Shown here in pieces: positions 1 through 64,000 of a DNA stretch of 64,000 nucleotides. A program made the position numbers and the translations under genes. Source of the DNA: Candidatus Bathyarchaeota archaeon (GTDB taxonomy: Archaea > Thermoproteota > Bathyarchaeia > Bathyarchaeales > Bathycorpusculaceae); assembly GCA_963777155.1 (NCBI GenBank), contig CAVZPM010000002.1:11658-75657 (forward strand), read 5' to 3'. The notes beneath the pieces were generated by a model, which had not been told where the DNA came from, did no database searches, and saw nothing but the letters and a program-made list of their open reading frames with translations. Positions within the stretch are counted from its first letter, which is position 1. Each line of letters opens with the position of its first letter.

Positions 1-239
1 CAGCAGACGTCGTTTTGGTGAAAGATGAACTTGCCCAAATTCCCTACCTTCTAAAACTAAGTGAAAAAACAATGACCATAGCCAAACAAAATATTGCTGC
101 TTCGCTGGTGGTAAAGTTGATTTTGGGCGCTTTAGGCTTGATGGGTTTAACGCCGTTGTGGTTCACAGTTGCTTCAGGAGACGATGGAGTAACTATGCTG
201 CTTCTGCTAAATACACTTCGCCTTGAAAGAATAAAATAA
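1..239 (+). CDS. Heavy-metal translocating P1B-type ATPase, C-terminal fragment (runs off window start)
   Basis: ADVVLVKDEL...AKQNI...L.LMGLTPLWFTVASGDDGVTMLLLLNTLRL matches the final TM helices of ZntA/CadA-type ATPases. Confidence 0.85.
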   Translation, partial: ADVVLVKDELAQIPYLLKLSEKTMTIAKQNIAASLVVKLILGALGLMGLTPLWFTVASGDDGVTMLLLLNTLRLERIK

Positions 240-312
240 GTTGTTTTAAGACGTCGGCCAAGGACTCATAGGTTTTTATATGAAAAATTAATAAGAGTTA
301 AAAAATAGTCAA

Positions 313-822
313 ATGAGCATGCCCAAAACTTATCCGAAGGCTCAGCCTAAAAAGAACAAACAGAAGAAACGTCTTAAGGACCAACCAAAACCATTTAACC
401 TGCTGAAGAGCAAGTATTACTGGGTAACCCTGACTGCGGCTATTCTTGTTTTTGCTGTTGCCGTTGGATTATTAATGCAGATCTCGTTGGGAGAAGAGCT
501 ATTGATTTTAGGCAGTATTTTGTCGATTTTGGGTTTGACCTTCTACGTTGGTTTCAAGTCTTCTGAGGGTTACAATAAACGTGCAACGTTCTTTTTTGTT
601 GGAGCATCCATAGTTGGTTTCAGCATTTGGGCTGTGATGGTGCTTTCCTTCATGACAACAGGGGTTATGTCGCTAATTTCGAGTACGGTTGGTATCGACT
701 TGTTTGCTGTCACGAGCTTTATAATTTGCTTGGTTTTAGGTGCATTAGTCGGTGATTTGATAGGAAAAAATAGAGAAACTATAGGTCTACATGCTGAAAA
801 AATTAGAAATAGACTGCTTTAG
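313..822 (+). CDS. Hypothetical membrane protein (about 4 TM, basic N-terminus)
   Basis: 169-aa ORF with four hydrophobic segments; TATA-like element upstream (~273-282). Confidence 0.7.
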   Translation: MSMPKTYPKAQPKKNKQKKRLKDQPKPFNLLKSKYYWVTLTAAILVFAVAVGLLMQISLGEELLILGSILSILGLTFYVGFKSSEGYNKRATFFFVGASIVGFSIWAVMVLSFMTTGVMSLISSTVGIDLFAVTSFIICLVLGALVGDLIGKNRETIGLHAEKIRNRLL

Positions 823-927
823 CTTGCCAGAAAAAGGCGAATGAAGCAATTTTTTGTACTTTCCCCAGAAACTTTAAGAGCACAATCCCTCAGCATGTTC
901 TAAGACCAACGTAAGGACCGACTAAAA

Positions 928-1806
928 TTGAAATTTGGAATAATGACGCGGAACATGGAAGCCTGGAGCTCTACTCAAGTTCGAGAAGCCCTAACTAAAC
1001 GAGGGATTCCATACGAATGCTTCACTTTCCCACGTCTTGTGGCAAGACTTGCTTACAGACCTTACTTTAAAGTCAATGGTACAAGTATTTTAGATGAATT
1101 AGATGCACTAATCATTCGCCCAATTGGACGCGGTTCATTAGAGGAATTGGTTTTCCGCATGGATATGCTCTACAAGCTTGAGCGCCAGGGATTCTACATG
1201 GTTAACCCGCCGACCGCCATCGAACACTGCGTCGACAAATATGACATTTTAGCGCTTCTAGAAGACGTTGGTGTCCCTGTACCTCGCACTTTAGCCACCG
1301 AAAGCGTAAACGAAGCCATAAAAGCATTTCATGAACTCGGAGGCGACATAGTTGTTAAACCCATCTTCGGCTCACGCGGACAAGGAGCCACACGCGTAAA
1401 TGATATAGACATCGCCGACACGGTCTTCAAAGCCATAACCTTCCACCATGGCGTTATCTACATGCAAGAATTCGTACCTCACGGAACCTCAGACATACGA
1501 GCCTTCGTTATCGGAGACCAAGTCGTTGCATGCATGCGCAGGGTAGCTACAGGATGGAAAACAAACTATAGTCAAGGAGCCAAACCGGCACCAGCAACGA
1601 TCAGTAAAGAATTTGAGGAAATAGCTGTTAAGTCAGCTAAAGCAGTAGGCTGCAAGATTGCTGGCGTAGATATCCTTGAGGGACCAGACGGTCCTCGCAT
1701 CGTAGACGTAAACAGCCAACCCGGCTGGAAAGGCTTGCAGGTAGTTGCAAAAGTTAACATTGCCGAAGAAATAGTCAACTTTGTGTTGACAGAACTGAAA
1801 AAATAA
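928..1806 (+). CDS. RimK-family ATP-grasp alpha-L-glutamate ligase (MptN/CofF/LysX-like)
   Basis: Motifs DK, VVKPIFGSRGQG, YMQEFV, DIRAFVIG, WKTNYSQG, GVDIL, DVNSQPG. Confidence 0.9.
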   Translation: MKFGIMTRNMEAWSSTQVREALTKRGIPYECFTFPRLVARLAYRPYFKVNGTSILDELDALIIRPIGRGSLEELVFRMDMLYKLERQGFYMVNPPTAIEHCVDKYDILALLEDVGVPVPRTLATESVNEAIKAFHELGGDIVVKPIFGSRGQGATRVNDIDIADTVFKAITFHHGVIYMQEFVPHGTSDIRAFVIGDQVVACMRRVATGWKTNYSQGAKPAPATISKEFEEIAVKSAKAVGCKIAGVDILEGPDGPRIVDVNSQPGWKGLQVVAKVNIAEEIVNFVLTELKK

Positions 1807-2811
1807 TTACTTGCCTGACAAGAATCAGAGTGTAGGGGTCATCGGCGACCTGCGGAAACTGTGTTTCTTTTCCTTTCTTTATTAGAACCCGTTCCTTGTT
1901 TTCTTTAAATTCACCTAGAAAGTAAGCAGATAAGCCATACTTGGCTAATGAGGCAGTGACTTTTTCTTGCGCTTTAGGAGAAACAGCCGCCAAAATCGTA
2001 CCCGTCGAAGACATTGACAACATTTGCTCATCTGTGAGGTTAAAGTGTTGTTTTAGGGCATAGACTTCCTTTGGGAAACGAGATTTTTTCCCAATCAACC
2101 CTTAACCCAACTTTCGATGCCTCAGCCAATTCGTTGAGAGCTGCCACAAACCCGCCTTCAGTCGCATCATGCATTGCATGCACGTCTTCAATTTCCGCAA
2201 GCTGAAGAGCCTCTCTTACACAGCTTTGCATGTGAACCAGTTTGGCGAGTTTCTCTTGTGTGTTAACTCCGAAGAGTTCTTGCGCTTCTTCCTTGTGAGT
2301 GAGTGAAAAGTTGGTTATTGTTTCTAAACCCAAGCGGTTTTGTGCACAAAATCAAATCACCTGCCTTGGCGTTTCCCGGCGTAATCAATTTTCGTGGTTC
2401 TACAGTTCCGTAAACCGTGCAGACACCGAGCATATCTTTGAGGCTGTCGTACATTCCTGTGTGTCCACGAACAATTGCAACGCCTAATTCGTCGACAGCT
2501 TGGCATGTTTGCTTCATGATTTTCTGGAAAACTTCTGGTTTTGTCCCTTTTGGTCCAAGGAGGTTTATTGTGCAGAATTCTGGTTTAGCCCCAAACAGCG
2601 CTACATCCGAAGCTGCATAATGTAATCAGAAGCCATCCAAACCACTCTTCAGGCACTCCCAGTGCATGGGTCCGTTGCAACCGCCACGTACTTGCCATGT
2701 AAAAGATGGACTCCTGCATCATACCCAATCATGGGCGGAACGATTACTCGAAAATCCTTCTTTATACAACTAAGCAATTTTTGGAGATCTTCGATTCGAA
2801 AGTTTCCCCAT
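1807..2811 (-). CDS. AIR synthase-family (PurM/HypE/ThiL-like) protein, broken by several frameshifts
   Basis: Stitched fragments: MGKLS...GYDAGV...VATDPC...AASDVALFGAKP...VRGHTG...KAGDLILCTKPLG...AMHDATEGG...SSTGTILAAV. Confidence 0.8.
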
Positions 2812-2825
2812 ATTTCTCATTCTCC

Positions 2826-3381
2826 TTAAATATAAATTTTTAGTACCTTGCTTTTCTGTAGTAGGCCTATTAATAGCACTTATTATCATGTTCGGGTACG
2901 AGGTAACTTCCGTTGTAGACTGCTGAGTAAAGCATGGGCTCATACCTTCAGGCGCATATGAGGCAAAGATAGACGACGCCTGAAACAAAATGCAGATGAA
3001 GCGTCCTGTAATTCCAACGACGACGCCAGCGACTGGCACTTTTTGGAAGAACCCTGCAAATCCAAGCACACCGAACGGCAGTGTATAATCCAGAGCACTG
3101 AGGTAGAAAATGGGTTTGACGACAAATGACTGCGAGCTGCAACAAACCCGAATACAGCGCCTGCGAATATACCAATTTTGGCTCCCGTCTTAAAGCGCAA
3201 GCCAAATTATAGGTACCATCCAAGGTGTAATTGAGCCTCCTTCGTGGCTAAAAACGAGTGACTGACATAAGCTAAGGCCCTGCCAACGCCACAAATATTG
3301 TTATTTCTGCGAGGATTTTGTTGGATTGTATGTTGTCTTTAAATATTTCTTAGGGTTAGGTTCAGTATTGGTTGTGTTCAA
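2826..3381 (-). CDS. thiT: Energy-coupled thiamine transporter S-component ThiT (many frameshifts)
   Basis: Manual translation across frames: KILAEITIFVALA, EGGSITPWMVPIIWLAL, GAKIGIFAGAVFG, LDYTLPFGVLGFAGFF, GRFI, HFVSGV, FASYAPEGMSP, YSAVYNGSYL. TTG start at 3381 lies right after a TPP riboswitch. Confidence 0.85.
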
Positions 3382-3385
3382 GTTT

Positions 3386-3484
3386 GTTTTTCCCTCCGCC
3401 AGTATTACCTGGTTCAGGTTCCTAAGGGTCGACAGCAAACAGCCGTCCTCTCAGCCAGGTCACTTTCCCAGCTCCCCAAGAACT
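3386..3484 (-). ncRNA. TPP (thiamine pyrophosphate) riboswitch aptamer
   Basis: Minus strand reads GGGGAGCTGGG-aaagtga-CCTGGC-TGAGA-GGACGGC-tgttt-GCTGTC-GACCCTT-AGGAACCTGAA-CCAG-GTAATA-CTGG-CGGAGGGA. All conserved THI-box elements are present (P2 GGGG/CCC, P3, UGAGA, P3a, ACCUGA, P5 with UAAU loop, GCG.AGG), upstream of thiT. Confidence 0.95.
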
Positions 3485-3539
3485 AATGGGATAATGTTTT
3501 TAGGTGATATTTTAGTTTTCCTACCCAAACACTAACGAG

Positions 3540-6032
3540 TTGATTAGCATGCAACCTATGCCTAAGGAATACAATTTTGCTGAAATCGAGCGGAAATGGC
3601 AGAGCAAATGGGAAGAGATGGGTATCTACCACTACGATTGGAATGATAAGCAACGAGTGCCCTACAGTATTGACACGCCACCTCCTTACCCTTCGGGCGA
3701 ACTCCACATGGGCAACGTCCTCAACTGGACATACTTTGACATGGTTGCACGCTACAAACGAATGCAAGGCTACAACGTGTTGTTTCCACAGGGTTGGGAT
3801 TGCCATGGTTTAGGTATAGAAATCCAAGTGGAAAAGTCAAGAAACATCCGCAAACGTGACATCCCCCCAGACCAGTTCCGGTCATGGTGCATCGAGCTTG
3901 TTGAGAAATACATCGCCATGATGAAGGAAGGCATCCTTAAAATGGGCGCCAGCATTGATTGGACTACTGAATACAAAACGATGGATCCCGACTATTGGCG
4001 CCGCACACAACTTAGTTTCGTGTTGCTACACAAGAAAGGTTTCATGTACCAGGGCACACACCCCGTTAACTGGTGTCCCCGAGATGAAACCGCGATCGCC
4101 GACGCAGAAGTTGACCACATAAAAAAGGAAGGCACCCTGCATTATATTCGGTTCCATCTTGAAGGCAGCAGTGAATACCTACTAATTGCCACGTCACGCC
4201 CCGAATTTATTCCAGCATGCGTTGCTGTTGAAGTAAATCCAAAAGACGAACGCTACAGCAAGTACATTGGCAGAAAAATTTCTGTACCCCTTATGAACCG
4301 CGAAGTAACCATCATTAGTGAGGAATCAGTGGACCCGAGTTTTGGCACAGGCGTTGTCCAAATCTGTACTTACGGCGATAAAGAGGATGTAAAGACAGTA
4401 ATAAAACACAAACTTCCCGTTATTCGACTCCTTACTGAAAGTGGAAGAATTAGCGAAGCTGGCTGTAAATACTCGGGTTTGTATGTTAACCAAGCGCGTG
4501 CAGCAATCGTTGCCGACTTAACAACTGCTGGACTGCTGGAAAAGACAGAAAAGATACAGCAGGAAGTGGGCGTTTGCGATCGTTGCAAAGCCCAAGTCGA
4601 AATTCTAGAGGTTAAACAATGGTTCATGAAAACCATGCCCCTCTCTGAAGCTGTGGAAAAAAATGCTAATGAGATTCCGTGGTATCCCGATTATATGAAA
4701 AACCGTTTGATCGACTGGACACGGGCTTTGGATTGGGATTGGGTTGTTAGTCGCCAAAGACTGTTTGCTACGCCCATTCCTGTTTGGTACTGCAAGAGCT
4801 GCGGAGAAGTTGTAGTTGCTGAGGAAAGCTGGGTGCCAATTGACCCTCGAATGGAGAAACCTCGAATTGACAAGTGCCCCCGATGTGGCGGCGCCGATTT
4901 CACTGGGGAAACCGACGTGTTGGATACATGGATGGATTCCTCAATCACATGCGCGGTCCATGCGGGCTGGCCAGACCGAGCTGACTGGAAGCACCTATTC
5001 CCAGCGAGTGTTCACCCATCAGGTACAGACATCATCCGAACTTGGGCATACTACCTCATGGTACGCCACCTAGCCTTGTTCGACCAGCGCCCTTTCAACA
5101 GCGTCCTCATAAACGGCATGGTATTAGGTGCAGATGGCAGAAAAATGAGCAAATCACTGAAGAATTACGTTGCAGCTCCAGAAGTTTTGAATAAAAGTGG
5201 TGCTGATGCAACTAGGCAGTGGGCTGCTGGTGGAGGAGCAACAGGTTCAGATATTCCTTTCCGCGCCCAAGATGTCGAATATGGCAGACGCTTTTTGGTA
5301 AAACTGTGGAACGTTACTGGGTTTGCAAGTAACCTCTTAGCAGACTATAACCCCAAAGCCAATGCGGAAGTTGATCTGCAGCTACTTGATAAATGGATTC
5401 TCAGCAAAACGGAGAACTTGATTAAAAAAGTTACAGAAGCCTTCGAAAAATGCCAATTCAACATCGCAGTCGAAGAGATCCGTAACTTCACCTGGCACGT
5501 CTTCTGCGACTACTACATTGAATCAGTGAAGGATAGACTATATCATCAAGAGGAGGAGAACGCACCGAAAAGGCGAGCTGCTCAACGGACCCTTTATGAG
5601 GTACTGTACAAAATTCTGCAGTTGCTAGCACCAATAACTCCTCACTTAACTGAAGAAATCTATCAAAATATGTACGCTGATGATAAAGGTTTCAAAAGTT
5701 TACAGATAACCCTTTGGCCAAAGGTAGACAACGCCCTCGTCGACGAGACAATAGAAGAGGAAGGAGATAAAGTGATGGCTTTAATTGAGGATGTGCGAAG
5801 AAAGAAAGCGGCGCAAAAGTTGCCATTAAATATTCCCGTTTTGTCCCTTGACGTCTACGCGGGAAATGAAACAAGCGCCAACCTAATCATTTCAAGCAAA
5901 GAAGATATTGCAGGGACTCTCAAAGTTGTAGGTAATTTTAACGTTATCCCCAAAGCTGGTCAAGGCCAAGAAGTGCCACAATTTCCAGGGGTAATTGCTG
6001 TTGCTATCTTCGGGGCGGTAACCAAGAAATGA
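3540..6032 (+). CDS. valS: Valine--tRNA ligase
   Basis: IDTPPPYPSGELHMGN (HIGH), GWDCHGL, DWVVSRQR, DTWMDSS, KMSKS; archaeal type. Start may be ATG 3549. Confidence 0.96.
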   Translation: MISMQPMPKEYNFAEIERKWQSKWEEMGIYHYDWNDKQRVPYSIDTPPPYPSGELHMGNVLNWTYFDMVARYKRMQGYNVLFPQGWDCHGLGIEIQVEKSRNIRKRDIPPDQFRSWCIELVEKYIAMMKEGILKMGASIDWTTEYKTMDPDYWRRTQLSFVLLHKKGFMYQGTHPVNWCPRDETAIADAEVDHIKKEGTLHYIRFHLEGSSEYLLIATSRPEFIPACVAVEVNPKDERYSKYIGRKISVPLMNREVTIISEESVDPSFGTGVVQICTYGDKEDVKTVIKHKLPVIRLLTESGRISEAGCKYSGLYVNQARAAIVADLTTAGLLEKTEKIQQEVGVCDRCKAQVEILEVKQWFMKTMPLSEAVEKNANEIPWYPDYMKNRLIDWTRALDWDWVVSRQRLFATPIPVWYCKSCGEVVVAEESWVPIDPRMEKPRIDKCPRCGGADFTGETDVLDTWMDSSITCAVHAGWPDRADWKHLFPASVHPSGTDIIRTWAYYLMVRHLALFDQRPFNSVLINGMVLGADGRKMSKSLKNYVAAPEVLNKSGADATRQWAAGGGATGSDIPFRAQDVEYGRRFLVKLWNVTGFASNLLADYNPKANAEVDLQLLDKWILSKTENLIKKVTEAFEKCQFNIAVEEIRNFTWHVFCDYYIESVKDRLYHQEEENAPKRRAAQRTLYEVLYKILQLLAPITPHLTEEIYQNMYADDKGFKSLQITLWPKVDNALVDETIEEEGDKVMALIEDVRRKKAAQKLPLNIPVLSLDVYAGNETSANLIISSKEDIAGTLKVVGNFNVIPKAGQGQEVPQFPGVIAVAIFGAVTKK

Positions 6033-6763
6033 AAAGGGTTGGGTTAATTGGCTGCGGCGCTATCGGAACAGTGCTAGCTGAAGCCATCGAGCGTAAGATA
6101 GTGGTCTGTGATGAACTGGTCATTTTTGATGTGGATGCGGCAAAAGCAGAGAAACTCAAAGACTCATTAAAATTCCCCGTAAAAATCATGCCGAACGTGG
6201 ATGAGTTGCTTGCGTCCAAGCCGTCAATAGTTGTTGAAGCAGCATCCCAGCAGGCCGTGCGAGAATACTACAAGAAAATTTTAGCGGCAAACATCGATTT
6301 CATCATCATGAGCACAGGCGCACTTTTAGATCTAAACACAAATACCCCTAAACTGCACTTTCCCTCAGGCGCCATCGGAGGGCTAGACGCGATCTCTCCT
6401 GCTGCTTTAGCTGGAATCAACGAAGTCACGCTGACTACCCGCAAACCCCCCAAAGCCCTTGGAAAAACCAATAGCCAAGAGGAAACCGTGTATGAGGGTT
6501 ACGCAGAGGAAGCAGCAAGACAGTTCCCACGGGAAATGAACGTTGCAGCAACATTAGCCTTAACCGTTAAACCAGCCAAAGTGAAAGTGCAAGTGGTATC
6601 CGACCCAACCGTCGTACGCAACACCCACCAAATCCATGTTAAATGGCGCTACGGCGAAATGACTATGCAGTTTGCCAACGACCCCCACCCAGACAACCCC
6701 CACACCAGCGCACTTGCAGCATGGTCAGCCATAAACCTTCTAAAATCACAACTAGAAAAATAG
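6029..6763 (+). CDS. nadX: L-aspartate dehydrogenase (NadX / DUF108)
   Basis: GCGAIG Rossmann motif, VVEAASQ, PSGAIGGLD, TTRKPP, NVAATLAL, NPHTSALAA. Confidence 0.85.
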   Translation: MKRVGLIGCGAIGTVLAEAIERKIVVCDELVIFDVDAAKAEKLKDSLKFPVKIMPNVDELLASKPSIVVEAASQQAVREYYKKILAANIDFIIMSTGALLDLNTNTPKLHFPSGAIGGLDAISPAALAGINEVTLTTRKPPKALGKTNSQEETVYEGYAEEAARQFPREMNVAATLALTVKPAKVKVQVVSDPTVVRNTHQIHVKWRYGEMTMQFANDPHPDNPHTSALAAWSAINLLKSQLEK

Positions 6764-7103
6764 CAACACCAAAAACTTAGACATCTGTGGAAGTAGTTGA
6801 ATAAAGCAAATACCTCATTAAAATCACCTAACATTTCCAAGGGAGCAAGCCAAAAATAAGAATAATAACTGTAAGGAGACTTGCATCAATATTCAAAAGG
6901 GAAATTCAGCATATCATTGGAGATGTTAGAAAATTTTGCAGAAGCTGCTTCTAGTTTTTTCTAGCAAAGTGAGCCAATCACATTGCAAATTTCAGGAAGT
7001 ACGGCATTAAAATTGTGATTGTGACACATTTCTCGGGCTAGATATGATTGTTGCTGCGAATGCTTTTTGTCTGGCATCATGGATTAATAGGGATAGTGAA
7101 TGT

Positions 7104-7979
7104 TTGGTGCCGTTGATTTCAAGCTTTGATCCATGGCGTTCAAGCCTATGCACATGCCCGCCTAAGCTGACGTTTAACCCATACACGGGTTGCGACCATC
7201 AATGCATCTATTGCTACGCATCAAGCTACATCCAAAACTTCAAAGAATGCCACCCCAAAAAAGACACCCTAGCAATACTGAAAAGAGAAGCCACCAAACT
7301 TAAAGGAGAAACCGTCTCATTAGCAAACTCGTCGGACCCCTATCCACGAATTGAAGCAACTGAAGGTTTAACCCGACGGTGCCTCGAAGTTCTTGTGGAA
7401 AGTAACTGTAAAATTCAAATCATTACAAAAAGCAACATCGTAACAAGAGACGACGACCTCCTTAGAAAAGTTCCCGCAACAGTTGCCTTAACCATTACCT
7501 CCGATGACGATTGTGTCGCCAGAACCCTTGAACCATTGGCTCCGTCGTCTTCCCAACGGCTTAGAGCAGCGCAGGACCTAACTAAAGCAGGTATTCCTGT
7601 CTCAGTGAGAATAGATCCCATCATACCCTTCGTTAATGACCAACCGCAAAAACTAATCGCGGAACTGTCAAGCATCGGCATCAAACACGTAACTTGTTCC
7701 ACATATAAGGCTAAAGCGGACAATTGGATGAGGTTAAGCCAAGCTCTACCCAAGGTGGCAGAACAACTTAAACCCCTATATTTTAAGCAGGGTGAACGAA
7801 TCGGCGGAAGCACGCTGTTGCCTAAAGAGTTCAGGTTCAGACTCCTCAAAGGTATTCACGATTTAGCTAAGGTAAATGGGATGAAGTTTGGGGTTTGCCG
7901 GGAAGGCTTAGCCCAGCTAAATACAGCAAGTTGCGATGGTTCGTGGCTTATGCCTAAAGCAAAAGGAGGTTTAAGCTAA
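7104..7979 (+). CDS. Radical SAM protein, SplB-like (spore photoproduct lyase-related) family
   Basis: NPYTGCDHQCIYCYA (CxxxCxxC), SDPYP, IITKS, RIDPIIP; start chosen at TTG/GTG 7104-7107. Confidence 0.85.
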   Translation: MVPLISSFDPWRSSLCTCPPKLTFNPYTGCDHQCIYCYASSYIQNFKECHPKKDTLAILKREATKLKGETVSLANSSDPYPRIEATEGLTRRCLEVLVESNCKIQIITKSNIVTRDDDLLRKVPATVALTITSDDDCVARTLEPLAPSSSQRLRAAQDLTKAGIPVSVRIDPIIPFVNDQPQKLIAELSSIGIKHVTCSTYKAKADNWMRLSQALPKVAEQLKPLYFKQGERIGGSTLLPKEFRFRLLKGIHDLAKVNGMKFGVCREGLAQLNTASCDGSWLMPKAKGGLS

Positions 7980-7990
7980 TACAGAATCGA

Positions 7991-9076
7991 GTGGTGATGC
8001 TGGCGGACTTTGACTATTTCTTTGCTCAATGCGAAGAACTCCGCAATCCATCAATCAAAGACAAACCTGTGGTTGTCGGTGTATACTCTGGGCGCACTGA
8101 GGAAAGCGGAGCCGTAAGCACCAGCAACTATGTTGCCCGCAAATACGGCGTCAAATCAGGTATGCCTCTGTTCTTGGCAAAACGCAAACTAGAAGGTACC
8201 GACCCAGTTTTCTTCAAGGTGGACCACGAATATTATGACCAAATAAGCGATCGCATCATGCAGATTTTCCGGGGCTACGCAACCAGTCTGGAGCAGGTCA
8301 GCGTGGATGAAGCTTACTTGGACGTAAGTGAACAGGTTGAAGGAAGCTTTGAGAAAGCCCAAGATTATGGCCAAAAAATTAAGGCAGATGTTAAAACCAA
8401 AGTAGGAATTTCCTTCTCCATCGGTGTTGGTGCCAACAAGCTGATCGCAAAAATCGCTTGCGACAGCCAAAAACCCGACGGTTTAACAATCATTAAACCC
8501 GAGAAAGCTAAGGCTTTTCTTGCACCACTAGCAGTTGACCGCCTCTTGGGTGTAGGGAAAAAAACTACCATACACATGGAGCAAATGGGAATTAAAACAA
8601 TCGGTGACTTAGCCAAATACGATTGTCAAAGACTCATCGAAGTCTTCGGCAAAGTCATGGGCATATACTTTCATAATGCAGCCAATGCGATAGACAATGA
8701 ACCCATCGTGGAACAGGGCGAAGCTGAATCAATTAGCCGCATTGGAACCCTGAAGCAGGATACGAGGGATTTGGATTTTATTCTGCAGAAAACAGACGAA
8801 CTAACAGAATACGTTTTCAAAGACCTAACAGAAAGGAACCTGAGTTTTAAGTCAGTCTCTATCTACGTTGTTTTAGTTGATTTAAGCAGTAAAAACCGTT
8901 CAGTTACTCTTGAGCAACCAGCCAAAGACAAGGAAACCATCACAAAAAACGTCAAGACACTTTTTGAGAAGTTTCTGGGTGAATCAACACTTGAAATAAG
9001 AAGGGTCGGAGTAAAAGTTTCAGGGTTCCATAAAGAAGAACTACATCAGAAACAGTTGACGTTATTTTTCCAATAA
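7991..9076 (+). CDS. dinB: Y-family DNA polymerase IV (Dbh/DinB)
   Basis: DFDYFFAQCE, SNYVARKYGVKSGMP, SVDEAYLD, KLIAKIA, KPDG, GVGKKT, IRRVGV. Confidence 0.95.
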   Translation: MVMLADFDYFFAQCEELRNPSIKDKPVVVGVYSGRTEESGAVSTSNYVARKYGVKSGMPLFLAKRKLEGTDPVFFKVDHEYYDQISDRIMQIFRGYATSLEQVSVDEAYLDVSEQVEGSFEKAQDYGQKIKADVKTKVGISFSIGVGANKLIAKIACDSQKPDGLTIIKPEKAKAFLAPLAVDRLLGVGKKTTIHMEQMGIKTIGDLAKYDCQRLIEVFGKVMGIYFHNAANAIDNEPIVEQGEAESISRIGTLKQDTRDLDFILQKTDELTEYVFKDLTERNLSFKSVSIYVVLVDLSSKNRSVTLEQPAKDKETITKNVKTLFEKFLGESTLEIRRVGVKVSGFHKEELHQKQLTLFFQ

Positions 9077-9168
9077 TAAAATGGCTCAATTTTTATATGG
9101 TCTTTTCTGGAATAAGCTTAAATCAAGCATAGAGAATAAATGGAAACCATACCCCTTGAGATGAAGAT

Positions 9169-9399
9169 ATGAAGCGAGAAGAAGCGCTAACCTTGTTAAA
9201 AGAATTGATGATTGCCTGCGAATCTACGCAGCTAGCACCTGTTGTTTCCTTGACACCGAATTCCAAACCCGGGCACTGGAAACTGAGCATCAAATGGGTT
9301 GATGACGAAGAAAAAGACTGCTTTAAGAAAATAATCCAGGAAAGAGGATTAAGAGCCATAAGAACAGATGATGGCTACACAACCTTTGTCAAAGCATAA
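9169..9399 (+). CDS. Small hypothetical protein
   Basis: 76-aa ORF with globular-like composition, downstream of a TTTTTATA TATA box (~9090). Confidence 0.6.
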   Translation: MKREEALTLLKELMIACESTQLAPVVSLTPNSKPGHWKLSIKWVDDEEKDCFKKIIQERGLRAIRTDDGYTTFVKA

Positions 9400-9473
9400 A
9401 CTTGTTTTATTGTCTCAATTTTGAGTCAGTAACCTTTATTTTTACAGTAACACTTTTCTACTTTAGTGGTCTT

Positions 9474-10064
9474 TTGTCGCCTGAAAAAAAACCAAGACTT
9501 CCACCCGACCAAACAGTCACCGAACACATCTTGCGCTGGGGATATGACCATCCAGGCATAACCTCCACAAACCCGCAGCTAAAACTGGAAAACTACACCT
9601 TGACCATCGATGGCGAAGTAGAAAAACCAGTGACGATGAACTGGAAGGATTTTTTGGCGTTGCCGCAGTCGGTTTCAGTTAGTGATTTTCATTGTGTCGA
9701 AGGCTGGAGCGTGTTGGATTGTAAGTGGGAAGGCGTACGCATCCGAGACATAGAAAAACTTGTCAAGCCCAAATCGGTGGCGCGAGCAGTGTCGTTTGAG
9801 TGCGCCGACAACTATCTGACTTCGCTTTTCCGTGAGGAACTTTCAGGGGATGATGTGCTGTTAGCTTACAAACTGAACGGTGAACTGCTTGAGGAAGGTT
9901 TGGGAGCTCCTGTGAGGCTTATTGTTCCTAGTAAATATGCGTATAAGAGTGCACTCTGGGTGGTGCGTTTACGGTTTACAAGGAACAAAGAGTTGGGATT
10001 TTGGGAGCGGCGCGGATACAGTGACAACGCAGATGTATGGAAAAACGACCGTTTCAACCGCTAA
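9474..10064 (+). CDS. Molybdopterin-dependent oxidoreductase (sulfite oxidase/MsrP-like)
   Basis: RLPPDQ, DFHCVEGWS, WEGV, GAPVRLIVPSKYAYKSALWV, GFWERRGY. Confidence 0.9.
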   Translation: MSPEKKPRLPPDQTVTEHILRWGYDHPGITSTNPQLKLENYTLTIDGEVEKPVTMNWKDFLALPQSVSVSDFHCVEGWSVLDCKWEGVRIRDIEKLVKPKSVARAVSFECADNYLTSLFREELSGDDVLLAYKLNGELLEEGLGAPVRLIVPSKYAYKSALWVVRLRFTRNKELGFWERRGYSDNADVWKNDRFNR

Positions 10065-10065
10065 T

Positions 10066-10102
10066 CTGCAAGGTTAACTGTTTAGAATTAAACAGTTTGC
10101 AG
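10066..10102. terminator. Hairpin directly after the Mo-oxidoreductase stop codon
   Basis: ctgca-(aggtt)-aactgttta-gaat-taaacagtt-tgcag. Confidence 0.4.
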
Positions 10103-10219
10103 GCTACAATTGTTTATTGTTTACAATATTAATTTAGGATTCGCAAGCGATTTATAACTCAGGATAAAGTTTATAAGTGAAATCTCATATTTCGTTGGCT
10201 CTTCACGAGGTCGAAAAAA

Positions 10220-10360
10220 ATGTCGCAACAAGATCAAGAAAGACCGCAAGAAATAATCGCTGAAATTTCCGCTACTACAGCGGATGCAGGTAACTTAAAG
10301 GTCTCTTCAAAAAAACGAAAAGAAGACGCAAAACAAACACTATACCTAAAGAGAATGTAA
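10220..10360 (+). CDS. Small ORF, 46 aa (MSQQDQERPQEIIAEISATTADAGNLKVSSKKRKEDAKQTLYLKRM), below the ORF-track cutoff
   Basis: TTTATAAG TATA box at ~10170, GAGGT SD-like site, ATG 10220, TAA 10358-10360. Confidence 0.55.
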   Translation: MSQQDQERPQEIIAEISATTADAGNLKVSSKKRKEDAKQTLYLKRM

Positions 10361-10420
10361 AACCAACATAATCTATGTTAGGCGCTTTTAACTCTTTTAT
10401 ATTTGATTCTAACCGTCTAA

Positions 10421-10888
10421 TTGAAACAAGAGGAAAAACCCTTGAATTATACCGAAGCAAACCTTGGAAGAATCTTCATCCTCAGACTCCAACACAACGA
10501 AACACTCCATGAAGTCATAGAAGAATTCGCGACCCAAAAACAAGTTAAAAGCGCTCTCTGCTTTTTTCTAGGCGGTGCCCAAGACCAAAGCAAAGTAGTC
10601 GTGGGACCCAAAGACGGTGACGCAATGCCTCCTCAACCAATGGTGGCTCTCTTGAAGGGTGTCCATGAAGCATGTGGAGTAGGAACAATCTTTACAGATG
10701 AAAAAGGTAAGCCTAAGTTGCATATGCATGCGAGTTTTGGACGAAACGACAACTCAGTTACAGGTTGTGTGCGGTTGGGTGTGGATGTTTGGCAAATTGG
10801 TGAAGTGGTAATTTTGGAGTTAACGGGTAGCTCAGCTAAGAGGACAAGGAACAAGCAAACAGGTTTCGAGTTCTTGGAAACTAATTAG
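10421..10888 (+). CDS. PPC-domain / DUF296 putative DNA-binding protein
   Basis: GRIFILRL, E...VGTI, PKLHMHASFG, GC, GEVVILE. Confidence 0.88.
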   Translation: MKQEEKPLNYTEANLGRIFILRLQHNETLHEVIEEFATQKQVKSALCFFLGGAQDQSKVVVGPKDGDAMPPQPMVALLKGVHEACGVGTIFTDEKGKPKLHMHASFGRNDNSVTGCVRLGVDVWQIGEVVILELTGSSAKRTRNKQTGFEFLETN

Positions 10889-10891
10889 TTG

Positions 10892-12574
10892 TCAACCCAG
10901 AAAACGAACTAGAAAGAGCCTAAACCCTTTATTGTCTGCGAAGTCACCGAAGAAAGGTTGGTCTTGTGGGTCGCCGAACCTGTGAGTGTCGTAAATCATC
11001 GTTTGGACCTGTGCGTAATCTAGGGTTGTGTTGAAGAACGTTGTGTGGGGTCCCCAGTCGAAGAGTATTATGTATTTGACGTTGCGTTCTTGGCATAAAC
11101 TGACAAATTCAGTGATGTTGAAGTTAGGAGTGAAAGCATCAACCGCGAGTGAAGGGTACTGCCAGATTTGGTCGCTTGGCAAGTTCTTAGGTAGGTAGAA
11201 GCGGAACATATCTTGGTTAAGCAGGTTGAAGGCACAGACCAGTACAGCGGATTGGTTTTGGTTTAAATGCTCTGCCATATAGTTTGTTGCTTCTTGAATT
11301 GGGATATGAATCTGGTCTCTAATCGTCATCTGGTAAGCGTTATAGGTGGAGTAAGCAACCGCAGAAGCTATTATGACTATGAATAATAATGCTGCAAGCT
11401 TCTTCAAGCGATCAGCTTTGATGCCTACCTGTTTGGGCTTCCAGGCGCGGACAATGCTGTAGAGGAACATAATGAAACATGCGGCGGAGATGGCCAAAAT
11501 GGGGAAAAGTGGTGTTACATACCGCCATTGCCTGTTGGGGATAAGTGTAAAGAAAACATACACCACGATAAACCAGGTTAGGAAGAATATGTCCTGTTTT
11601 CTTCTTCGGTAAGCAAACAATCCCAATCCACATAATCCTAAAGCAAAGATGGGTAGAGAGATGGGGTGGACGGCTAAATCGTTGAAGGGCCAGACCATTT
11701 CAGTTAGGTAGTACACTGGGATGGGTTGGAAGCGATTGCTGTATGCAGGGCGATCCTGTCCTCCTTCACTCATAACGTACTGCAATGTTTGGAACTTGGT
11801 TATTCCATCGTAGTGGTAAATCATCACAAACCATGGCATTACAACCAAGACTGCGATAGCAAAAATCAGCAGGAACTTTGTTAAGTTAAGTTTTAGTCGT
11901 TTTCTGCCTAGAAACAGAATGCTCAGCATCATTGCCAACGCGGCTACAACGATCTGATACTTGGCTAATATGCCGATGCCTAAGGCTAAACCGCTATAGA
12001 TCAATGCGCGGTTGCTGTTATCCTTGCTTAGCCAGATGTAGAAGGCAAACATGACTAATGTAAAGAAGAAAATGAGCATAGTTTCCAGCATAGTGACTCT
12101 GGAGAGCCAAAAGAACCCAGGCATTGTGCCTAAAAGGACACTTGCGACTAAGGCGTTTTTTACTCCATAAGTTCGTTTGGTGAACTCGAAAAGCAGCCAA
12201 ATCGCCAACACAGAGAAAGTAACAGCGACCAGTCGCCCCGCAACCTCGTTGATGCCAAAAACGAGGAAGTACCCCGTTGTCACCAAGTCAAAGAGAGGTG
12301 GATAGTAGCCGTAGGTGGTCATATAATCCCATGTTTGCCCTCTAATTAGGAGTAAACCACCGTTGAGGTGGGGCATTTCATCCCACTGAACCGACATGTA
12401 ACCCAAATTGTACAAGGCAGAAGCCGCAAACACGATCAAGAAAGCAGCAAGCATTAATCTGTACTTGTGCTTTTTTACGAATCCCATTCTACTAAAAGCA
12501 GAATGTTCGCTGGTACTTGCGGTTTGGGTAATGGTTAGCGACCCCTTTTTAAACTGAGAATTAGTCGGCTGCAT
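10892..12574 (-). CDS. GT-C fold glycosyltransferase (ArnT/PMT_2 family)
   Basis: WDE in first loop, YYPPLF, FGINEVAGRL, LAKY, RYVTPLFP; many TM helices. Confidence 0.88.
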   Translation of the reverse strand: MQPTNSQFKKGSLTITQTASTSEHSAFSRMGFVKKHKYRLMLAAFLIVFAASALYNLGYMSVQWDEMPHLNGGLLLIRGQTWDYMTTYGYYPPLFDLVTTGYFLVFGINEVAGRLVAVTFSVLAIWLLFEFTKRTYGVKNALVASVLLGTMPGFFWLSRVTMLETMLIFFFTLVMFAFYIWLSKDNSNRALIYSGLALGIGILAKYQIVVAALAMMLSILFLGRKRLKLNLTKFLLIFAIAVLVVMPWFVMIYHYDGITKFQTLQYVMSEGGQDRPAYSNRFQPIPVYYLTEMVWPFNDLAVHPISLPIFALGLCGLGLFAYRRRKQDIFFLTWFIVVYVFFTLIPNRQWRYVTPLFPILAISAACFIMFLYSIVRAWKPKQVGIKADRLKKLAALLFIVIIASAVAYSTYNAYQMTIRDQIHIPIQEATNYMAEHLNQNQSAVLVCAFNLLNQDMFRFYLPKNLPSDQIWQYPSLAVDAFTPNFNITEFVSLCQERNVKYIILFDWGPHTTFFNTTLDYAQVQTMIYDTHRFGDPQDQPFFGDFADNKGFRLFLVRFLG

Positions 12575-12689
12575 CTAAAAAGAGTTTGCGATACCTCATA
12601 GAATGTAGCCTTCAGAACTTTTCAAGAAATACGCAATTCATTTATGGCAAAGAAACATTGTTTCCAGTTCAGGAAGGCCAGATTACCAG

Positions 12690-13415
12690 TTGAAACGAGG
12701 GGCATCTGACAAAGAAATTTCAATCTTACTGCCAGCCTACAACGAGGCAGCGCAGATTGAAGAGTGCGTGCTCCAAGTTGAAGCCGCCGTTCGCTCCTTC
12801 TCCAAATCATACGAGATAATCGTATCTGAAGACGGAAGCACCGACGGCACTGACCTAATCGTGGCAAAAATGGCTAAGCGTAACCCGAACTTGTTTCTAT
12901 TGCATTCATCTGCCAGGCTTGGAAAGGGCAAAGGCATCAAAAACGCACTCAGCTTCTCCAAAGGCAAAATCATCACATTTATGGATGTAGATTTAGCAAC
13001 GGATCTTGGTTGTTTGCCTACACTTCTGAGAGTAGTTAAAGAAAATGGTGGCATGGCAATTGGATCACGGCACGTAAAAGGATCAGTGGTACAGAGGCGA
13101 GCACCCCGAACTCTATTCAGTTTGACATACAACCTCTTCGTTAGGTTGCTGTTTCTTGATGGGATCCACGACCACCAATGTGGTTTCAAAACGATGAGCC
13201 GTGAAGTCGCCGAGGTGGTACTGAACAATTCAAAGTCAGACGGCTACTTCTTTGATACAGAAATGATTGTTCGCTGCAAAAAACTCGGCTACCCCGTAGT
13301 GGAGGTTCCTGTACGTTGGGCTGAAAGGAACAAGGGCGAATCCAAAGTTAGTCCTGTCAAAGACGCCAAGAAGATAGGACTCGAAATGTTGGCTTTCAGA
13401 TTCAACCGCAAATAG
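12690..13415 (+). CDS. GT2 dolichol/polyprenol-phosphate hexosyltransferase
   Basis: LLPAYNE, EDGSTDGT, GKGKG, FMDVDL, IGSR, DHQCGFK, FDTE, EVPVRW. Confidence 0.92.
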   Translation: MKRGASDKEISILLPAYNEAAQIEECVLQVEAAVRSFSKSYEIIVSEDGSTDGTDLIVAKMAKRNPNLFLLHSSARLGKGKGIKNALSFSKGKIITFMDVDLATDLGCLPTLLRVVKENGGMAIGSRHVKGSVVQRRAPRTLFSLTYNLFVRLLFLDGIHDHQCGFKTMSREVAEVVLNNSKSDGYFFDTEMIVRCKKLGYPVVEVPVRWAERNKGESKVSPVKDAKKIGLEMLAFRFNRK

Positions 13416-13421
13416 CAACTT

Positions 13422-14168
13422 TTACCATCTGCCAGTCGAACCGCCACCACCCGAACGACCCCCCCGAGATTTGCCGCCAAAAACCCCGCCAAAAACTCCC
13501 AGCAACGCAAGTACAACAATCAGCCAAAGGGGCATTCCATAGAAATTGTAGTCCCAGAACGGGGTTGGTGTCGGTGCTGGTTCTGAGGTGTCTTCATAGT
13601 AATAGTAGCCTCTAGTAGGCAGATTGTTGGGTTGATTGCTAGTTGGGATTTGCTCACCTAATGCGACAACTGTGTCGTATAATCCTTCGCCGTAATTGCC
13701 GTCTTGGAAGGCGGGAACCAGATATTTTTGGGCAATCAGGTTTGTTTCAATGTCGGTTATGTCTCCTTCTAAACCGTAGCCGACCTCTATCCGCCATTGA
13801 CGTTCGTCTAAAGCTACTAAAACCAACAGGCCGTTGTCTTTTCCGCTTTTACCGATGCCTGTTTGTGTCCCACTGTAAACGTCTAGTGGCATATCGTTAA
13901 AAACATAAACGCCCAGCTGGACGATATCGTTGATTTCTTGTCCTGTGCTGTCTTTGATGCCGTGTCCATAAAGGGATTGGAACACGCAGACTACGATTTC
14001 AGAAGTTGTGTTCGCGTCGATGTCATAAGCGTAACTTTCGATGCTGTCTACCCAACTAGAGTCAACGATGAATGCCTTGGATGGAAAAATAAAAAGCGTT
14101 GGTGACAACAAAAGAACAACAAAGATGAAAACGTAACTGCGTTTACCAAGCAAATCTTTCGTCCTCAA
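13422..14168 (-). CDS. TPM-domain (YgcG-like) membrane protein
   Basis: GIGKSGKDNGLLVLVA, RIEVGYGLEG, Gly-rich GGRSGGGGSTGRW tail. Confidence 0.92.
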   Translation of the reverse strand: MRTKDLLGKRSYVFIFVVLLLSPTLFIFPSKAFIVDSSWVDSIESYAYDIDANTTSEIVVCVFQSLYGHGIKDSTGQEINDIVQLGVYVFNDMPLDVYSGTQTGIGKSGKDNGLLVLVALDERQWRIEVGYGLEGDITDIETNLIAQKYLVPAFQDGNYGEGLYDTVVALGEQIPTSNQPNNLPTRGYYYYEDTSEPAPTPTPFWDYNFYGMPLWLIVVLALLGVFGGVFGGKSRGGRSGGGGSTGRW

Positions 14169-14172
14169 ACGC

Positions 14173-14755
14173 TTAAAGGTTCACTGCCGGAACCGCTGTG
14201 GCGCCAACTTGGGCTTGGAAATACGCCTTTGCGGTGTACCCCCACCCAGCGAGTCCAGAGGTTAGCGGGAAAAACTTGGATGGCAGTGTTGTAGCTTCTC
14301 ACTGCGTCGTTGAACCTTATGCGTTCAGTGGATATTCTGTTTTCGGTACCCTCCAAAGTTATCATCAACGATTGCACAACATCAGAGGCTTGAAGATTTG
14401 GGTATGCTTCAAAAGTAACAATCAGCGAGGAAATCCCCGACTCCATTGCACTGGTGGCACTGTTGATGGAGTCAAGATTGCCGCTTTGTTCAGCATTCAT
14501 CCATTGACTTCGAAGCGCAGTTATATTCTGCAGGATTGAGCCTTCATAAGTTATGTACGCCCTTGCGGCATCAACAACGTTGGGAATTAAGTCGTATCTT
14601 CTCTGGAGCTGGACATCTACATTTGCCCAAGCGTTCTCTGTAGAAGCGTTTAAGCCTACGATGTTGTTGTAAGTGACAAAATACAGCGCTGCAAAACTAG
14701 CAACCAAGATGACTACGATGATCGCAACTACAATAATAAGAAATTTAGCATTCAT
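14173..14755 (-). CDS. lemA: LemA family protein (one frameshift near C-terminus)
   Basis: YN, AWANVDVQLQRRYDLIPN, EAYPNL, ENRI..ER.RFN, FPAN; the true C-terminus (..YFQAQVGATAVPAVNL*) is in another frame. Confidence 0.92.
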
Positions 14756-14853
14756 AACTCTCACTTTATAATGCTAAATCGGGTTTCTTTCATATATTTA
14801 TTGCGAAGGCCGCAACCGAAAGGAGCTGAATTGGTGGATGGGCAATTGAATCT

Positions 14854-15513
14854 TTAGTAGCTCTTTATTTTTGCCATTCGCCTTAACCTGAGGAACTGTT
14901 GTTTCAGGTTAAGAATTGGCGGCACAGGCCGACCTTGAGGACTACAACGACCATCTACAATAGCTTCAGCAATAGCTTCAACACTGGGTTCAGCTGCCTC
15001 AATCTCGGTGTAGCTGAAACCGATTTGAGGACCATAATGGGCGTCTGTTCCAGCAACCCTCGCAAGCTTCAGGCGGTCAGCAGTTTCTTGTGCTCTTCTT
15101 ACACTGCGATTGAATGGAATAGCCCGTGCATTTATCACTTCGATAGCGTCAAAGGTTGCACAGACCTTCTCTTTTAGGCATCCTTTGAACAGGACATAAG
15201 GATGGCATGCTACGGCAACTCCTCCCGCCTGATGGATTCGCTCAACAGTTTCCACGGCGCTGTAGCCTTTGGGGATTAATTCGTGGATGTTTAAGGCGAC
15301 GATGTGCCCATCTGCGCTGGAAACCTCCATGCCAGGAATTATTAGAAAGTCGGTTTCTTTAGCGATTTTGTAGGCACCATCGAGTTGGTTGTGGTCGGTG
15401 ACGGCTACAGCGTTCAGCCCACGCTTCTTCGCATAATAAACGAGGTCTTTGGGGGTTATCAGTGAATCTTTCGAGTAGGTGGTGTGAACGTGGAGGTCAG
15501 CTCTTATCAGCAT
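14854..15513 (-). CDS. PHP-domain metallophosphoesterase
   Basis: DLHVHT, AVTDHN, GMEVS, GHIVAL, HPY, GTDAH. Confidence 0.92.
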   Translation of the reverse strand: MLIRADLHVHTTYSKDSLITPKDLVYYAKKRGLNAVAVTDHNQLDGAYKIAKETDFLIIPGMEVSSADGHIVALNIHELIPKGYSAVETVERIHQAGGVAVACHPYVLFKGCLKEKVCATFDAIEVINARAIPFNRSVRRAQETADRLKLARVAGTDAHYGPQIGFSYTEIEAAEPSVEAIAEAIVDGRCSPQGRPVPPILNLKQQFLRLRRMAKIKSY

Positions 15514-15523
15514 TTGTTAGCCT

Positions 15524-17227
15524 CTATTTTGGAGGTGCCTTAGCTCTTATCTGCGCCAACATTTCATCAAGTTTTGCTTCATCAGCATCGATTTTATGGA
15601 ACAGCGGTGTTGGCTTCGAGATTTTATGTCCTGCCTCTATTGGCTTTGTTGCGTCATTCCAGCTACTTTTACCTACGCTCTCGGGGAGATTCAGTGTCTG
15701 CCAAAGTTGCTGTGCCGTTTGGGGGATGAAGGGCTCCGAAATCACGGCGATTGCCTTTACCACTTGAGCGGCCACGTAGAAGATAGTGCCCGCTTTCTCT
15801 TTATCAGTCTTCATCAGGTTCCAGGGCTCCTTTGTGTTGAGATATTGGTTGCCTATGCGGCTAATCGCTATAAGCGTGTTTGCAGCCGATTGTAGCCATC
15901 CGTCTTCGATTTCTTTGGCAGCTTGCTCAACCTTCTCTTTCACAGTTTGCAACACGGCTTCATCGTCTTTGTCAAGCTTCATCGGAGCTGGGATTTGCCC
16001 ATCGAACTTGCTGTATATGAAGCTAAGTGTCCGATGGATGAAGTTGCCGAATGTATCGTTTAAGTCAGCATTGATTTTTTCAGTGAACGCAGTCCATGTG
16101 AAATTGGTATCCTTGCTCTCGGGTCTTGTAGCTATAAGGAAGAATCGCCAATAATCTACTGGGAACATTTCTAGGGCTTCATCAATCCATATGCCAACCC
16201 TCTGGCTCTTCGATGCTTTCTGACCACGGAACTGGAGGAATTCAGTGGCGGAAACGTTCCATGGCAAATTATAACCCTGTCCCGAAGCCAAAAGGAGCGC
16301 TGGCAGAATGATTGTATGAAAGGGGATATTGTCTTTGCCTACAAAATAGAGGGTTTTCGCATCTTTATCAAACCAGAACTCGCGCCACTTCTCAGGCTTC
16401 CCCAAACGTTGGCACTGCTCAATAGTTGCAGAAACGTAACCTAAAACGGCATCGACCCAAACGTAGATGGTTTTGCCCTCTGCTCCTTGGAAGGGAGCTG
16501 ATATACCCCATTCAACGTCTCGGGTGACCGCACGGGGTTTTAAGCCCTCTTTTATCCAGTTTAAGCTAAAATTCTTGACGTTAACTGGCAACTGTTTGTT
16601 ATCTTTCAAGAATTGGGTTAATTGCTCGGAGAGTTTGGAGAGGTCGATATACCAATGCCGGGTGGTCTTAACGGCGGGCTTGCTTTTACAGATGACGCAG
16701 TATGGGTCAACCAAAGCGGTGGGTTCCAAGAGCTTGCCGCAGCTGTCACATTGGTCACCCCTAGCTTTCTCACACCCACAATAGGGACATTTTCCTTCCA
16801 CGAAACGGTCGGGCAGGAAACGCTGGTCATGCTCACAATAAAGCATCTGGGTGTCTTGAGCAAAGATATAACCATTCTTCTGTATCTCCAACAAAGTCTT
16901 CTGAACGAATTCCTTGTGGATTGGGCTCTCGGTGCTAGTGTAGTTGTCAAAGGAAGCATCCCATCGCCGGAAGAGTTCAGTCACTTTGGCGTGGTTGCGG
17001 TCGGTCAAAGCCTTGGGTGTAATACCTTGTTTTATAGCCTCCACTTCAATGGGTGTGCCGTGAGTGTCGGAACCGCTTACCATCAACACATCGCTGCCTT
17101 TTAGCCTGTAATAACGGGCTGTAACATCAGCGGACAGGACCGAACCAACAAGATTACCAAGATGTGGCGTGACATTGATGTAAGGCCAAGCAGATGTAAC
17201 TAAAACTTTTTCGGGCAAAGGTATCAT
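15524..17227 (-). CDS. metG: Methionine--tRNA ligase (no C-terminal Trbp111 domain)
   Basis: TSAWPYIN..PHLGN, GSDTHGTPI, Zn-knuckle CxxC motifs, YVWVDA, GKDNIPFH, KASKS. Confidence 0.96.
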   Translation of the reverse strand: MIPLPEKVLVTSAWPYINVTPHLGNLVGSVLSADVTARYYRLKGSDVLMVSGSDTHGTPIEVEAIKQGITPKALTDRNHAKVTELFRRWDASFDNYTSTESPIHKEFVQKTLLEIQKNGYIFAQDTQMLYCEHDQRFLPDRFVEGKCPYCGCEKARGDQCDSCGKLLEPTALVDPYCVICKSKPAVKTTRHWYIDLSKLSEQLTQFLKDNKQLPVNVKNFSLNWIKEGLKPRAVTRDVEWGISAPFQGAEGKTIYVWVDAVLGYVSATIEQCQRLGKPEKWREFWFDKDAKTLYFVGKDNIPFHTIILPALLLASGQGYNLPWNVSATEFLQFRGQKASKSQRVGIWIDEALEMFPVDYWRFFLIATRPESKDTNFTWTAFTEKINADLNDTFGNFIHRTLSFIYSKFDGQIPAPMKLDKDDEAVLQTVKEKVEQAAKEIEDGWLQSAANTLIAISRIGNQYLNTKEPWNLMKTDKEKAGTIFYVAAQVVKAIAVISEPFIPQTAQQLWQTLNLPESVGKSSWNDATKPIEAGHKISKPTPLFHKIDADEAKLDEMLAQIRAKAPPK

Positions 17228-17358
17228 CAACAAATCGTTTGGTGCCAACCTTATTAAAATTGCTATAACACTTGAACACACAGTTATCGCAAAGAAAGGA
17301 AACTGTTTGGTAATGCTTAAATTGTGAAAAAGTGATAGCCGTAACTTGAGGTTTCACT

Positions 17359-18429
17359 TTGCCTTATTGTCGTAGATGCGGCACAAAACTTGATGAGGAT
17401 GCGCATTTCTGCCATAAATGCGGAACCCCCGTCTCCACATACAATTATGTCTCTCCTCCTACGTCAGCTCCGTTGAAACCGATTAGAAAAGACCCGGTAG
17501 TCATTGCAGCGATTGTGTTGGTTTCAATTCTGGTCGTAGGTGTTGTTGTCGCAGCCTTGTTTACCACACCGTTCATTAACGTAAGTATTGGACAAACCTA
17601 CCAAGATAACACCGCAGACATTAACAAGTTAAACTTTAACTTTGAATCTAATCAGGCACAAGTTAATGTTTTCACCATAGATATGAACAACAATAATTTT
17701 GTAATTGAGATCCAGGGATCAGCTGCCAAAGGCATGTCCGGCGGCAACAGCGACAGCCCGATACAATTCACCCTCTACAATGATACCACAAACGGAGTCC
17801 AAACGGTTACAATTAAGCTTGAGGAGTCAACCACTTTTTCCAGATACAAGGTAGTTTGCAACATATACGTTAACCCTGCTTTGACCATAAACCTAAACAT
17901 AACGTCGAAAGCAGGCCAAGTCAGCCTCACCAACGATAAGCCCACAACTTTTGAGTCCATAAACCTGGAGGCGTCAGCTGGAGCTGTAGGAGCAAACCTC
18001 CAAAACGCGACTGTCACAGGGAATGTTACTCTTAGAACTCAAGCGGGAACGGTTGATTTTCGGACAAGCCAAATAGTTGTTGAAGGAAACAACACCATCG
18101 ATCTACATTCAAACGCTGGATCTATAAACATGGACTTAACACAGACAAAGACTCTTCAAGGAAACCTTCAGGTAAACGCTACCGCTGAATTGGGCTCAGT
18201 AAACGTTGGCCTCTCTATAGATGGTGCTGTCGGAGCAAAAATCATCTCACAAACCACCTTAGGAAGCATTCATACAAATCTTCAGCATTTCTCAGGCAAC
18301 CAATCCCTCCTACAATCAGACAATTACCCTACAGCAGGAAACATTGAAATAAACAACCGGACAAACTTGGGTAATATTGACATAAACGCTATTTACCAGT
18401 CAACATCTAGCCCCTACTTGAGAAACTGA
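17359..18429 (+). CDS. Zinc-ribbon + TM + DUF4097-like beta-repeat extracellular protein
   Basis: N-terminal CRRCG...FCHKCG, one TM, repeated S/T-x-x-G-x-V/I strands. Confidence 0.75.
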   Translation: MPYCRRCGTKLDEDAHFCHKCGTPVSTYNYVSPPTSAPLKPIRKDPVVIAAIVLVSILVVGVVVAALFTTPFINVSIGQTYQDNTADINKLNFNFESNQAQVNVFTIDMNNNNFVIEIQGSAAKGMSGGNSDSPIQFTLYNDTTNGVQTVTIKLEESTTFSRYKVVCNIYVNPALTINLNITSKAGQVSLTNDKPTTFESINLEASAGAVGANLQNATVTGNVTLRTQAGTVDFRTSQIVVEGNNTIDLHSNAGSINMDLTQTKTLQGNLQVNATAELGSVNVGLSIDGAVGAKIISQTTLGSIHTNLQHFSGNQSLLQSDNYPTAGNIEINNRTNLGNIDINAIYQSTSSPYLRN

Positions 18430-18488
18430 GTTCTTTAAGCCCTAAAAGTTTAAAACTGTGCTCAAACTTTCTAGAAGCTAAAGATAAG

Positions 18489-18737
18489 GTGAATTTTTTG
18501 GCAGAACAAAAAAAGATAACACTCCAAGAGCTTCAACAGAATAATGGTAAAAACGGTAAACCGGCTTACATCGCCTACCAAAATAAAGTCTATGATGTTT
18601 CAGAGAGCAGTTTTTGGATGGAAGGCGACCACATGGGCATGCACGATGCTGGCAAAGACTTAACTGAGGAACTGGAGATGGCGCCACATAGAGACGAAAC
18701 CATTAAACGAATAAAGTTCGTAGGCGATCTAGTCTAA
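18489..18737 (+). CDS. Cytochrome b5-like heme/steroid-binding domain protein
   Basis: NGKNGKPAYIAYQNKVYDVS..W..G.H...HDAGKDLT......PH. Confidence 0.9.
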   Translation: MNFLAEQKKITLQELQQNNGKNGKPAYIAYQNKVYDVSESSFWMEGDHMGMHDAGKDLTEELEMAPHRDETIKRIKFVGDLV

Positions 18738-18743
18738 AGACCT

Positions 18744-19980
18744 TCAAAAGATGCATTGTAGTACGCTGTCAATTTTGTGTAGATCACTCAAAACATCTCT
18801 TATTTCTTTAACGCTCAATTTTTGTCTTACCTTATGAAGTTCACTGATTGTCTGATTCAGATTATCAAAAGCGGACTTTACGTCTAAGTCTTCATTAAGA
18901 CTATCTTCGAAGCCAGCCACAATTTTGCCTAGAACGGATTTTTTCCTCCGAAATGTGGCGCGAAGGTTTTGTCTTTTCTAAGTCTGCCACCATTTTTTTG
19001 AAAGCGTCCAGCCTCTGCGTAGTTTGAGCCAGCTTTTTCAATGTGAAATTCAGTTTCTTCCTATAAGGACCGTAAATAAGAAAGAACCTTAGCTGTTGGC
19101 TACTGAAACCTTTGGCTAATAAGTCGCTAAGGTAATAGACATTGCCTTTGCTCTTAGACATTTTTTTGCCGTCAACAAACAGGTGCCCACCATGTAACCA
19201 ATACCTAGAGAACTGTTTGCCTGATACCGCTTCGGCAACCGCAAGCGTGTAGTCATGATGCCTCACCAAGTTATCACTTCCTCCGCAAGCAAAGTCGACA
19301 CTGAAACCCAAGTGTTTGGTGACGATGGCTGCGTCCTGAATGTTCCATGCAGGTCTCCCGAAACCAATAGTTGTTTGATAACATTCATCGTCTTTTTTGC
19401 AGCCGTGCCAAAGAACAAAATCACCCCGATTCCAAGGGGTTCCTGGATAGGTATCTTTATGGAATCTACGTTTCTTTTTTGGCCATTTATTCATGTCTAA
19501 ATGGGCAAGTTTGCCAAAACCCGCAAATTTTGATGGGTCAAAATAGATGTTTTCCGAGCCTTTGTAAGCGTAATTGTATGCAATGCCTCTTTTGATTAGT
19601 TTAGAAATCAAGTCTGTTGTTTGGTCTATTGCTGTTGAAGCTTTAATTGGGTAGTCGGGCTTTTTGATTCTTAAGAGCTCAAAGTCCCTAAAGAATACTT
19701 TTTCGTTTCTTCGGGTTAACTCTTCTACAGTAAGGTTTTCTTTTTTTGCCTGAGCCAACGCTTTGTCTTCTACATCAGTTAACGTCATAAGCCGCCGAAC
19801 ATTGAACCCTAAATATTCGAGGTATCGCTGGAGTACGTCTTCGAAAAGGAAGGTACGGTAGTTTCCAATATGGGCGGGTTGATATGTCGATGGGCCACAG
19901 GTATACATTTTGACTTCTTTGCCTTCTTGGGGTTCAAAGGGCTCGATTTTTCTGGTTAACGAATTGTAGACGTTAATCAA
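18744..19980 (-). CDS. Cysteine--tRNA ligase-like paralog (class I catalytic + DALR domain, no anticodon domain); one frameshift near 18945
   Basis: YTCGPSTY, HIGN, DFVLW, GRPAW, HH, KMSKSKGN; after the frameshift continues FEDSLNEDLDVKSAF...DSVLQCIF*. Confidence 0.8.
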
Positions 19981-19994
19981 ATGATCTTCTCCGT

Positions 19995-20471
19995 TTAGGC
20001 AGTAACTTTTTCTTCCTTATCAATTTCTACGAGGGTTTTCTTCGCTTCCTCAACATGCCGCTGTGCTTGGGTTTGTGAAACAAAAACATGTCGAACTATG
20101 CCCTTCTTGTCAATAATGTAGGTGACTCGACCTGGAATAATGCCCATAGTTGAACGTACACCATACAAATCTCGGACTTTATTGTCTACATCGGCAAGAA
20201 GAATAAATGGTAATCCATAGTGCGTAGCGAAGGACTTGTGGGATTCCACGCTTTGTCCGCTGACACCCAGCACTTCAGCCCCTAAATTGGCTAACTCTTC
20301 ATAGTTGTCTCTAAAAGTGCAGGCTTCTTTTGTGCAACCTAGCGATTCATCCTTGGGGTAAAAATAGAGAACAACACTTTTTTTACCAAAATACTCTGAG
20401 AGAGTTACGTTGTCACCCATTTGAGAAGGAAGCGTGAAATCAGGCGCTTTATCACCGACTTTGACTGTCAA
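19995..20471 (-). CDS. bcp: Peroxiredoxin, BCP/PrxQ type
   Basis: VGDKAPDF, LYFYPKDESLGCTKEAC, RVTYIID; TTG start at 20471. Confidence 0.92.
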   Translation of the reverse strand: MTVKVGDKAPDFTLPSQMGDNVTLSEYFGKKSVVLYFYPKDESLGCTKEACTFRDNYEELANLGAEVLGVSGQSVESHKSFATHYGLPFILLADVDNKVRDLYGVRSTMGIIPGRVTYIIDKKGIVRHVFVSQTQAQRHVEEAKKTLVEIDKEEKVTA

Positions 20472-20569
20472 AAACTCCACCGCACAATAGTTGCTTTTAA
20501 GCTCTATATGGTTTTCGCACCAAATCAAACGATATAAGAGGCAGTGTATATAGCAACCGTGGCGATTGT

Positions 20570-21169
20570 TTGGAAAAAACCTTGACTGCTGCCAACCATA
20601 AATGTAGCGTTCTATACAATGTAGCATCTGGGGTTCCAATAGTTTTCTTCCATGGGTTATCCTACACAGCTAGCATCTGGCAACACATAGGTCTAACCGA
20701 ATTTCTAATCGAGAAGCACATTTCCTTCTTAGCTTTGGATATGCCGTATGGGCTGAGAAGTCAATGCCAACCCAAAACTCGTAGCCCCCAACAAAACGTG
20801 GATTTTGCCAAAGAAGCTATCCAAACTTTTTTTCCAGCTGAAACCCCATTGTTAGTTGGCGCCAGCATCGGCGGAAACATAGCCCTTCATTACGCATCAC
20901 GATTCCCTGTGAAAGGCTTATTGTTAGTTGCGCCTGCGAGAGCCATTGATCCCACCTTGGCACAATCTTATAGTAGTTTCAGGTTTCCAACAACGATAGT
21001 CTGGGGAAAAGAGGACAATATTGTGGCAAGTGAAGACATGCGTAGCCTTGCAGACAGGTTACCCAACGCAAAACTCATCGTTTATGACGGCGCAAACCAC
21101 TCTGCCTACAAAGATCAACCTGAAAGATTCAAACATGACCTGATTGAACTTTACGCCAAGGTAGAGTAG
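20570..21169 (+). CDS. Alpha/beta hydrolase (ABHD14-like)
   Basis: FFHG, GASIGG nucleophile elbow, WGKED, H in GANH. Confidence 0.88.
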   Translation: MEKTLTAANHKCSVLYNVASGVPIVFFHGLSYTASIWQHIGLTEFLIEKHISFLALDMPYGLRSQCQPKTRSPQQNVDFAKEAIQTFFPAETPLLVGASIGGNIALHYASRFPVKGLLLVAPARAIDPTLAQSYSSFRFPTTIVWGKEDNIVASEDMRSLADRLPNAKLIVYDGANHSAYKDQPERFKHDLIELYAKVE

Positions 21170-21171
21170 CT

Positions 21172-21729
21172 TTATTGCGGTTTAGCTGTTAGGACATAAT
21201 GGAACGGTCCAGCATCCCGTGTGTCCAGGACTGTGAACCCAGATGCCCTCATCAGATTTGACGCTTGCTCTTGACTGAATCTTATTGCCACAGGTGGTCC
21301 AAACAGCATCTCCTGTTTTTTCCAGTCTAAATCAATCAGGTGCCCCATGGGCTTTATCATTTGTTTTGCGTTTTGAAGTACTTTTACGGGGTCATCAAAG
21401 TCGTGCAGGTCCATGCAGTAAATGATGAAATCGCTGCATTGATTACAGAAAACTGTGTCTTCGGCTTTTCCCACTTTAGTAGTGATGTTGGTTAAGCCTT
21501 CTGTTTTTGCTTTGCTTCTTAATTTCTCAATTCCTATGGGATCTATATCGACGGCGTAGACTTTGCCGTTTTTCCCAACTTTTTTTGATGCCAAAAGGGT
21601 GAAGAAGCCTTCGCCACAACCGACATCAACAAAAACCATGCCTTCGTGTAGGTCTTGCAAGACTGTGTCTGGGTTGTACCATGATCGCCTGGTGGCTTCG
21701 TCTAGGTTAAATCCGCCGTGGCATCCCAA
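21172..21729 (-). CDS. Class I SAM-dependent methyltransferase
   Basis: VDVGCGEG, VYAVDI, LHD, DW, GPP. Confidence 0.9.
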   Translation of the reverse strand: MGCHGGFNLDEATRRSWYNPDTVLQDLHEGMVFVDVGCGEGFFTLLASKKVGKNGKVYAVDIDPIGIEKLRSKAKTEGLTNITTKVGKAEDTVFCNQCSDFIIYCMDLHDFDDPVKVLQNAKQMIKPMGHLIDLDWKKQEMLFGPPVAIRFSQEQASNLMRASGFTVLDTRDAGPFHYVLTAKPQ

Positions 21730-21730
21730 A

Positions 21731-22042
21731 CTAAAAACCTGCTGGTTCTGGCTTTAAGAGTTCTCGGATTTGTTTTTCATGCGTTTGCCGAGTAGTTAAG
21801 GGATAGATTTCACGTTCACTGTCAAAGAACATTGGATCTTGTCCTACAATTTTTGACAGACTCTCGTCGGAGTCAACGTTGACTATTAACATGCTGCCTT
21901 GTTGCCCAATAAGATGGTAGGAAACCTCAAGCGTCTTTTCTTTCTCCAAAGTATCAAAATACTTGAATTGCAAAGGAAGCAATTTTGCCCATTTCTCGAT
22001 GGGAACTTCACGTTTAATTTTCTGTATAATTAAAAACTTCAT
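21731..22042 (-). CDS. Muconolactone isomerase-like / DUF3303 dimeric alpha-beta barrel protein
   Basis: MKFLI, G.MLIVNVDS.E.L, P.F, EIYPL pattern. Confidence 0.65.
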   Translation of the reverse strand: MKFLIIQKIKREVPIEKWAKLLPLQFKYFDTLEKEKTLEVSYHLIGQQGSMLIVNVDSDESLSKIVGQDPMFFDSEREIYPLTTRQTHEKQIRELLKPEPAGF

Positions 22043-22188
22043 AATTATTCCTTAGTAGAAAGTGGTTGTTTGGATATAAAATCTTTCTTCGTCAAAAAGC
22101 TATGCTATAAACAACATCTAAAAAAATTAATGCTCATAAAGAACAGTTCAAAAAAATAAGGAAAGAAATAGTTTTGGTTTTGGCGTGT

Positions 22189-22341
22189 TTACTGCTTGTT
22201 TTCGCCGCCTCGCCTCATCATCTCAGGAATTTTGGTGGAAGCCTTAGACATCGCGTCTTTAACAACATCCATCAATTCCTCGTTGACTTCCAGTTCAACT
22301 GTAACCTTCAGTTTTCCCTTCTTTTCACCCATTTCAGTCAT
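22189..22341 (-). CDS. Small ORF, 50 aa (MTEMGEKKGKLKVTVELEVNEELMDVVKDAMSKASTKIPEMMRRGGENKQ)
   Basis: GGAGGTGG SD-like site upstream, overlaps the stop of the upstream gene, T-rich terminator downstream. Confidence 0.7.
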   Translation of the reverse strand: MTEMGEKKGKLKVTVELEVNEELMDVVKDAMSKASTKIPEMMRRGGENKQ

Positions 22342-22633
22342 GGAACCACCTCCTAAACCTGCTCAGTTGTTTAGGAAACAAGTTACCCAAAAGATGAACC
22401 GCCTGCATGCCAGTCAAATCCAAATTAATCTCGATTCGGTAATGGTATTTGCCTAGCCGTTTAGTATGTGTTTTGTATTCCCCGATTGCCCCTGCTTCTT
22501 TGAATCGGTGTAACTGTTGATTCATAAGAACCGTTATTGCTGTGGGTGCTAAGGGTTCAAAGACAAAAGCTACTCTCATTAGAACTCGAATTGCGCTGCC
22601 GACCAAAGATTCAGAAATCGTTTCGTTTGCCAT
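22334..22633 (-). CDS. Hypothetical protein
   Basis: 99-aa ORF with GAGG SD-like site; first gene of a two-gene unit. Confidence 0.7.
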   Translation of the reverse strand: MANETISESLVGSAIRVLMRVAFVFEPLAPTAITVLMNQQLHRFKEAGAIGEYKTHTKRLGKYHYRIEINLDLTGMQAVHLLGNLFPKQLSRFRRWFHD

Positions 22634-22759
22634 TTGTTTTCCTCTAAAACTACCGATGATCCCTTTTTTTGGGTCCAGAACTTAGTAATTATTAGTTAGG
22701 AGATATTTTTTAAGGTTGCGTGACAGTTGATGGTCAATTATAGTTAGGTTGTTTGGTCT

Positions 22760-23263
22760 ATGGAGGAATTTAACCTGCAAATCTACGGCTGCAGAAAATG
22801 CAGGCTCTGGCAGGGAGCCAAACACGCCGTGCCGGGCGAGGGACCGTTAAACGCTAAAGTCATGTTGGTAGGGCAGAACCCTGGGGCAGACGAGGATGAA
22901 TTGGGTAGACCCTTTGTTGGGCGAGCTGGAAAATATCTAACAAAAACACTCGCTGAATACGGTATTAGACGTGAAGACGTCTTCATTACTAACATCGTTA
23001 AACATGTCTCTCCTAAAAATCGTAAACCCTTCGACGACGAAGTTAGAGCATGCTTACCTTACCTGACTGCTCAAGTCAATTTTATCAAGCCAAAAATAAT
23101 TGTGCTTTTAGGCGCATCAGCAAAAGAAACCCCGCGAATAGACGGCGTAGAATACATCCAAGTCATTCATCCCTCAGCCGCCATGCGCTTTACAAAAATG
23201 AGGGAGAAGTTCAGGCAGCAAATTGGCGAAGTTGCAAAACAAATTACAGCGATAAAAACCTGA
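22760..23263 (+). CDS. udg: Uracil-DNA glycosylase, family 4 type
   Basis: CRKCRL, VPGEG, VGQNPG, GRPFVGRAG, ITNIVK, NRKP, HPSA. Confidence 0.92.
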   Translation: MEEFNLQIYGCRKCRLWQGAKHAVPGEGPLNAKVMLVGQNPGADEDELGRPFVGRAGKYLTKTLAEYGIRREDVFITNIVKHVSPKNRKPFDDEVRACLPYLTAQVNFIKPKIIVLLGASAKETPRIDGVEYIQVIHPSAAMRFTKMREKFRQQIGEVAKQITAIKT

Positions 23264-23265
23264 AC

Positions 23266-23871
23266 TCATTTCATGGGTTGCCTTAGGATGGTTTTCAGTT
23301 TTTCTGGGGCTGTTGTGGCCGGGTTGTTTAAGTAGATTTCGTGGTGTTTGCCACTTAGTGAGTGCCCGCTGTTTTGGATGTAGGCATGTATTTTCGCAAT
23401 TGTTGGTCCTTCAGCTGAAAATGGCCCAATATACATTATTTGTGCGGAGGGTCCTTCATTGAAGCTTTCAAACTTTACCTTGGGCAGCGCTGCCGGATTC
23501 TTTTTCTTCTTTACCTGTTCAACCGCCACTTTGAAGTCGTCAGCGGTTACGTATTTAGGCTGCATTATCATGGCTGTCCACTTCCACTCATCTTTGCGGT
23601 CTGCGCTGAACTTGGTCATGTCGTCCACCCACCATAAGCCTTCAAGCGGCATCACAACATAATCTATGCCTTTACCTTTCTTAACAAGAAATTTGAGTGT
23701 ATAAGCGACACTAAATAAAGCTTCAATAGCTTCACTGTACTGTGATGATGTAGGTGCACCTTCGCCGTTAACCAAGAGAAAGTTCATGGCTGGAACTTCA
23801 ACAACGGTGACCTCTTTCACTGAAGGATTATATAGGTTTTTTAACTCTTTTTTTAAGTCAATTTTATCCAT
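23266..23871 (-). CDS. GyrI-like small-molecule-binding domain protein
   Basis: KIDLKKELK.LY, DYVVMPLEGLWW, WKWTAMIMQP, HHEIYL..P. Confidence 0.9.
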   Translation of the reverse strand: MDKIDLKKELKNLYNPSVKEVTVVEVPAMNFLLVNGEGAPTSSQYSEAIEALFSVAYTLKFLVKKGKGIDYVVMPLEGLWWVDDMTKFSADRKDEWKWTAMIMQPKYVTADDFKVAVEQVKKKKNPAALPKVKFESFNEGPSAQIMYIGPFSAEGPTIAKIHAYIQNSGHSLSGKHHEIYLNNPATTAPEKLKTILRQPMK

Positions 23872-24008
23872 TGAACCTACCCAACTTTCATTATTATTGG
23901 ATTTAAAATAAAAAACTAGTGCACAACCCACTAGCAATCGCCTGTTGCTTAACACCCAGAAATGTCAACGTTAAAACTATAAATGAAAGGAGCCACAATT
24001 ATTTTTAG

Positions 24009-24332
24009 GTGAATTTTGTGGTTTTAGCCAGAATGTCTTTTTGGTATTTCAAAGCTGGAAAACGCGAGGAAGGCTTTGCAGAACTTGATAAGATTCTAAA
24101 TACTTTGGCTCAGATTTCAGAGGGCTTTCGCGGATACATGTCGCTTATATCCCATGAAGATCCAAAAGCCGTGACGATCCTCACGCTTTGGCAGGATGAA
24201 GATGCGCTTAAGAAGTCAGAGCTTGATGTTTTTGCGAGGGCAACTCAAAAAGTCCAAGATCAACTCGAAAGGCCACCTCGGGTTGAGAACTACAGAGTAT
24301 ACTCAACGGAACTTTTCCAACGACAGCAATAG
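24009..24332 (+). CDS. Antibiotic biosynthesis monooxygenase (ABM)-like protein
   Basis: K.GKREE, GFRG, TLWQDE..L; ferredoxin-like ABM pattern. Confidence 0.8.
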   Translation: MNFVVLARMSFWYFKAGKREEGFAELDKILNTLAQISEGFRGYMSLISHEDPKAVTILTLWQDEDALKKSELDVFARATQKVQDQLERPPRVENYRVYSTELFQRQQ

Positions 24333-24504
24333 GTTGACCCTAAAAGGCTGCTTTTTTATCAGCAGACCGCTTTTTTAGATTTGTGAGAGATTGCCTGGGG
24401 ATTATTTGAAAGGCTGATTCGCCGCTTTTAGGGTTCAAGCTTTCAATTTAGTTTTTCATCAGTGGGTCACGATTTCCGAAAACAACAGCGCCCTGTGACT
24501 TCTT

Positions 24505-26571
24505 TCAGGTTGCTTTTAGGTTGATTGTCCCCTTGGTGTAGGGCACAAACTCTCTGACCTGCTCAATCGATGTTTTTCCAGCTTTTTCACGTTGCTCCTT
24601 AGACAACTTAAGCATCAGGGATTTGAGAATCTGCTTGAGCAACTCTTTACCCACAATATCTCCTGGAACAAGGACTACATATGACTTGGTTTTCGCTTTC
24701 ACAGCATCCACTGGACCACCCACAAAACTTGTTTCTTCCCCAACGATTATGCCGATTGCAACCCTTAGCGGTGTATTGCGTGACCAGTTGCGTTTGCCCA
24801 CAACAAAGAAGGCGCCATGAGGAACCGACTCGCCCGAAGGACCACTCTTGCTTAGCTGGTCAACTTTCACCCAGTAAACATCCGCTGTGCCCAAGTTTTC
24901 TCTCCAACCTCGCGAATAAGACGCTGCAAACTCGCCTGCTTCATGCAGCGCCTGCTCACTGACCGGTCTGCCCTCAGCTTTAATGACAACAAATGGTGAA
25001 CCAGTGATTTCAGCGTGAAAAACCACATCCTCCTGCAACGTATACTTTTTTATAAGCACCTCGTTGCTGACTGTATCTTTGCCCGCAACAACCAAGAAAC
25101 CGTCGGAAGAAATGTACCAGCGGAATTTCTCATACCACTCCTTATTTTCCAATTCGACTTTGCGTTTAGAGAGTGCCTCCATCATTTCTGCCGGTTTGAG
25201 GCTCTTGAGCGCTTCCGCTTCAGCCAATTCACGCTCAATTTTAGCAAGTTTCCTCCTAGAATCTTGAAGAGCTGAAAGTGCCCCTTGAGATTTCTCTTTA
25301 GCCCGTTTGCCCCGTTCATAATACCTGTTGGCGTTGTCGAAGAGGGAATCTCGCAGGTTAAAACTAAAATGGAAATTATCCATGCCCAAGTTTAATGCGA
25401 GGTTTTTGCCATCGAATGATTCAAAGTAAGCCGCAGGGGCTTTGCCTGTTTTCTTTGCCGCCATAACCGCTGTGATGATTGTGTCCCATTCATGTCCCTG
25501 ATTGTTGGCTTTGAGGAGTTGTTCCTGGAAGGTTTGAAGTTCGTTGAAGTGGGCGTAGATGGTGTCGCCGATGAGTTTGTCGCGTTCAGCTTTGGCTTCA
25601 TCTTCATGGATGGATTTTTCCTGTTCTGCAACCATTCGTCTTAGGCGCTCGGCTTCTTTTTTTAGCTTGTCAACTTCAACACTTGCAAACGCCCTCTCAG
25701 CCGTAATAACCCGCAGATAAAACTCGTCAAGCGCCTGGTTGAAAGAGTTGTAAACCTGAACATTGCAGCCTTCATAACGCCTAAGCTTAATGGGAACAAC
25801 ATCCACGAAATCGCCTTCCTCTCCTAAAACTATGCTTGCCTCCAAGTTGCCGCCTGAAACCGCCGCCAGCAAGGTTTGCAGAGCCTCAAAAATCCCCTTG
25901 ACCTCCTCGCTTGCCAAGGCGTTGCAATGTTTGGTTTTATCTACGTCGGCTCTTAGTAGGATTTCTTCAGAGTAAACTCCCCCTACACCCAAAAACCGCG
26001 CTACAACCCGAACAATCTCTGTTTCCCCTGCGTTTTTGAGGGCTTCCTCCAGTTCGCTTTGGGTTACTTTGAAGGGGTTTTTGCCGCTTGAAGGCGGAAG
26101 TGCCAATACCACGTTGTGGAGGATGTCTCGGTCACGCATTTTTTTGTAGGCTAAAGCGTGAATGATTACGTTTTGCTCGTTTGTCAGTATGATGTTGCCT
26201 TCGCCGAAGAGCTCCACAACCAGTTTAAGCACTCCAGTTTTTGTTCGAAAGCCAACTGTGACGATTCTTTCAAACTCGTACTGGTCAATTCCAGCTACCC
26301 ATGCGTTACGCAGGTATTTTCTAAGTGCCATGCAGAACGCTGGAGGTTCAGAGGGGTTTTCTTCCGCATAACTGGTGACATGTAACCTTCTGCCTGCCTC
26401 AAGAACTAGCCGTATTGGCGGCATGTCGGTTTTGTGGAGTTTGAAGACCACGGTTTTTTCGTCAAGTTGGTAGATGTTGTTCACTCTAGACTCTGCTAAA
26501 ATGGTTTTTAGTTCTTTAATTGCTGCGGCAATGTCAAAGCTTGAGAACTCTTTTTTACGCAACATCGGCAC
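24505..26571 (-). CDS. rqcH: NFACT / Rqc2 (RqcH) ribosome quality-control protein
   Basis: FCMALRKYL, ELFGEGNIIL, coiled coil, WYEKFRW, GKD...NE, FHA, GSPF, GAF. Confidence 0.93.
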   Translation of the reverse strand: MPMLRKKEFSSFDIAAAIKELKTILAESRVNNIYQLDEKTVVFKLHKTDMPPIRLVLEAGRRLHVTSYAEENPSEPPAFCMALRKYLRNAWVAGIDQYEFERIVTVGFRTKTGVLKLVVELFGEGNIILTNEQNVIIHALAYKKMRDRDILHNVVLALPPSSGKNPFKVTQSELEEALKNAGETEIVRVVARFLGVGGVYSEEILLRADVDKTKHCNALASEEVKGIFEALQTLLAAVSGGNLEASIVLGEEGDFVDVVPIKLRRYEGCNVQVYNSFNQALDEFYLRVITAERAFASVEVDKLKKEAERLRRMVAEQEKSIHEDEAKAERDKLIGDTIYAHFNELQTFQEQLLKANNQGHEWDTIITAVMAAKKTGKAPAAYFESFDGKNLALNLGMDNFHFSFNLRDSLFDNANRYYERGKRAKEKSQGALSALQDSRRKLAKIERELAEAEALKSLKPAEMMEALSKRKVELENKEWYEKFRWYISSDGFLVVAGKDTVSNEVLIKKYTLQEDVVFHAEITGSPFVVIKAEGRPVSEQALHEAGEFAASYSRGWRENLGTADVYWVKVDQLSKSGPSGESVPHGAFFVVGKRNWSRNTPLRVAIGIIVGEETSFVGGPVDAVKAKTKSYVVLVPGDIVGKELLKQILKSLMLKLSKEQREKAGKTSIEQVREFVPYTKGTINLKAT

Positions 26572-26729
26572 CGCTATCTTAGGGATATAGTAGTTGACTA
26601 TAAAATAACCGTTTTCACAGTCAAATCTCCAAATTGCAGAGAAATCAGGGTTTTTGCGAAGGAAACGATTAATACTTAGGCATCTTTTTTAAGTAACAAC
26701 AAAATATACACAGCAAGGAATCGATTTAC

Positions 26730-27041
26730 ATGACACCTGTAGTTCAGCTTTACTGGATAAGAGTCGTATTAGGAATTGTTGCGGGGTTAGTGACAGGGTT
26801 TATTGCTGCGTTCTTTGGCGGCGAAGCTGGCTTGGCTGACTCAACAACTCTCATAAATAGCATAACAATAGCCTTGCTAATCTACTTTGTAACATACTAC
26901 ATCCTGAGAGCAACCTACAAGGATAAAATAGAGAAATCATCAAAAATCCTCAGCACAGCAATAGGCATGTACTTCTTTGCCTGGATTACGTTCTTCGTGC
27001 TATTCTACACAGCATTCGTTATAGTATTGGGATTCGTTTAA
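26730..27041 (+). CDS. Three-TM membrane protein, EMC6/Rab5ip-like
   Basis: LYWIRVVLGIVAG in TM1; K..KILSTAIGMYFFAWITFFVLFYT in TM3; resembles the EMC6 pattern. Confidence 0.6.
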   Translation: MTPVVQLYWIRVVLGIVAGLVTGFIAAFFGGEAGLADSTTLINSITIALLIYFVTYYILRATYKDKIEKSSKILSTAIGMYFFAWITFFVLFYTAFVIVLGFV

Positions 27042-27044
27042 GAA

Positions 27045-27512
27045 TTATTCTTCTTTTCCTTCCGCTTTCTGCAGAAAATTTGCGATAGTAGCCTGACTTT
27101 TGTCGCTTCGTAGAGTTTCGATTTTCTCTTCTCCAACTACTTTCACATTGCCGCTTTGAGAACTTGGGATATCCATACGTGTTATGATACGCATGCAGTC
27201 TGCCCACGCTGAAAAATATCCCCGATCGAAATCTCCATGTAAACCGTTACCCATATGGGCAAGGAACTCTTTTCTGTAGTTGTTTAGTGCTATTTTGTCG
27301 GAGAAATCCATTTTTGAAAAAAATGCATAATCGTCTGTGGCGCTGCTCTTGCGGGAAAGGTACATGCCATAAAGTGCTCGGAAATATCCTCTGTTCCATT
27401 CAGTTTTCTGCATTTTCTGTTTTACTCTTTCCAGTTCACGTTCAGCTTCGGTGAATTGCCTGCTGACTATAAGCTGGAAATACCTAGTGACTAAGGCTTG
27501 TGAAATCGGCAT
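27045..27512 (-). CDS. Hypothetical helical protein co-transcribed with radA
   Basis: Starts 2 nt after the radA stop; duplicated RGYF motif. Confidence 0.8.
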   Translation of the reverse strand: MPISQALVTRYFQLIVSRQFTEAERELERVKQKMQKTEWNRGYFRALYGMYLSRKSSATDDYAFFSKMDFSDKIALNNYRKEFLAHMGNGLHGDFDRGYFSAWADCMRIITRMDIPSSQSGNVKVVGEEKIETLRSDKSQATIANFLQKAEGKEE

Positions 27513-27514
27513 AC

Positions 27515-28558
27515 TTAGCGTCCACGCGGTTTAGTTGCTTTCTCCTCTTCAGAGACATCCTCTATTCCGTTCTCGGTTACTTTAAGGATTTCCTCCCCCT
27601 CAGGCAAATATGGGCTCGAAACTAGTCTTGCAATGCGTATTGGACCATGTGAAGCACGTCTAAGGTAGATTCGAGTCGCACTTGTGTGGCCAACAATGTT
27701 TCCGCCGATCGGGTGAATTGCATCACCAAAGAACTGGTCGGGTTTAGCCATTACTTGGTTTGTTACGACCGCTACAGCGTTGAATGCTCTTGCTAATGCG
27801 ATGAGTTTGTGCATGTGTTTGTTGAGTTTTTGTTGTCTTGACGCGAGCATTTCTCTTCCGATGTATTCGCTTCGGAAATGGGCGGTTAACGAGTCAACAA
27901 TGATCAGTTTGATGTTGTTTGCTTTGATTATTTCGTCAGCGTTTTCGAGAAGGAACATTTGGTGGTCTGAAGTGTAGGCTTCAGCATAAATAATTTTTTT
28001 AACGGCTTCAGCGGGATCCATACCTACCCCTTTTGCCATCTGCACGATTCGTTCCAACCTGAAGGTGTTCTCGGTGTCAATATACAAGGCTGCTCCGTTG
28101 AGTCCTCCTTTTTCCGGGGGCAACTGGACGTTGATGCATAGTTGGTGACACATTTGGCTTTTACCGCTGCCATATTCACCGTAAAATTCTGTTATGGTTT
28201 GCGTTTCCAATCCACCATCTAAGATTTTGTCCAAGCCTTTGCTGCCTGTCGTTATTCGCAGAACTGTTTGTCGCATTTTGAAGAGTTCATCTGCTCGGAT
28301 AAATGAGATGCCGATGGATGAACGTGCGGCTTGGATTATTTGGAAGGATTTTTTCTCGCTTACCCCGACTGGTTCAAGTTCACGAGCTGTTGCCATGGCT
28401 AAAGATTCTACTGTGTGGTAGCCGAGTTCGCGGAGTTTCTGTGCGGTGGCTGGGCCAACTCCTGGAAGATCCTCTATAAACTCATATTTTTTCCTGTTTG
28501 TTTCAAGTATAGATTCTTCTTGTTCTTCCTGCGGTTCTACGTCGGAGTCTTCAGACAT
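27515..28558 (-). CDS. radA: DNA repair and recombination protein RadA
   Basis: N-terminal HhH LPGVG, Walker A GEYGSGKS, YIDTENTF, IIVDS, TNQV, GG...GH, SPYLPEGE. Confidence 0.97.
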   Translation of the reverse strand: MSEDSDVEPQEEQEESILETNRKKYEFIEDLPGVGPATAQKLRELGYHTVESLAMATARELEPVGVSEKKSFQIIQAARSSIGISFIRADELFKMRQTVLRITTGSKGLDKILDGGLETQTITEFYGEYGSGKSQMCHQLCINVQLPPEKGGLNGAALYIDTENTFRLERIVQMAKGVGMDPAEAVKKIIYAEAYTSDHQMFLLENADEIIKANNIKLIIVDSLTAHFRSEYIGREMLASRQQKLNKHMHKLIALARAFNAVAVVTNQVMAKPDQFFGDAIHPIGGNIVGHTSATRIYLRRASHGPIRIARLVSSPYLPEGEEILKVTENGIEDVSEEEKATKPRGR

Positions 28559-28715
28559 TATCTTCACACTTTTAGTGTTGATGTATGATATGGTGTATTT
28601 AAAATAAGCTGAAAAAGATGGGTTAGGCATAGTGGAGGGGTAAGTGAAAGTGAACTTTAGCGGGTTAATGTTCTTTTTTCTAAACCCCTAAACTAGCTGC
28701 TTTGGTCTGGCTATT

Positions 28716-29615
28716 TTAAGGTGGGATAACTCCCATCCGCGAACATTCTTCTTTTAGGCTGTCTTTGATGTGCATAAGGCTTTGGCGCTTCTGAACGTAT
28801 TCATCCCCGCCTATCTTTTCCTGGCGAAAATCGCTATCTAACTGCTGGATCTCCACGTTTATTTCGTTGATTCGGGCTTTAATCTGGTCTACGTATGAGA
28901 CCGCTTTTTCCTGCACAATTACCTCTGAAGGTGCTAAGGCAGTTTTAATTATACCGTCCTCGATCCGCAGAATTCTTGTTGAAACACGGGCGACGCTGGG
29001 GTCATGTGTAACCATGATTATGGTTTTTCCCAGCTCGCGGTTAATTTTGACGAGATATTCTGCAATGATTCTTGCGTTTGCTGTATCCAACTCGCCAGTG
29101 GGTTCATCTGCTAGAAGAATTGGTGCGTCATTAGCTAAGGCCGATGCGATAGCGATTCTTTGTTGTTCCCCGCCGCTTAATTCTTCAGGTTTATGGTGGG
29201 TACGATTTTGCAGGCCAACTATGTTGAGCAGGTCTTGAACCCGTTGTTTGCGTTTGCTGCGGGGTACACCTGAGGCTACCATTGCGAATTCGATGTTTTC
29301 CTGTGCTGTTAAGGTTGGGATTAAGTTTAGGTTTTGAAATATGTGGCCAACAACCTTGCGCCGGTAATCAACAAGTTGGCGGACGGATAGGTCGGTTACT
29401 GTTTTTTCGCCTACCTGAACGGTGCCTGCAGTGGCTTTGTCTAAGCCGCCAATGATGTTAAGCAGGGTTGATTTGCCGCTGCCGCTGGGTCCAATGATGG
29501 AAACTAACTCGCCTGAGGTTATATCTAGGTTTAAGCCTCTAAGGGCTTGTACTTCGATTTTTCCTGTATGATGCACTTTAACTAGGTCTCGGATTTTTAC
29601 GTTAATTCCGCTCAT
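28716..29615 (-). CDS. ABC transporter ATP-binding protein (LolD/MacB-type) with C-terminal helical extension
   Basis: GPSGSGKS, LSGGEQQR, LADEPTGELD, MVTHD. Confidence 0.93.
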   Translation of the reverse strand: MSGINVKIRDLVKVHHTGKIEVQALRGLNLDITSGELVSIIGPSGSGKSTLLNIIGGLDKATAGTVQVGEKTVTDLSVRQLVDYRRKVVGHIFQNLNLIPTLTAQENIEFAMVASGVPRSKRKQRVQDLLNIVGLQNRTHHKPEELSGGEQQRIAIASALANDAPILLADEPTGELDTANARIIAEYLVKINRELGKTIIMVTHDPSVARVSTRILRIEDGIIKTALAPSEVIVQEKAVSYVDQIKARINEINVEIQQLDSDFRQEKIGGDEYVQKRQSLMHIKDSLKEECSRMGVIPP

Positions 29616-32521
29616 CTTGCTCTAACCATCCTCTCAAGTTTAGTGACGTATTGACTTGTCATTACCAGGATTGCTCCGATTGTTGCCGCGTAAATCAGAG
29701 CGATGTAGGTACCTATGGTGGCTAAGGAGTCTGCTGGGAAAACTAAACGTTGGGTCACCAGTGCCGAATTGAATAAAGCGTTGTTGGCTGAGGTTACGGT
29801 TCCATAGACGATTATGATCCCTACGACTATACCCAAGATTACTGAGAAGGTTATGGTCGCCATGCTCTCGGTAAGGAACATCCATACCAGTTGCTTATAA
29901 GATAAGCCTCGAACACTCATCAATGTGGCTTCTCGGCTGCGCTCTTTTAGGTTGACTATGGCTATTAGTGTTGTTCCCACTGACGCAGAGAGGACTGCGA
30001 ATATTAGTCCTAAACGTTGGACATCAAGGATCTGCAGGCTACTTGATGTCGCAATATTGTTGTTTGAGGTTGACTGTCGCCATTCCTGGTCGAATGAATC
30101 AATGGCAATTATGTCTGTTGGATCAACCTTACGCATTTGGGTGGCGACATCGGTTCCGTTAACGTCTGGGTTCAGGGTAATTAGGTATTTTGTTTGGAAG
30201 GATTCTACCGTGTAGATACCACTGTATTCACTCATATTGAAGAGGTTTGCTGGCACGTATGAGTAGTATCTGGAATAGGCGTTGATTGAAGTTGAAATGT
30301 ATTTGGAGTCAGGGCCGCTGATGATTACGTTGTTGCTGCTGGTATCGGTGGGTTCCGGACCGAAGAAACCGATTATTCTCAGTTTACGCGGGCTTGAGTC
30401 GAAGTCGATACCTACTTCATCGTAGAGGTTTTTGCCTAATTGTTTGGCGAGGGATCGGTCAATTATGATAGTGTTGTTGTTGCCCTTCAAATCTTTCATC
30501 ATTTGGTCCACGCTCGCACCTGTGAACCATCCATGTTCATAGTAAGCGGATGATGCCCATGTGTCTGGGTCAATTGTTCTTATTTCCATCTGATTATAAC
30601 TGTTGCCTCCAGTTAAGGGAGCATACATTGTGCGTTCTATTGTTGCGTTCCTTATGCCGGAAACGTTTCCCACTATATCGTTTAGGATAACTTGAGCTTT
30701 TGAGGCATTAACTACACTAACTGTTACGTCAGCCCCAACTTGCTGATGTACCGTTCTAACTATGAAATCTTGCTGGCTTGCGATTTGTCCAGTGACTTGG
30801 ACACTGAAGCCTATGATAAACGCAATCAGAAAAGCAATAGCTGCTAGCGGCGCTGGGTTTCTTCGAACATTCTTTGCTGCCAATGCGCCCAAATCACCCA
30901 TCACTGATGAAATTTTGGAGGCTAGTTGTTGGAATTTGTTGAGTCACGGATTAGGATTTTGGTGAGTCCCCAGAAGAATAGGAAAGGACCAATATAGGTC
31001 ATTATTCAATCGAAGATTATCAGGGGGGCAGCGACGATGGATGCGAAGAAGTTTCCGCCAGAATACATCCATTGGTTAACTATGACTTGTATGTTTAAAC
31101 CTAACAGGAAACACCGCTATTTTGTAGCTTCCTAAGATGAGAGCTATCCAGGGAACAAGATTTGTAACGTGACTTGTTTTCGATGGGCATGTATTCTCTT
31201 AGGGCTTCGACTGCTGGCATCCGGGAAGCTTTCCGTGATGACCAAAACACTGAGCTAAGCGCCAATGTTACACCGAAAACAATTGTGACTATGGCGATTT
31301 CGGGACTAAAACTTCGGGAAGCAAAGAGGTTGTTTAGGTCTACTGCACCAACGTAGTATTGGTTTAGGAGTAATCCACCGATTACACCGAGTGCGCCGCC
31401 GATTAAGCCGACAACTACAGCTTCGGAGAGGAACATTCGTTGAATTTGCCCGCTTGAGAGTCCCTTTGTGGATAGGAGACCGATTTCTCGTCTGCGAATG
31501 TTAAAGGAAACATCCGATACGGTTGAGCCAAGGTACCATGCGACAAAGAAAACGGGAATGGACACAACGATGAAGTTAATGAGCATAACTTGGAAGTTGC
31601 TCTGATAACCATTTAGATGCGCTGCTTAGAACGTTGTTAACATAGGTGTTAGCTAAATAGTTAGCGAGGATTTGGTTTTGGATGTTATTGGAGATTTTGT
31701 CTATGTTGCTGATTGATGTTTCAATGTTCCAAGGGCTGATGAGGTTTTGGCGGTCCAACGTTAACAGAGAAGGTAACACTGGCGGTGCTGCTATCTAAGG
31801 TACTGTTCCATAGTTTTTGTAGTGTGTTTTCCCAGCTGACAATCATCATGTCGCTCCTGTAACCGCTGGAGGCGACCTCCGTAGATTGGTGGAGGGGCAA
31901 AATCTAGAGCCACCGTAATAGATTATGCCTCCATTATTGTTTGTTAGAAGGGAGTAGCCGGTGTCAGTTAATTCTGCAAAACCCGCGACGGTGAGATTAA
32001 CGTAGACTGAGGATGTGTTCCAGTATTTTGGGGTTGGAAAATTAATCATGGTTGTGATGTTGTCTCCGACATGGAGTTTCTGTGCAAGAGCGTTGTTTGC
32101 AAGGATGTAAGTGTAGTTTTCGGGGATTCCACCAAACGGTTTATTGGTCCACTCATCGTAAATCTGAGAGGAGCTGGGAAAACTAGTCATCTGGGTGTAG
32201 TCAGACGTATTATAGTTATCTGCCGATGTGCTAATTGGCATAGAGAAGCTTGCAACATAATCGACTTTTTTGACTCCTGGAATACTGGTTATATTTTTGT
32301 AGGCTAAGAGCCAGGTTTGACTGGTTTAGGTCGGCGCGGAAGCTGATGTCGGTTATTATACTACTGATTTGCTTGTCTAGGGTTTGTTCAGCAGCTAAGT
32401 TAGCTTTTACTCCTATGGCTGCGCAGAAAGTCGCCGCTAAAGTTATGCCGATGAGGAGTGCGGTGAATAGTTTCCAGTTGCGGAATACATGTTTTACTGG
32501 GTAGAGAAGCGGCATAGCCAA
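29612..32521 (-). CDS. FtsX/MacB-like ABC permease with two FtsX domains (multiple frameshifts)
   Basis: Fragments 32231-32521, 31846-32241, 31576-31779, 31101-31586, 29612-30904; RRREIGLLSTKGLS and ERSREATLMSVRGLS FtsX motifs. Confidence 0.85.
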
Positions 32522-32654
32522 TCAGACCTTTATTTGACCCGTACAGCTTTTAAGCCTACTTGTTAGAACACCACTCTTTCACCCGAAACGTATGCTTTCA
32601 ACCCTTTATGTTGGTTAGAAAGAATTAAATCGTTAACCCCGCCTTTTCTAACCT

Positions 32655-34067
32655 ATGAAAAGTTTTCTGCGTTACCTGACAGAAGAAAACATGAGCCTAT
32701 TCACTGACTACTACGAGCTAACGATGTGTGCAAGCTACTTTGACAACAAAAACTTTGAGCCCGCCACCTTTGACCTTTTCATTCGTCGCTTACCCGAGAA
32801 CCGCAGCTACTTCCTCTTTGCTGGCTTGGAGGAGGCGTTGCAGTACCTCCAGAATGTTAGGTTTACTAACGAACATTTGAATTACCTAAAAAAACAGGGG
32901 TTCCAAAAAGAATTCCTCGATTACCTGCACGGTTTCAAATTTACAGGAGAAGTGTGGGCCGTTCCCGAGGGCACAGTGGCTTTTCCCAATGAGACTTTAA
33001 TCCGTGTAACCGCACCAATAATCGAGGCACAACTAGTTGAGACTTTTCTCTTAAACACCATTAACCTGCAAACTATGATAGCAACCAAAGCCTCACGTGT
33101 TGTCCACGTAGCAGCGGGAAAGTCGGTGATTGAATTTGGCCTGCGCCGGGAACCTGGCATTGACGCAGGAATGAAAGTGGCGCGTTCAAGCTACATTGCA
33201 GGTTGCCAAGGAACAAGTAACGTGCTTGCAGGAATGACCTACGGCATTCCGGTCTTTGGAACCATGGCGCACTCTTTCATAATGTCTTACCCCAAGGAAA
33301 TCAATGCTTTCCGAGCGTTCGCAAAAACCTTCCCCGATAAATCAACGCTACTAATAGACACATACGACGACATTGCAGGTGCAGAAAAAGCGGTTGTGAT
33401 AGCCAAAGAACTTGAGATAAGAGGGTACAAGCTTGACGGTGTTCGGCTAGACAGCGGGGATTTATCTGAGACCAGTAAGAAAGTTAGGAGAATCCTAGAT
33501 GGACAAGGGTTGGAGTATGTTAAGATTTTTGTTAGTGGGGATTTGGACGAATTCAAAATTGCTCAGTTGCTTAAGGAGGGCGCACAGATTGATGCGTTTG
33601 GTGTTGGAACCAAAATGGGAACTTCCGCTGATAGACCTTACTTGGATGTAATCTACAAATTATGTGAAACCATGACTGCTCCCGACAACTTCTCGCCCAT
33701 TATGAAGTTGAGCAGAGACAAAAACACTCTGCCTGGGAGGAAACAGGTTTGCAGATTCAGTCGCGAGGATGGCACTTTTATAAAAGATGTGATAATTTTA
33801 GCGGACGAAAAAGTTGAAGGTGTCCCTTTACTTGTTAAGGTTATGGAGAAGGGAAAACTTGTTTATCATCTTCCAAGCATCGATGAAATCCGCGTCAGAG
33901 CTGCCGAAAACCTCAGGAAACTTCCTTTGCAATATCAGAAATTAACTGGTGCTTCTGTGTATCCTGTTTACTTAAGCCAGAAGCTTCAGAACCTAATAGA
34001 AAAAACCAAGGATCAACTAACAAAAAATGAGATAAACAACGGAACTCCCCAAAACAAGTTGCAGTAA
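32655..34067 (+). CDS. pncB: Nicotinate phosphoribosyltransferase
   Basis: LFTDYYELTM, EFGLRR, GTMAHS, LLIDTYD, GVRLDSGD, FGVGT. Confidence 0.95.
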   Translation: MKSFLRYLTEENMSLFTDYYELTMCASYFDNKNFEPATFDLFIRRLPENRSYFLFAGLEEALQYLQNVRFTNEHLNYLKKQGFQKEFLDYLHGFKFTGEVWAVPEGTVAFPNETLIRVTAPIIEAQLVETFLLNTINLQTMIATKASRVVHVAAGKSVIEFGLRREPGIDAGMKVARSSYIAGCQGTSNVLAGMTYGIPVFGTMAHSFIMSYPKEINAFRAFAKTFPDKSTLLIDTYDDIAGAEKAVVIAKELEIRGYKLDGVRLDSGDLSETSKKVRRILDGQGLEYVKIFVSGDLDEFKIAQLLKEGAQIDAFGVGTKMGTSADRPYLDVIYKLCETMTAPDNFSPIMKLSRDKNTLPGRKQVCRFSREDGTFIKDVIILADEKVEGVPLLVKVMEKGKLVYHLPSIDEIRVRAAENLRKLPLQYQKLTGASVYPVYLSQKLQNLIEKTKDQLTKNEINNGTPQNKLQ

Positions 34068-34276
34068 AACTATTTTACAATTCTTCAAATATCCACATTA
34101 TGAAAAACCAAGTCGGCTCTATCTTGAAGACTACTAGATTCTCCCTTTTTCCAATCAATTAAGCGTCTGTTGACTATTTTTCTTCGTTAGCATTTATTCC
34201 AATATTTAGTGCGGACATGGCAAACCCTTAATAGTCTTTCTGGAAAATTCTTAGTGCTATTCAAAACAGGGGAAAC

Positions 34277-35476
34277 ATGATGCAAAACCGCCCAGCTATA
34301 GTTGCTGTCGGCCGAACCAAGTTTGGAGAGCACTACGGCAAAGAACCAGAAAAACTAATCGAGGAAGCTTGGCTTGCCGCTTCAAACGAATGCAGTATTG
34401 AACGTAAAGACCTTGAAGCTTGTTATCTGTCAGATTGTTTTCTTCCTATTACAAACAAACTGGGGCTTGAGGAGGGCTTTCTCTCAGAGTTAACTGAGCT
34501 TCATGTTCCTATGGAAGTAACCCGCTCCTTCAGTGCTGCTTTGCTAACGGCTTGTAACGCTATCCAAGCAGGCGTCTACAGTACAGTGCTGGTAGGTGGC
34601 ATTGAGAAGATGACGGACCGCTGGGACAAAATCCGTGACGACCTCATGTTACTTGACGATCCCTGGAGTTACTATGCTGGTGGTACTCCTGAGTCAAACC
34701 ATGAACTCATGCTTCGTGCATATATTAAGAAACATAACATTACAGGTGAGAGCCTTAAGCTGCTTAACTTAGCTTTAGCTGAGGTTACTGTTAAGAACCA
34801 TGCGAACGCCATCAAAAACAAGTACGCCCAATTTCAAAGAAAAATCACTATCGAACAAGTCCTGAACGCCCGAAAAACAGCTCATAAACCCCTTGGACTT
34901 TACGATTTTGCACCAATCTCCGATGGTGCATCAGCCTTAATTCTCACCAGTGACTTAGTTGCAAAAAAAATGACTAAGAACCCAGTTAATGTATTGGCAA
35001 TCGGTTCAGCTACGGACTACCTCAATTATCCAAAACGGGCGGATCTTTCCCATTTTGTGGCAGCTGAACTTGCGATGAAAAAAGCCTCACAAATATCCAA
35101 AGTAGCACCTTCGGACTTGCAGATTATCGAAGTTTACGACCAATCCACTATGATGGAGATGGTTTCTCTGGAGGATCTAGGCCTATGTGCGCCTGGAACA
35201 GCTTGGAAAAGCATACATGGCTGCCAAAACTGCTACAATATAGGCGGTAAACAAGTTTTCGTTAACACTGACGGCGGATTAAAAGCGGATGGTAACCCAC
35301 TCGGCGCAACCGGAGGCGCACAGATATACGAGATTTATCGTCAGATCCGAGGTGAAGCTGACGAAAGACAAGTTAAAGTCGGCGACGGTTTTCCACGGAA
35401 CGGTTGTGTGCTAGAGTTTGAGGGTTTTGGAACCAAAGCCTACGTATCAATCTTAGGAGTGCATAGGGATGAGTAG
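34277..35476 (+). CDS. Archaeal acetoacetyl-CoA thiolase homolog with degenerate catalytic motifs
   Basis: VG.TKFGE, GGIEKM, VKNH.NA..N..AQF, PISDGA, GGLKA.G.P.GATG give the thiolase fold; ACASG, HDCF and GHP are altered. Confidence 0.85.
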   Translation: MMQNRPAIVAVGRTKFGEHYGKEPEKLIEEAWLAASNECSIERKDLEACYLSDCFLPITNKLGLEEGFLSELTELHVPMEVTRSFSAALLTACNAIQAGVYSTVLVGGIEKMTDRWDKIRDDLMLLDDPWSYYAGGTPESNHELMLRAYIKKHNITGESLKLLNLALAEVTVKNHANAIKNKYAQFQRKITIEQVLNARKTAHKPLGLYDFAPISDGASALILTSDLVAKKMTKNPVNVLAIGSATDYLNYPKRADLSHFVAAELAMKKASQISKVAPSDLQIIEVYDQSTMMEMVSLEDLGLCAPGTAWKSIHGCQNCYNIGGKQVFVNTDGGLKADGNPLGATGGAQIYEIYRQIRGEADERQVKVGDGFPRNGCVLEFEGFGTKAYVSILGVHRDE

Positions 35477-36977
35477 TGAACCGATTGAGCGGCGGGTTTC
35501 TTACCTTGGTGACCGCTTAAAGGCTTGTCGCTGTCAAAGTTGTGGTAAAGAATACTTCGAAGTACGTGATTACTGCAGCAACTGCGGCAGAAAAAGCTTC
35601 GGAAAAATGGATAATATCGACCTGTTCTATGACAAAGGTAAACTGGAACTCTGCACTTTTGTCAACGAACCGACTAACAAGTTCATGAAACTGTCAAGTT
35701 ATGTTTACGGTATCGTTTCTTTCCACGACGGCAAAATTCGCGTTCCCGCAAGACTAACAGACCAGCTAATCTGCGATGGCGACGATGTGGATTTGGAGAG
35801 CCTCGAAGGTAGAGAAGTGGTTCCCCGTTTCCGAAGACGATACACTGTGGGGAAAAGCGAAGTAATACCCACAATTTCTCTAGCCTTCACCTTAGCCGAC
35901 GAATACTACCCCCACCAAGAATACACGGTGGTTCAACCCAGCAAAGACTATGAATTGCCCGGTATCGTAGGCTATGGCGCCTACACTTCCCGCTTCCGAA
36001 TAAAAGAACCAGGGTTAGAGCGTGCTGTGCCTTTTGTTGATGAGGACTCGGTGACGGCGGCGGTGGAAGCTGGAAAACTCGCCCTCATCCATTCAGGACT
36101 TGACAGTACATGGGTCGGGAAAGTCTATGTTGGATCCGAATCTAACCCGTATGCGGTTAAACCCATCGCCTCAAAGGTTGCTCAGGTCCTCCAGCTCGGC
36201 GAAGAAGACGGCGATGTACAAGGTGTTGACGCAGTGGACACAGAGTTTGCCTGCAAAGCAGGGACAAGCATGTTCAAAGATGCATCAGCGCTTGTTAGTT
36301 ATCCAAAATCAGGCATAAAGTACGCTATGGTTATCGGTGCTGACAATTCTCAAGCAGCCCCCAGAGGCTGTGCAGGCGGAGAACTGGATACATACGTTGG
36401 ATACGGCGGCGCAGCATTCATCTTTGGAAAACAAGATGTGATAGCGGAAGTTGAAGGCTGGTATTCCTGTACCTCAGATACTCCGGATTTCTGGCGCAGA
36501 GATGGCGAACAATACCCAATGCATGGTGGCAGATTTACAGGTGACCCCGCATACTTCAAACATGTCCGCAAATCAGCTTGTAGACTCATGGAACGCTTAA
36601 ACGTTAAAGCAGCTGACCTGAACTACTTTGTTCCCCATCAACCAAACCCCCAGTTTCCCGTAAGAATCGCAAAAGAACTTGGGTTCAAAGAGGAACAATA
36701 TCTACCAGCGATTCAAATAACAAAATTCGGCAACACCTACTCAGGTGCCTCACTTATAGGGTTAGCAGCGGTGCTCGATATAGCTAAACCCGATGAACGC
36801 ATTTTGGTGGCAAGTTACGGCTCAGGAGCAGGAAGCGACGCATATCTAATTAGAACCACAAGCCAACTCCTTGATAAACGGAAACGCCAAAAAATCAACG
36901 TCAAATTCCAAGCAGAAAATCCATTCGTAGAATACATAGATTACACGACTTACCGCCGCCTAAAAATGGGTATGTAA
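35469..36977 (+). CDS. DUF35 (Zn-ribbon/OB) fused to hydroxymethylglutaryl-CoA synthase
   Basis: N-terminal CQSCG...CSNCG plus OB fold (RFRR); then GIVGYGAY, DEDS, GSESNPYAVKP, FACKAG, DTPDFWRR, HQPN, GNTYSG, SYGSGAGSD. Confidence 0.93.
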   Translation: MSSEPIERRVSYLGDRLKACRCQSCGKEYFEVRDYCSNCGRKSFGKMDNIDLFYDKGKLELCTFVNEPTNKFMKLSSYVYGIVSFHDGKIRVPARLTDQLICDGDDVDLESLEGREVVPRFRRRYTVGKSEVIPTISLAFTLADEYYPHQEYTVVQPSKDYELPGIVGYGAYTSRFRIKEPGLERAVPFVDEDSVTAAVEAGKLALIHSGLDSTWVGKVYVGSESNPYAVKPIASKVAQVLQLGEEDGDVQGVDAVDTEFACKAGTSMFKDASALVSYPKSGIKYAMVIGADNSQAAPRGCAGGELDTYVGYGGAAFIFGKQDVIAEVEGWYSCTSDTPDFWRRDGEQYPMHGGRFTGDPAYFKHVRKSACRLMERLNVKAADLNYFVPHQPNPQFPVRIAKELGFKEEQYLPAIQITKFGNTYSGASLIGLAAVLDIAKPDERILVASYGSGAGSDAYLIRTTSQLLDKRKRQKINVKFQAENPFVEYIDYTTYRRLKMGM

Positions 36978-37069
36978 GAGCAAGCTTTTTTCCAATCATT
37001 GGCTGGGTTCGCAATCTAACAAATGCTTAATAAATCCCGAGTAATTCTGACATAGCCGAGGGCAAAAGA

Positions 37070-38374
37070 TTGTCGTTCCTACAGGATATATTGCAAGTTA
37101 TCATTGCGCCACACAAAGCGTTTAAGCAAATTATTACCAACCCAAAATATTTAGGCGCATTAATCATCCTTCTTCTATTCATAGGCGTCCAAATCGGTTA
37201 TGAGTACGTCCAGTTTTCTAGAACATACACTGAACAAACGTATCCGATAATTTTCTTTAACGGTCCCGCCTTAATCAATGAATTGCCCACCTACACCAAC
37301 GCCTCGTCCTGGACCGGTGGCTCTAACGTAAACTTGACCAATTCAAATGACTACTTCAACTATAGCGTTTATCTGGCGGGATTCGGAGCTTCACCAATTA
37401 GTTCAGATGGATACTCAAATATTTTTGGCAACACCAGCCTACAGATGGAAGCTTCAAACACAAACAACCTGATAGCTGCTTTGAGCAACACAAGCAACGT
37501 CGACTGCAGTTCCATAGGCTTCCAAAACATCTCTATGACAATAAAACAGGTTTCGCCTCAAATAGCCCCACAAAAGGTCACCTTAACATTGTATTCTCTG
37601 GCTGACACAAACTCCTACACATATGACCTCACCTCTCAACTCTCCAGTTCAACCACCCTGGATCAATGGAACAACCTAACTATTCCAGTAGGTCCAAACG
37701 CTCAAGGCTGGTCCTTAAGCGGCACCCCAACATGGAGTAACATAACCTCATTAGTTCTCAACTTCAACTATCCCTCTGACTCAAACATAACCATACGTGT
37801 TGGTGCCCTCTTCTTCCGAGGAGAATACTTGACCCCCGTCCAATACGGCAGCATAGGGCTTGTAATTCAATTCCTGCAAGTGTTCGCACTTCAATTCGTT
37901 TTCACCTGGTTTGTCCTCACAGCTCTGATTTACGCGTTCTGTCGAGTCCTCAAAAACGCTGTTCTCTGGAAACCTATCTTTGTAGCGCTGGGTTTAGCCA
38001 TGGCTGTTATGATTGTCCGCGCATTGGTGAACCTTGCAGCAGCAGCTACATTGCAAACTGCGTATTATCCATTCGACATATCATTAGGTGTACGCTTTGA
38101 CCAATTCGCTACCTTATACTTCCCGCCCGAAGCAGTGAACTCATTGTCCGCTGTCTCTCAAAACGCCTTCCCGCTTATCGATGCAGCAACCTCAACCTTC
38201 AGGGGCATAGTGACAGTAATGGCTTTCATATCCTACATCTGGCTGGGCGCATTAGCTGTTTATGCTTTAGAAGCTTTGAAACCAGAATTCTCACTGGGCA
38301 AACGCATCACCTTTGCCGTTGCAGGGATAGGCATAACAATATTTGCCGTGCTCTTGCTTGTAGGTGTAATTTAA
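37070..38374 (+). CDS. YIP1-like membrane protein with a large N/S/T-rich extracellular insertion
   Basis: DILQVIIAPHKAFKQI YIP1-type N-terminus, TM1, ~220-aa beta-rich domain, further TMs. Confidence 0.65.
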   Translation: MSFLQDILQVIIAPHKAFKQIITNPKYLGALIILLLFIGVQIGYEYVQFSRTYTEQTYPIIFFNGPALINELPTYTNASSWTGGSNVNLTNSNDYFNYSVYLAGFGASPISSDGYSNIFGNTSLQMEASNTNNLIAALSNTSNVDCSSIGFQNISMTIKQVSPQIAPQKVTLTLYSLADTNSYTYDLTSQLSSSTTLDQWNNLTIPVGPNAQGWSLSGTPTWSNITSLVLNFNYPSDSNITIRVGALFFRGEYLTPVQYGSIGLVIQFLQVFALQFVFTWFVLTALIYAFCRVLKNAVLWKPIFVALGLAMAVMIVRALVNLAAAATLQTAYYPFDISLGVRFDQFATLYFPPEAVNSLSAVSQNAFPLIDAATSTFRGIVTVMAFISYIWLGALAVYALEALKPEFSLGKRITFAVAGIGITIFAVLLLVGVI

Positions 38375-38486
38375 GCAACGCCAAAACAGGCGTATGCTTA
38401 CCAATTTTTCCAACTCTTTTTAAGTTAGCAATATTTATATGATTGAAAGTGGAAAACCGTTAGCAAGCAGTTAGAAGGGAATTAAT

Positions 38487-38780
38487 TTGGTGGCAATTAA
38501 AGAGTTACAAGATGGAATGAAACGGGTTAGCGTTGAAGCCAAAGTTGTAGAAAAAGGCGACCCCCGAGAAGTCAAATCTCGATTTAAAGATGAAACTTAC
38601 CGAATAGTTGATGCTGTTGTTGCTGACGAATCCGGCAGCGTAAAACTTACGCTTTGGAATGAGCAGATCGACCAAGTAAACGTAGGCGACAACATAAAAA
38701 TCGAAAACGGCTACGTTACAAGTTTCAAGAGTGAAATCCAGCTTAACGTTGGCAAATTTGGGAAATTAACCGTCGAATAA
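38487..38780 (+). CDS. ssb: Single-stranded DNA-binding protein (single OB fold, crenarchaeal type)
   Basis: IKEL..G...V, VADESGSVKLTLW, IENGYV..F, LNVGKFG. Confidence 0.9.
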   Translation: MVAIKELQDGMKRVSVEAKVVEKGDPREVKSRFKDETYRIVDAVVADESGSVKLTLWNEQIDQVNVGDNIKIENGYVTSFKSEIQLNVGKFGKLTVE

Positions 38781-38792
38781 ACTAAATGGTAT

Positions 38793-38810
38793 ACGCCTTT
38801 TTTTAGGCGT
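38793..38810. terminator. Hairpin with T-run after ssb
   Basis: acgcct-tttttt-aggcgt followed by T-rich sequence. Confidence 0.5.
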
Positions 38811-38997
38811 TTCAATTTGAATAGTTTTCTCCTATTTTTTGAAATCTTTCCATTTCTCGATTATTAGAGGACATTACTATTAGGTAAACTATCTATAGCT
38901 TAACAGCGCATCCATGTTGGCGAAGAAAAAAATACCTCCATCGCCCAAAACAAAGCCTGATTATTAAAATCACCGCAGATGAAATTAGACGAATACA

Positions 38998-39019
38998 AAG
39001 GATTTTTTAGAAAATCCTT
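38998..39019. promoter_or_regulatory. Palindrome overlapping the BRE/TATA upstream of uvrB
   Basis: aaggatttt-ttag-aaaatcctt (perfect 9-bp arms) running into the TATA-like ttattaat. Confidence 0.5.
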
Positions 39020-39071
39020 ATTAATTTAATTCTTGTTTGAGAACATTTCTTATCGTTTGTGGGAAAGCACT

Positions 39072-41030
39072 ATGCAGTTTGAACTTGTCGCTCCATTTAA
39101 AATGTCTCCTGGACAGGAAACAGCTGTTGATCAGCTAGTGCAAAACTTCTCCACAAAACCAAAACAAACGCTTCTTGGAATAACTGGCAGCGGCAAAACA
39201 TTCGTCATGGCAAACGTCATCAACGAACTCCAAAAACCCGCTCTTATTCTGGCGCACAACAAAACGTTGGCGGCCCAACTCTATGCTGAGTTAAAAGAGC
39301 TTTTCCCAAACAACCGTGTCGAATACTTCATCAGCTTTTATGATTTTTATCAGCCAGAATCGTATTTGCCTGCACAGGACATGTACATTGAGAAAGATTC
39401 GGATGTAAATGAGCAGATAGAAAAAATGCGTATGCATGCGGTCTCAAGCATAGTTAGTAGAAACGACACCATAATCGTCGCTAGTATTAGTTGCATCTAC
39501 AGCTTAGGAAACCCTGACGACTTTCGGACAATGGCGGCGGATTTGGAAGTGGGCAGGCAAATGTCACGTAGCCAACTCGTACACGACTTGGTGGATATGC
39601 AGTATGAGCGAAACGACATGGTGTTGGAGCCCGGCAGGTTCCGTGTACGAGGCGAAACTATTGATGTAGTGCCCTCTTATGAGAACGACATCTTACGCAT
39701 CGAACTTGAGGGTAACATGATTAAGAAAATTAAGGAAGTTAATCTGCTAAATGGCGATGTGAAAATCTCCGTTGACAAGCTAACGCTCTACCCTGCTCGT
39801 CAATATGTTGTACCTGAAGAAAAACATGCGTTAGCGATTGAGCATATCAGGCAGGAGTTGGACAAACGTCTTCTTGAACTACCGCCGCTTGAATCCCACC
39901 GATTGAAGCAACGCACGAACTACGACTTGGAGATGATAAAGGAACTCGGCTACTGTGGCGGCATGGAAAACTATAGTCGCCACTTCGATGGACGCAAACC
40001 CGGTGTGCCACCCTTCACACTGATAGATTACTTCCCCAAAGACTATCTGCTTATCATCGACGAGAGTCACCAAACCATTCCCCAAGCCCGCGCCATGTAC
40101 AACGGTGACTACTCCCGCAAAAAGAACCTTGTAGACTTCGGTTTTCGTCTTCCAAGCGCACTCGACAACCGGCCGTTAAAGTTTGAGGAGTTTGAGCAGA
40201 AGATGGGTAAAGTGCTCTTTGTCTCCGCTACCCCCGCCGAGTATGAGCTAGAAAAGAGCGGACAACCTGTCGAGTTAATTACTCGCCCCACAGGGCTTCT
40301 GGATCCAGAAGTCGAGATCCGTCCGATCGAAGGTCAGATGCAGAATTTGATGGTTGAAGCAAAGAAAACCATTGACCGCGGCGATCGCATACTAATCACA
40401 ACTTTAACAAAGCGTATGGCTGAAGACTTAGCAGATTACCTTGCTAAGGAGGGCTTCCGTGTCCGGTACATGCATTCAGACATCCAAAGCCTAGACCGCA
40501 TAGAGCTCGTAAGACAATTGCGGGTTGGCGACTTCGACATCCTCGTCGGTATAAACCTGCTCCGCGAAGGCTTAGACATTCCTGAAGTTGCAACAATATT
40601 CATCTTGGATGCTGACAAAGAGGGCTTTCTGCGTGACGAACGCAGTCTCATCCAAACCATAGGGCGAGCAGCAAGAAACGTCAACGGCAAAGTCATCCTC
40701 TATGCCGACATTGAAACAAAGTCGATTAAGCGAGCCATTGAAACCACATATTACCGCCGCAGTTTTCAGAAACGCTACAACCAAGAGCACGGTATAACCC
40801 CCTCGACTATTATTAAGGGTGTTTCAAAGAAGGAAAGGGTAATTAAAGGCGCCAAGCACCTGCCAAAATCGGATATGAGACGCCAGATCATCGAGTTAGA
40901 TGCTCAGATGCGTGAGGCAGCCGAAAAGCTAGACTTTGAACGCGCCATTGAATTGCGGGATGCGATTGCCGAGCTCAATAAAGCGCTAGCTCGAAAGGTC
41001 GAGAATGAAGCGTTGAACCCAGAAATTTAG
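39072..41030 (+). CDS. uvrB: Excinuclease ABC subunit B
   Basis: LLGITGSGKT, HNKTLAAQL, YDFYQPESY, DESH, GINLLREGLD, C-terminal UVR domain. Confidence 0.97.
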   Translation: MQFELVAPFKMSPGQETAVDQLVQNFSTKPKQTLLGITGSGKTFVMANVINELQKPALILAHNKTLAAQLYAELKELFPNNRVEYFISFYDFYQPESYLPAQDMYIEKDSDVNEQIEKMRMHAVSSIVSRNDTIIVASISCIYSLGNPDDFRTMAADLEVGRQMSRSQLVHDLVDMQYERNDMVLEPGRFRVRGETIDVVPSYENDILRIELEGNMIKKIKEVNLLNGDVKISVDKLTLYPARQYVVPEEKHALAIEHIRQELDKRLLELPPLESHRLKQRTNYDLEMIKELGYCGGMENYSRHFDGRKPGVPPFTLIDYFPKDYLLIIDESHQTIPQARAMYNGDYSRKKNLVDFGFRLPSALDNRPLKFEEFEQKMGKVLFVSATPAEYELEKSGQPVELITRPTGLLDPEVEIRPIEGQMQNLMVEAKKTIDRGDRILITTLTKRMAEDLADYLAKEGFRVRYMHSDIQSLDRIELVRQLRVGDFDILVGINLLREGLDIPEVATIFILDADKEGFLRDERSLIQTIGRAARNVNGKVILYADIETKSIKRAIETTYYRRSFQKRYNQEHGITPSTIIKGVSKKERVIKGAKHLPKSDMRRQIIELDAQMREAAEKLDFERAIELRDAIAELNKALARKVENEALNPEI

Positions 41031-41116
41031 GGTTTTGATGCAAAAAGGTTCTAATCTTGCAAGTTAAAACTGGTTAAAGTCTCAGAAATGGGAGAAGGAA
41101 ACAGGGACTAAAAGTA

Positions 41117-44021
41117 ATGCGCGACAATATTTCCATTAAGGGAGCTAGGGAGCACAACCTGAAAAACATTGATTTAGAGTTGCCCCGAAACAAGTTCATA
41201 GTAATAACTGGGCTTTCAGGCTCAGGCAAATCAACGCTTGCGTTTGACACGATTTATGCGGAGGGTCAGCGACGATACGTTGAAAGCCTCAGTGCTTATG
41301 CAAGGCAGTTTCTTGGTTTAATGGATAAGCCAGACGTGGATTCGATCGAAGGTTTATCTCCTGCAATCTCCATTGAGCAGAAGAGTACAAGCAAAAACCC
41401 CCGCTCAACTGTTGGAACAGTCACAGAAATCTACGATTACCTAAGGCTCCTTTTTGCACGTATTGGAACACATCATTGCCCTAAATGCGGCAGCAGCATC
41501 CATCCTCAGAGTCCAGAAAACATCGCTAGCCTAATCATGGCTGACAAAGGAAAAACGCTCACTTTCCTCGCACCAATCATCCGAGGAATGAAGGGGACGC
41601 ATGAACAGGTTTTTGACGACCTCAAGAAAGAAGGCTACACAAAAATTCGGGTAGACCAGAAAATCTACGAATCCGACCACATCAAAGAAGAAGTGAAGCT
41701 TGTTCGATATGAGAAACACTGGATTGAAGCGATAATAGATACAGCCGTGGTTTCTGATGAAGAACGTTCCCGCGTTGCTGAAGCCGTTGAGGGGGCACTC
41801 AAAACAGGCAAAGGCACCATGATTGTAATCGACGCGGCAAACCAAGATGCGAGCAAGAAAAAAGAGCTAGAACGCTTCGAAGACGAAACAATGTATAGCA
41901 CCTTTGGTGCCTGTCCAAACCATCCAGAAATCGTATTCGAAAGCCTTGAACCCCGCATGTTCAGCTTTAACTCACCCTTTGGCGCATGCCCAACCTGCCA
42001 TGGACTGGGCGAAATCACTGAAGTTACCGCTGACAAAGTGATTCCAGATAAGAACCTAACAATCATGGATGGAGCATTGGCGGTTTACAAGGGCACCATG
42101 GAGCTCAGCTGGCGGGCACAGCAAATAGCAACCGTTGGCAGAAAATACGGCTTTGATGTTTTTACTCCAATTAAGGATTTTACTGAACAGCAGCTCCAAG
42201 TACTCCTGTACGGCGATAAGGAACCAATCAACGGAAGTTGGTCAAATGGTGCTAGCATGTGGATGCGTGATGGTTGGGAAGGCATAATCCCACAAACCAT
42301 GCGGCTTATATCGTCAGACAGAGAGTGATTGGCGCAAAGAAGACATAGAAAAATATATGACCTCCAGACCATGCGGTACATGCAAAGGCAAAAAGCTTCA
42401 GCCAGTAGTGTTAGCTGTTAAAGTTCTGGATAAAAGTATAATCGACGTTACGGACCTCTCGATTGAAGAAGCGGTGGACTTTTTCCGTGACTTGCCGGCA
42501 AAATTGAATGGGAACGAATTATTCATTGCCAAGCAAGTGCTTAAAGAAATCAATGAACGACTAGGTTTTCTTAAGAATGTCGGTTTAGGTTATCTTTCGT
42601 TGTCCCGTGCCGCTAAGACTCTTTCTGGCGGTGAAGCTCAACGTATCCGTTTGGCGACTCAGATTGGTAGCAACCTAATGGGTGTCCTCTATATACTTGA
42701 TGAACCCAGCATCGGATTGCACCAGCGTGACAACGCAAAACTCATCAGTACCCTTCAGCGACTGCGTGATTTAGGCAACACGTTAATCGTTGTTGAACAT
42801 GACGAGGAGACCATGCGACATGCCGATTACATCGTTGACATGGGACCTGGCGCAGGAATCCACGGAGGGCACATCGTCGCAGAAGGCTCTCCACAAGAAA
42901 TTATGAAAAACCCCCGCAGCCTCACAGGTAAGTATCTTTCAGGCGAGCTTAAAATCGAAATTCCTGAGGAAAGGCGCAAACCAGTCAGCTACATAACGGT
43001 GAAGGGCGCGGAGGAAAACAACCTAAAATGCCTCAGTTTACAATTACCCCTCGGTGTTTTATGTGGTGTCACTGGAGTTTCAGGCTCGGGCAAGAGCACA
43101 TTGATGAACTTGACCGTTATTCCAGCAATGAGAAAAATGTTCGGGGAGCAAGTTGACAAAGTTGGAAAACACCAAAAGCTGGATGTACCAGCAGTCGTTC
43201 GCAACGTCATAGTTATCGACCAAGACCCAATCGGGCGAACCCCACGAAGCAACCCCGCCACCTACACTAAACTCTTCGATGAAATCCGTCACATTTTCGC
43301 TTCCACCAAAGAAGCAAAAGCCCGTGGCTACAAAGAAGGACGATTCAGCTTCAACGTCAAAGGTGGACGATGTGAAACCTGCCAAGGCGACGGCGTTCTA
43401 CGAATCGAAATGAACTTCCTGCCAGACGTCTACGTTCAATGTAGCGAATGCAAAGGTAAGCGTTACAACAAAGAAACTTTATCCGTGTTGTATAAGGGCA
43501 AAAACATCGCCGAAGTCTTGGATATGACAGTGGAGGAAGCAGCGAAATTCTTTGAGAACACTCCACGGGTTTCACGCAAACTAGAAACGTTGCTCGATGT
43601 GGGCTTAGGCTACATCAAACTCGGGCAAAGCTCAACCACCCTTTCCGGTGGAGAGAGCCAACGCATCAAAATTACTCGTGAACTCAGTAAACACAAAACT
43701 GGACATACCATCTACATGCTCGATGAACCCACCACAGGGCTGCACTTTGACGACACAAAACGTCTCATAAAAGTGTTGAATCGGCTGGTAGACAACGGCA
43801 ACACTGTTTACATTATCGAACACAACCTTGACGTAATCAAAAGCTGCGACTACCTCATCGATTTGGGACCTGAAGGAGGCGCTGCAGGTGGTGAAGTGTT
43901 GGCTCATGGAACACCTGAAGAAATCGCGGAAATACAGCGGTCTTACACGGGATTATTTTTGGAAAAAATACTTAACCATAACTCCCGAGTAGTTACGGTG
44001 ATAGTGAAGCAGCCTGCATGA
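41117..44021 (+). CDS. uvrA: Excinuclease ABC subunit A (single +1 indel near 42309)
   Basis: [50 protein letters not shown]; removing one base gives continuous [20 protein letters not shown]. Confidence 0.96.
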
Positions 44022-45642
44022 TTAAAATAACATTGCCCTCTGACTTCAGAAGCTCAGATATGCCCACAAACCCAGGTGTCTATCTGTATCGGGATGAAGC
44101 AGGCGAAATCCTTTACGTCGGTAAAGCAAAAAGCCTTCGTTCAAGGGTCAAGAGCTATTTTTCAACTACTGAACAACCCATCAAGACAAGGCAGCTAGTT
44201 TCTCGAATTCGCAATATCGATTGGATTGTCGTCAACAGCGAAGTTGAGGCGTTGCTGCTAGAGAACAAACTGGTTAAGCAACACACACCCAAATACAACA
44301 TCAACCTTAAAGATGCCAAAACCTTCGCTTACATCTCACTTACAAGAGAACCTTTTCCGAGAATTCTGACGAGTCGCAAGGTTTCCCGCAAACTCGAATC
44401 TTTTGGACCATACACTGACGGTTTTACAAGACAGGACTTGCAGCGCTTGGTGGTGAGGGTGTTTAAGCTGCGCACTTGCAAGACCATGCCCAAACGGGCT
44501 TGCCTAAACTATCATATTCATCTATGCACGGCACCATGCATCTGGCAAAACAACTGCCGAACAATACTCCGAACAAGTCAAGCAGGCACGTAGCTTCCTA
44601 AACGGAAACTACATCAAACCATTGATGCAACTAAAAATCCAAATGCAAACCGCCTCACAAAGCCAGCAGTACGAAACCGCTCTTGAGACTCCGCAACCAA
44701 ATCCAATCCATTAGGCTCCTCACCGAGCATCAAATTGTGGATAACGAGCGACGCTTTGACCAGGATGTTTTGGCGTTTAGGCAGGTGGGCGATAAGATGC
44801 TGGCTGTTCAGATGGGTGTTCGCCATGGGGTATTACTTGGCAAAAAAGACTTTAGCGTCGATGTTCAGCCACAAATTGAGCAGGAGTTCTTGAAGGCTTT
44901 CTACACTACCAACCAGCTTCCAAGAGAAATCCTGTTGAATAAGCCCTGTTGGCAGGGTGCTGAAGAGAAAAAGGTGTTGGAGGAATTCTTTTCTGCTAAA
45001 CGGGCTGCGCCTGTTTCATTGACGATTCCCAGGCGCGCAGATAAGTTGGGTCTTGTGCGGTTGGCGGAGAAAAATCTGGAATCCAGCCTTGATGTGGACA
45101 GTGCTCTGGTAGATTTACAAAACAACCTCAACTTGCCAGTCCTGCCGCACATAATTGAGTGTTTTGACATCTCCAACTTGGGAACGGAACATGTAGTTTC
45201 AGGCATGGTCAGCTTCAAGGATGCCAAACCCGACAAGAAAAACTATCGTAAATTCAAAATCAAAACCTTCCTTGGGCAAGATGACTTTGCAGCTGTCAAC
45301 GAAGTTGTCGCTAGAAGGTACAAGCGACAAATTGAAGAGAAAAGCCAACTTCCAGATCTTGTGGTCATCGATGGTGGACCTGGACAGGTAAGCGCCGCCA
45401 AAGCTGCCTTGCAAACACTCGGATTGCAGCTTCCCCTGATTGGTTTAGCTAAAGAACATGAAGAAATCTACCTGCCAGACGAAGCAGCGCCCAGAAACTT
45501 TGACAAGAACAACCGAATGATGCTGCTGCTAAGGAAAATCCGTGATGCAGCCCACGACTTCTCGCTGGGTTACAACCGCAAACGAAGACAGATGAAAATT
45601 CGAGAAGAATTCAAACAAGCAACACCTAAAGAAACTTCTTAA
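44018..45642 (+). CDS. uvrC: Excinuclease ABC subunit C (frameshifted around 44540-44690; no C-terminal HhH)
   Basis: GIY-YIG ([21 protein letters not shown]), Cys cluster, [31 protein letters not shown]. Confidence 0.93.
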
Positions 45643-46036
45643 GTGCCTCTTCAAGCCCGCTGAAGCCCTTTATTATAACGTCCGAGTGAAACACAATCCA
45701 TGGACTCAAACATTTAATCTCAGAAACCACAATAACTTTTTTGCCTTTACGTTTAGCGTAGAACATTTCCATGCAGGCGCCGGCTGAGAGGATAGGAAAA
45801 TAAACAACCATTACGTCGCATCGGTCGGCATCGTCGAGGTCCCGTTGGACAAAGTCAAAAACTGGTACCTTATCCCACCAGCACTCCTCGGTTCCATTAT
45901 AAAGAACGCGCTCCCTTTTCCATGGATCAATGATTTCAAAGCCTAACCTGGAAGCTATTTCAGTGATGGTTCTTCTGTAGTCTTGGTTTTTCTCCATTCC
46001 CAAAATTGGACCTGAAATGAACAGTTGCTTCTTCAT
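45626..46036 (-). CDS. Nucleoside 2-deoxyribosyltransferase-like (NDT/DNPH1 family) protein
   Basis: LFISGP, RDL...DRCDVMV, SAGACMEMFYA (catalytic Glu), GKKVIV. Confidence 0.8.
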   Translation of the reverse strand: MKKQLFISGPILGMEKNQDYRRTITEIASRLGFEIIDPWKRERVLYNGTEECWWDKVPVFDFVQRDLDDADRCDVMVVYFPILSAGACMEMFYAKRKGKKVIVVSEIKCLSPWIVFHSDVIIKGFSGLEEALKKFL

Positions 46037-46578
46037 GTTGCCGACCACAGGTTCATCTACCGCCAAGTCTAATATTTTTTGTTTGTGGCAAAGAGAACCT
46101 TAATTTCAGTGAAACTGTTTGTTGAGGAAAAATTTAAGACTTCTTAGGCAGAGTTTCTAGTTGGTTACTCAATATTCCGGTTGCAGATTTCTTAAGGGCA
46201 ACAAGGTATTCCTTCGCAAAATGGCCTTTTCAGTGGATTCTTTGAGTTTTTGTTTTGGTTGTTGTTGTAGGCGGTTTGTGTGCAAAAACATTTTTTCTGG
46301 TTGTTTTTTAAGGTTAGTTTCTGGTTTGGGCTCTGGATTGGGGTTTGTTTGGTAGAAGTAGTGGATGTGGAAGAGCTTTTTCAATGTTGCTTGTAGCAGT
46401 TTTTAGGCTGCTTGTGGGCATTCTCAACATAGTTGTGCACGCACCAGATTAATCGTGGTAAGCCAAAAACAGCAAAATACATCCAAACAGCTAATATTTT
46501 AGTTTCCACATGCAGAAAAGTGCAAAACAATCTAAAAAGACTATGAAATTCTAGAAAAGACAGCTGTTCCAAGTTCGT

Positions 46579-47508
46579 TTGTTCGAAAGGATAAACGGAA
46601 TGCAATTCTTATTAGCTAAGTCCCACTTTATGGATGCGTTGAAAATGTTAAAAAGCGATTTAATGTTTGAGAAAACACGCGACTACGATAAAGATGGGTC
46701 AATCAAGCGTGAAGTCGATAAAGCACTTGCTGCGCTAAAGGTTTTTAGGGAGAAATTTCCTTTCGCTGAAAACCTTCGAACGATAGAATGGTTAGACCCC
46801 GATAAACTCTTCAAATTAAACCCTGACGAAGTCGGCGAGTTCTTCCAATTACTGGAAGACATTTTCAAACTGCTCGGTTATTCAAGTCTTAACAGCTCCA
46901 ATGTTTATCGCAACGCCCGACTACAAATCAACGATCTCAAAAACTTGCTCCGCATCGCAGTAGATAGCAGAAAGTCCCTGGCACAGAAAGTGGATGCTCT
47001 GTGGGAAAAAATAGGTGGATTAGGACAAGACAAACACCTTGCTAAAAAAATCATATTCTGCTTTAACTACGAAAGTGGTACGGTCCTACCAATTTTTCAT
47101 AATCAGCATCTGAGGCATTTCGCTAACCGAACGGTTGATTCACCCAGTGGACAAACGAAGTATTTTTCGATGGGACAAGAATATGAACATTTCACTTCTG
47201 AGCTTCTAAAAGCCAAAAATAGCTTGCCTCTAACGCGAGGTTGGACTGTCCTGTACTTCACACGCTTTTTATACAAGAATTATCCGCCGCCAGACAGCGA
47301 ACCCATCGCTTCAGCAGAGAGAAAAATTGGAAACGTAGTAACAGAAGAGCAATTAGACATGCAAGGGTTCATGAGGTTGCTCGGCGACTTGCAAAAGCAA
47401 GGTAAACTAACAGGTGAGCAATTCAGGGAAAACCGGTCCTTATGGATGCAGCAGCCTAGCGAAAGGGAAGGTTTGAGTCTGCGCCTTAAAAAACTTCTTA
47501 ATCCATAA
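46579..47508 (+). CDS. Hypothetical protein, possible HhH-glycosylase-like / McrB N-terminal-like domain
   Basis: 309-aa ORF (real start probably ATG 46630); IGGLG..K.LAKKIIFCF...VLPIF...HLRHF motif. Confidence 0.7.
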   Translation: MFERINGMQFLLAKSHFMDALKMLKSDLMFEKTRDYDKDGSIKREVDKALAALKVFREKFPFAENLRTIEWLDPDKLFKLNPDEVGEFFQLLEDIFKLLGYSSLNSSNVYRNARLQINDLKNLLRIAVDSRKSLAQKVDALWEKIGGLGQDKHLAKKIIFCFNYESGTVLPIFHNQHLRHFANRTVDSPSGQTKYFSMGQEYEHFTSELLKAKNSLPLTRGWTVLYFTRFLYKNYPPPDSEPIASAERKIGNVVTEEQLDMQGFMRLLGDLQKQGKLTGEQFRENRSLWMQQPSEREGLSLRLKKLLNP

Positions 47509-47535
47509 ATTAGAGTAGTGGCAGGGTACACATTG

Positions 47536-48123
47536 CTACTTGATTATTAACGACCGTAAAAGTCTGGTGAATCTTTCTTTAACATAGTTACGTTCATTGA
47601 GTTCTTTATCACTCATTGTGAGCAAACCCGAATACTCTTGGATTTCTTGCTTCGTAAAATAATCAACATCGTCAAGTTTTGATATAGCTTCCTCGGTGTC
47701 TTTGCAGGTGCAGCAATCATCCAGTTCGATGGATAGCTCAGCCAACTCGTTTATCGTTGATTGATCATATTTTAGGTTGTATCCTATTCTCTTTAGCCCT
47801 TCAAGGGTAGCCTTGACTTTCTCAGCAACAGTTTCTTTGCTGTTGGTTTCTTTCCCAACCGTAAAATGGAAAACTTCAGCAGTCGCCCGATAGTAGCTTT
47901 CGATTAGGTGATCGACTCGAACCTCTTTCGCGACCTCCACCATGCCTACGTTGCAAAGTTTTTTGATATGGTGATAAACCGTTTGAGGAGTTAGATTTAG
48001 TTCGTCTGATATTTTACTGACAGTCATTTCCTTTGCTCGTAACAAATAGAGGATTTTCCGTCGTGTTTCATCAACTGCGACTTTAACTGCTTCAGGGTCG
48101 GTTATAGTCATTATGGGCTTCAT
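47536..48123 (-). CDS. ArsR-family winged-HTH transcriptional regulator
   Basis: DETRRKIL.LL, MTVSKIS.EL..TPQTVYHHIKKL...GMVEV, YYRATA. Confidence 0.9.
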   Translation of the reverse strand: MKPIMTITDPEAVKVAVDETRRKILYLLRAKEMTVSKISDELNLTPQTVYHHIKKLCNVGMVEVAKEVRVDHLIESYYRATAEVFHFTVGKETNSKETVAEKVKATLEGLKRIGYNLKYDQSTINELAELSIELDDCCTCKDTEEAISKLDDVDYFTKQEIQEYSGLLTMSDKELNERNYVKERFTRLLRSLIIK

Positions 48124-48203
48124 GATGACACATTATAATTAGGAACTTAATGTATATATAAACGCTTACTCATTAACACCGCAATCTTTTAATACAAATA
48201 CAT

Positions 48204-48253
48204 TTTTAATATTAAAACGTCCATATTAATATGGAGACACTCTTTAAAAAGAG
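48204..48253. promoter_or_regulatory. Three adjacent palindromes in the divergent ArsR promoter region
   Basis: ttttaatattaaaa (48204-48217), tccatattaatatgga (48220-48235), ctcttt-aa-aaagag (48240-48253). Confidence 0.55.
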
Positions 48254-48262
48254 GGAACAATC

Positions 48263-48502
48263 ATGAAAATAAGCCTCAAGAAAAACACAAAAAACACCCC
48301 TATTCTTGCTCAGTTTGGACACCTCGCATTTCCACTAAAAAAAACCAGCAATATACCAAAACTCACAAAAACTCTCAAACTCACACAAACAACAACAGTT
48401 TTCACGAACTTCCCAACAAAAGAACACAAAATATTCCAAATTGAAGCAGAAGCAAAACGCAATCAAGCCCAAATATATGCAAGCACCACCTCCATAAGAT
48501 AA
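48263..48502 (+). CDS. Small basic hypothetical protein divergent from ArsR
   Basis: GAGGG SD-like site, ATG, 79 aa; K/T/N-rich N-terminus and helical C-terminus (IEAEAKRNQAQIYA). Confidence 0.5.
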   Translation: MKISLKKNTKNTPILAQFGHLAFPLKKTSNIPKLTKTLKLTQTTTVFTNFPTKEHKIFQIEAEAKRNQAQIYASTTSIR

Positions 48503-48653
48503 TAAAAGGAGAACAAAGCGTGTTTTGTTTATCTACGCAATATTATCAACAAATTCTTGTTTCAATCATTAGAGATGTTATAGTTCTGGCAAAGGTTTAA
48601 GTTGAAAATTAATTGATTCTTCAAGTAGAGTGGTCTTCAAAGCTTGGACTTGA

Positions 48654-49893
48654 ATGTTAAAAATGTTCAGTATTTACCGGGGAATATCTAAAGACGCCAA
48701 GTTGCTAGTTTACCAATCGATACTTCCATCGGTTGCTTATGGTTTGTTTTTTACTGACATTTCGTACTTTCTGACAACAGTTCAGGGGTTATCTTACGGT
48801 TTTATGGGCATCGTTATTACGACGATGGGTATTGCAACCTTCGCGGCTAGCATACCATTAGGATTAGTCGCTGACAGGTACGGTCGAAAAAAAATGCTCA
48901 TCATGGGCAATGTAGTCTCAGGAGGAACTCTGGTTGTTTTCGCATTCACCACCGATCCAGTATTTGTTAATGCGCAGCGGTTCTTGAAGGCATTTCTGAA
49001 GCTGCTTTTTCTGCTTCCAGCGGTGCATGGCTTGCAGAAAAATGCGATAACACAAAAAGAAACAGCGTCTTCAGCTTCTCGGGATTTGCCCAAAGCCTAT
49101 CTTTCGGAATCGGCAGCTTGGCAATTCCCGGAATAGCCATTTTCGAATTCATAGGATTCTCCAACAAAATAAGTCACGGCCTCTTATACGCAATCTTCGC
49201 CATCCTCTGTCTTCTTTCCACTCTAATTCTAATTAGAATCCCGGAATCCTACAAAGCGAAAAAAAGGGTTGATCACTTATCAAATCCTGATAACGCCCAC
49301 CGAAACAAACAATCAATGCGGATTATTGCGAAGTACGTGATTAGCAGCGCGATTATAGCAGTTGGAGCAGGCATGGTTGTTCCTCTGATGACGGCTTGGC
49401 TGCATCTACGATACGGAATACCAGATACTATAAGTGGGCCAATTCTTGGGATCGTAAGTATCGTCATAGCTGTAGCTACCCTTGCTGGCCCCCCATTAGC
49501 GAAAAGATTTGGCTTAGTAAAGGCGATCGTTCTCACTCAAGCTGCGTCCACAATATTCATGTTCGCTACCCCTCTCTCATCAAGTTACATAATTGCCTAG
49601 CTCTACCTACACTGTTCGAGCCTTTCTTATGAACATGGCAAGCCCGCTGTCGCAATCCATGATTATGGGTTTAGTCGATGAGAAAGACCGCGGGATGGCT
49701 TCAGGCATAAACACCGCTTTGTGGAGACTCCCCAACGCGTTAAGCACCTTTGTTGGGGCTTACCTAATGTCTGTTGGTTTGCTTAGCCGCTCCATTTTTT
49801 ATCGCGAGCATACTTTACACAGTATCCATTGCATTGTTCTGGTTCTACTTCAGAAAAACCAAACTACCAGAAGAGCAAAGCTCTAAAGAATAA
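48654..49893 (+). CDS. MFS transporter (several frameshifts)
   Basis: GLVADRYGRKK motif A, AKRFG, RAFLMNMASPLSQS, E..RG.ASG; fragments 48654-49136, 49118-49600, 49593-49886. Confidence 0.85.
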
Positions 49894-50935
49894 TTTTTGA
49901 CAAGATTTCTCCAATTACGGACGCGGTTCTTTCCACGTCAGCTCGCTCTATTCCATTATGCGTTACAAACCTTACCTTGTTTCTAGCCGTAGAGACCGCT
50001 AAGACTCCTTGTTCTCTTAACTTTCCTAGAAAATCATTGCAATCTACTCGGTCTGTGAGTTGAAAGATAACCATGTTGGTCTGAACAGTTTCCAAATTAA
50101 TTTCTATACCGGGAATTTTTGAGATTTTTTCAGCGAGAATTTTCGCGTTTTCATGGTCAATCTTCAATCGGTCAACCATTTTTTCGAGTGCGATTATTCC
50201 TGATGCGGCGATTATGCCTGCCTGTCGCATCTGACCTCCCAAGAGTTTTCTTATCTTTCTTGCTTTATCTACAAACATTTGATCACCCACAATGAGTGAT
50301 CCAACAGGACAGCAAAGACCCTTAGAGAGACAAAACATCAAGGTTATCAACGTGTTTTGTAAACTCTCGAGGATCTATATTGAGCGCAGTTGAAGCATTG
50401 AATATTCGTGCGCCATCCATGTACAGCTTTAACCTTGTTTTGCATCGAAATTTCGTTAATTTCTTTTAGTTGGTCGTGGGGTTATTATTGTTCCGCCATG
50501 TCTATTGTGCGTGTTCTCAACGCAAATTAAGCTAGCATCTGGAAAAGAGATGCTTTTTGGTCTGAAGGCTCCTTTAAGTTCTTCAGAACTATACACTCCT
50601 GCTGAAGTTTGAATTGGCCAAGGAAGAAGCCCTGCTATAGAGGATATTCCACCCGCTTCATACCAGTAAATATGTGATTCGGCTTCGAGGATTACTAATT
50701 CTCCACGGTTGCAGTTAGCCATAAGCGATGTGAGGTTTGCTTGAGTCCCGCTTGGAACTAGAAGAGCAGCCTCTTTACCCATTTTTTCCGCAGCTATTTC
50801 CTGAAGTTGATTAACTGTTGGGTCTTCTCCGTAGTAATCATCGCCTAGTTTTGCATGTCTTGTTGCCTCGAGCATTTCTTCAGTTGGCAGTGTAACTGTG
50901 TCGCTTCTTAGATCGATTATTTCTTTGATTTGCAA
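49883..50935 (-). CDS. ltaE: Low-specificity L-threonine aldolase (frameshifted)
   Basis: IDLRSDTVT.PT, GDD.YGEDPTV, PSGTQAN, ENTHN, MDGARIFNA, CLSKGL (PLP Lys), GGQMRQAG, VQTNMV. Confidence 0.9.
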
Positions 50936-51051
50936 ATAATCCCCTTGTTGGTTTTGTTATGTCGATCTAATTAATATTTCACAATTTCACACCTTGGATG
51001 GTCAAGTATTTTCTTGTAAAGGCTTTTAATCTATGAAAATTAGTAGAAAAT

Positions 51052-51264
51052 ATGGAAGGAACAAGAAAAAGATCGCTCGCTAAGACCGTACTTTGGCGAG
51101 TGATTTGTATTGTTGTAAGTATTGTTACAACTTTTGCCTTTACTGGTAAATGGGACCTTGCTGTTGCCGTGGGCACCGTTTACAATGTAATAACGATGGT
51201 TCTATACTATTTTCATGAAAGGCTTTGGAATAGAATAAAATGGGGATGTAAACCCACCAAATAG
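51052..51264 (+). CDS. DUF2061 small membrane protein
   Basis: RSLAKTVLWR...YYFHERLWNRIKWG signature. Confidence 0.9.
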   Translation: MEGTRKRSLAKTVLWRVICIVVSIVTTFAFTGKWDLAVAVGTVYNVITMVLYYFHERLWNRIKWGCKPTK

Positions 51265-51285
51265 AGCGATAGGATGAAGCTCTGG

Positions 51286-52275
51286 TCATTCTGTATGGAA
51301 ACAGGCGACGAGGTGATTCTTTGTTACTTCTATTAAAGGTGGCTTCTGTTCTGTGCATTCTTTAGTTGCTTTGGAACATCGGGGGTTAAAACGACAACCC
51401 TTTGGTGGATTAATTGGGCTTGGAACCTCTCCCTTCAGTTTTGCTCTTATGTTCTTTGCTTTGGGATCTGGAATAGGTACAGCTTCAATTAATGCTTGGG
51501 TGTAGGGATGCAATGGGTTATCGAATAATTCATCAGTTTCTGCTTGCTCGACTATTTGGCCAAGGTACATAACGGCTACGCGTTGGCTTATTTGTCGTAC
51601 AGAGCTCAAGTCATGGGAGATGTAGAGGATCGATAACCCCATGGTTTTTTGAAGATCAGCCATCAAATTCAGTATCTGAGCGCGAATCGAAACGTCTAAA
51701 GACGAGACGGGTTCATCAGCAATGATGAATTCTGGCTCGACTGCAAGAGCTCTTGCAATACAGATTCTTTGTCGTTGCCCACCACTAAATTCATGCGGAT
51801 ACCTTTCTGCATGGTATTCCTCCAACCCCACAAGTTCCAAGAGATCGTAAACACGCTCACAACGTTTCTCTTTGGGAAGGTGACCATGAATAACGAAGGG
51901 TTCCGAGACAATATCACAAACCGTCATTCTCGGGTCAAGAGAGCCATAGGGGTTTTGGAAAATCATTTGGAGCTTTCGCCTGATTTTCAGTTTTTCCTGC
52001 TTGTCCGCAGAGCGGAATTTCTGGAAAATATTTTCGCCGTCAACATAAACTTCACCCGACGTAGGTTCTATAAGGTTGAGTATTACACGTGCAGTAGTTG
52101 TCTTGCCGCAGCCACTTTCGCCAACCAGGGCAAATGTTTCTTGTTTTCTTATATCAAATGATACATCATCTACCGCATGTACCTGACCAACTTGCTTTTT
52201 TGTCAATACGCCCGTTGAGTAAACGGGGAAGTATTTAACGAGGTGTTTGACTTCAAGGTAGCTTTCATTTGTCAT
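51286..52275 (-). CDS. oppF: Oligopeptide/dipeptide ABC transporter ATP-binding protein (OppF/DppF)
   Basis: GESGCGKT, FSGGQRQR, DEPVSSLD, HPYT, GCRFNPRC. Confidence 0.93.
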   Translation of the reverse strand: MTNESYLEVKHLVKYFPVYSTGVLTKKQVGQVHAVDDVSFDIRKQETFALVGESGCGKTTTARVILNLIEPTSGEVYVDGENIFQKFRSADKQEKLKIRRKLQMIFQNPYGSLDPRMTVCDIVSEPFVIHGHLPKEKRCERVYDLLELVGLEEYHAERYPHEFSGGQRQRICIARALAVEPEFIIADEPVSSLDVSIRAQILNLMADLQKTMGLSILYISHDLSSVRQISQRVAVMYLGQIVEQAETDELFDNPLHPYTQALIEAVPIPDPKAKNIRAKLKGEVPSPINPPKGCRFNPRCSKATKECTEQKPPLIEVTKNHLVACFHTE

Positions 52276-53266
52276 GGGTAGCGATTTCTCCTTTGAGGGA
52301 TAGTTCCTTCCAGTGGTAGCAAGCGACGAAGTGGTCGTGTCCAACTTCTTCAAGGGCTGGTTGCTCTTTTTCACATGTGACGTCAGCGTATTCGCATCTT
52401 GGATGGAAACGGCAGCCTGAGGGAGGTTCTATAAGGTTTGGTATGTTTCCTGGAATAATTCGTAATGTTTTCTTCTTGTCCAGACGGGGAATAGCCGCCA
52501 ACAGAACCGCAGTATAGGGATGTCTGGGATTCTCGTAGAGGTCTTCTGTTTTTGCGATCTCGCAGACCCTTCCCGCATACATGACAACTACGCGAGTTGT
52601 CATCTTTGCGATGATTCCCATGTCATGAGTAATCATCACGAGCGACATGCCCATTTTCTGCTTAAGATCTTCAAGGAGGTCTAATACTTGTGCTTGAATG
52701 GTTACGTCGAGTGCCGTTGTGGGTTCATCTGCAAAGAGAAGTTTTGGCTGAAGCGCCAATGCTCTCGCGATTGCTACTCTCTGTTTCATGCCTCCGCTAA
52801 ATTGATGGGGGTATTCACGCATCCTTATTTCTGGGTCTGGAATACCCACGAGTGTTAAGAGTTCAACTATTCTCTTGTGGCACTCTTCTTTTGTCATTTT
52901 TTCGTGAGCAAGCAGGACATCTTTGAGTTGTGTTTCAACCTTGTACAGAGGATTTAAAGACGAAGAAGGGTCTTGGAATATTATCGACATCTCGGTTCCC
53001 CGAAGGGGTAACATTTGTTTTTCAGTTTTTCCGACGAGGTTTTCTCCTCTGAATTCAATCTTGCCCCCAACTATTTTTCCTGGCTTCGGAACTATCCCTA
53101 GAACTGAGAAAGCAGTGACTGTTTTTCCCGACCCCGATTCACCTACAAGCCCCAGAGACTCGCCCAACCTAATTTCAAAAGAGACGTCATCGATGGCTTT
53201 GACGATTCCCGCTTCAGTGAAAAAGTAAGTCTTTAACCCGTCGATTTTCAGCAGCGTTTCAGTCAT
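52265..53266 (-). CDS. oppD: Oligopeptide/dipeptide ABC transporter ATP-binding protein (OppD/DppD)
   Basis: GESGSGKT, YPHQFSGGMKQR, DEPTTALD, GCRFHPRC. Confidence 0.93.
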   Translation of the reverse strand: MTETLLKIDGLKTYFFTEAGIVKAIDDVSFEIRLGESLGLVGESGSGKTVTAFSVLGIVPKPGKIVGGKIEFRGENLVGKTEKQMLPLRGTEMSIIFQDPSSSLNPLYKVETQLKDVLLAHEKMTKEECHKRIVELLTLVGIPDPEIRMREYPHQFSGGMKQRVAIARALALQPKLLFADEPTTALDVTIQAQVLDLLEDLKQKMGMSLVMITHDMGIIAKMTTRVVVMYAGRVCEIAKTEDLYENPRHPYTAVLLAAIPRLDKKKTLRIIPGNIPNLIEPPSGCRFHPRCEYADVTCEKEQPALEEVGHDHFVACYHWKELSLKGEIATHDK

Positions 53267-53278
53267 TGTATGTTCTCC

Positions 53279-54232
53279 TTAATCTCTTAGCCTTGGGTTT
53301 AAGGCGTCTGACAGCCCATCGCCCAGTAGGTTGAAGGCAAAAACAGTTATTAGAATTGCGAGACCTGGGAACAGTTCAGCCCACCAAACAACTCTCATGT
53401 CGGAGAAATTGCTTTGAAGTATTTGGCCCCAAGTCATAGTATTTACGTCGCCAAATCCTAGGAAACTTACCCCAGCTTCCAGAAGTATCGCATAGGCAAT
53501 TGTCAAACTTGCCACTACGATTATTGATGAAAGAATGTTTGGCAAGATATGTCTAAAAATAATTCGTTTGTTGCTAGCGCCCAACGCTTTTTCGGCTTCA
53601 ACAAAATCAAGTTCACGGACTCGCATGAATTCACCGCGAATCATCCTGGCATCGCCAGGCCAGTTGAAAATAGCTAAGACCAAGATGACAATACTAAGAC
53701 CTATTGGTATGCTAATTCCTGCAAAATCAATTGAAGTACCTATACCAGCGCCTAAAGTTAATACGCGTACAAAAATCAAGATAAACAGTAGAGAGGGAAA
53801 GACTAGGAAAACTTCAGTCACCCGCATTAACACATTGTCTACCCATCCTCCAAAATACCCTGCAACTGCCCCCACTGCGATCGCGATAGCCATTGTAATT
53901 AGAGTTACTACGACACCAACGTAGAGAGCGTATTTTGATCCGTGAAGAATGTCACTTAAAACATCGGTTCCGACGACATCAGTGCCGAAGAGGTATTGTG
54001 CATTGGGAGGAGTACGAACATCACCGTTGTAGAACGGTTTGAGAGCTCCAGGATCTGGAAAAGCTGGATAAGGTGCTAAGAAATCGCCGAAGATGCCTAT
54101 GAAAACGACGCCTAACACGATTATTAAGCCGAAAACGCCGGCTTTGTTTCTTCTGAACCTACGCCAAGCTACAGCCCATTGGCTAGCTGATCTTCGTTTA
54201 GTCGTTTCTCTGGAAGGTTTTTCGCCGGACAT
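53279..54232 (-). CDS. oppC: Peptide ABC transporter permease (OppC/DppC)
   Basis: WRRFRRNK, FGTD, EAA-like loop FVEAEKALGAS, RHILPN, SFLGFG, FNLLGDGL.DALNPR. Confidence 0.93.
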   Translation of the reverse strand: MSGEKPSRETTKRRSASQWAVAWRRFRRNKAGVFGLIIVLGVVFIGIFGDFLAPYPAFPDPGALKPFYNGDVRTPPNAQYLFGTDVVGTDVLSDILHGSKYALYVGVVVTLITMAIAIAVGAVAGYFGGWVDNVLMRVTEVFLVFPSLLFILIFVRVLTLGAGIGTSIDFAGISIPIGLSIVILVLAIFNWPGDARMIRGEFMRVRELDFVEAEKALGASNKRIIFRHILPNILSSIIVVASLTIAYAILLEAGVSFLGFGDVNTMTWGQILQSNFSDMRVVWWAELFPGLAILITVFAFNLLGDGLSDALNPRLRD

Positions 54233-54240
54233 CTTTTTTC

Positions 54241-55290
54241 CTACCTTATCCTGACCCTTGGGTCAATGTAGACGTACAGAATATCCATAACCAAGTTGGC
54301 GACTAACGTCATTGCGGTGATTAGAATAGTTATGGCCATAATCGTTGGAAAGTCTAACCCAAGCGTCGATGCCACATATTGTCGCCCTAATCCTGGCCAA
54401 CTGAAAACGTATTCAGTCATAGGGGCACCTGCAAGCATGCTTCCTAAGGCAATTGCAAGAAAAGTTACGGCAGGGGTAATTGCGTTTCTGAGTGCATAAC
54501 TGTATACCACTTTTCTTTCGCTAAGACCGCTTGCTCTGGCAGCAAGGACATAGTCAGATCGCAAAACCTCCATCATGTTTGCCCTGATCAAACGTATGTT
54601 TTGGGCTAGTGAAACATACACAAGTACAGCGACTGGCATAATGAAATGTGCGATTACATCAAGCGCAGGGTTTCCCCACCATAAAAATCCAGCCGCACCT
54701 TGAGAGCCTGCAGAAGGAAGCCAGCCAAGACTGAAAGAAAATATTATTATCAGGATGAGCCCTAGCCAGAAAGTTGGCATCGAAACACCAAACAATGAGA
54801 AGGATGTTACAGTTAGGTCTTGCTTGGAGTAAGGTTTTTTTGCTGACCGGACTGCAATAGGTATCGAAATGGCGAATGCGACTAAGAGTGAAATGATTTG
54901 CAACTCTATTGTCGGCAAGATCTCTGGTCCGATTAGATTGTTTACTGGTCCCCCACCATAGAGAGATTTTCCAAAATTTAGTTGCAGGACGTTTGCCAGC
55001 CAATTAAGATATTGAATCGGGATTGGCTGGTCTAAACCGTAGTACGCTTTCATTGCGTTGAGAGTTGTTGCATCGATGTTTGGTTTTCCAAGCCTAATTA
55101 AAGAAATAGGATCTCCAGCTGCATACATTGTGATAAATGCAATTATTGAGATTCCGAAGACCACGGGAATCATGTAAAGTAGGCGTCTGATTATGTACCG
55201 AAACATTGGGCTGGAAGCTATGGATCTCAGAACTCTTAGTAGCGTTGAACCTTGATTGCTCTTCAGCATTCCTAGTCCTCGCTTATGCAC
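54241..55290 (-). CDS. oppB: Peptide ABC transporter permease (OppB/DppB)
   Basis: YIIRRL, GLDQP...QY..W, P.FWLG, DYVLAARASGL, FSWPGLG, DPRVR; true start may be 55269. Confidence 0.93.
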   Translation of the reverse strand: MHKRGLGMLKSNQGSTLLRVLRSIASSPMFRYIIRRLLYMIPVVFGISIIAFITMYAAGDPISLIRLGKPNIDATTLNAMKAYYGLDQPIPIQYLNWLANVLQLNFGKSLYGGGPVNNLIGPEILPTIELQIISLLVAFAISIPIAVRSAKKPYSKQDLTVTSFSLFGVSMPTFWLGLILIIIFSFSLGWLPSAGSQGAAGFLWWGNPALDVIAHFIMPVAVLVYVSLAQNIRLIRANMMEVLRSDYVLAARASGLSERKVVYSYALRNAITPAVTFLAIALGSMLAGAPMTEYVFSWPGLGRQYVASTLGLDFPTIMAITILITAMTLVANLVMDILYVYIDPRVRIR

Positions 55291-55435
55291 AACTAATGGG
55301 ATGCTATTGGTTTTAAGGCTTTTCGAGTGATGCTTCGTAAGATAGATAAATTGGAATTTACGAGTTTTAAGGCTATAGCAAGTTTAATATACATAAAACT
55401 CTGAGAAGGAATTCACAGACTTAGAGGAAATCCTT

Positions 55436-57666
55436 ATGTGGTTAAACAAAAAATTCTTAACATTGGTTCTTATAGCAGCTTTAGCAGCATCTATGTTAGC
55501 ACCTTTGGCAGAAATTGTTTCAGCACAGCATGATTCGTTGTTTAGCGTTACTCTTATTGCACCTGGCAACGCAAACCTCCTAAGGCGTCAATGGACACAG
55601 ATTTTCGCAAGCAACCTACAGCAACTGGGCATCGACGCTAAAGTCGTTTACTTGGGCTGGACACCAGTATACGACCGCGTTTTAACTCCCCCTCTTGATA
55701 TGGTTGGCAAAACCTATGATCAAGGCGGATACGACGTATTGGCGCTTGGATGGACACCTGGAACAGTGCCTGAACCTCGCCAAGTCTACTACGGTGGAGA
55801 CGCATCGTTTTTCGCCCCCTCAGGACAGAACTATTATCTCTGGTATAACGGCACGTCAAACACTCTATTAGATAATTTCATTACTTCTACGAGCGACTCG
55901 GAAAAAGCAAGTCTACTAAATCAATGGCAAAAAGTCTACTACGATGATGTACCAGCGTCACAGATAATGTATCAGGCAGCACCAGCCATCGTTAATCCGG
56001 TGATTGGCAACTTATACACTCCTGCAACAGGAGGAGGAGAAGGATGGCTATACTTCAACGCCCAACCTTATCCACAACTCCTCACTAGAAGCGACAGCAA
56101 AACGTCTATAACCTATTGCGCGACTGGGGAAATTCAATCCTTGAACCCGCCAGAATCGAATAGTTGGTATGACACAATCATCTATACACCAATATTCGAT
56201 GGCTTAGCCGAAGTTTGGCCGACAATGAATGGTTTAAGCGACCTTGAGACCCCTGCCCTATTGACATCTTGGAGCCACAGCGATGACGGCTTTACATGGA
56301 CGTTCAATTGCAGACAAGGCGTCACCTGGCATGATGGTCAACCATTCAGCGCCGACGACGTAGTCTTCTCATTATGGTCTTTGATGAACGCTGATACTGG
56401 CTCTCAATTCGTTGGCTACTATCAAAGTGTTTATGGAAACAACGTCAAATTCACATATTCCGATGGCTCTTCCGTTACCTTAGGAGATGGCACCAGACAA
56501 GGCACAATAACTGCAACTGACGAGAACACGGTTGTCGCAACGCTTCCAGTGGTAGCAAATGGAAAACCATACGGCGACTTTGAACCATTCTTGCTGTCGC
56601 TAGCAAACAACATGATCCCAAGACACATCTTCAGCAACATAGCTCCAGCAGACTGGTCAACATCACCATTCAATACAGGTACTGGATCAATGACAATCAA
56701 CGGAGTTACCTATACTGGACCAGTAGGCACTGGACCATACAAGTGGGTAGACTATGACGCAACCGCACAAGTTGTTCACTTACAAAGAAATGACAACTAC
56801 TGGAACGCTACTGGCCTTCAAAATGCTGGTTTATTCCAAATGAAAGACTATTACATCCGGTTCATCGCAGACAAAACATCAGCTTTGGCAGCATTGAAAA
56901 ACGGAGAAGTAGACATGCTTGACTACAACTACCAAATGCAAACCGACATTCCCTCGGTTGACGCATCATGGGGCAAAGTCCTCAACCTGAACGGAGTTGG
57001 CAGACAAGAATTTGGCTACAACATGCAACACCCCGTCTTCGGCACAGGCATTGACACACCAGTGGGCAAAGCTGATGCTTCAAAAGCAACTGAAGCAGCA
57101 AGAGATGTCCGAATAGCCTTTGACTATGCAATTCCACGCGAGAAAATAATCAACAGCCTACTTTCAGGTTACGGAGACCGCAGCAGCCACGCCAATGCTA
57201 CCCTCACAGCCTTACTATGACAGTTCGATAACAGCAAGACCATACGATCTCGACCAAGCAAGACACTATTTGGAATTAGCAGGTTACTCACCACCTGCAG
57301 CTACGGGAGTTGGAGTCGTAAACGTCGCAGGGATCTATAACGACACAAGCGGCAATCCGCTAGCAAATGCAACCATCACTCTGTTCCAAGGAACTGCGAA
57401 AGACACAAGCGCCTTAACTGCAGTTTCACATACCGTCACTGACGAAAATGGATTCTTCAGCTTCGCGGTTAACCCAACATCGGCTGGAACATACTATTAT
57501 TACGTTGCAGAATCTACGAGCGGTCCATATACATACCTTGAGAGCGACACTGTTGGAGGAACATCGTTATTCAGCAACATGACGCTGATAATGCGCAATA
57601 GTGGTCATTGTGATCATTATCGTGGTTGTAGCTGCACTGTTGTTGTTTAGAAGACGTAAGCATTAG
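55436..57666 (+). CDS. oppA: Peptide ABC transporter substrate-binding protein (family 5) with C-terminal Ig-like domain and TM anchor; two frameshifts
   Basis: Signal peptide, TWHDGQPFSADDVVFS, VGTGPYK, RNDNYW, ALKNGEVD, PYDLDQAR..LELAGY; C-terminal hydrophobic stretch then RRRKH*. Confidence 0.9.
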
Positions 57667-57681
57667 AGAGTCCACTTACCC

Positions 57682-57702
57682 TCTTTTCTTTTTTTATTTT
57701 TT
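57682..57702 (+). terminator. T-rich archaeal terminator after oppA
   Basis: tcttttctttttttatttttt directly downstream of the stop. Confidence 0.55.
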
Positions 57703-57738
57703 TGCTTTCAGCATATGAAACGTAAGATCGCGAAATTA

Positions 57739-58672
57739 TCATTTAGTCAGCAGTACAGGAAGCGTTGCATAATGCACTACATGGTTACCTACGCTTCCTA
57801 AAAGGTGAGCCCAACCTGCCATGACCTCCCTTTCCCAAGACAATGAGATCCGCATCAGCGCGTTCGGCTCTATCAAGAATAACAAATGCAGGGTCTCCAT
57901 CTATCAAGAGTTGTTCAACTTCAAGTCCCTCAAAGACACTTCTAACTTGGTTAAGGATATGATTCCCAACCTCTTTAATTTCTGGACCAAATTTCAGAAG
58001 GGATTTTTCTTGAACGTGAAGTAGAAGGACTTTTGAACCAGCCGCCTTTGCCAACATATATGCTGCTTCGATTGCTCCTTCATCTTTGATTAGATCTTCA
58101 ACACAGAGAAGTATAGTCTTCAATTCTGTTTTTCTTCGTACAATAAGAATTGAGGTCAAGTTGCTCGACGAAACTTTTGCTGCGACACTGCCGAGATGGA
58201 GGTCAAGAGGATTCTCCACATTGCCAGTGTTCCCCATAATAACTAGATCGTATTGGCCAGCTGCAATCTCCTCGATTATTGCATCAGCGACATTTGGGCT
58301 GAAGGTCTTTTTTTGTATGGCAGTTACGCCTTCTCGATTGAATGAAGAAAGGGCTTCAGATAGCAGATTCTCAGCTTTTTCGTTGTAGCCTTCAGTTATC
58401 TCTTTTACAACTGCATCAGGAATCATGTATTCTTCCGTCTTGGGAACGATTATCGTTCTCGGAAACTGTCCAGTTGCTGTGCTTATCGGTGCAAAATTCT
58501 CTCTCGGAACGTAAATTCGTCTGGGTAGACTCAGTAGTTCATTTGAGATCACATGAAAAAGCGTTATTCTAGAATTGAACAGCTTCGATATTGCCAATGC
58601 CATACTTTGAGCAACAACTGATTGAGATGACTCATCGATTGGAAGGAGAATATTGGAGAAATGCTGCTTCAT
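57739..58672 (-). CDS. Universal stress protein, tandem USP domains (frameshift near C-terminus)
   Basis: ILLPID, YDLVIMG, LGSVA, GDPA, ADLIVLG; true end ..VVHYATLPVLLTK* at 57739. Confidence 0.9.
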
Positions 58673-58763
58673 AATTGACCCTGATTTCAAGTGAGTTTTG
58701 GTTACTAATTAACAATTCGACCGCACTGTGTTGTCGGCAAATTCGAAGGATTGTGGAGTCTTC

Positions 58764-59123
58764 TTAGAAACCAACCAGAGAAACAATGATTGATTCGATG
58801 AAAAGTGCAACTGCTAACAGCAAGAATTTGTTCGCTCGCTTTTCACCGTGTCTGAGCGTCTCAATGGACCAGTGTTCTTCTGATTTGGAAATGTATTCCC
58901 TAGCTTTAGTTGGTAGAGCAGAGCTTGAGAACGCCAAAATGCCGCCTATTAAGAAAGCAAGGCCTGTCTCCAGAAACAGTGCCTTTGAGAAGTATGCGAT
59001 CAATAGGCCAGAGTTCCAATTAGATACGACCAATACTGCGAATACTGAGCAGTTTACGATCCAGATTAGAATGTTCAGTTTTATTATCCATTTCAAGAGC
59101 GATGGCCAAGGTGACTGCGCCAT
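58764..59123 (-). CDS. Hypothetical 3-TM membrane protein
   Basis: 119-aa ORF with three hydrophobic segments. Confidence 0.65.
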   Translation of the reverse strand: MAQSPWPSLLKWIIKLNILIWIVNCSVFAVLVVSNWNSGLLIAYFSKALFLETGLAFLIGGILAFSSSALPTKAREYISKSEEHWSIETLRHGEKRANKFLLLAVALFIESIIVSLVGF

Positions 59124-59172
59124 GCAACTTACATACTGATTCTTTGCCTTTATAGTTTATCGGAATGCAAAC

Positions 59173-60315
59173 TCATTCGTACTTCAGTAGGGCGAGGGAG
59201 AAAAACGCATAGATTGCAAAGAAAATACCTGTTACCAAGAAGACGAATGTATAACCTAGATATTGGGCTACAAAGCCTAAGGAAAGTAATGAGGCAAACT
59301 CAGCGATTCTCATAGGAACATGCAACAACCCGATATCTACGCAGAGATTTGTGCTCTCTTTTGACACTTTTAGAACTGTGTGTTCAAAGAAGCCTATGCC
59401 GTATCCGCGAACAAAAGCTAAGATCATTAGACATGTTACAAAGAAAACCGTTGACCCCGCCAAGAATAAAGACGCAACGATGCTCAGTACACTCAAGATT
59501 ATTGCGCGACGATAGTTTAGCGCTTGTTTAAATGTAGCGTAAGTTGCCAAGGCTGATATTACGTTGTACATCATGAACAGTACACCTATTGTGAGGTAAC
59601 TGAAGCGTAGTTGTTGATCCATAAAAGCGGGAAGTAACAAGGTAGTGAGTGGATAGATTGCTAGGCTGTTAAACATGATTGCTATTGAAACTAGCCAAAA
59701 CATTCTGGGGCGCCCTCGGGGATCCAGTGGAGCAAAAACATGAGCGTCTTTTGTGATTGGGATTTTGCTGCTGCTTTTCCACAACATCAGCGCTGGAATT
59801 CCGATGAATAGCGATATGACTGTCAAAGTAGCTATGGTTGAGTTGAAGCCTATTGCGGCGATGCTTAGTCCAGCGACGGCGCTTCCTACCGCGGTTCCTA
59901 ACCAAATGGTCGCGTTGTTCCTTGTTGCTTCGTTTCCTGCTTTCTTGGGCGATAGTTTGTAAATGGCAGTTCTGCTTACAGCCCAGTATGAGGATTCGCG
60001 TAGGCTTTCCAAGATTTTACCAGCTGCAAAAAAAGGCAGTGAAACGGCAAAATAGTAGATGACGCATGAGAGAACCGTTGAGGGCCAATTTATTAGTGTA
60101 AAAACATGTGACCAACCGATGTAATCGGCTATAGCGGCAAAGATCAGCCTAGAAACTAGAAAGACTATGGGTAGGATAGACAGCACCATACCTATCTCTG
60201 CAATGTTGAAGCCCCGTTGAAGAAGCAAGAGAGGAATAAGCAGAGTTAGCGATCCTGAAACTAGGTAGTTTAGCAATGTTATTGCGTTAACCCGAATCAA
60301 CGATTCTGCATCCAA
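59173..60315 (-). CDS. MFS transporter (copy 1)
   Basis: About 12 hydrophobic segments; motif-A-like AAIADYIGW. Confidence 0.85.
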   Translation of the reverse strand: MDAESLIRVNAITLLNYLVSGSLTLLIPLLLLQRGFNIAEIGMVLSILPIVFLVSRLIFAAIADYIGWSHVFTLINWPSTVLSCVIYYFAVSLPFFAAGKILESLRESSYWAVSRTAIYKLSPKKAGNEATRNNATIWLGTAVGSAVAGLSIAAIGFNSTIATLTVISLFIGIPALMLWKSSSKIPITKDAHVFAPLDPRGRPRMFWLVSIAIMFNSLAIYPLTTLLLPAFMDQQLRFSYLTIGVLFMMYNVISALATYATFKQALNYRRAIILSVLSIVASLFLAGSTVFFVTCLMILAFVRGYGIGFFEHTVLKVSKESTNLCVDIGLLHVPMRIAEFASLLSLGFVAQYLGYTFVFLVTGIFFAIYAFFSLALLKYE

Positions 60316-60344
60316 GTCGTCTGCTATTAGAAATGCGTTAATTG

Positions 60345-61232
60345 CTACAGTAATTTACCTTTTGCTATCAGCTGAACCTTTCCACCTACTTGAACTATTA
60401 TTTTCTCTTCAAATTTGTCAGCTTTCAGGTAGAGAATGGAGGGTCTTCTGATTTCAAATCCTTGCTCAACTCTAATGTCTACCTTTGGCGAGTCGAAATA
60501 CTGGTAATATGAGAGGTATGCAGCTAGGCACCCGTTGCCAGAGCCAGTTGCAGGGTCCTCTGGAATGCCGAACGCGTCGACGAAAACTCGAACATTTAGG
60601 TTGTTTTCTTTTCGGTAGGTTTGAGGGCAAAAGACCAAAATTCCCGCTTGGACTTGCCTGGTCAGAGTTGGAAGTAGCGTTTGATTTACCCTGGCTTTTT
60701 TCACTGCATCAAGAGTTCTTAGAGGTACAATGACGAAGGGCAAGCCAGTTGAAACCACTTGAATAGGAAGATTAGGTTCAAACTCTGACGCGCTTAATCC
60801 GAGCAAATTTTGGAATAGCTCTCGAGGAAAAGTCTGGCCAAAGATCGGAGGTATTTGCTTCATCCAACAGATTTCCTCATTTTTCTGCAAGGCTTGCTGG
60901 AATGTTACTTCGATTTTGCCTGATTCTAGGTTAAGAATTATCGTTTGACTTGGATTTTTTGCTAAAAAATGCCTGATAATGAACGCTGATCCTAAAGTTG
61001 GATGCCCGGCAAAGGGTACCTCTATTGAAGGGGTGAAAATGCGGACATCATAACCATTGTTTGTTTTCTTATTGGAAGATTTGATAAAAGCTGTCTCTGA
61101 AAAATGCATTTCGTTTGCTATCTTCTGCATCTCTAAATCAGTTATTTCACTGGCTTTAGTTACAACTGCGAGTTGGTTCCCAGAATACTTGCGCTCTGCA
61201 AACACATCAACGATGTAGAAAGTATTGCTAAC
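60345..61232 (-). CDS. PhzF-family isomerase/epimerase (copy 1)
   Basis: FYIVDVF, GN, FSETAF, RIFTP..EVPFAGHPTLG, EDPATGSG, QG.EI.RPS; the codon matching copy 2's GTG start is GTT, next GTG start is at 61205. Confidence 0.9.
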   Translation of the reverse strand, partial: VSNTFYIVDVFAERKYSGNQLAVVTKASEITDLEMQKIANEMHFSETAFIKSSNKKTNNGYDVRIFTPSIEVPFAGHPTLGSAFIIRHFLAKNPSQTIILNLESGKIEVTFQQALQKNEEICWMKQIPPIFGQTFPRELFQNLLGLSASEFEPNLPIQVVSTGLPFVIVPLRTLDAVKKARVNQTLLPTLTRQVQAGILVFCPQTYRKENNLNVRVFVDAFGIPEDPATGSGNGCLAAYLSYYQYFDSPKVDIRVEQGFEIRRPSILYLKADKFEEKIIVQVGGKVQLIAKGKLL

Positions 61233-61256
61233 CGTTGTCGTCGGAATGTAAACTCA

Positions 61257-62396
61257 TTATTCTTCAGTAGGGCGAGGGAGAAAAACGCGTAGATTGCAAA
61301 GAAAATACCTGTTACCAAGAAGACGAATGTATAACCTGGATATTGGGCTACAAAGCCTAAGGAAAGTAACTGAGGCAAACTGAGCGATTCTCATAGGAAC
61401 ATGCAACAACCCGATATCTACGCAGAGATTTGTGCTCTCTTTTGACACTTTTAGAACTGTGTGTTCAAAGAAGCCTATGCCGTATCCGCGAACAAAAGCT
61501 AAGATCATTAGACATGTTACAAAGAAAACCATTGACCCCGCCAAGAATAAAGACGCAACGATGCTCAGTACACTCAAGATTATTGCGCGACGATAGTTTA
61601 GCGCTTGTTTAAATGTAGCGTAAGTTGCCAAGGCTGATATTACGTTGTACATCATGAACAGTACACCTATTGTGAGGTAACTGAAGCGTAGTTGTTGATC
61701 CATAAAAGCGGGAAGTAACAAGGTAGTGAGTGGATAGATTGCTAGGCTGTTAAACATGATTGCTATTGAAACTAGCCAAAACATTCTGGGGCGCCCTCGG
61801 GGATCCAGTGGAGCAAAAACATGAGCGTCTTTTGTGATTGGGATTTTGTTGCTGCTTTTCCACAACATCAGCGCTGGAATTCCGATGAATAGCGATATGA
61901 CTGTCAAAGTAGCTATGGTTGAGTTGAAGCCTATTGCGGCGATGCTTAGTCCAGCGACGGCGCTTCCTGCCGCGGTTCCTAACCAAATGGTCGCGTTGTT
62001 CCTTGTTGCTTCGTTTCCTGCTTTCTTGGGCGATAGTTTGTAGATGGCAGTTCTGCTTACAGCCCAGTATGAGGATTCGCGTAGGCTTTCCAAGATTTTA
62101 CCAGCTGCAAAAAAAGGCAGTGAAACGGCAAAATAGTAGATGACGCATGAGAGAACCGTTGAGGGCCAATTTATTAGTGTAAAAACATGTGACCAACCGA
62201 TGTAATCGGCTACAGCGGCAAAGATCAGCCTAGAAACTAGAAAGACTATTGGTAGGATAGACAGCACCATACCTATCTCTGCAATGTTGAAGCCCCGTTG
62301 AAGAAGCAAGAGAGGAATAAGCAGAGTTAGCGATCCTGAAACTAGATAGTTTAGCAATGTTATTGTGTTAACCCGAATCAACGATTCTGCATCCAA
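61257..62396 (-). CDS. MFS transporter (copy 2; frameshift near C-terminus)
   Basis: Near-identical to 59173-60315; +1 indel near 61370. Confidence 0.85.
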   Translation of the reverse strand: MDAESLIRVNTITLLNYLVSGSLTLLIPLLLLQRGFNIAEIGMVLSILPIVFLVSRLIFAAVADYIGWSHVFTLINWPSTVLSCVIYYFAVSLPFFAAGKILESLRESSYWAVSRTAIYKLSPKKAGNEATRNNATIWLGTAAGSAVAGLSIAAIGFNSTIATLTVISLFIGIPALMLWKSSNKIPITKDAHVFAPLDPRGRPRMFWLVSIAIMFNSLAIYPLTTLLLPAFMDQQLRFSYLTIGVLFMMYNVISALATYATFKQALNYRRAIILSVLSIVASLFLAGSMVFFVTCLMILAFVRGYGIGFFEHTVLKVSKESTNLCVDIGLLHVPMRIAQFASVTFLRLCSPISRLYIRLLGNRYFLCNLRVFLPRPTEE

Positions 62397-62425
62397 GTCG
62401 TCTGCTATTAGAAATGCGTTTATTG

Positions 62426-63313
62426 CTACAGTAATTTACCTTTTGCTATCAGCTGAACCTTTCCACCTACTTGAACTATTATTTTCTCTTCAAATTTGTC
62501 AGCTTTCAGGTAGAGAATGGAGGGTCTTCTGATTTCAAATCCTTGCTCAACTCTAATGTCTACCTTTGGCGAGCCGAAATACTGGTAATATGAGAGGTAT
62601 GCAGCTAGGCACCCGTTGCCAGAGCCAGTTGCCGGGTCCTCTGGAATGCCGAACGCGTCGACGAAAACTCGAACATTTAGGTTGTTTTCTTTTCGGTAAG
62701 TTTGAGGGCAGAAGACCAAAACTCCTGCTTGGACTTGCTTGGTCAGAGTTGGAAGGAGCGTTTGATTTACTATGGCTTTTTTCACTGCATCAAGATTTCT
62801 TAGAGGTACAATGACGAAGGGCAAGCCAGTTGAAACCACTTGAATAGGAAGATTAGGTTCAAACTCTGACGCGCTTAATCCGAGCAAATTTTGGAATAGC
62901 TCTCGAGGAAAAGTCTGGCCAAAGATCGGAGGTATTTGCTTCATCCAACAGATTTCCTCATTTTTCTGCAAGACTTGCTGGAATGTTACTTCGATTTTGC
63001 CCAATTCTAGGTTAAGAATTATCGTTTGACTTGGATTTTTTGCTAAAAAATGCCTGATAATGAACGTTGATCCTAAAGTTGGATGCCCGGCAAAGGGTAC
63101 TTCTATTGAAGGGGTGAAAAGGCGGACATCATAACCATTGTTTGTTTTCTTATTGGAAGATTTGATAAAAGCGGTCTCTGAAAAATGCATTTCGTTTGCT
63201 ATCTTTTGCATCTCTGATTCAGTCATTTTGCCAGCGTTAGCTATGACAGCGAGTTGATTCCCCGAGTACTTTTGTTCTGCAAACACATCGACGATGTAGA
63301 AGGTAGTGCTCAC
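62426..63313 (-). CDS. PhzF-family isomerase/epimerase (copy 2)
   Basis: Same motifs as copy 1; GTG start with GAGGAG SD-like site. Confidence 0.92.
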   Translation of the reverse strand: MSTTFYIVDVFAEQKYSGNQLAVIANAGKMTESEMQKIANEMHFSETAFIKSSNKKTNNGYDVRLFTPSIEVPFAGHPTLGSTFIIRHFLAKNPSQTIILNLELGKIEVTFQQVLQKNEEICWMKQIPPIFGQTFPRELFQNLLGLSASEFEPNLPIQVVSTGLPFVIVPLRNLDAVKKAIVNQTLLPTLTKQVQAGVLVFCPQTYRKENNLNVRVFVDAFGIPEDPATGSGNGCLAAYLSYYQYFGSPKVDIRVEQGFEIRRPSILYLKADKFEEKIIVQVGGKVQLIAKGKLL

Positions 63314-63419
63314 CTTTTTCTCCTCTTACAAACGATACTTTTCCTTTCATATAATAGGTTTTCAGTAGTGAAAGAAAAAGAGATTGGGAGGAAAAATTAG
63401 TATAAATGCGCGTGAACAT

Positions 63420-63497
63420 TGGCGGGTCCGACGGGAATTGAACCCGCGACCCTCGGATTAAGAGTCCGATGCTCTAGCCTGACTGAGCTACGGACCC
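63420..63497 (-). tRNA. tRNA-Lys (anticodon CTT), intronless, CCA encoded
   Basis: GGGTCCG TAGCTCAGTCAGGCTAGAGCA TCGGA-CT-CTT-AA-TCCGA GGGTC GCGGG-TTCAATT-CCCGT CGGACCC GCCA cloverleaf. Confidence 0.96.
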
Positions 63498-63731
63498 GCA
63501 CGATTCGCTTTTAAAAAAAGGTTCCATTGAGCAATATAGAGCTTGTGGTTTTGCCTTTGTAACAATATGCAGTAAAGACTGATACACAGAGACGCTCGAG
63601 ATTCAATTGTTTTTTATTATCGCGATTAAGTAACTAATTGCTATTTACTTCTGGATATAAAAAACTACGTATAATCGAATGCTTAAATATTTTCTTAATC
63701 CACTCAAACTAAGAGGAAACCACGATGCCGC

Positions 63732-64000
63732 ATGAGCGAAAAAATCGTCTTAAACCCAATCGGCTACGTTAAGACAATCGCTGTCGGAGATGAAGTTAAA
63801 GACAAAACCCTAATTTCCCAGATCGTCGTGCGCGAGGAACTGGTTGACGGTTTAAGCGGTATTTCCGGCTATTCGCATTTATTTGTTCTCTTCTATCTAA
63901 ACCAAATCACAGATGACCAGTGCAGAACTTTACGGGTTCATCCAAGAGGCAGAATGGATCTGCCGCTAACGGGTGTTTTTGCTGTTAGAACAATGCTGCG
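63732..64000 (+). CDS. tsaA: tRNA m6t6A37 methyltransferase TrmO/TsaA, N-terminal part (runs off window end)
   Basis: MSEKIVLNPIGYV...GLSGISGYSHLFVLFYL...RVHPRGR...TGVFAVRT. Confidence 0.88.
   Translation, partial: MSEKIVLNPIGYVKTIAVGDEVKDKTLISQIVVREELVDGLSGISGYSHLFVLFYLNQITDDQCRTLRVHPRGRMDLPLTGVFAVRTML

Follow-up and report, generated by a model that had tools for sequence, protein, structure and literature searches.

Within the PurM/AIR-synthase superfamily, HypE and SelD activate a carbonyl oxygen or selenide, respectively, and the C-terminal cysteine of HypE carries the substrate. We know of no alcohol kinase in this superfamily. In bacteria, TPP-riboswitch-controlled thiT and thiM-thiD-thiE operons (the latter with the genes in this order) combine an importer with a salvage kinase, such as ThiK, ThiM, or TPK, by which the vitamin or its thiazole is trapped. 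We also know of no enzyme that converts free thiamine to a phosphate in archaea lacking TPK and ThiK, although many archaea import thiamine. Phosphorylation as a trapping logic is described for another thiamine carrier, PnuT (PMC5749112).

The archaeal locus analyzed in the present study resembles the bacterial riboswitch-controlled operons. The window (the whole stretch of DNA analyzed, 64,000 nucleotides in length) contains a thiamine operon on the minus strand in the order TPP riboswitch, thiT, and AIR-synthase-family gene. The host is an archaeon, and the fold of the candidate kinase encoded by this operon is unrelated to those of ThiK, ThiM, and TPK. The riboswitch aptamer (3374–3488, minus strand) matched Rfam RF00059 over the full length of the model (1–105) with 60.8 bits and an E value of 2.9e-10, and thus passed the gathering score of 54.3. 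No other TPP riboswitch was found in the genome (2.29 Mb, 90.6% complete), and this one is located ahead of thiT. The thiT gene (2826–3381, minus strand; Pfam Thia_YuaJ) encodes the S component of an ECF-type thiamine transporter, and is followed by a spacer of 14 nt (2812–2825, minus strand) and the gene of the AIR-synthase (PurM) superfamily (1807–2811, minus strand; Pfam AIRS and AIRS_C), which belongs to a thiT-linked clade of this superfamily and is hereafter called the enzyme gene. The reading frames of both genes are broken. As read from the sequence, the thiT stop codon TAA (2828–2826) adjoins GGAG (2825–2822), and the ATG of the enzyme gene is at 2811–2809; orthologous loci are equally tight. 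Since the gap is only 14 nt, an intergenic promoter for the enzyme gene does not fit. The sequence-only reading had placed the enzyme gene close behind thiT on the same strand and under the same riboswitch, and this position was borne out.

The stop codon TAA of the enzyme gene (1809–1807) abuts a convergent and intact RimK-type ATP-grasp gene (928–1806, plus strand; Pfam RimK, 107.5 bits), which is a syntenic neighbor in relatives and lies outside the operon. On the riboswitch side, a divergent and intact open reading frame of 830 aa (3540–6032, plus strand), named by eye as valyl-tRNA synthetase-like, adjoins thiT even in families without the enzyme gene, as judged by synteny.

A GGAGGG tract at 3397–3392, the likely ribosome-binding site of thiT, is the 3' strand of the aptamer outer helix. 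When the leader of an intact ortholog was folded, GAGGG paired with a 5' CCCCU in the outer helix, and the putative ribosome-binding site was located 8–9 nt ahead of the ATG. This predicted fold fits translational control of thiT by the riboswitch, in which the TPP-bound form probably hides the ribosome-binding site in the outer helix.

A 114-aa fragment of the enzyme was used to search 60 relatives, and matches with an E value below 1e-30 were taken as clear orthologs. These were found in 35 of the 60 genomes: 29 of 36 within the genus, in which G015 additionally has a broken copy, and 6 of 24 from the other families of the order. The open frames were mostly 331–348 aa; the orthologs quoted were 331–338 aa. 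Within the genus, thiT and the enzyme gene occurred together in 30 of 36 genomes and both were missing from the same six (G004, G011, G016, G021, G023, and G028), four of which are no more than 71% complete. The sequence-only reading had asked whether the thiT neighborhood is conserved, and it was found in all three sets of loci examined; these sets share genomes and cannot be counted as independent. In the 19 genus loci, thiT was directly upstream in all 19 and the riboswitch was detected in 18 (Rfam). In 80 further Bathyarchaeia loci, thiT was upstream in 79 and the riboswitch was detected in 76 with a profile built in this analysis; the misses were contig ends and one locus, L061. In the 27 ortholog loci of a 401-genome sample of the phylum, thiT was present in all 27 and the riboswitch in 25. 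Orthologs in this 401-genome sample were confined to the order of the window's own genome. The riboswitch-thiT-enzyme operon is conserved across one order of Bathyarchaeia.

The proposal that the two genes form an uptake-plus-activation operon was supported by this pairing, but only in part: the genes are not intact in the window, and thiT occurs without the enzyme gene in five genomes. One of these, G059, is 97% complete and has no ThiC and no TPK. Since thiT is present and the enzyme, ThiC, and TPK are absent, another route to TPP must exist in G059.

Regarding the identity of the enzyme, the motifs YDAGV, TDPCTG, ASDVA, RGHTG, and HDATEGG, which had been pointed out in abbreviated form by the sequence-only reading, were visible in a three-frame translation of the window. 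The fragments in the window matched the Pfam domains AIRS (31.6 bits) and AIRS_C (53.9 and 23.1 bits), and an intact ortholog contained both domains of the PurM superfamily (PF00586, 42.9 bits; PF02769, 84.9 bits). This intact ortholog remained below the curated cut-offs of all four described families, scoring 91.5 bits against a cut-off of 125 for SelD (TIGR00476), 89.1 against 184.15 for ThiL (TIGR01379), 80 against 251.6 for HypE (TIGR02124), and 38.5 against 236 for PurM, which agrees with the earlier suggestion of an uncharacterized subfamily. The genome has its own thiL (246.4 bits) and selD (233.8 bits) elsewhere, as well as purM, purL, and a hypE. Judged from these profile scores, the predicted enzyme is a member of the PurM/AIR-synthase superfamily, but is neither ThiL, HypE, nor SelD.

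An AlphaFold2 model based on an alignment of 127 rows had a pLDDT of 97 and a two-domain PurM-superfamily fold; this alignment was used instead of 16 close orthologs, with which pLDDT was below 50 for residues 1–140. The residues D31, D47, P48, D68, H116, D214, and G219 were invariant across 127 family members, and an N-terminal Gly-Lys was nearly invariant. In Foldseek comparisons, the TM scores were about equal for HypE (0.78), SelD (0.76), ThiL (0.72–0.73), and PurM (0.69). No family member was found among solved structures. The closest solved relatives in sequence and fold were HypE and SelD rather than ThiL, with HypE (2z1e and 3vyt) as the top match in both respects and as the best PDB sequence match (E 3.8e-15). 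Relatives are named "hydrogenase expression/formation protein HypE", "hydrogenase maturation factor", or "AIR synthase-related" in public databases. Taken literally, these labels would make the enzyme a hydrogenase maturation factor, a reading that we consider extremely improbable. Besides the low score with the HypE model, the genome encodes a true HypE elsewhere that ends in PRIC, whereas the C-termini of 16 thiT-linked orthologs contain no cysteine. Moreover, the gene context in the loci examined is a TPP riboswitch and thiT, not hydrogenase.

The pathway gaps in the host genomes narrow the possible functions. In the window's genome, TPK, ThiK, ThiE, ThiN, and ThiC were not found, and Thi4 and ThiD gave only weak partial matches. 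The sequence-only reading had left open whether the genome has a separate thiL or thiN; a canonical thiL is present, and ThiN was not found. Among 61 relatives, TPK was detected in none, and ThiL in 58; none of the 43 high-quality genomes was without ThiL. ThiC was detected in 13 of the 61 relatives and in 1 of 36 genomes within the genus. ThiC was missing from all six genomes outside the genus that have an enzyme ortholog, and the ThiC-positive genomes had no such ortholog. Since the host makes no thiamine, has ThiL, and has neither TPK nor ThiK, the enzyme most likely converts thiamine to thiamine monophosphate (TMP).

We infer the substrate and chemistry of the enzyme from gene context and these pathway gaps. 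ThiT would import thiamine, and the co-translated enzyme of the PurM clade most likely phosphorylates the hydroxyethyl group of the imported thiamine to TMP, using ATP. Phosphorylation would keep the vitamin trapped in the cell and supply ThiL, which would convert TMP to TPP. The full reading, namely, that the locus is a thiamine salvage operon consisting of a riboswitch, ThiT, and a candidate ATP-dependent thiamine kinase, with indels due to error or very recent damage, is advanced tentatively, with somewhat less than even confidence.

The described enzyme with the most similar role is ThiL (e.g., 3c9t and 5cc8), which shares the superfamily, two-domain fold, acidic ATP/Mg motifs, and a role in thiamine metabolism with the present enzyme. 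In contrast, the enzyme scores less than half of the ThiL cut-off, forms a separate clade, and occurs in the same genomes as canonical ThiL; furthermore, ThiL acts on the phosphate of TMP, whereas the predicted substrate of the enzyme is the alcohol of thiamine. A phosphate-directed, ThiL-like kinase would be either a second TMP kinase or a pyrophosphokinase making TPP from imported thiamine species. The ThiL-like fold, the presence of TIGR01379 among the best partial matches of the enzyme, and the absence of TPK from the 61 relatives searched are in favor of this reading. However, a second TMP kinase would be redundant in genomes that have canonical ThiL, and the phylogenetic tree described below sets the family apart from the genome's own ThiL. 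In addition, ThiL is kept in auxotrophs, which argues for TMP as an intermediate. We consider a phosphate-directed kinase to be improbable. The sequence-only reading had proposed that either thiamine or TMP is phosphorylated. Of these substrates, thiamine remains plausible given the importer, ThiL, and the lack of TPK and ThiK, while TMP is unlikely because the window's genome and 58 of 61 relatives already carry a canonical thiL.

The enzyme may alternatively use the chemistry of PurM and HypE, in which ATP activates a carbonyl oxygen and dehydration or ring closure follows; it would then be an enzyme of repair or salvage, not a kinase. HypE, SelD, and PurM as the nearest solved relatives and the association of the wider family with ThiN and importers of unspecified substrate are consistent with this possibility. 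The thiT-linked clade also has four cysteines that are invariant or nearly so, which are not explained by a simple kinase. However, a repair role leaves the step from thiamine to TMP unfilled in auxotrophs that have ThiT and ThiL and lack TPK and ThiK, and no partner enzymes for a repair route were seen in the operon. Such chemistry appears to have a small chance of being correct, and the same small chance is given to its substrate being thiamine or its thiazole in a damaged or precursor form, such as a ring-opened formyl form that is re-closed. The kinase acting on the thiamine alcohol is the preferred reading for the thiT-linked clade.

The enzyme belongs to a wider archaeal family. In the 401 phylum genomes, orthologs scored 442–648 bits and the next matches 225 bits or less, and orthologs and paralogs together gave matches at an E value of 1e-45 or better in 132 genomes. 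Of 63 paralog loci retrieved, 62 contained the gene. Among the tight same-strand downstream neighbors of the paralogs, ThiN accounted for 13 of 24, six of which were fusions of ThiD and ThiN (ThiDN). Of 35 upstream neighbors, 15 were ECF S-components of PF07155, four were ThiN, one was ThiF, and one was a permease of the cytosine/purine/thiamine type. In the window's genome, too, a PF07155 S-component (114.9 bits) is immediately followed by a paralog. The wider family is linked to thiamine through its ThiN/ThiDN and ECF S-component neighbors. PF07155 is a Pfam family named for riboflavin, and the wider family may not be restricted to thiamine because the S-components of the paralogs belong to it.

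A quick maximum-likelihood tree of 99 rows, of which 96 were family members and three were the genome's own ThiL, SelD, and PurM, separated the family from these three proteins by a branch with an SH-aLRT of 99; each outgroup family was represented by one row. The thiT-linked clade comprised 33 of 33 rows with a support of 100 and a long stem (1.13), the ThiN-linked clade 14 rows with a support of 95, and a third clade, which included S-component-linked and other members, 49 rows with a support of 93. The outgroup consisted of three long-branched rows with only one ThiL, and the position of the root is uncertain.

A genuine ThiM (full-length, at least 229 bits) was present in 14 of the 401 phylum genomes and was not found in any of the 14 genomes with a member of the ThiN-linked clade. 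ThiL above its cut-off accompanied the ThiN-linked paralog in 8 of these 14 genomes. The adjacency of paralogs and ThiDN mirrors the bacterial thiM-thiD-thiE operon, and the ThiN/ThiDN-linked sister clades may perform the same reaction on the free thiazole alcohol. A kinase acting on the hydroxyethyl-thiazole alcohol would be compatible with each of the three contexts, namely, ThiT (with thiamine as the substrate), ThiN/ThiDN (with the thiazole), and the importers. We speculate that the whole archaeal family may be an unrecognized class of PurM-fold ATP-dependent vitamin-alcohol kinases with three clades (linked to thiT, to ThiN/ThiDN, and to ECF S-components), whose members would act as thiamine kinase next to ThiT and as hydroxyethylthiazole kinase next to ThiN; this generalization is possible, but we regard it as doubtful. 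If true, this class would take the place of ThiK, ThiM, and TPK in Thermoproteota, and the superfamily would gain its first alcohol kinase.

The frameshifts that the sequence-only reading had alluded to are real and numerous. In comparison with four orthologs, the enzyme gene has six 1-base insertions (at approximately 2797, 2660, 2622, 2335, 2069, and 1819) and no deletions. The thiT gene has at least eleven indels, with four insertions and seven deletions relative to the closest ortholog type, and one stop in a reference-guided frame. A 99-aa piece of this thiT scored 21.9 bits against Pfam Thia_YuaJ; only when the gene was read through one TAA did the match pass the cut-off of 25.8, with 38.6 bits. 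For comparison, the intact thiT ortholog P0002 scored 126 bits with TIGR02357 (cut-off, 108.45) and 145.6 bits with the Pfam model (PF09515). A profile search found no second thiT in the genome.

One explanation is that the operon is a genuine strain-specific pseudogene pair and that thiamine is taken up otherwise, for example, through the PF07155 S-component and its AIRS paralog, a pair that the genome does contain. Seventeen indels within 1.6 kb contrast with the rest of the window, 62 kb in which no further broken gene was noticed. The related genomes G003, G015, and G029 also have breaks in this operon, and the hypE elsewhere in the genome likewise has two frameshifts. On the other hand, the enzyme gene read codon by codon along the ortholog in L015 had 271 of 331 residues identical and no stops, and its reference-guided reading retained all 110 residues that do not vary among 16 orthologs, after a protein divergence of approximately 18% from the ortholog. 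Since the enzyme gene has no stops and keeps all invariant residues, a long drift to six frameshifts is unlikely. All six lesions of the enzyme gene are +1 insertions. Speaking against an assembly error, only two of these insertions extend a homopolymer by eye, and the extra base is G on the coding strand in five of them. The loss of the operon would be costly because the genome has no other thiT, no ThiC, ThiE, or ThiN, and no TPK or ThiK.

Public contigs from four soil and wetland runs, which are other samples and not the source of the window, were 97–99.5% identical to the window in the overlap and leave thiT 3194–3347 without cover. These contigs were without one base at 1818, 2079, 2622, 2661, and 2792, which matches all but one of the six insertions in the enzyme gene. 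Two contigs in the bin are 96.5% identical to each other over 7.7 kb, and mixed strains could have spoiled the local consensus. As a genome-wide proxy for assembly quality, we found that the window's genome has 106 stretches of at least 1200 nt without an ORF of at least 150 aa, i.e., 46 per Mb, against 8–12 per Mb in the loci of relatives; this comparison is biased because the loci of relatives were picked around genes. One ORF-poor region examined (C36:125000-139500) was repeat-rich and poorly conserved.

We consider a genuine pseudogene pair to be rather unlikely. An assembly or consensus error, or very recent damage, is the probable cause of the indels, and is likelier than old decay because the enzyme gene has no stop and retains every invariant residue, the public contigs lack five of the six extra bases, and this thiT is the only one in a genome without thiamine synthesis genes. 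The broken frames in the window are not to be taken as gene loss before the source reads are examined.

In the full-text literature searched, which covered archaeal papers on ThiN and ThiR incompletely, no paper connected archaeal ThiT or thiamine salvage to a protein of the AIR-synthase family. Both the operon and the thiamine-linked family are real, and neither appeared in this literature. If the proposed function is true, a PurM-fold kinase co-transcribed with ThiT would close the gap between thiamine and its phosphate in archaea. It would also correct a widespread mislabeling as HypE and widen the known chemistry of the PurM superfamily. Members of Bathyarchaeia are abundant in soils, peat, and sediments, and the operon would be usable as an indicator of thiamine auxotrophy and salvage within this class.

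In eight loci, a KaiC-type P-loop gene encoding approximately 240 aa was located between thiT and the enzyme gene; it was checked with Pfam in L094 and assigned by likeness in the other loci. In L088, a further locus, thiT and the enzyme gene are equally far apart. We had considered that the enzyme or this KaiC-like ATPase powers ThiT for want of an ECF module. This idea was dropped because three CbiQ/EcfT-family genes are present in the genome.

The gene encoding the AIR-synthase (PurM)-family enzyme, a candidate thiamine kinase located downstream of the TPP riboswitch and thiT, carries six single-base insertions between window positions 1819 and 2797. By visual inspection, the inserted base is a coding-strand G in five of the six cases, and a homopolymer is lengthened in only two. 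This pattern, mostly G with few homopolymers, is odd, being unusual for random decay and for homopolymer error alike.

The true hypE of the same genome (G000), located outside the window at G000:C15:18870-19967 and ending in PRIC at its C terminus, is split by two frameshifts into three pieces in frames 2, 0, and 2, which makes it a second example of a gene affected by local indels in the assembly. The whole genome contains 106 stretches of at least 1200 nt that lack any ORF of at least 150 aa, corresponding to 46 per Mb. Long ORFs cover 75% of G000 versus approximately 86% of the loci fetched from relatives, a proxy biased by the selection of those loci around genes. The contigs of G000 poorest in long ORFs are C4, C23, and C37. 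Two regions outside the window, G000:C11:1-7682 and G000:C15:33898-41580, share 96.5% identity over 7.7 kb, and on each contig a PF07155 ECF S-component gene precedes an AIRS-family paralog. The pair of contigs probably reflects two strains within one bin.

In some Bathyarchaeia, a KaiC/RecA-type P-loop ATPase of approximately 240 aa is encoded between thiT and the enzyme gene (L094:2773-3492, and also in the relatives' loci L071, L075, L090, L102, L104, L109, and L110). An ATPase of this type also adjoins the ThiN-linked paralog in a class other than Bathyarchaeia (L146:3192-3944 and L148:85-822).

At two loci, a second TPP riboswitch is present immediately upstream of the operon (L063:1433-2750 and L068:1491-2799). 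The genes under its control encode an S-component of the PF07155 type (43 bits) and a methyltransferase of class I, and this unit may serve to import a precursor of thiamine.

The position of thiT beside a divergent valyl-tRNA-synthetase-like gene was retained even in families without the enzyme gene (loci L114-L118, from genomes G037, G038, G059, G056, and G048). Among these five loci, the profile built in the present analysis detected the riboswitch only in G059. A search of the 36 members of the genus for ThiC yielded a match in one, G002 (G002:C4:705409-706650, 362 bits), which may represent a genuine gene of this genome, a gene acquired by transfer, or contamination introduced during binning.

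What the first reader, a model, noticed from the sequence alone, without database searches (positions are those of the whole stretch)
3381..3484. Canonical TPP riboswitch in an archaeon, positioned to control translation of thiT
Seen: the minus-strand leader has every conserved THI-box element: P2 GGGG/CCC, P3 GCTGGG/CCTGGC, the UGAGA pyrimidine sensor, P3a GACGGC/GCTGTC, AACCUGA, P5 CCAG-GTAATA-CTGG and GCGGAGGGA. The GGAGG in the 3' strand of P4/P1 lies 11 nt upstream of the thiT TTG start, and no separate terminator hairpin is visible. Established: riboswitches are rare in archaea; TPP switches are best known from Thermoplasmatales, and many archaea use the protein regulator ThiR instead. 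Inference: ligand binding sequesters the SD directly inside the aptamer, giving RNA-based thiamine sensing in a probable Bathyarchaeia genome.
Basis: partly seen in the sequence, partly recalled or inferred. Interest (0 to 1): 0.85.

Follow-up and report, generated by a model that had tools for sequence, protein, structure and literature searches.

The report
TPP riboswitch before archaeal thiT
This is a genuine thiamine-pyrophosphate-sensing RNA switch in front of a thiamine transporter gene of a Bathyarchaeia archaeon; such switches are common in that class, and here the ribosome-binding site sits inside the sensor, but the transporter gene itself is frameshifted in this assembly.

Summary
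Rfam RF00059 (TPP) matches window 3374-3488 (-) over the full model at 60.8 bits, above the gathering score of 54.3, E 1.9e-9.

- **Conservation.** The aptamer is found in 22 of 24 genus-mates and in 93 of 151 sampled genomes of the class. Record titles of the nearest relatives say Bathyarchaeota/Bathyarchaeia.
- **Gene context.** In 70 non-redundant related loci it precedes ThiT (58) or another small ECF-type S component (12).
- **Ribosome-binding site.** GGAGG (68 of 70) is the 3' strand of P4. A start codon follows 6-12 nt later in 62 of 70 loci. No platform or terminator lies between them.
- **Helices.** P3, P3a and one P5 pair covary; P1 is weak.
- **Promoter.** A BRE/TATA-like box at fixed distance predicts a transcript starting at the aptamer's first bases.

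The best reading is a TPP-dependent OFF switch that acts by direct SD occlusion. The mechanism is inferred, not tested.

thiT and the next PurM-superfamily gene carry 16 frame breaks, all extra bases. Related short-read contigs lack those extra bases where they cover them, and amino-acid divergence shows no clear excess. This is most likely an assembly artefact (about 0.8).

It is a new member of a known kind, of moderate interest.

The parts
3374..3488 (-). TPP riboswitch aptamer (RF00059), full-length model match
   Evidence: 60.8 bits, gathering score 54.3, E 1.9e-9, model positions 1-105 of 105; the only hit in the genome.
3507..3522 (-). Archaeal promoter-like element. A purine-rich BRE-like AGGAAAAC (3522-3515) is followed by the TATA-like TAAAATAT (3514-3507). 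It predicts a transcription start near 3484/3483.
   Evidence: an A-rich block with a TAAAATAT / TAATATG / TAAATAT-type box sits at a fixed distance (about -46 to -30 from the GGGG of P2) in most of 70 loci, including loci not next to ValRS. The start site is inferred from the usual 23-27 nt TATA-to-start distance (general knowledge).
3479..3483 (-). P1 5' strand, GUUCU. It pairs with AAAAC at 3390-3386.
   Evidence: structure line: 4 of 5 pairs. P1 is weak across relatives.
3449..3477 (-). Pyrimidine-sensor arm: P2 5' GGGG, P3 GCUGGG/CCUGGC, and J3-2 CUGAGA.
   Evidence: GGGGAGCU and GCUGAGA are invariant in 70 of 70 sequences. P3 is paired in 99.5% of cells, with 3 covarying pairs.
3431..3447 (-). 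P3a hairpin, GACGGC-UGUUU-GCUGUC.
   Evidence: 6 of 6 pairs show changes on both sides, and 98.1% of cells are paired.
3393..3418 (-). Pyrophosphate-sensor arm: P4 CCUG/GAGG and P5 CCAG-GUAAUA-CUGG.
   Evidence: invariant apart from one covarying P5 pair (AU in 68, GC in 2). The outermost P4 position is unpaired in 70 of 70 (G.G in the 68 GGAGG loci).
3393..3397 (-). Shine-Dalgarno GGAGG, which is also the 3' strand of P4.
   Evidence: GGAGG in 68 of 70 and GAAGG in 2 of 70; the 16S 3' ends of G003, G014 and G040 end in ...GAUCACCUCCU.
3379..3381 (-). thiT start codon TTG, 11 nt after GGAGG.
   Evidence: locus L030 has the same TTG and a matching N-terminus, and there it opens a 183-aa ThiT (188-aa stop-to-stop frame).
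2826..3381 (-). thiT (ECF thiamine S component), broken by 11 frame breaks as assembled. The breaks lie near 3342, 3329, 3280, 3192, 3149, 3097, 2994, 2968, 2934, 2890 and 2877.
   Evidence: After skipping the extra bases it is 64.8% identical (114 of 176) to the L030 ThiT.
1775..2820 (-). Second gene of the operon: a PurM/AIR-synthase-superfamily protein of no named subfamily. It is broken by 5 single extra bases near 2793, 2660, 2623, 2334 and 2078.
   Evidence: After correction it is 78.4% identical (247 of 315) to the L030 orthologue.

Best explanation
Window 3374-3488 (-) is a functional-looking TPP riboswitch. It forms essentially the whole 5' leader of a thiT operon (thiT plus a PurM-superfamily gene) in a Bathyarchaeia genome.

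The proposed sequence of events is as follows. Transcription starts a few bases before P1, from a BRE/TATA-like promoter at 3522-3507. The ribosome-binding site GGAGG (3397-3393) is itself the 3' strand of helix P4 of the pyrophosphate-sensor arm. The A-rich spacer to the TTG start (3381) is the weak 3' strand of P1. When TPP is plentiful, the two sensor arms close on the ligand. That locks GGAGG in P4 and packs the start region against the aptamer, so the small ribosomal subunit cannot bind and ThiT synthesis falls. When TPP is scarce, the marginal three-pair P4 breathes and the SD is available. This is direct occlusion without a separate expression platform.

What is shown: aptamer identity, conservation, covariation, the position of the SD and start codon, the anti-SD sequence, and the gene content. 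What is inferred: the transcription start, TPP binding, and ligand-dependent ribosome exclusion.

The 16 frame breaks in the two downstream genes of this assembly are most likely consensus errors (extra bases) rather than gene decay.

My odds:
- TPP aptamer: 0.97
- controls the thiT operon: 0.9
- acts mainly by direct SD occlusion: 0.6
- frame breaks are artefacts: 0.8
For: **Aptamer identity and spread**
- RF00059 full-length match at 60.8 bits against 54.3.
- One hit in the own genome.
- 29 of 41 relatives' genomes have a match, G000 included, and 22 of 24 genus-mates.
- 93 of 151 sampled genomes of the class have a match, 92 over the cut-off, in 48 of 79 genera.
- 47 of 80 ValRS neighbourhoods carry the aptamer in the 3-kb upstream flank, on the opposite strand.

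**Covariation on 70 non-redundant sequences**
- 86.1% of cells are paired.
- 14 pairs change on both sides, against 6.2 in shuffles; 0 of 500 shuffles reach this value.
- Slid controls reach at most 7 such pairs.
- P3 is paired in 99.5% of cells and P3a in 98.1%.

**SD and start codon**
- GGAGG in 68 of 70 loci, GAAGG in 2 of 70.
- A start codon 6-12 nt later opens an ORF of at least 150 aa, or one that runs off the locus, in 62 of 70.
- The Rfam consensus has u where these sequences have G.
- That G leaves the outer P4 position unpaired in 70 of 70. The aptamer therefore loses a base pair to carry a stronger SD.
- The anti-SD CCUCC is present at the 16S 3' end of 3 of 3 relatives checked.
- In G000, GAGG lies upstream of 145 of 1200 first-ATG starts against 45 of 1138 internal controls. 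GGAGG spacings cluster at 6-11 nt.

**No separate platform**
- No terminator-like site lies between the aptamer and the start.

**Promoter**
- A promoter-like box sits at fixed distance.

**Folding without ligand**
- Modelled folding leaves the SD in balance: mean P(unpaired) 0.43 and mean P4 pair probability 0.37 over 70 leaders.

**Gene context**
- ThiT follows in 58 of 70 loci and another ECF-type S component in 12 of 70.
- A thiT TPP riboswitch is experimentally validated in Lactococcus lactis (PMC8862789, abstract read).

**Frame breaks as artefacts**
- 14 of 16 breaks are one extra base and 2 are two extra bases; none is a plain deletion.
- Corrected AIRS identity to L030 is 78.4%. Two intact orthologues at the same ValRS distance are 79.8% identical.
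- Short-read contigs of related strains lack the bases at 2623 and 2658.
- The number of gaps per contig equals the number of breaks in the stretch it covers: 3 in 2143-2752, 1 in 1958-2172 at 1 mismatch, and 2 in 2503-2765.
- G000 shows no other ThiT, no ThiC, no ThiE, no true Thi4 and no TPK. A dead thiT would therefore leave no recognised source of thiamine.
Against: - No RNA data were available. No listed sequencing run is RNA, so the transcription start and any regulation are untested.
- P1 is not supported by covariation. The strict-register pairing fraction is 0.46, against 0.42-0.52 in slid controls. The duplex z-score averages -0.19.
- The P4/P5 secondary structure may also form without ligand, so occlusion could be leaky.
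- The leader's minimum-free-energy fold is not clearly better than shuffles (z -1.37; 18 of 200 shuffles fold at least as well). It also shows a competing helix, GUUCUUGGGG with CCUUAGGAAC, instead of P1.
- Strong SD motifs are used by a minority of genes in this genome: GGAGG lies upstream of 26 of 1200 starts.
- In 20 aptamers sampled from other families of the class, only 4 have a start within 12 nt that opens an ORF of at least 150 aa. The SD-making position there is G in 9, U in 5 and A in 6. The compact design is therefore a lineage trait, not a class rule.

Against the artefact reading:
- The breaks are confined to exactly these two genes, while ValRS, the RimK-like gene and the rest of the 64-kb window read open.
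- The thiT part (2973-3374) had almost no near-identical cover in the laid runs.
- Corrected ThiT identity to L030 is lower (64.8%) than the 77.0% seen between L030 and L038.
Confidence: 0.6

Rival explanations
1. The aptamer is functional but acts mainly on RNA level, through premature transcription stop, processing or decay of the untranslated mRNA, or through an internal strand exchange in which the 5' tail pairs with J2-4 rather than by simple steric occlusion of the SD.
For: The ligand-free minimum-free-energy fold replaces P1 by the helix GUUCUUGGGG/CCUUAGGAAC and shifts P4. A 2024 review places the TPP class in the 'strand exchange' group, not 'direct occlusion' (PMC10907184, passages read). 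Untranslated mRNAs are commonly unstable (general knowledge).
Against: Only 6-12 nt separate the aptamer from the start codon in 62 of 70 loci. There is no U-tract or terminator-like hairpin downstream. By eye, the alternative helix did not appear conserved in the other sequence groups of alignment A1; this was not quantified.
Confidence: 0.2
2. In this particular genome the thiT operon is a decaying pseudogene pair and the riboswitch is a still-intact relic with nothing left to regulate.
For: 16 frame breaks are confined to the two regulated genes, while neighbouring genes are open. 5 further loci of 70 also lack an open thiT behind the aptamer: L008, L035, L063, L084 and L102. Degenerate aptamer copies exist in L051 and L073.
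Against: All 16 breaks are extra bases, whereas prokaryotic pseudogenes are known to be biased towards deletions (recalled general knowledge). At most one in-frame stop remains after correction, in the variable N-terminus. The PurM-like gene shows no excess amino-acid divergence, 78.4% against a calibrator of 79.8%. Related short-read contigs lack the extra bases. No alternative thiamine supply was found in a genome that is 90.6% complete. The aptamer core is identical to that of relatives.
Confidence: 0.18
3. The RF00059 match is a chance or non-TPP look-alike.
For: The score is only 6.5 bits above the gathering threshold. There are four non-canonical pairs in the match.
Against: E is 1.9e-9. 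The position is syntenic and conserved in 22 of 24 genus-mates. P3, P3a and P5 covary. All ligand-contact motifs are invariant. The association with thiT is constant.
Confidence: 0.01

Closest known systems
TPP riboswitch / THI element (Rfam RF00059), for example the validated thiT riboswitch RSthiT of Lactococcus lactis (PMC8862789, abstract read)
   Same: Same aptamer family, with a full-length match over the gathering score. Same regulated gene, the ECF thiamine S component ThiT. The same logic is expected: more thiamine means less transporter.
   Different: The host is an archaeon. There is no separate expression platform, because the SD is the P4 3' strand and the start codon follows after 6-12 nt. 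P1 is nearly vestigial. A G replaces the consensus u, which creates GGAGG and a G.G mismatch in P4.
Archaeal TPP riboswitches reported earlier (Thermoplasmata; Rodionov et al. 2002, recalled, paper not held; counts in McCown et al. 2017, PMC5473149, passages read)
   Same: A TPP aptamer in front of thiamine uptake genes in archaea. TPP and fluoride are the classes known in that domain.
   Different: McCown 2017 lists riboswitches in Euryarchaeota (79), Crenarchaeota (6), and Korarchaeota and Thaumarchaeota (1 each), and does not mention Bathyarchaeia. Here 93 of 151 sampled genomes of the class carry the family. My searches for riboswitch with Bathyarchaeota or Bathyarchaeia found no paper on this.
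Direct-occlusion riboswitches (SAM-II, preQ1-I/II, SAM-III) as grouped in PMC10907184 (passages read)
   Same: The RBS is part of the aptamer fold, there is no separate platform, and control is translational.
   Different: Those are small pseudoknots or small junction aptamers. The review treats the TPP class under 'strand exchange'. Here a large three-way-junction TPP aptamer would use occlusion. This is inferred, not shown.
ThiR, the protein repressor of thiamine genes in many archaea
   Same: It serves the same physiological purpose, thiamine-dependent control of uptake or synthesis genes in archaea.
   Different: ThiR is a protein transcription factor rather than a cis-acting RNA. I did not search G000 for ThiR.

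Membership tests
TPP riboswitch (Rfam RF00059) | Covariance-model score at or above the curated gathering score over the whole model | tested here: met
   60.8 bits against 54.3, model 1-105 of 105, E 1.9e-9
TPP riboswitch (Rfam RF00059) | Pyrimidine-sensor arm: P2, P3 and the J3-2 motif CUGAGA | tested here: met
   CUGAGA at 3454-3449 is invariant in 70 of 70. P3 is paired in 99.5% of cells, with 3 covarying pairs.
TPP riboswitch (Rfam RF00059) | Pyrophosphate-sensor arm: ACCUGA, P4, P5 and GCG-N-AGGGA | tested here: met
   AACCUGA at 3420-3414 and GCGGAGGGA at 3399-3391 are invariant or nearly so. One P5 pair covaries. The outer P4 pair is replaced by a G.G mismatch.
TPP riboswitch (Rfam RF00059) | Closing helix P1 joining the two arms | tested here: inconclusive
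   4 of 5 pairs in G000. Only 50.9% of cells are paired over 70 sequences. The strict register is no better than slid registers. The mean duplex z-score is -0.19, and P1 is strong only in L104 and L108.
TPP riboswitch (Rfam RF00059) | Location in the leader of a thiamine synthesis or transport gene | tested here: met
   ThiT follows in 58 of 70 loci (TIGR02357 at 144.4 bits against 108.45 for L030). An ECF-type S component follows in 12 of 70.
TPP riboswitch (Rfam RF00059) | Selective binding of thiamine pyrophosphate | not testable with these tools
   This needs in-line probing, ITC or a crystal structure.
Direct-occlusion riboswitch (mechanistic group of PMC10907184) | The ribosome-binding site is part of the aptamer fold | tested here: met
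   GGAGG at 3397-3393 is the P4 3' strand. It is present in 68 of 70 loci. The anti-SD CCUCC is present in 3 of 3 relatives' 16S.
Direct-occlusion riboswitch (mechanistic group of PMC10907184) | No separate expression platform (terminator or anti-SD hairpin) | tested here: met
   There are 6-12 nt from the SD to the start in 62 of 70 loci. No terminator-like site lies downstream of the aptamer.
Direct-occlusion riboswitch (mechanistic group of PMC10907184) | Ligand binding reduces ribosome access | not testable with these tools
   Folding without ligand gives only a mean P(unpaired SD) of 0.43. No experiment was possible.
ThiT (Pfam PF09515 / NCBIfam TIGR02357) | Intact open reading frame of about 180-200 aa matching the family | tested here: not met
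   In this assembly TTG 3381 opens 27 codons, and there are 11 frame breaks. The fragments still match PF09515 at 32.6 and 38.6 bits. The frame is intact in most relatives.

The most novel reading that the evidence does not exclude
The TPP switches of this Bathyarchaeia order (70 non-redundant loci) are platform-less, direct-occlusion riboswitches.

- A lineage-fixed U-to-G change turns the P4 3' strand into a perfect GGAGG.
- That change costs one aptamer base pair.
- P1 has decayed to a few A-U pairs that double as the SD-start spacer.
- The promoter places the first transcribed base at the aptamer's edge.

If true, this would be the first TPP-class member to work by direct occlusion, and a tractable case of riboswitch-controlled translation initiation in archaea.

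A linked lead concerns the second gene. An unnamed PurM-superfamily gene lies within 1.8 kb downstream of the aptamer in 50 of 70 loci. It may be the missing step of thiamine salvage in these apparent auxotrophs.
Probability: 0.5. Interest if true: 0.6.

Novelty: new member of a known kind. Interest (0 to 1): 0.45.

Why it matters
- **Taxonomic reach.** TPP riboswitches are the only class found in all three domains, yet published counts for archaea are small (PMC5473149). In this sample, about 6 in 10 species-level Bathyarchaeia genomes carry one. That makes this abundant, mostly uncultured sediment and soil class one of the richest archaeal reservoirs of a metabolite riboswitch.
- **Mechanism.** The compact design combines the SD inside P4, a vestigial P1 and no expression platform. 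It offers a simple system for asking how a large junction aptamer can gate archaeal translation initiation.
- **Ecology.** It marks these organisms as thiamine scavengers. G000 shows no ThiC, ThiE, Thi4 or TPK.
- **Practical caution.** The regulated genes in this assembly are unreadable as they stand, so gene callers will miss thiT here.

Tried and rejected
- **Chance match.** Rejected.
- **Terminator-based control.** Rejected. The only terminator-like pattern is the P3a hairpin, at the chance level, and the RNA after the aptamer is A-rich.
- **A conserved P1 or an extended P1 that covers the start codon.** Tested in strict register and by duplex energy against shuffles. It is not supported except in L104 and L108.
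- **An alternative genetic code to explain the broken frames.** Not pursued, because the breaks are frame changes rather than stops.
- **RNA evidence.** No RNA holder was listed by the look-up of sequencing runs. The four laid runs are contigs of related strains. The part 2973-3374 had almost no cover, so the thiT breaks themselves could not be checked.
- **16S in G000.** Not found in the assembly, which is 90.6% complete. I read the anti-SD from three relatives instead.
- **Genome-wide search for further frame-break islands.** I only listed 106 stretches of at least 1200 nt without an ORF of at least 150 aa and did not analyse them.
- **Literature.** Searches of the held library found no paper on TPP riboswitches in this class:
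  - TPP riboswitch + archaea + thiT
  - riboswitch + Bathyarchaeota
  - TPP riboswitch + Thermoplasma
  - riboswitch + archaea + ThiR + thiamine
  - riboswitch + Bathyarchaeia
  - 'archaeal riboswitch' + TPP
  - TPP riboswitch + Shine-Dalgarno + 'within the aptamer'

  Subscription journals are mostly not held. Supplements were closed, and I asked for none.
- **ThiR.** I did not search for it.
Full report
**1. Observation.** The minus strand of window 3374-3488 matches Rfam RF00059 (TPP riboswitch aptamer) over the whole model (positions 1-105 of 105). The score is 60.8 bits against a gathering score of 54.3, with E 1.9e-9. It is one of only two matches in the window at gathering level; the other is a tRNA at 63423-63497. 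It is the only TPP hit in the 2.29-Mb, 39-contig assembly.

- P1 GUUCU (3483-3479) with AAAAC (3390-3386)
- P2 GGG(G) with CCC
- P3 GCUGGG with CCUGGC
- CUGAGA (3454-3449)
- P3a GACGGC with GCUGUC
- AACCUGA
- P5 CCAG-GUAAUA-CUGG
- GCGGAGGGA (3399-3391)

GGAGG (3397-3393) is followed by 11 nt and then TTG (3381-3379). The only terminator-like pattern in 3100-3700 is the P3a hairpin, at the chance level of 1 found against 0.6 expected.

**2. Organism.** The divergent neighbour gene is a class-I aminoacyl-tRNA synthetase (window 3540-6032 +, Pfam tRNA-synt_1), which I call ValRS without having confirmed its amino-acid specificity. It found 266 relatives in the genome collection. The 80 kept are 67-93% identical. 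Nearly all are titled as Bathyarchaeota or Bathyarchaeia metagenome-assembled genomes; a few are labelled Nitrososphaerota, Crenarchaeota, uncultured archaeon, or in one case Methanocella sp..

**3. Conservation.**
- RF00059 matches 29 of 41 genomes in the relatives draw, G000 included; 28 of those are over the cut-off. Within the genus it matches 22 of 24; the two misses are 58% and 65% complete.
- In an even draw of the class it matches 93 of 151 genomes. Of these, 92 are over the cut-off, and 64 of 95 high-quality genomes have it. It occurs in 48 of 79 genera, with up to four copies per genome.
- A profile of 29 aptamers found the element in the 3-kb flank upstream of ValRS, on the opposite strand, in 47 of 80 loci.
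- I dropped six loci fetched twice, one locus cut by its contig end, and two degenerate copies. That left 70 non-redundant sequences, which I aligned as A1.

**4. Structure.** On A1, 86.1% of cells form standard pairs. 14 of 29 pairs change on both sides, against 6.2 +/- 1.2 in shuffles; 0 of 500 shuffles reach this value. Partners slid by 1-3 columns give at most 7 such pairs and at most 51% paired.

| Helix | Cells paired | Covariation |
|---|---|---|
| P3 | 99.5% | 3 covarying pairs |
| P3a | 98.1% | 6 of 6 pairs covary |
| P2 and P4 | not given per helix | never or hardly vary, so uninformative |
| P5 | not given per helix | one pair covaries |
| P1 | 50.9% | weak, see below |

P1 is the exception.
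- In strict register its pairing fraction is 0.46, against 0.42-0.52 for slid registers.
- The duplex energy between the 5' tail and the 3' tail is no better than for shuffled tails. The mean z is -0.19, and 16 of 70 sequences fall below -1.
- Only L104 and L108 have a strong P1. There it includes the TTG start codon and shows a compensatory change.

**5. Ribosome-binding site and start.**
- The P4 3' strand reads GGAGG in 68 of 70 loci and GAAGG in 2 of 70.
- A start codon (26 GTG, 22 ATG, 14 TTG) lies 6-12 nt after it in 62 of 70 loci. It opens an ORF of at least 150 aa in 58 and a frame that runs off the locus in 4.
- The other 8 loci are G000, five further loci with broken frames (L008, L035, L063, L084, L102), and two with a long frame but no canonical start nearby (L079, L105).
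- The Rfam consensus has u where these RNAs have the first G of GAGG. That G faces a G in P4, so the position is unpaired in 70 of 70. The lineage gives up an aptamer base pair to have a full SD.
- The 16S rRNA of two genus-mates and one same-order genome ends in ...GAUCACCUCCU. G000 has no 16S in the assembly.
- In G000, SD-like motifs are enriched before starts. GAGG occurs before 145 of 1200 starts against 45 of 1138 internal controls. GGAGG occurs before 26 against 11, with spacings of 6-11 nt. They serve a minority of genes (starts were called crudely as the first ATG).

**6. Promoter.** An A-rich BRE-like stretch followed by TAAAATAT or a close variant lies about 46-30 nt before the GGGG of P2 in most of the 70 loci, including those not next to ValRS. 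In the window it is at 3522-3507. With the usual archaeal spacing, the transcript would start at about 3484/3483, the first bases of P1. This is inferred. No RNA run was listed.

**7. Genes controlled.**
- In relatives the first gene is ThiT (PF09515 at 165 bits; TIGR02357 at 144.4 against 108.45). This holds in 58 of 70 loci.
- In the other 12 of 70 it is another small ECF-type S component (PF07155 at 39.3 bits), followed by a class-I methyltransferase.
- A PurM/AIR-synthase-superfamily gene lies within 1.8 kb downstream in 50 of 70. It is below every NCBIfam equivalog cut-off: SelD 94 against 125, ThiL 87 against 184, HypE 79 against 252. It is about equally distant from solved HypE, SelD and PurM structures.

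**8. The frame breaks.** In the window, TTG 3381 opens only 27 codons. A frameshift-aware alignment to the L030 orthologues needs 11 breaks in thiT and 5 in the PurM-like gene. 14 of these are one extra base and 2 are two extra bases. After skipping them, identity is 64.8% (114 of 176) for ThiT and 78.4% (247 of 315) for the PurM-like protein.

For calibration, L030 and L038 are as far apart in ValRS (94.3%) as G000 and L030 (93.3%). They are 77.0% identical in ThiT and 79.8% in the PurM-like protein. The PurM-like gene therefore shows no excess amino-acid change. ThiT is somewhat lower, but it is very variable among relatives (37-91%).

Contigs from four coded metagenome runs were laid on 1700-3700.
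- They include pieces 97-99.5% identical to the window.
- The number of gaps in each piece equals the number of breaks in the stretch it covers: 3 in 2143-2752, 1 in 1958-2172 with a single mismatch, and 2 in 2503-2765.
- One run explicitly lacks one base at 2623 and one at 2658.
- The thiT part 2973-3374 was almost uncovered.

G000 has no second ThiT match and no ThiC. For Thi4 it has only Rossmann-fold N-terminal matches. It has no ThiE and no TPK. It does have a true ThiL at 246 bits and lacks the alternative S component.

Several points favour consensus errors at about 0.8: the all-insertion pattern, the lack of decay in the PurM-like gene, the absence of the extra bases from close strains, and the lack of any other thiamine source. 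Against this, the breaks are confined to exactly these two genes while the rest of the window reads open.

**9. Mechanism.** The sequence leaves no room for a platform.
- The SD is a helix strand of the pyrophosphate-sensor arm.
- The spacer to the start is the weak P1 strand.
- Without ligand, modelled ensembles leave GGAGG unpaired with mean probability 0.43 and form P4 with mean probability 0.37 over 70 leaders. The balance is marginal, and ligand-induced closure of the two arms could tip it.

I therefore favour direct occlusion of the ribosome-binding site, an OFF switch, at about 0.6. The G000 leader's MFE fold (-38.2 kcal/mol; z -1.37; 18 of 200 shuffles fold as well) shows a competing helix between the 5' tail and J2-4. 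That helix could be a ligand-free state. By eye on A1 it did not look conserved in the other sequence groups; I did not quantify this.

**10. Comparison and novelty.** The element passes the membership tests for RF00059 except for a convincing P1.
- TPP riboswitches in archaea have been known since 2002 (recalled). McCown et al. 2017 count few in the domain and none in this class (PMC5473149, passages).
- The thiT association is validated in Lactococcus (PMC8862789, abstract).
- A 2024 review files the TPP class under 'strand exchange' and lists small pseudoknot and junction aptamers under 'direct occlusion' (PMC10907184, passages).
- Seven library searches found nothing on TPP riboswitches in Bathyarchaeia.
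- In 20 aptamers taken from other families of the class, only 4 show a start within 12 nt that opens an ORF of at least 150 aa. The SD-making base there is G in 9, U in 5 and A in 6 (crude ORF calling). The compact design is therefore typical of this order rather than of the class.

Noticed in passing
window 2078-3342 (-): An island of 16 frame breaks, all of them extra bases (14 single, 2 double), about one per 79 nt. It is confined to thiT and the following PurM-like gene, while the flanking genes read open. The contexts of the breaks share no common motif.
   Followed up: yes
window 1775-2820 (-); L030:1279-2286 (-): A PurM/AIR-synthase-superfamily gene lies within 1.8 kb downstream of the TPP aptamer in 50 of 70 loci. 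It is below all NCBIfam equivalog cut-offs (SelD, ThiL, HypE) and about equally distant from solved HypE, SelD and PurM structures. It is a candidate thiamine-salvage enzyme.
   Followed up: partly
L033:2179-2718 (-) and L033:1495-2175 (-); also L004, L020, L024, L027, L029, L035, L039, L061, L091, L103: In 12 of 70 loci the same riboswitch precedes a different small ECF-type S component (PF07155, 39.3 bits) followed by a class-I SAM methyltransferase. L061 and L091 carry both operon types in tandem, each with its own aptamer.
   Followed up: partly
window 3489-3552: Only about 60 nt separate the aptamer from the divergent tRNA-synthetase gene (called ValRS here). The near-palindromic TAAAATAT / ATATTTTA box could serve both directions. 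A block CATTATCCC (3495-3487) is conserved in the ValRS-adjacent loci.
   Followed up: no
L051:2834-2933 (-) and L073:143-239 (-): These are degenerate aptamer copies (nhmmer 53 and 71 bits). They have lost P5 and the GGAGGGA motif. In L051 the degenerate copy sits next to ValRS, and an intact copy lies about 1 kb further on.
   Followed up: no
G000, whole genome: The genome looks like a thiamine auxotroph. It has no ThiC, ThiE, TPK or true Thi4 match, while ThiL is present at C25:2780-3739. The assembly is 90.6% complete, so absence is not proven.
   Followed up: partly
G000 C11:2846-3640 and C15:36745-37539: There are two hits to an AIR-synthase-family paralogue with nearly identical scores and identical 355-aa open frames. 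This may be the same region assembled on two contigs.
   Followed up: no
G000 C37:18828-28202: A 9.4-kb stretch has no ORF of at least 150 aa. It is the longest of 106 such stretches of at least 1200 nt. I did not examine its nature.
   Followed up: no
L104:2035-2166 (-) and L108:237-368 (-): Two more distant Bathyarchaeia loci have a strong 8-9 bp P1 that includes the TTG start codon. A compensatory change (U-A to C-G) separates the two.
   Followed up: partly
L002, L003, L005, L023, L104: In other families of the order, thiT behind the riboswitch is followed by a KaiC/RecA-like ATPase gene (PF06745, 109.8 bits for L002).
   Followed up: no
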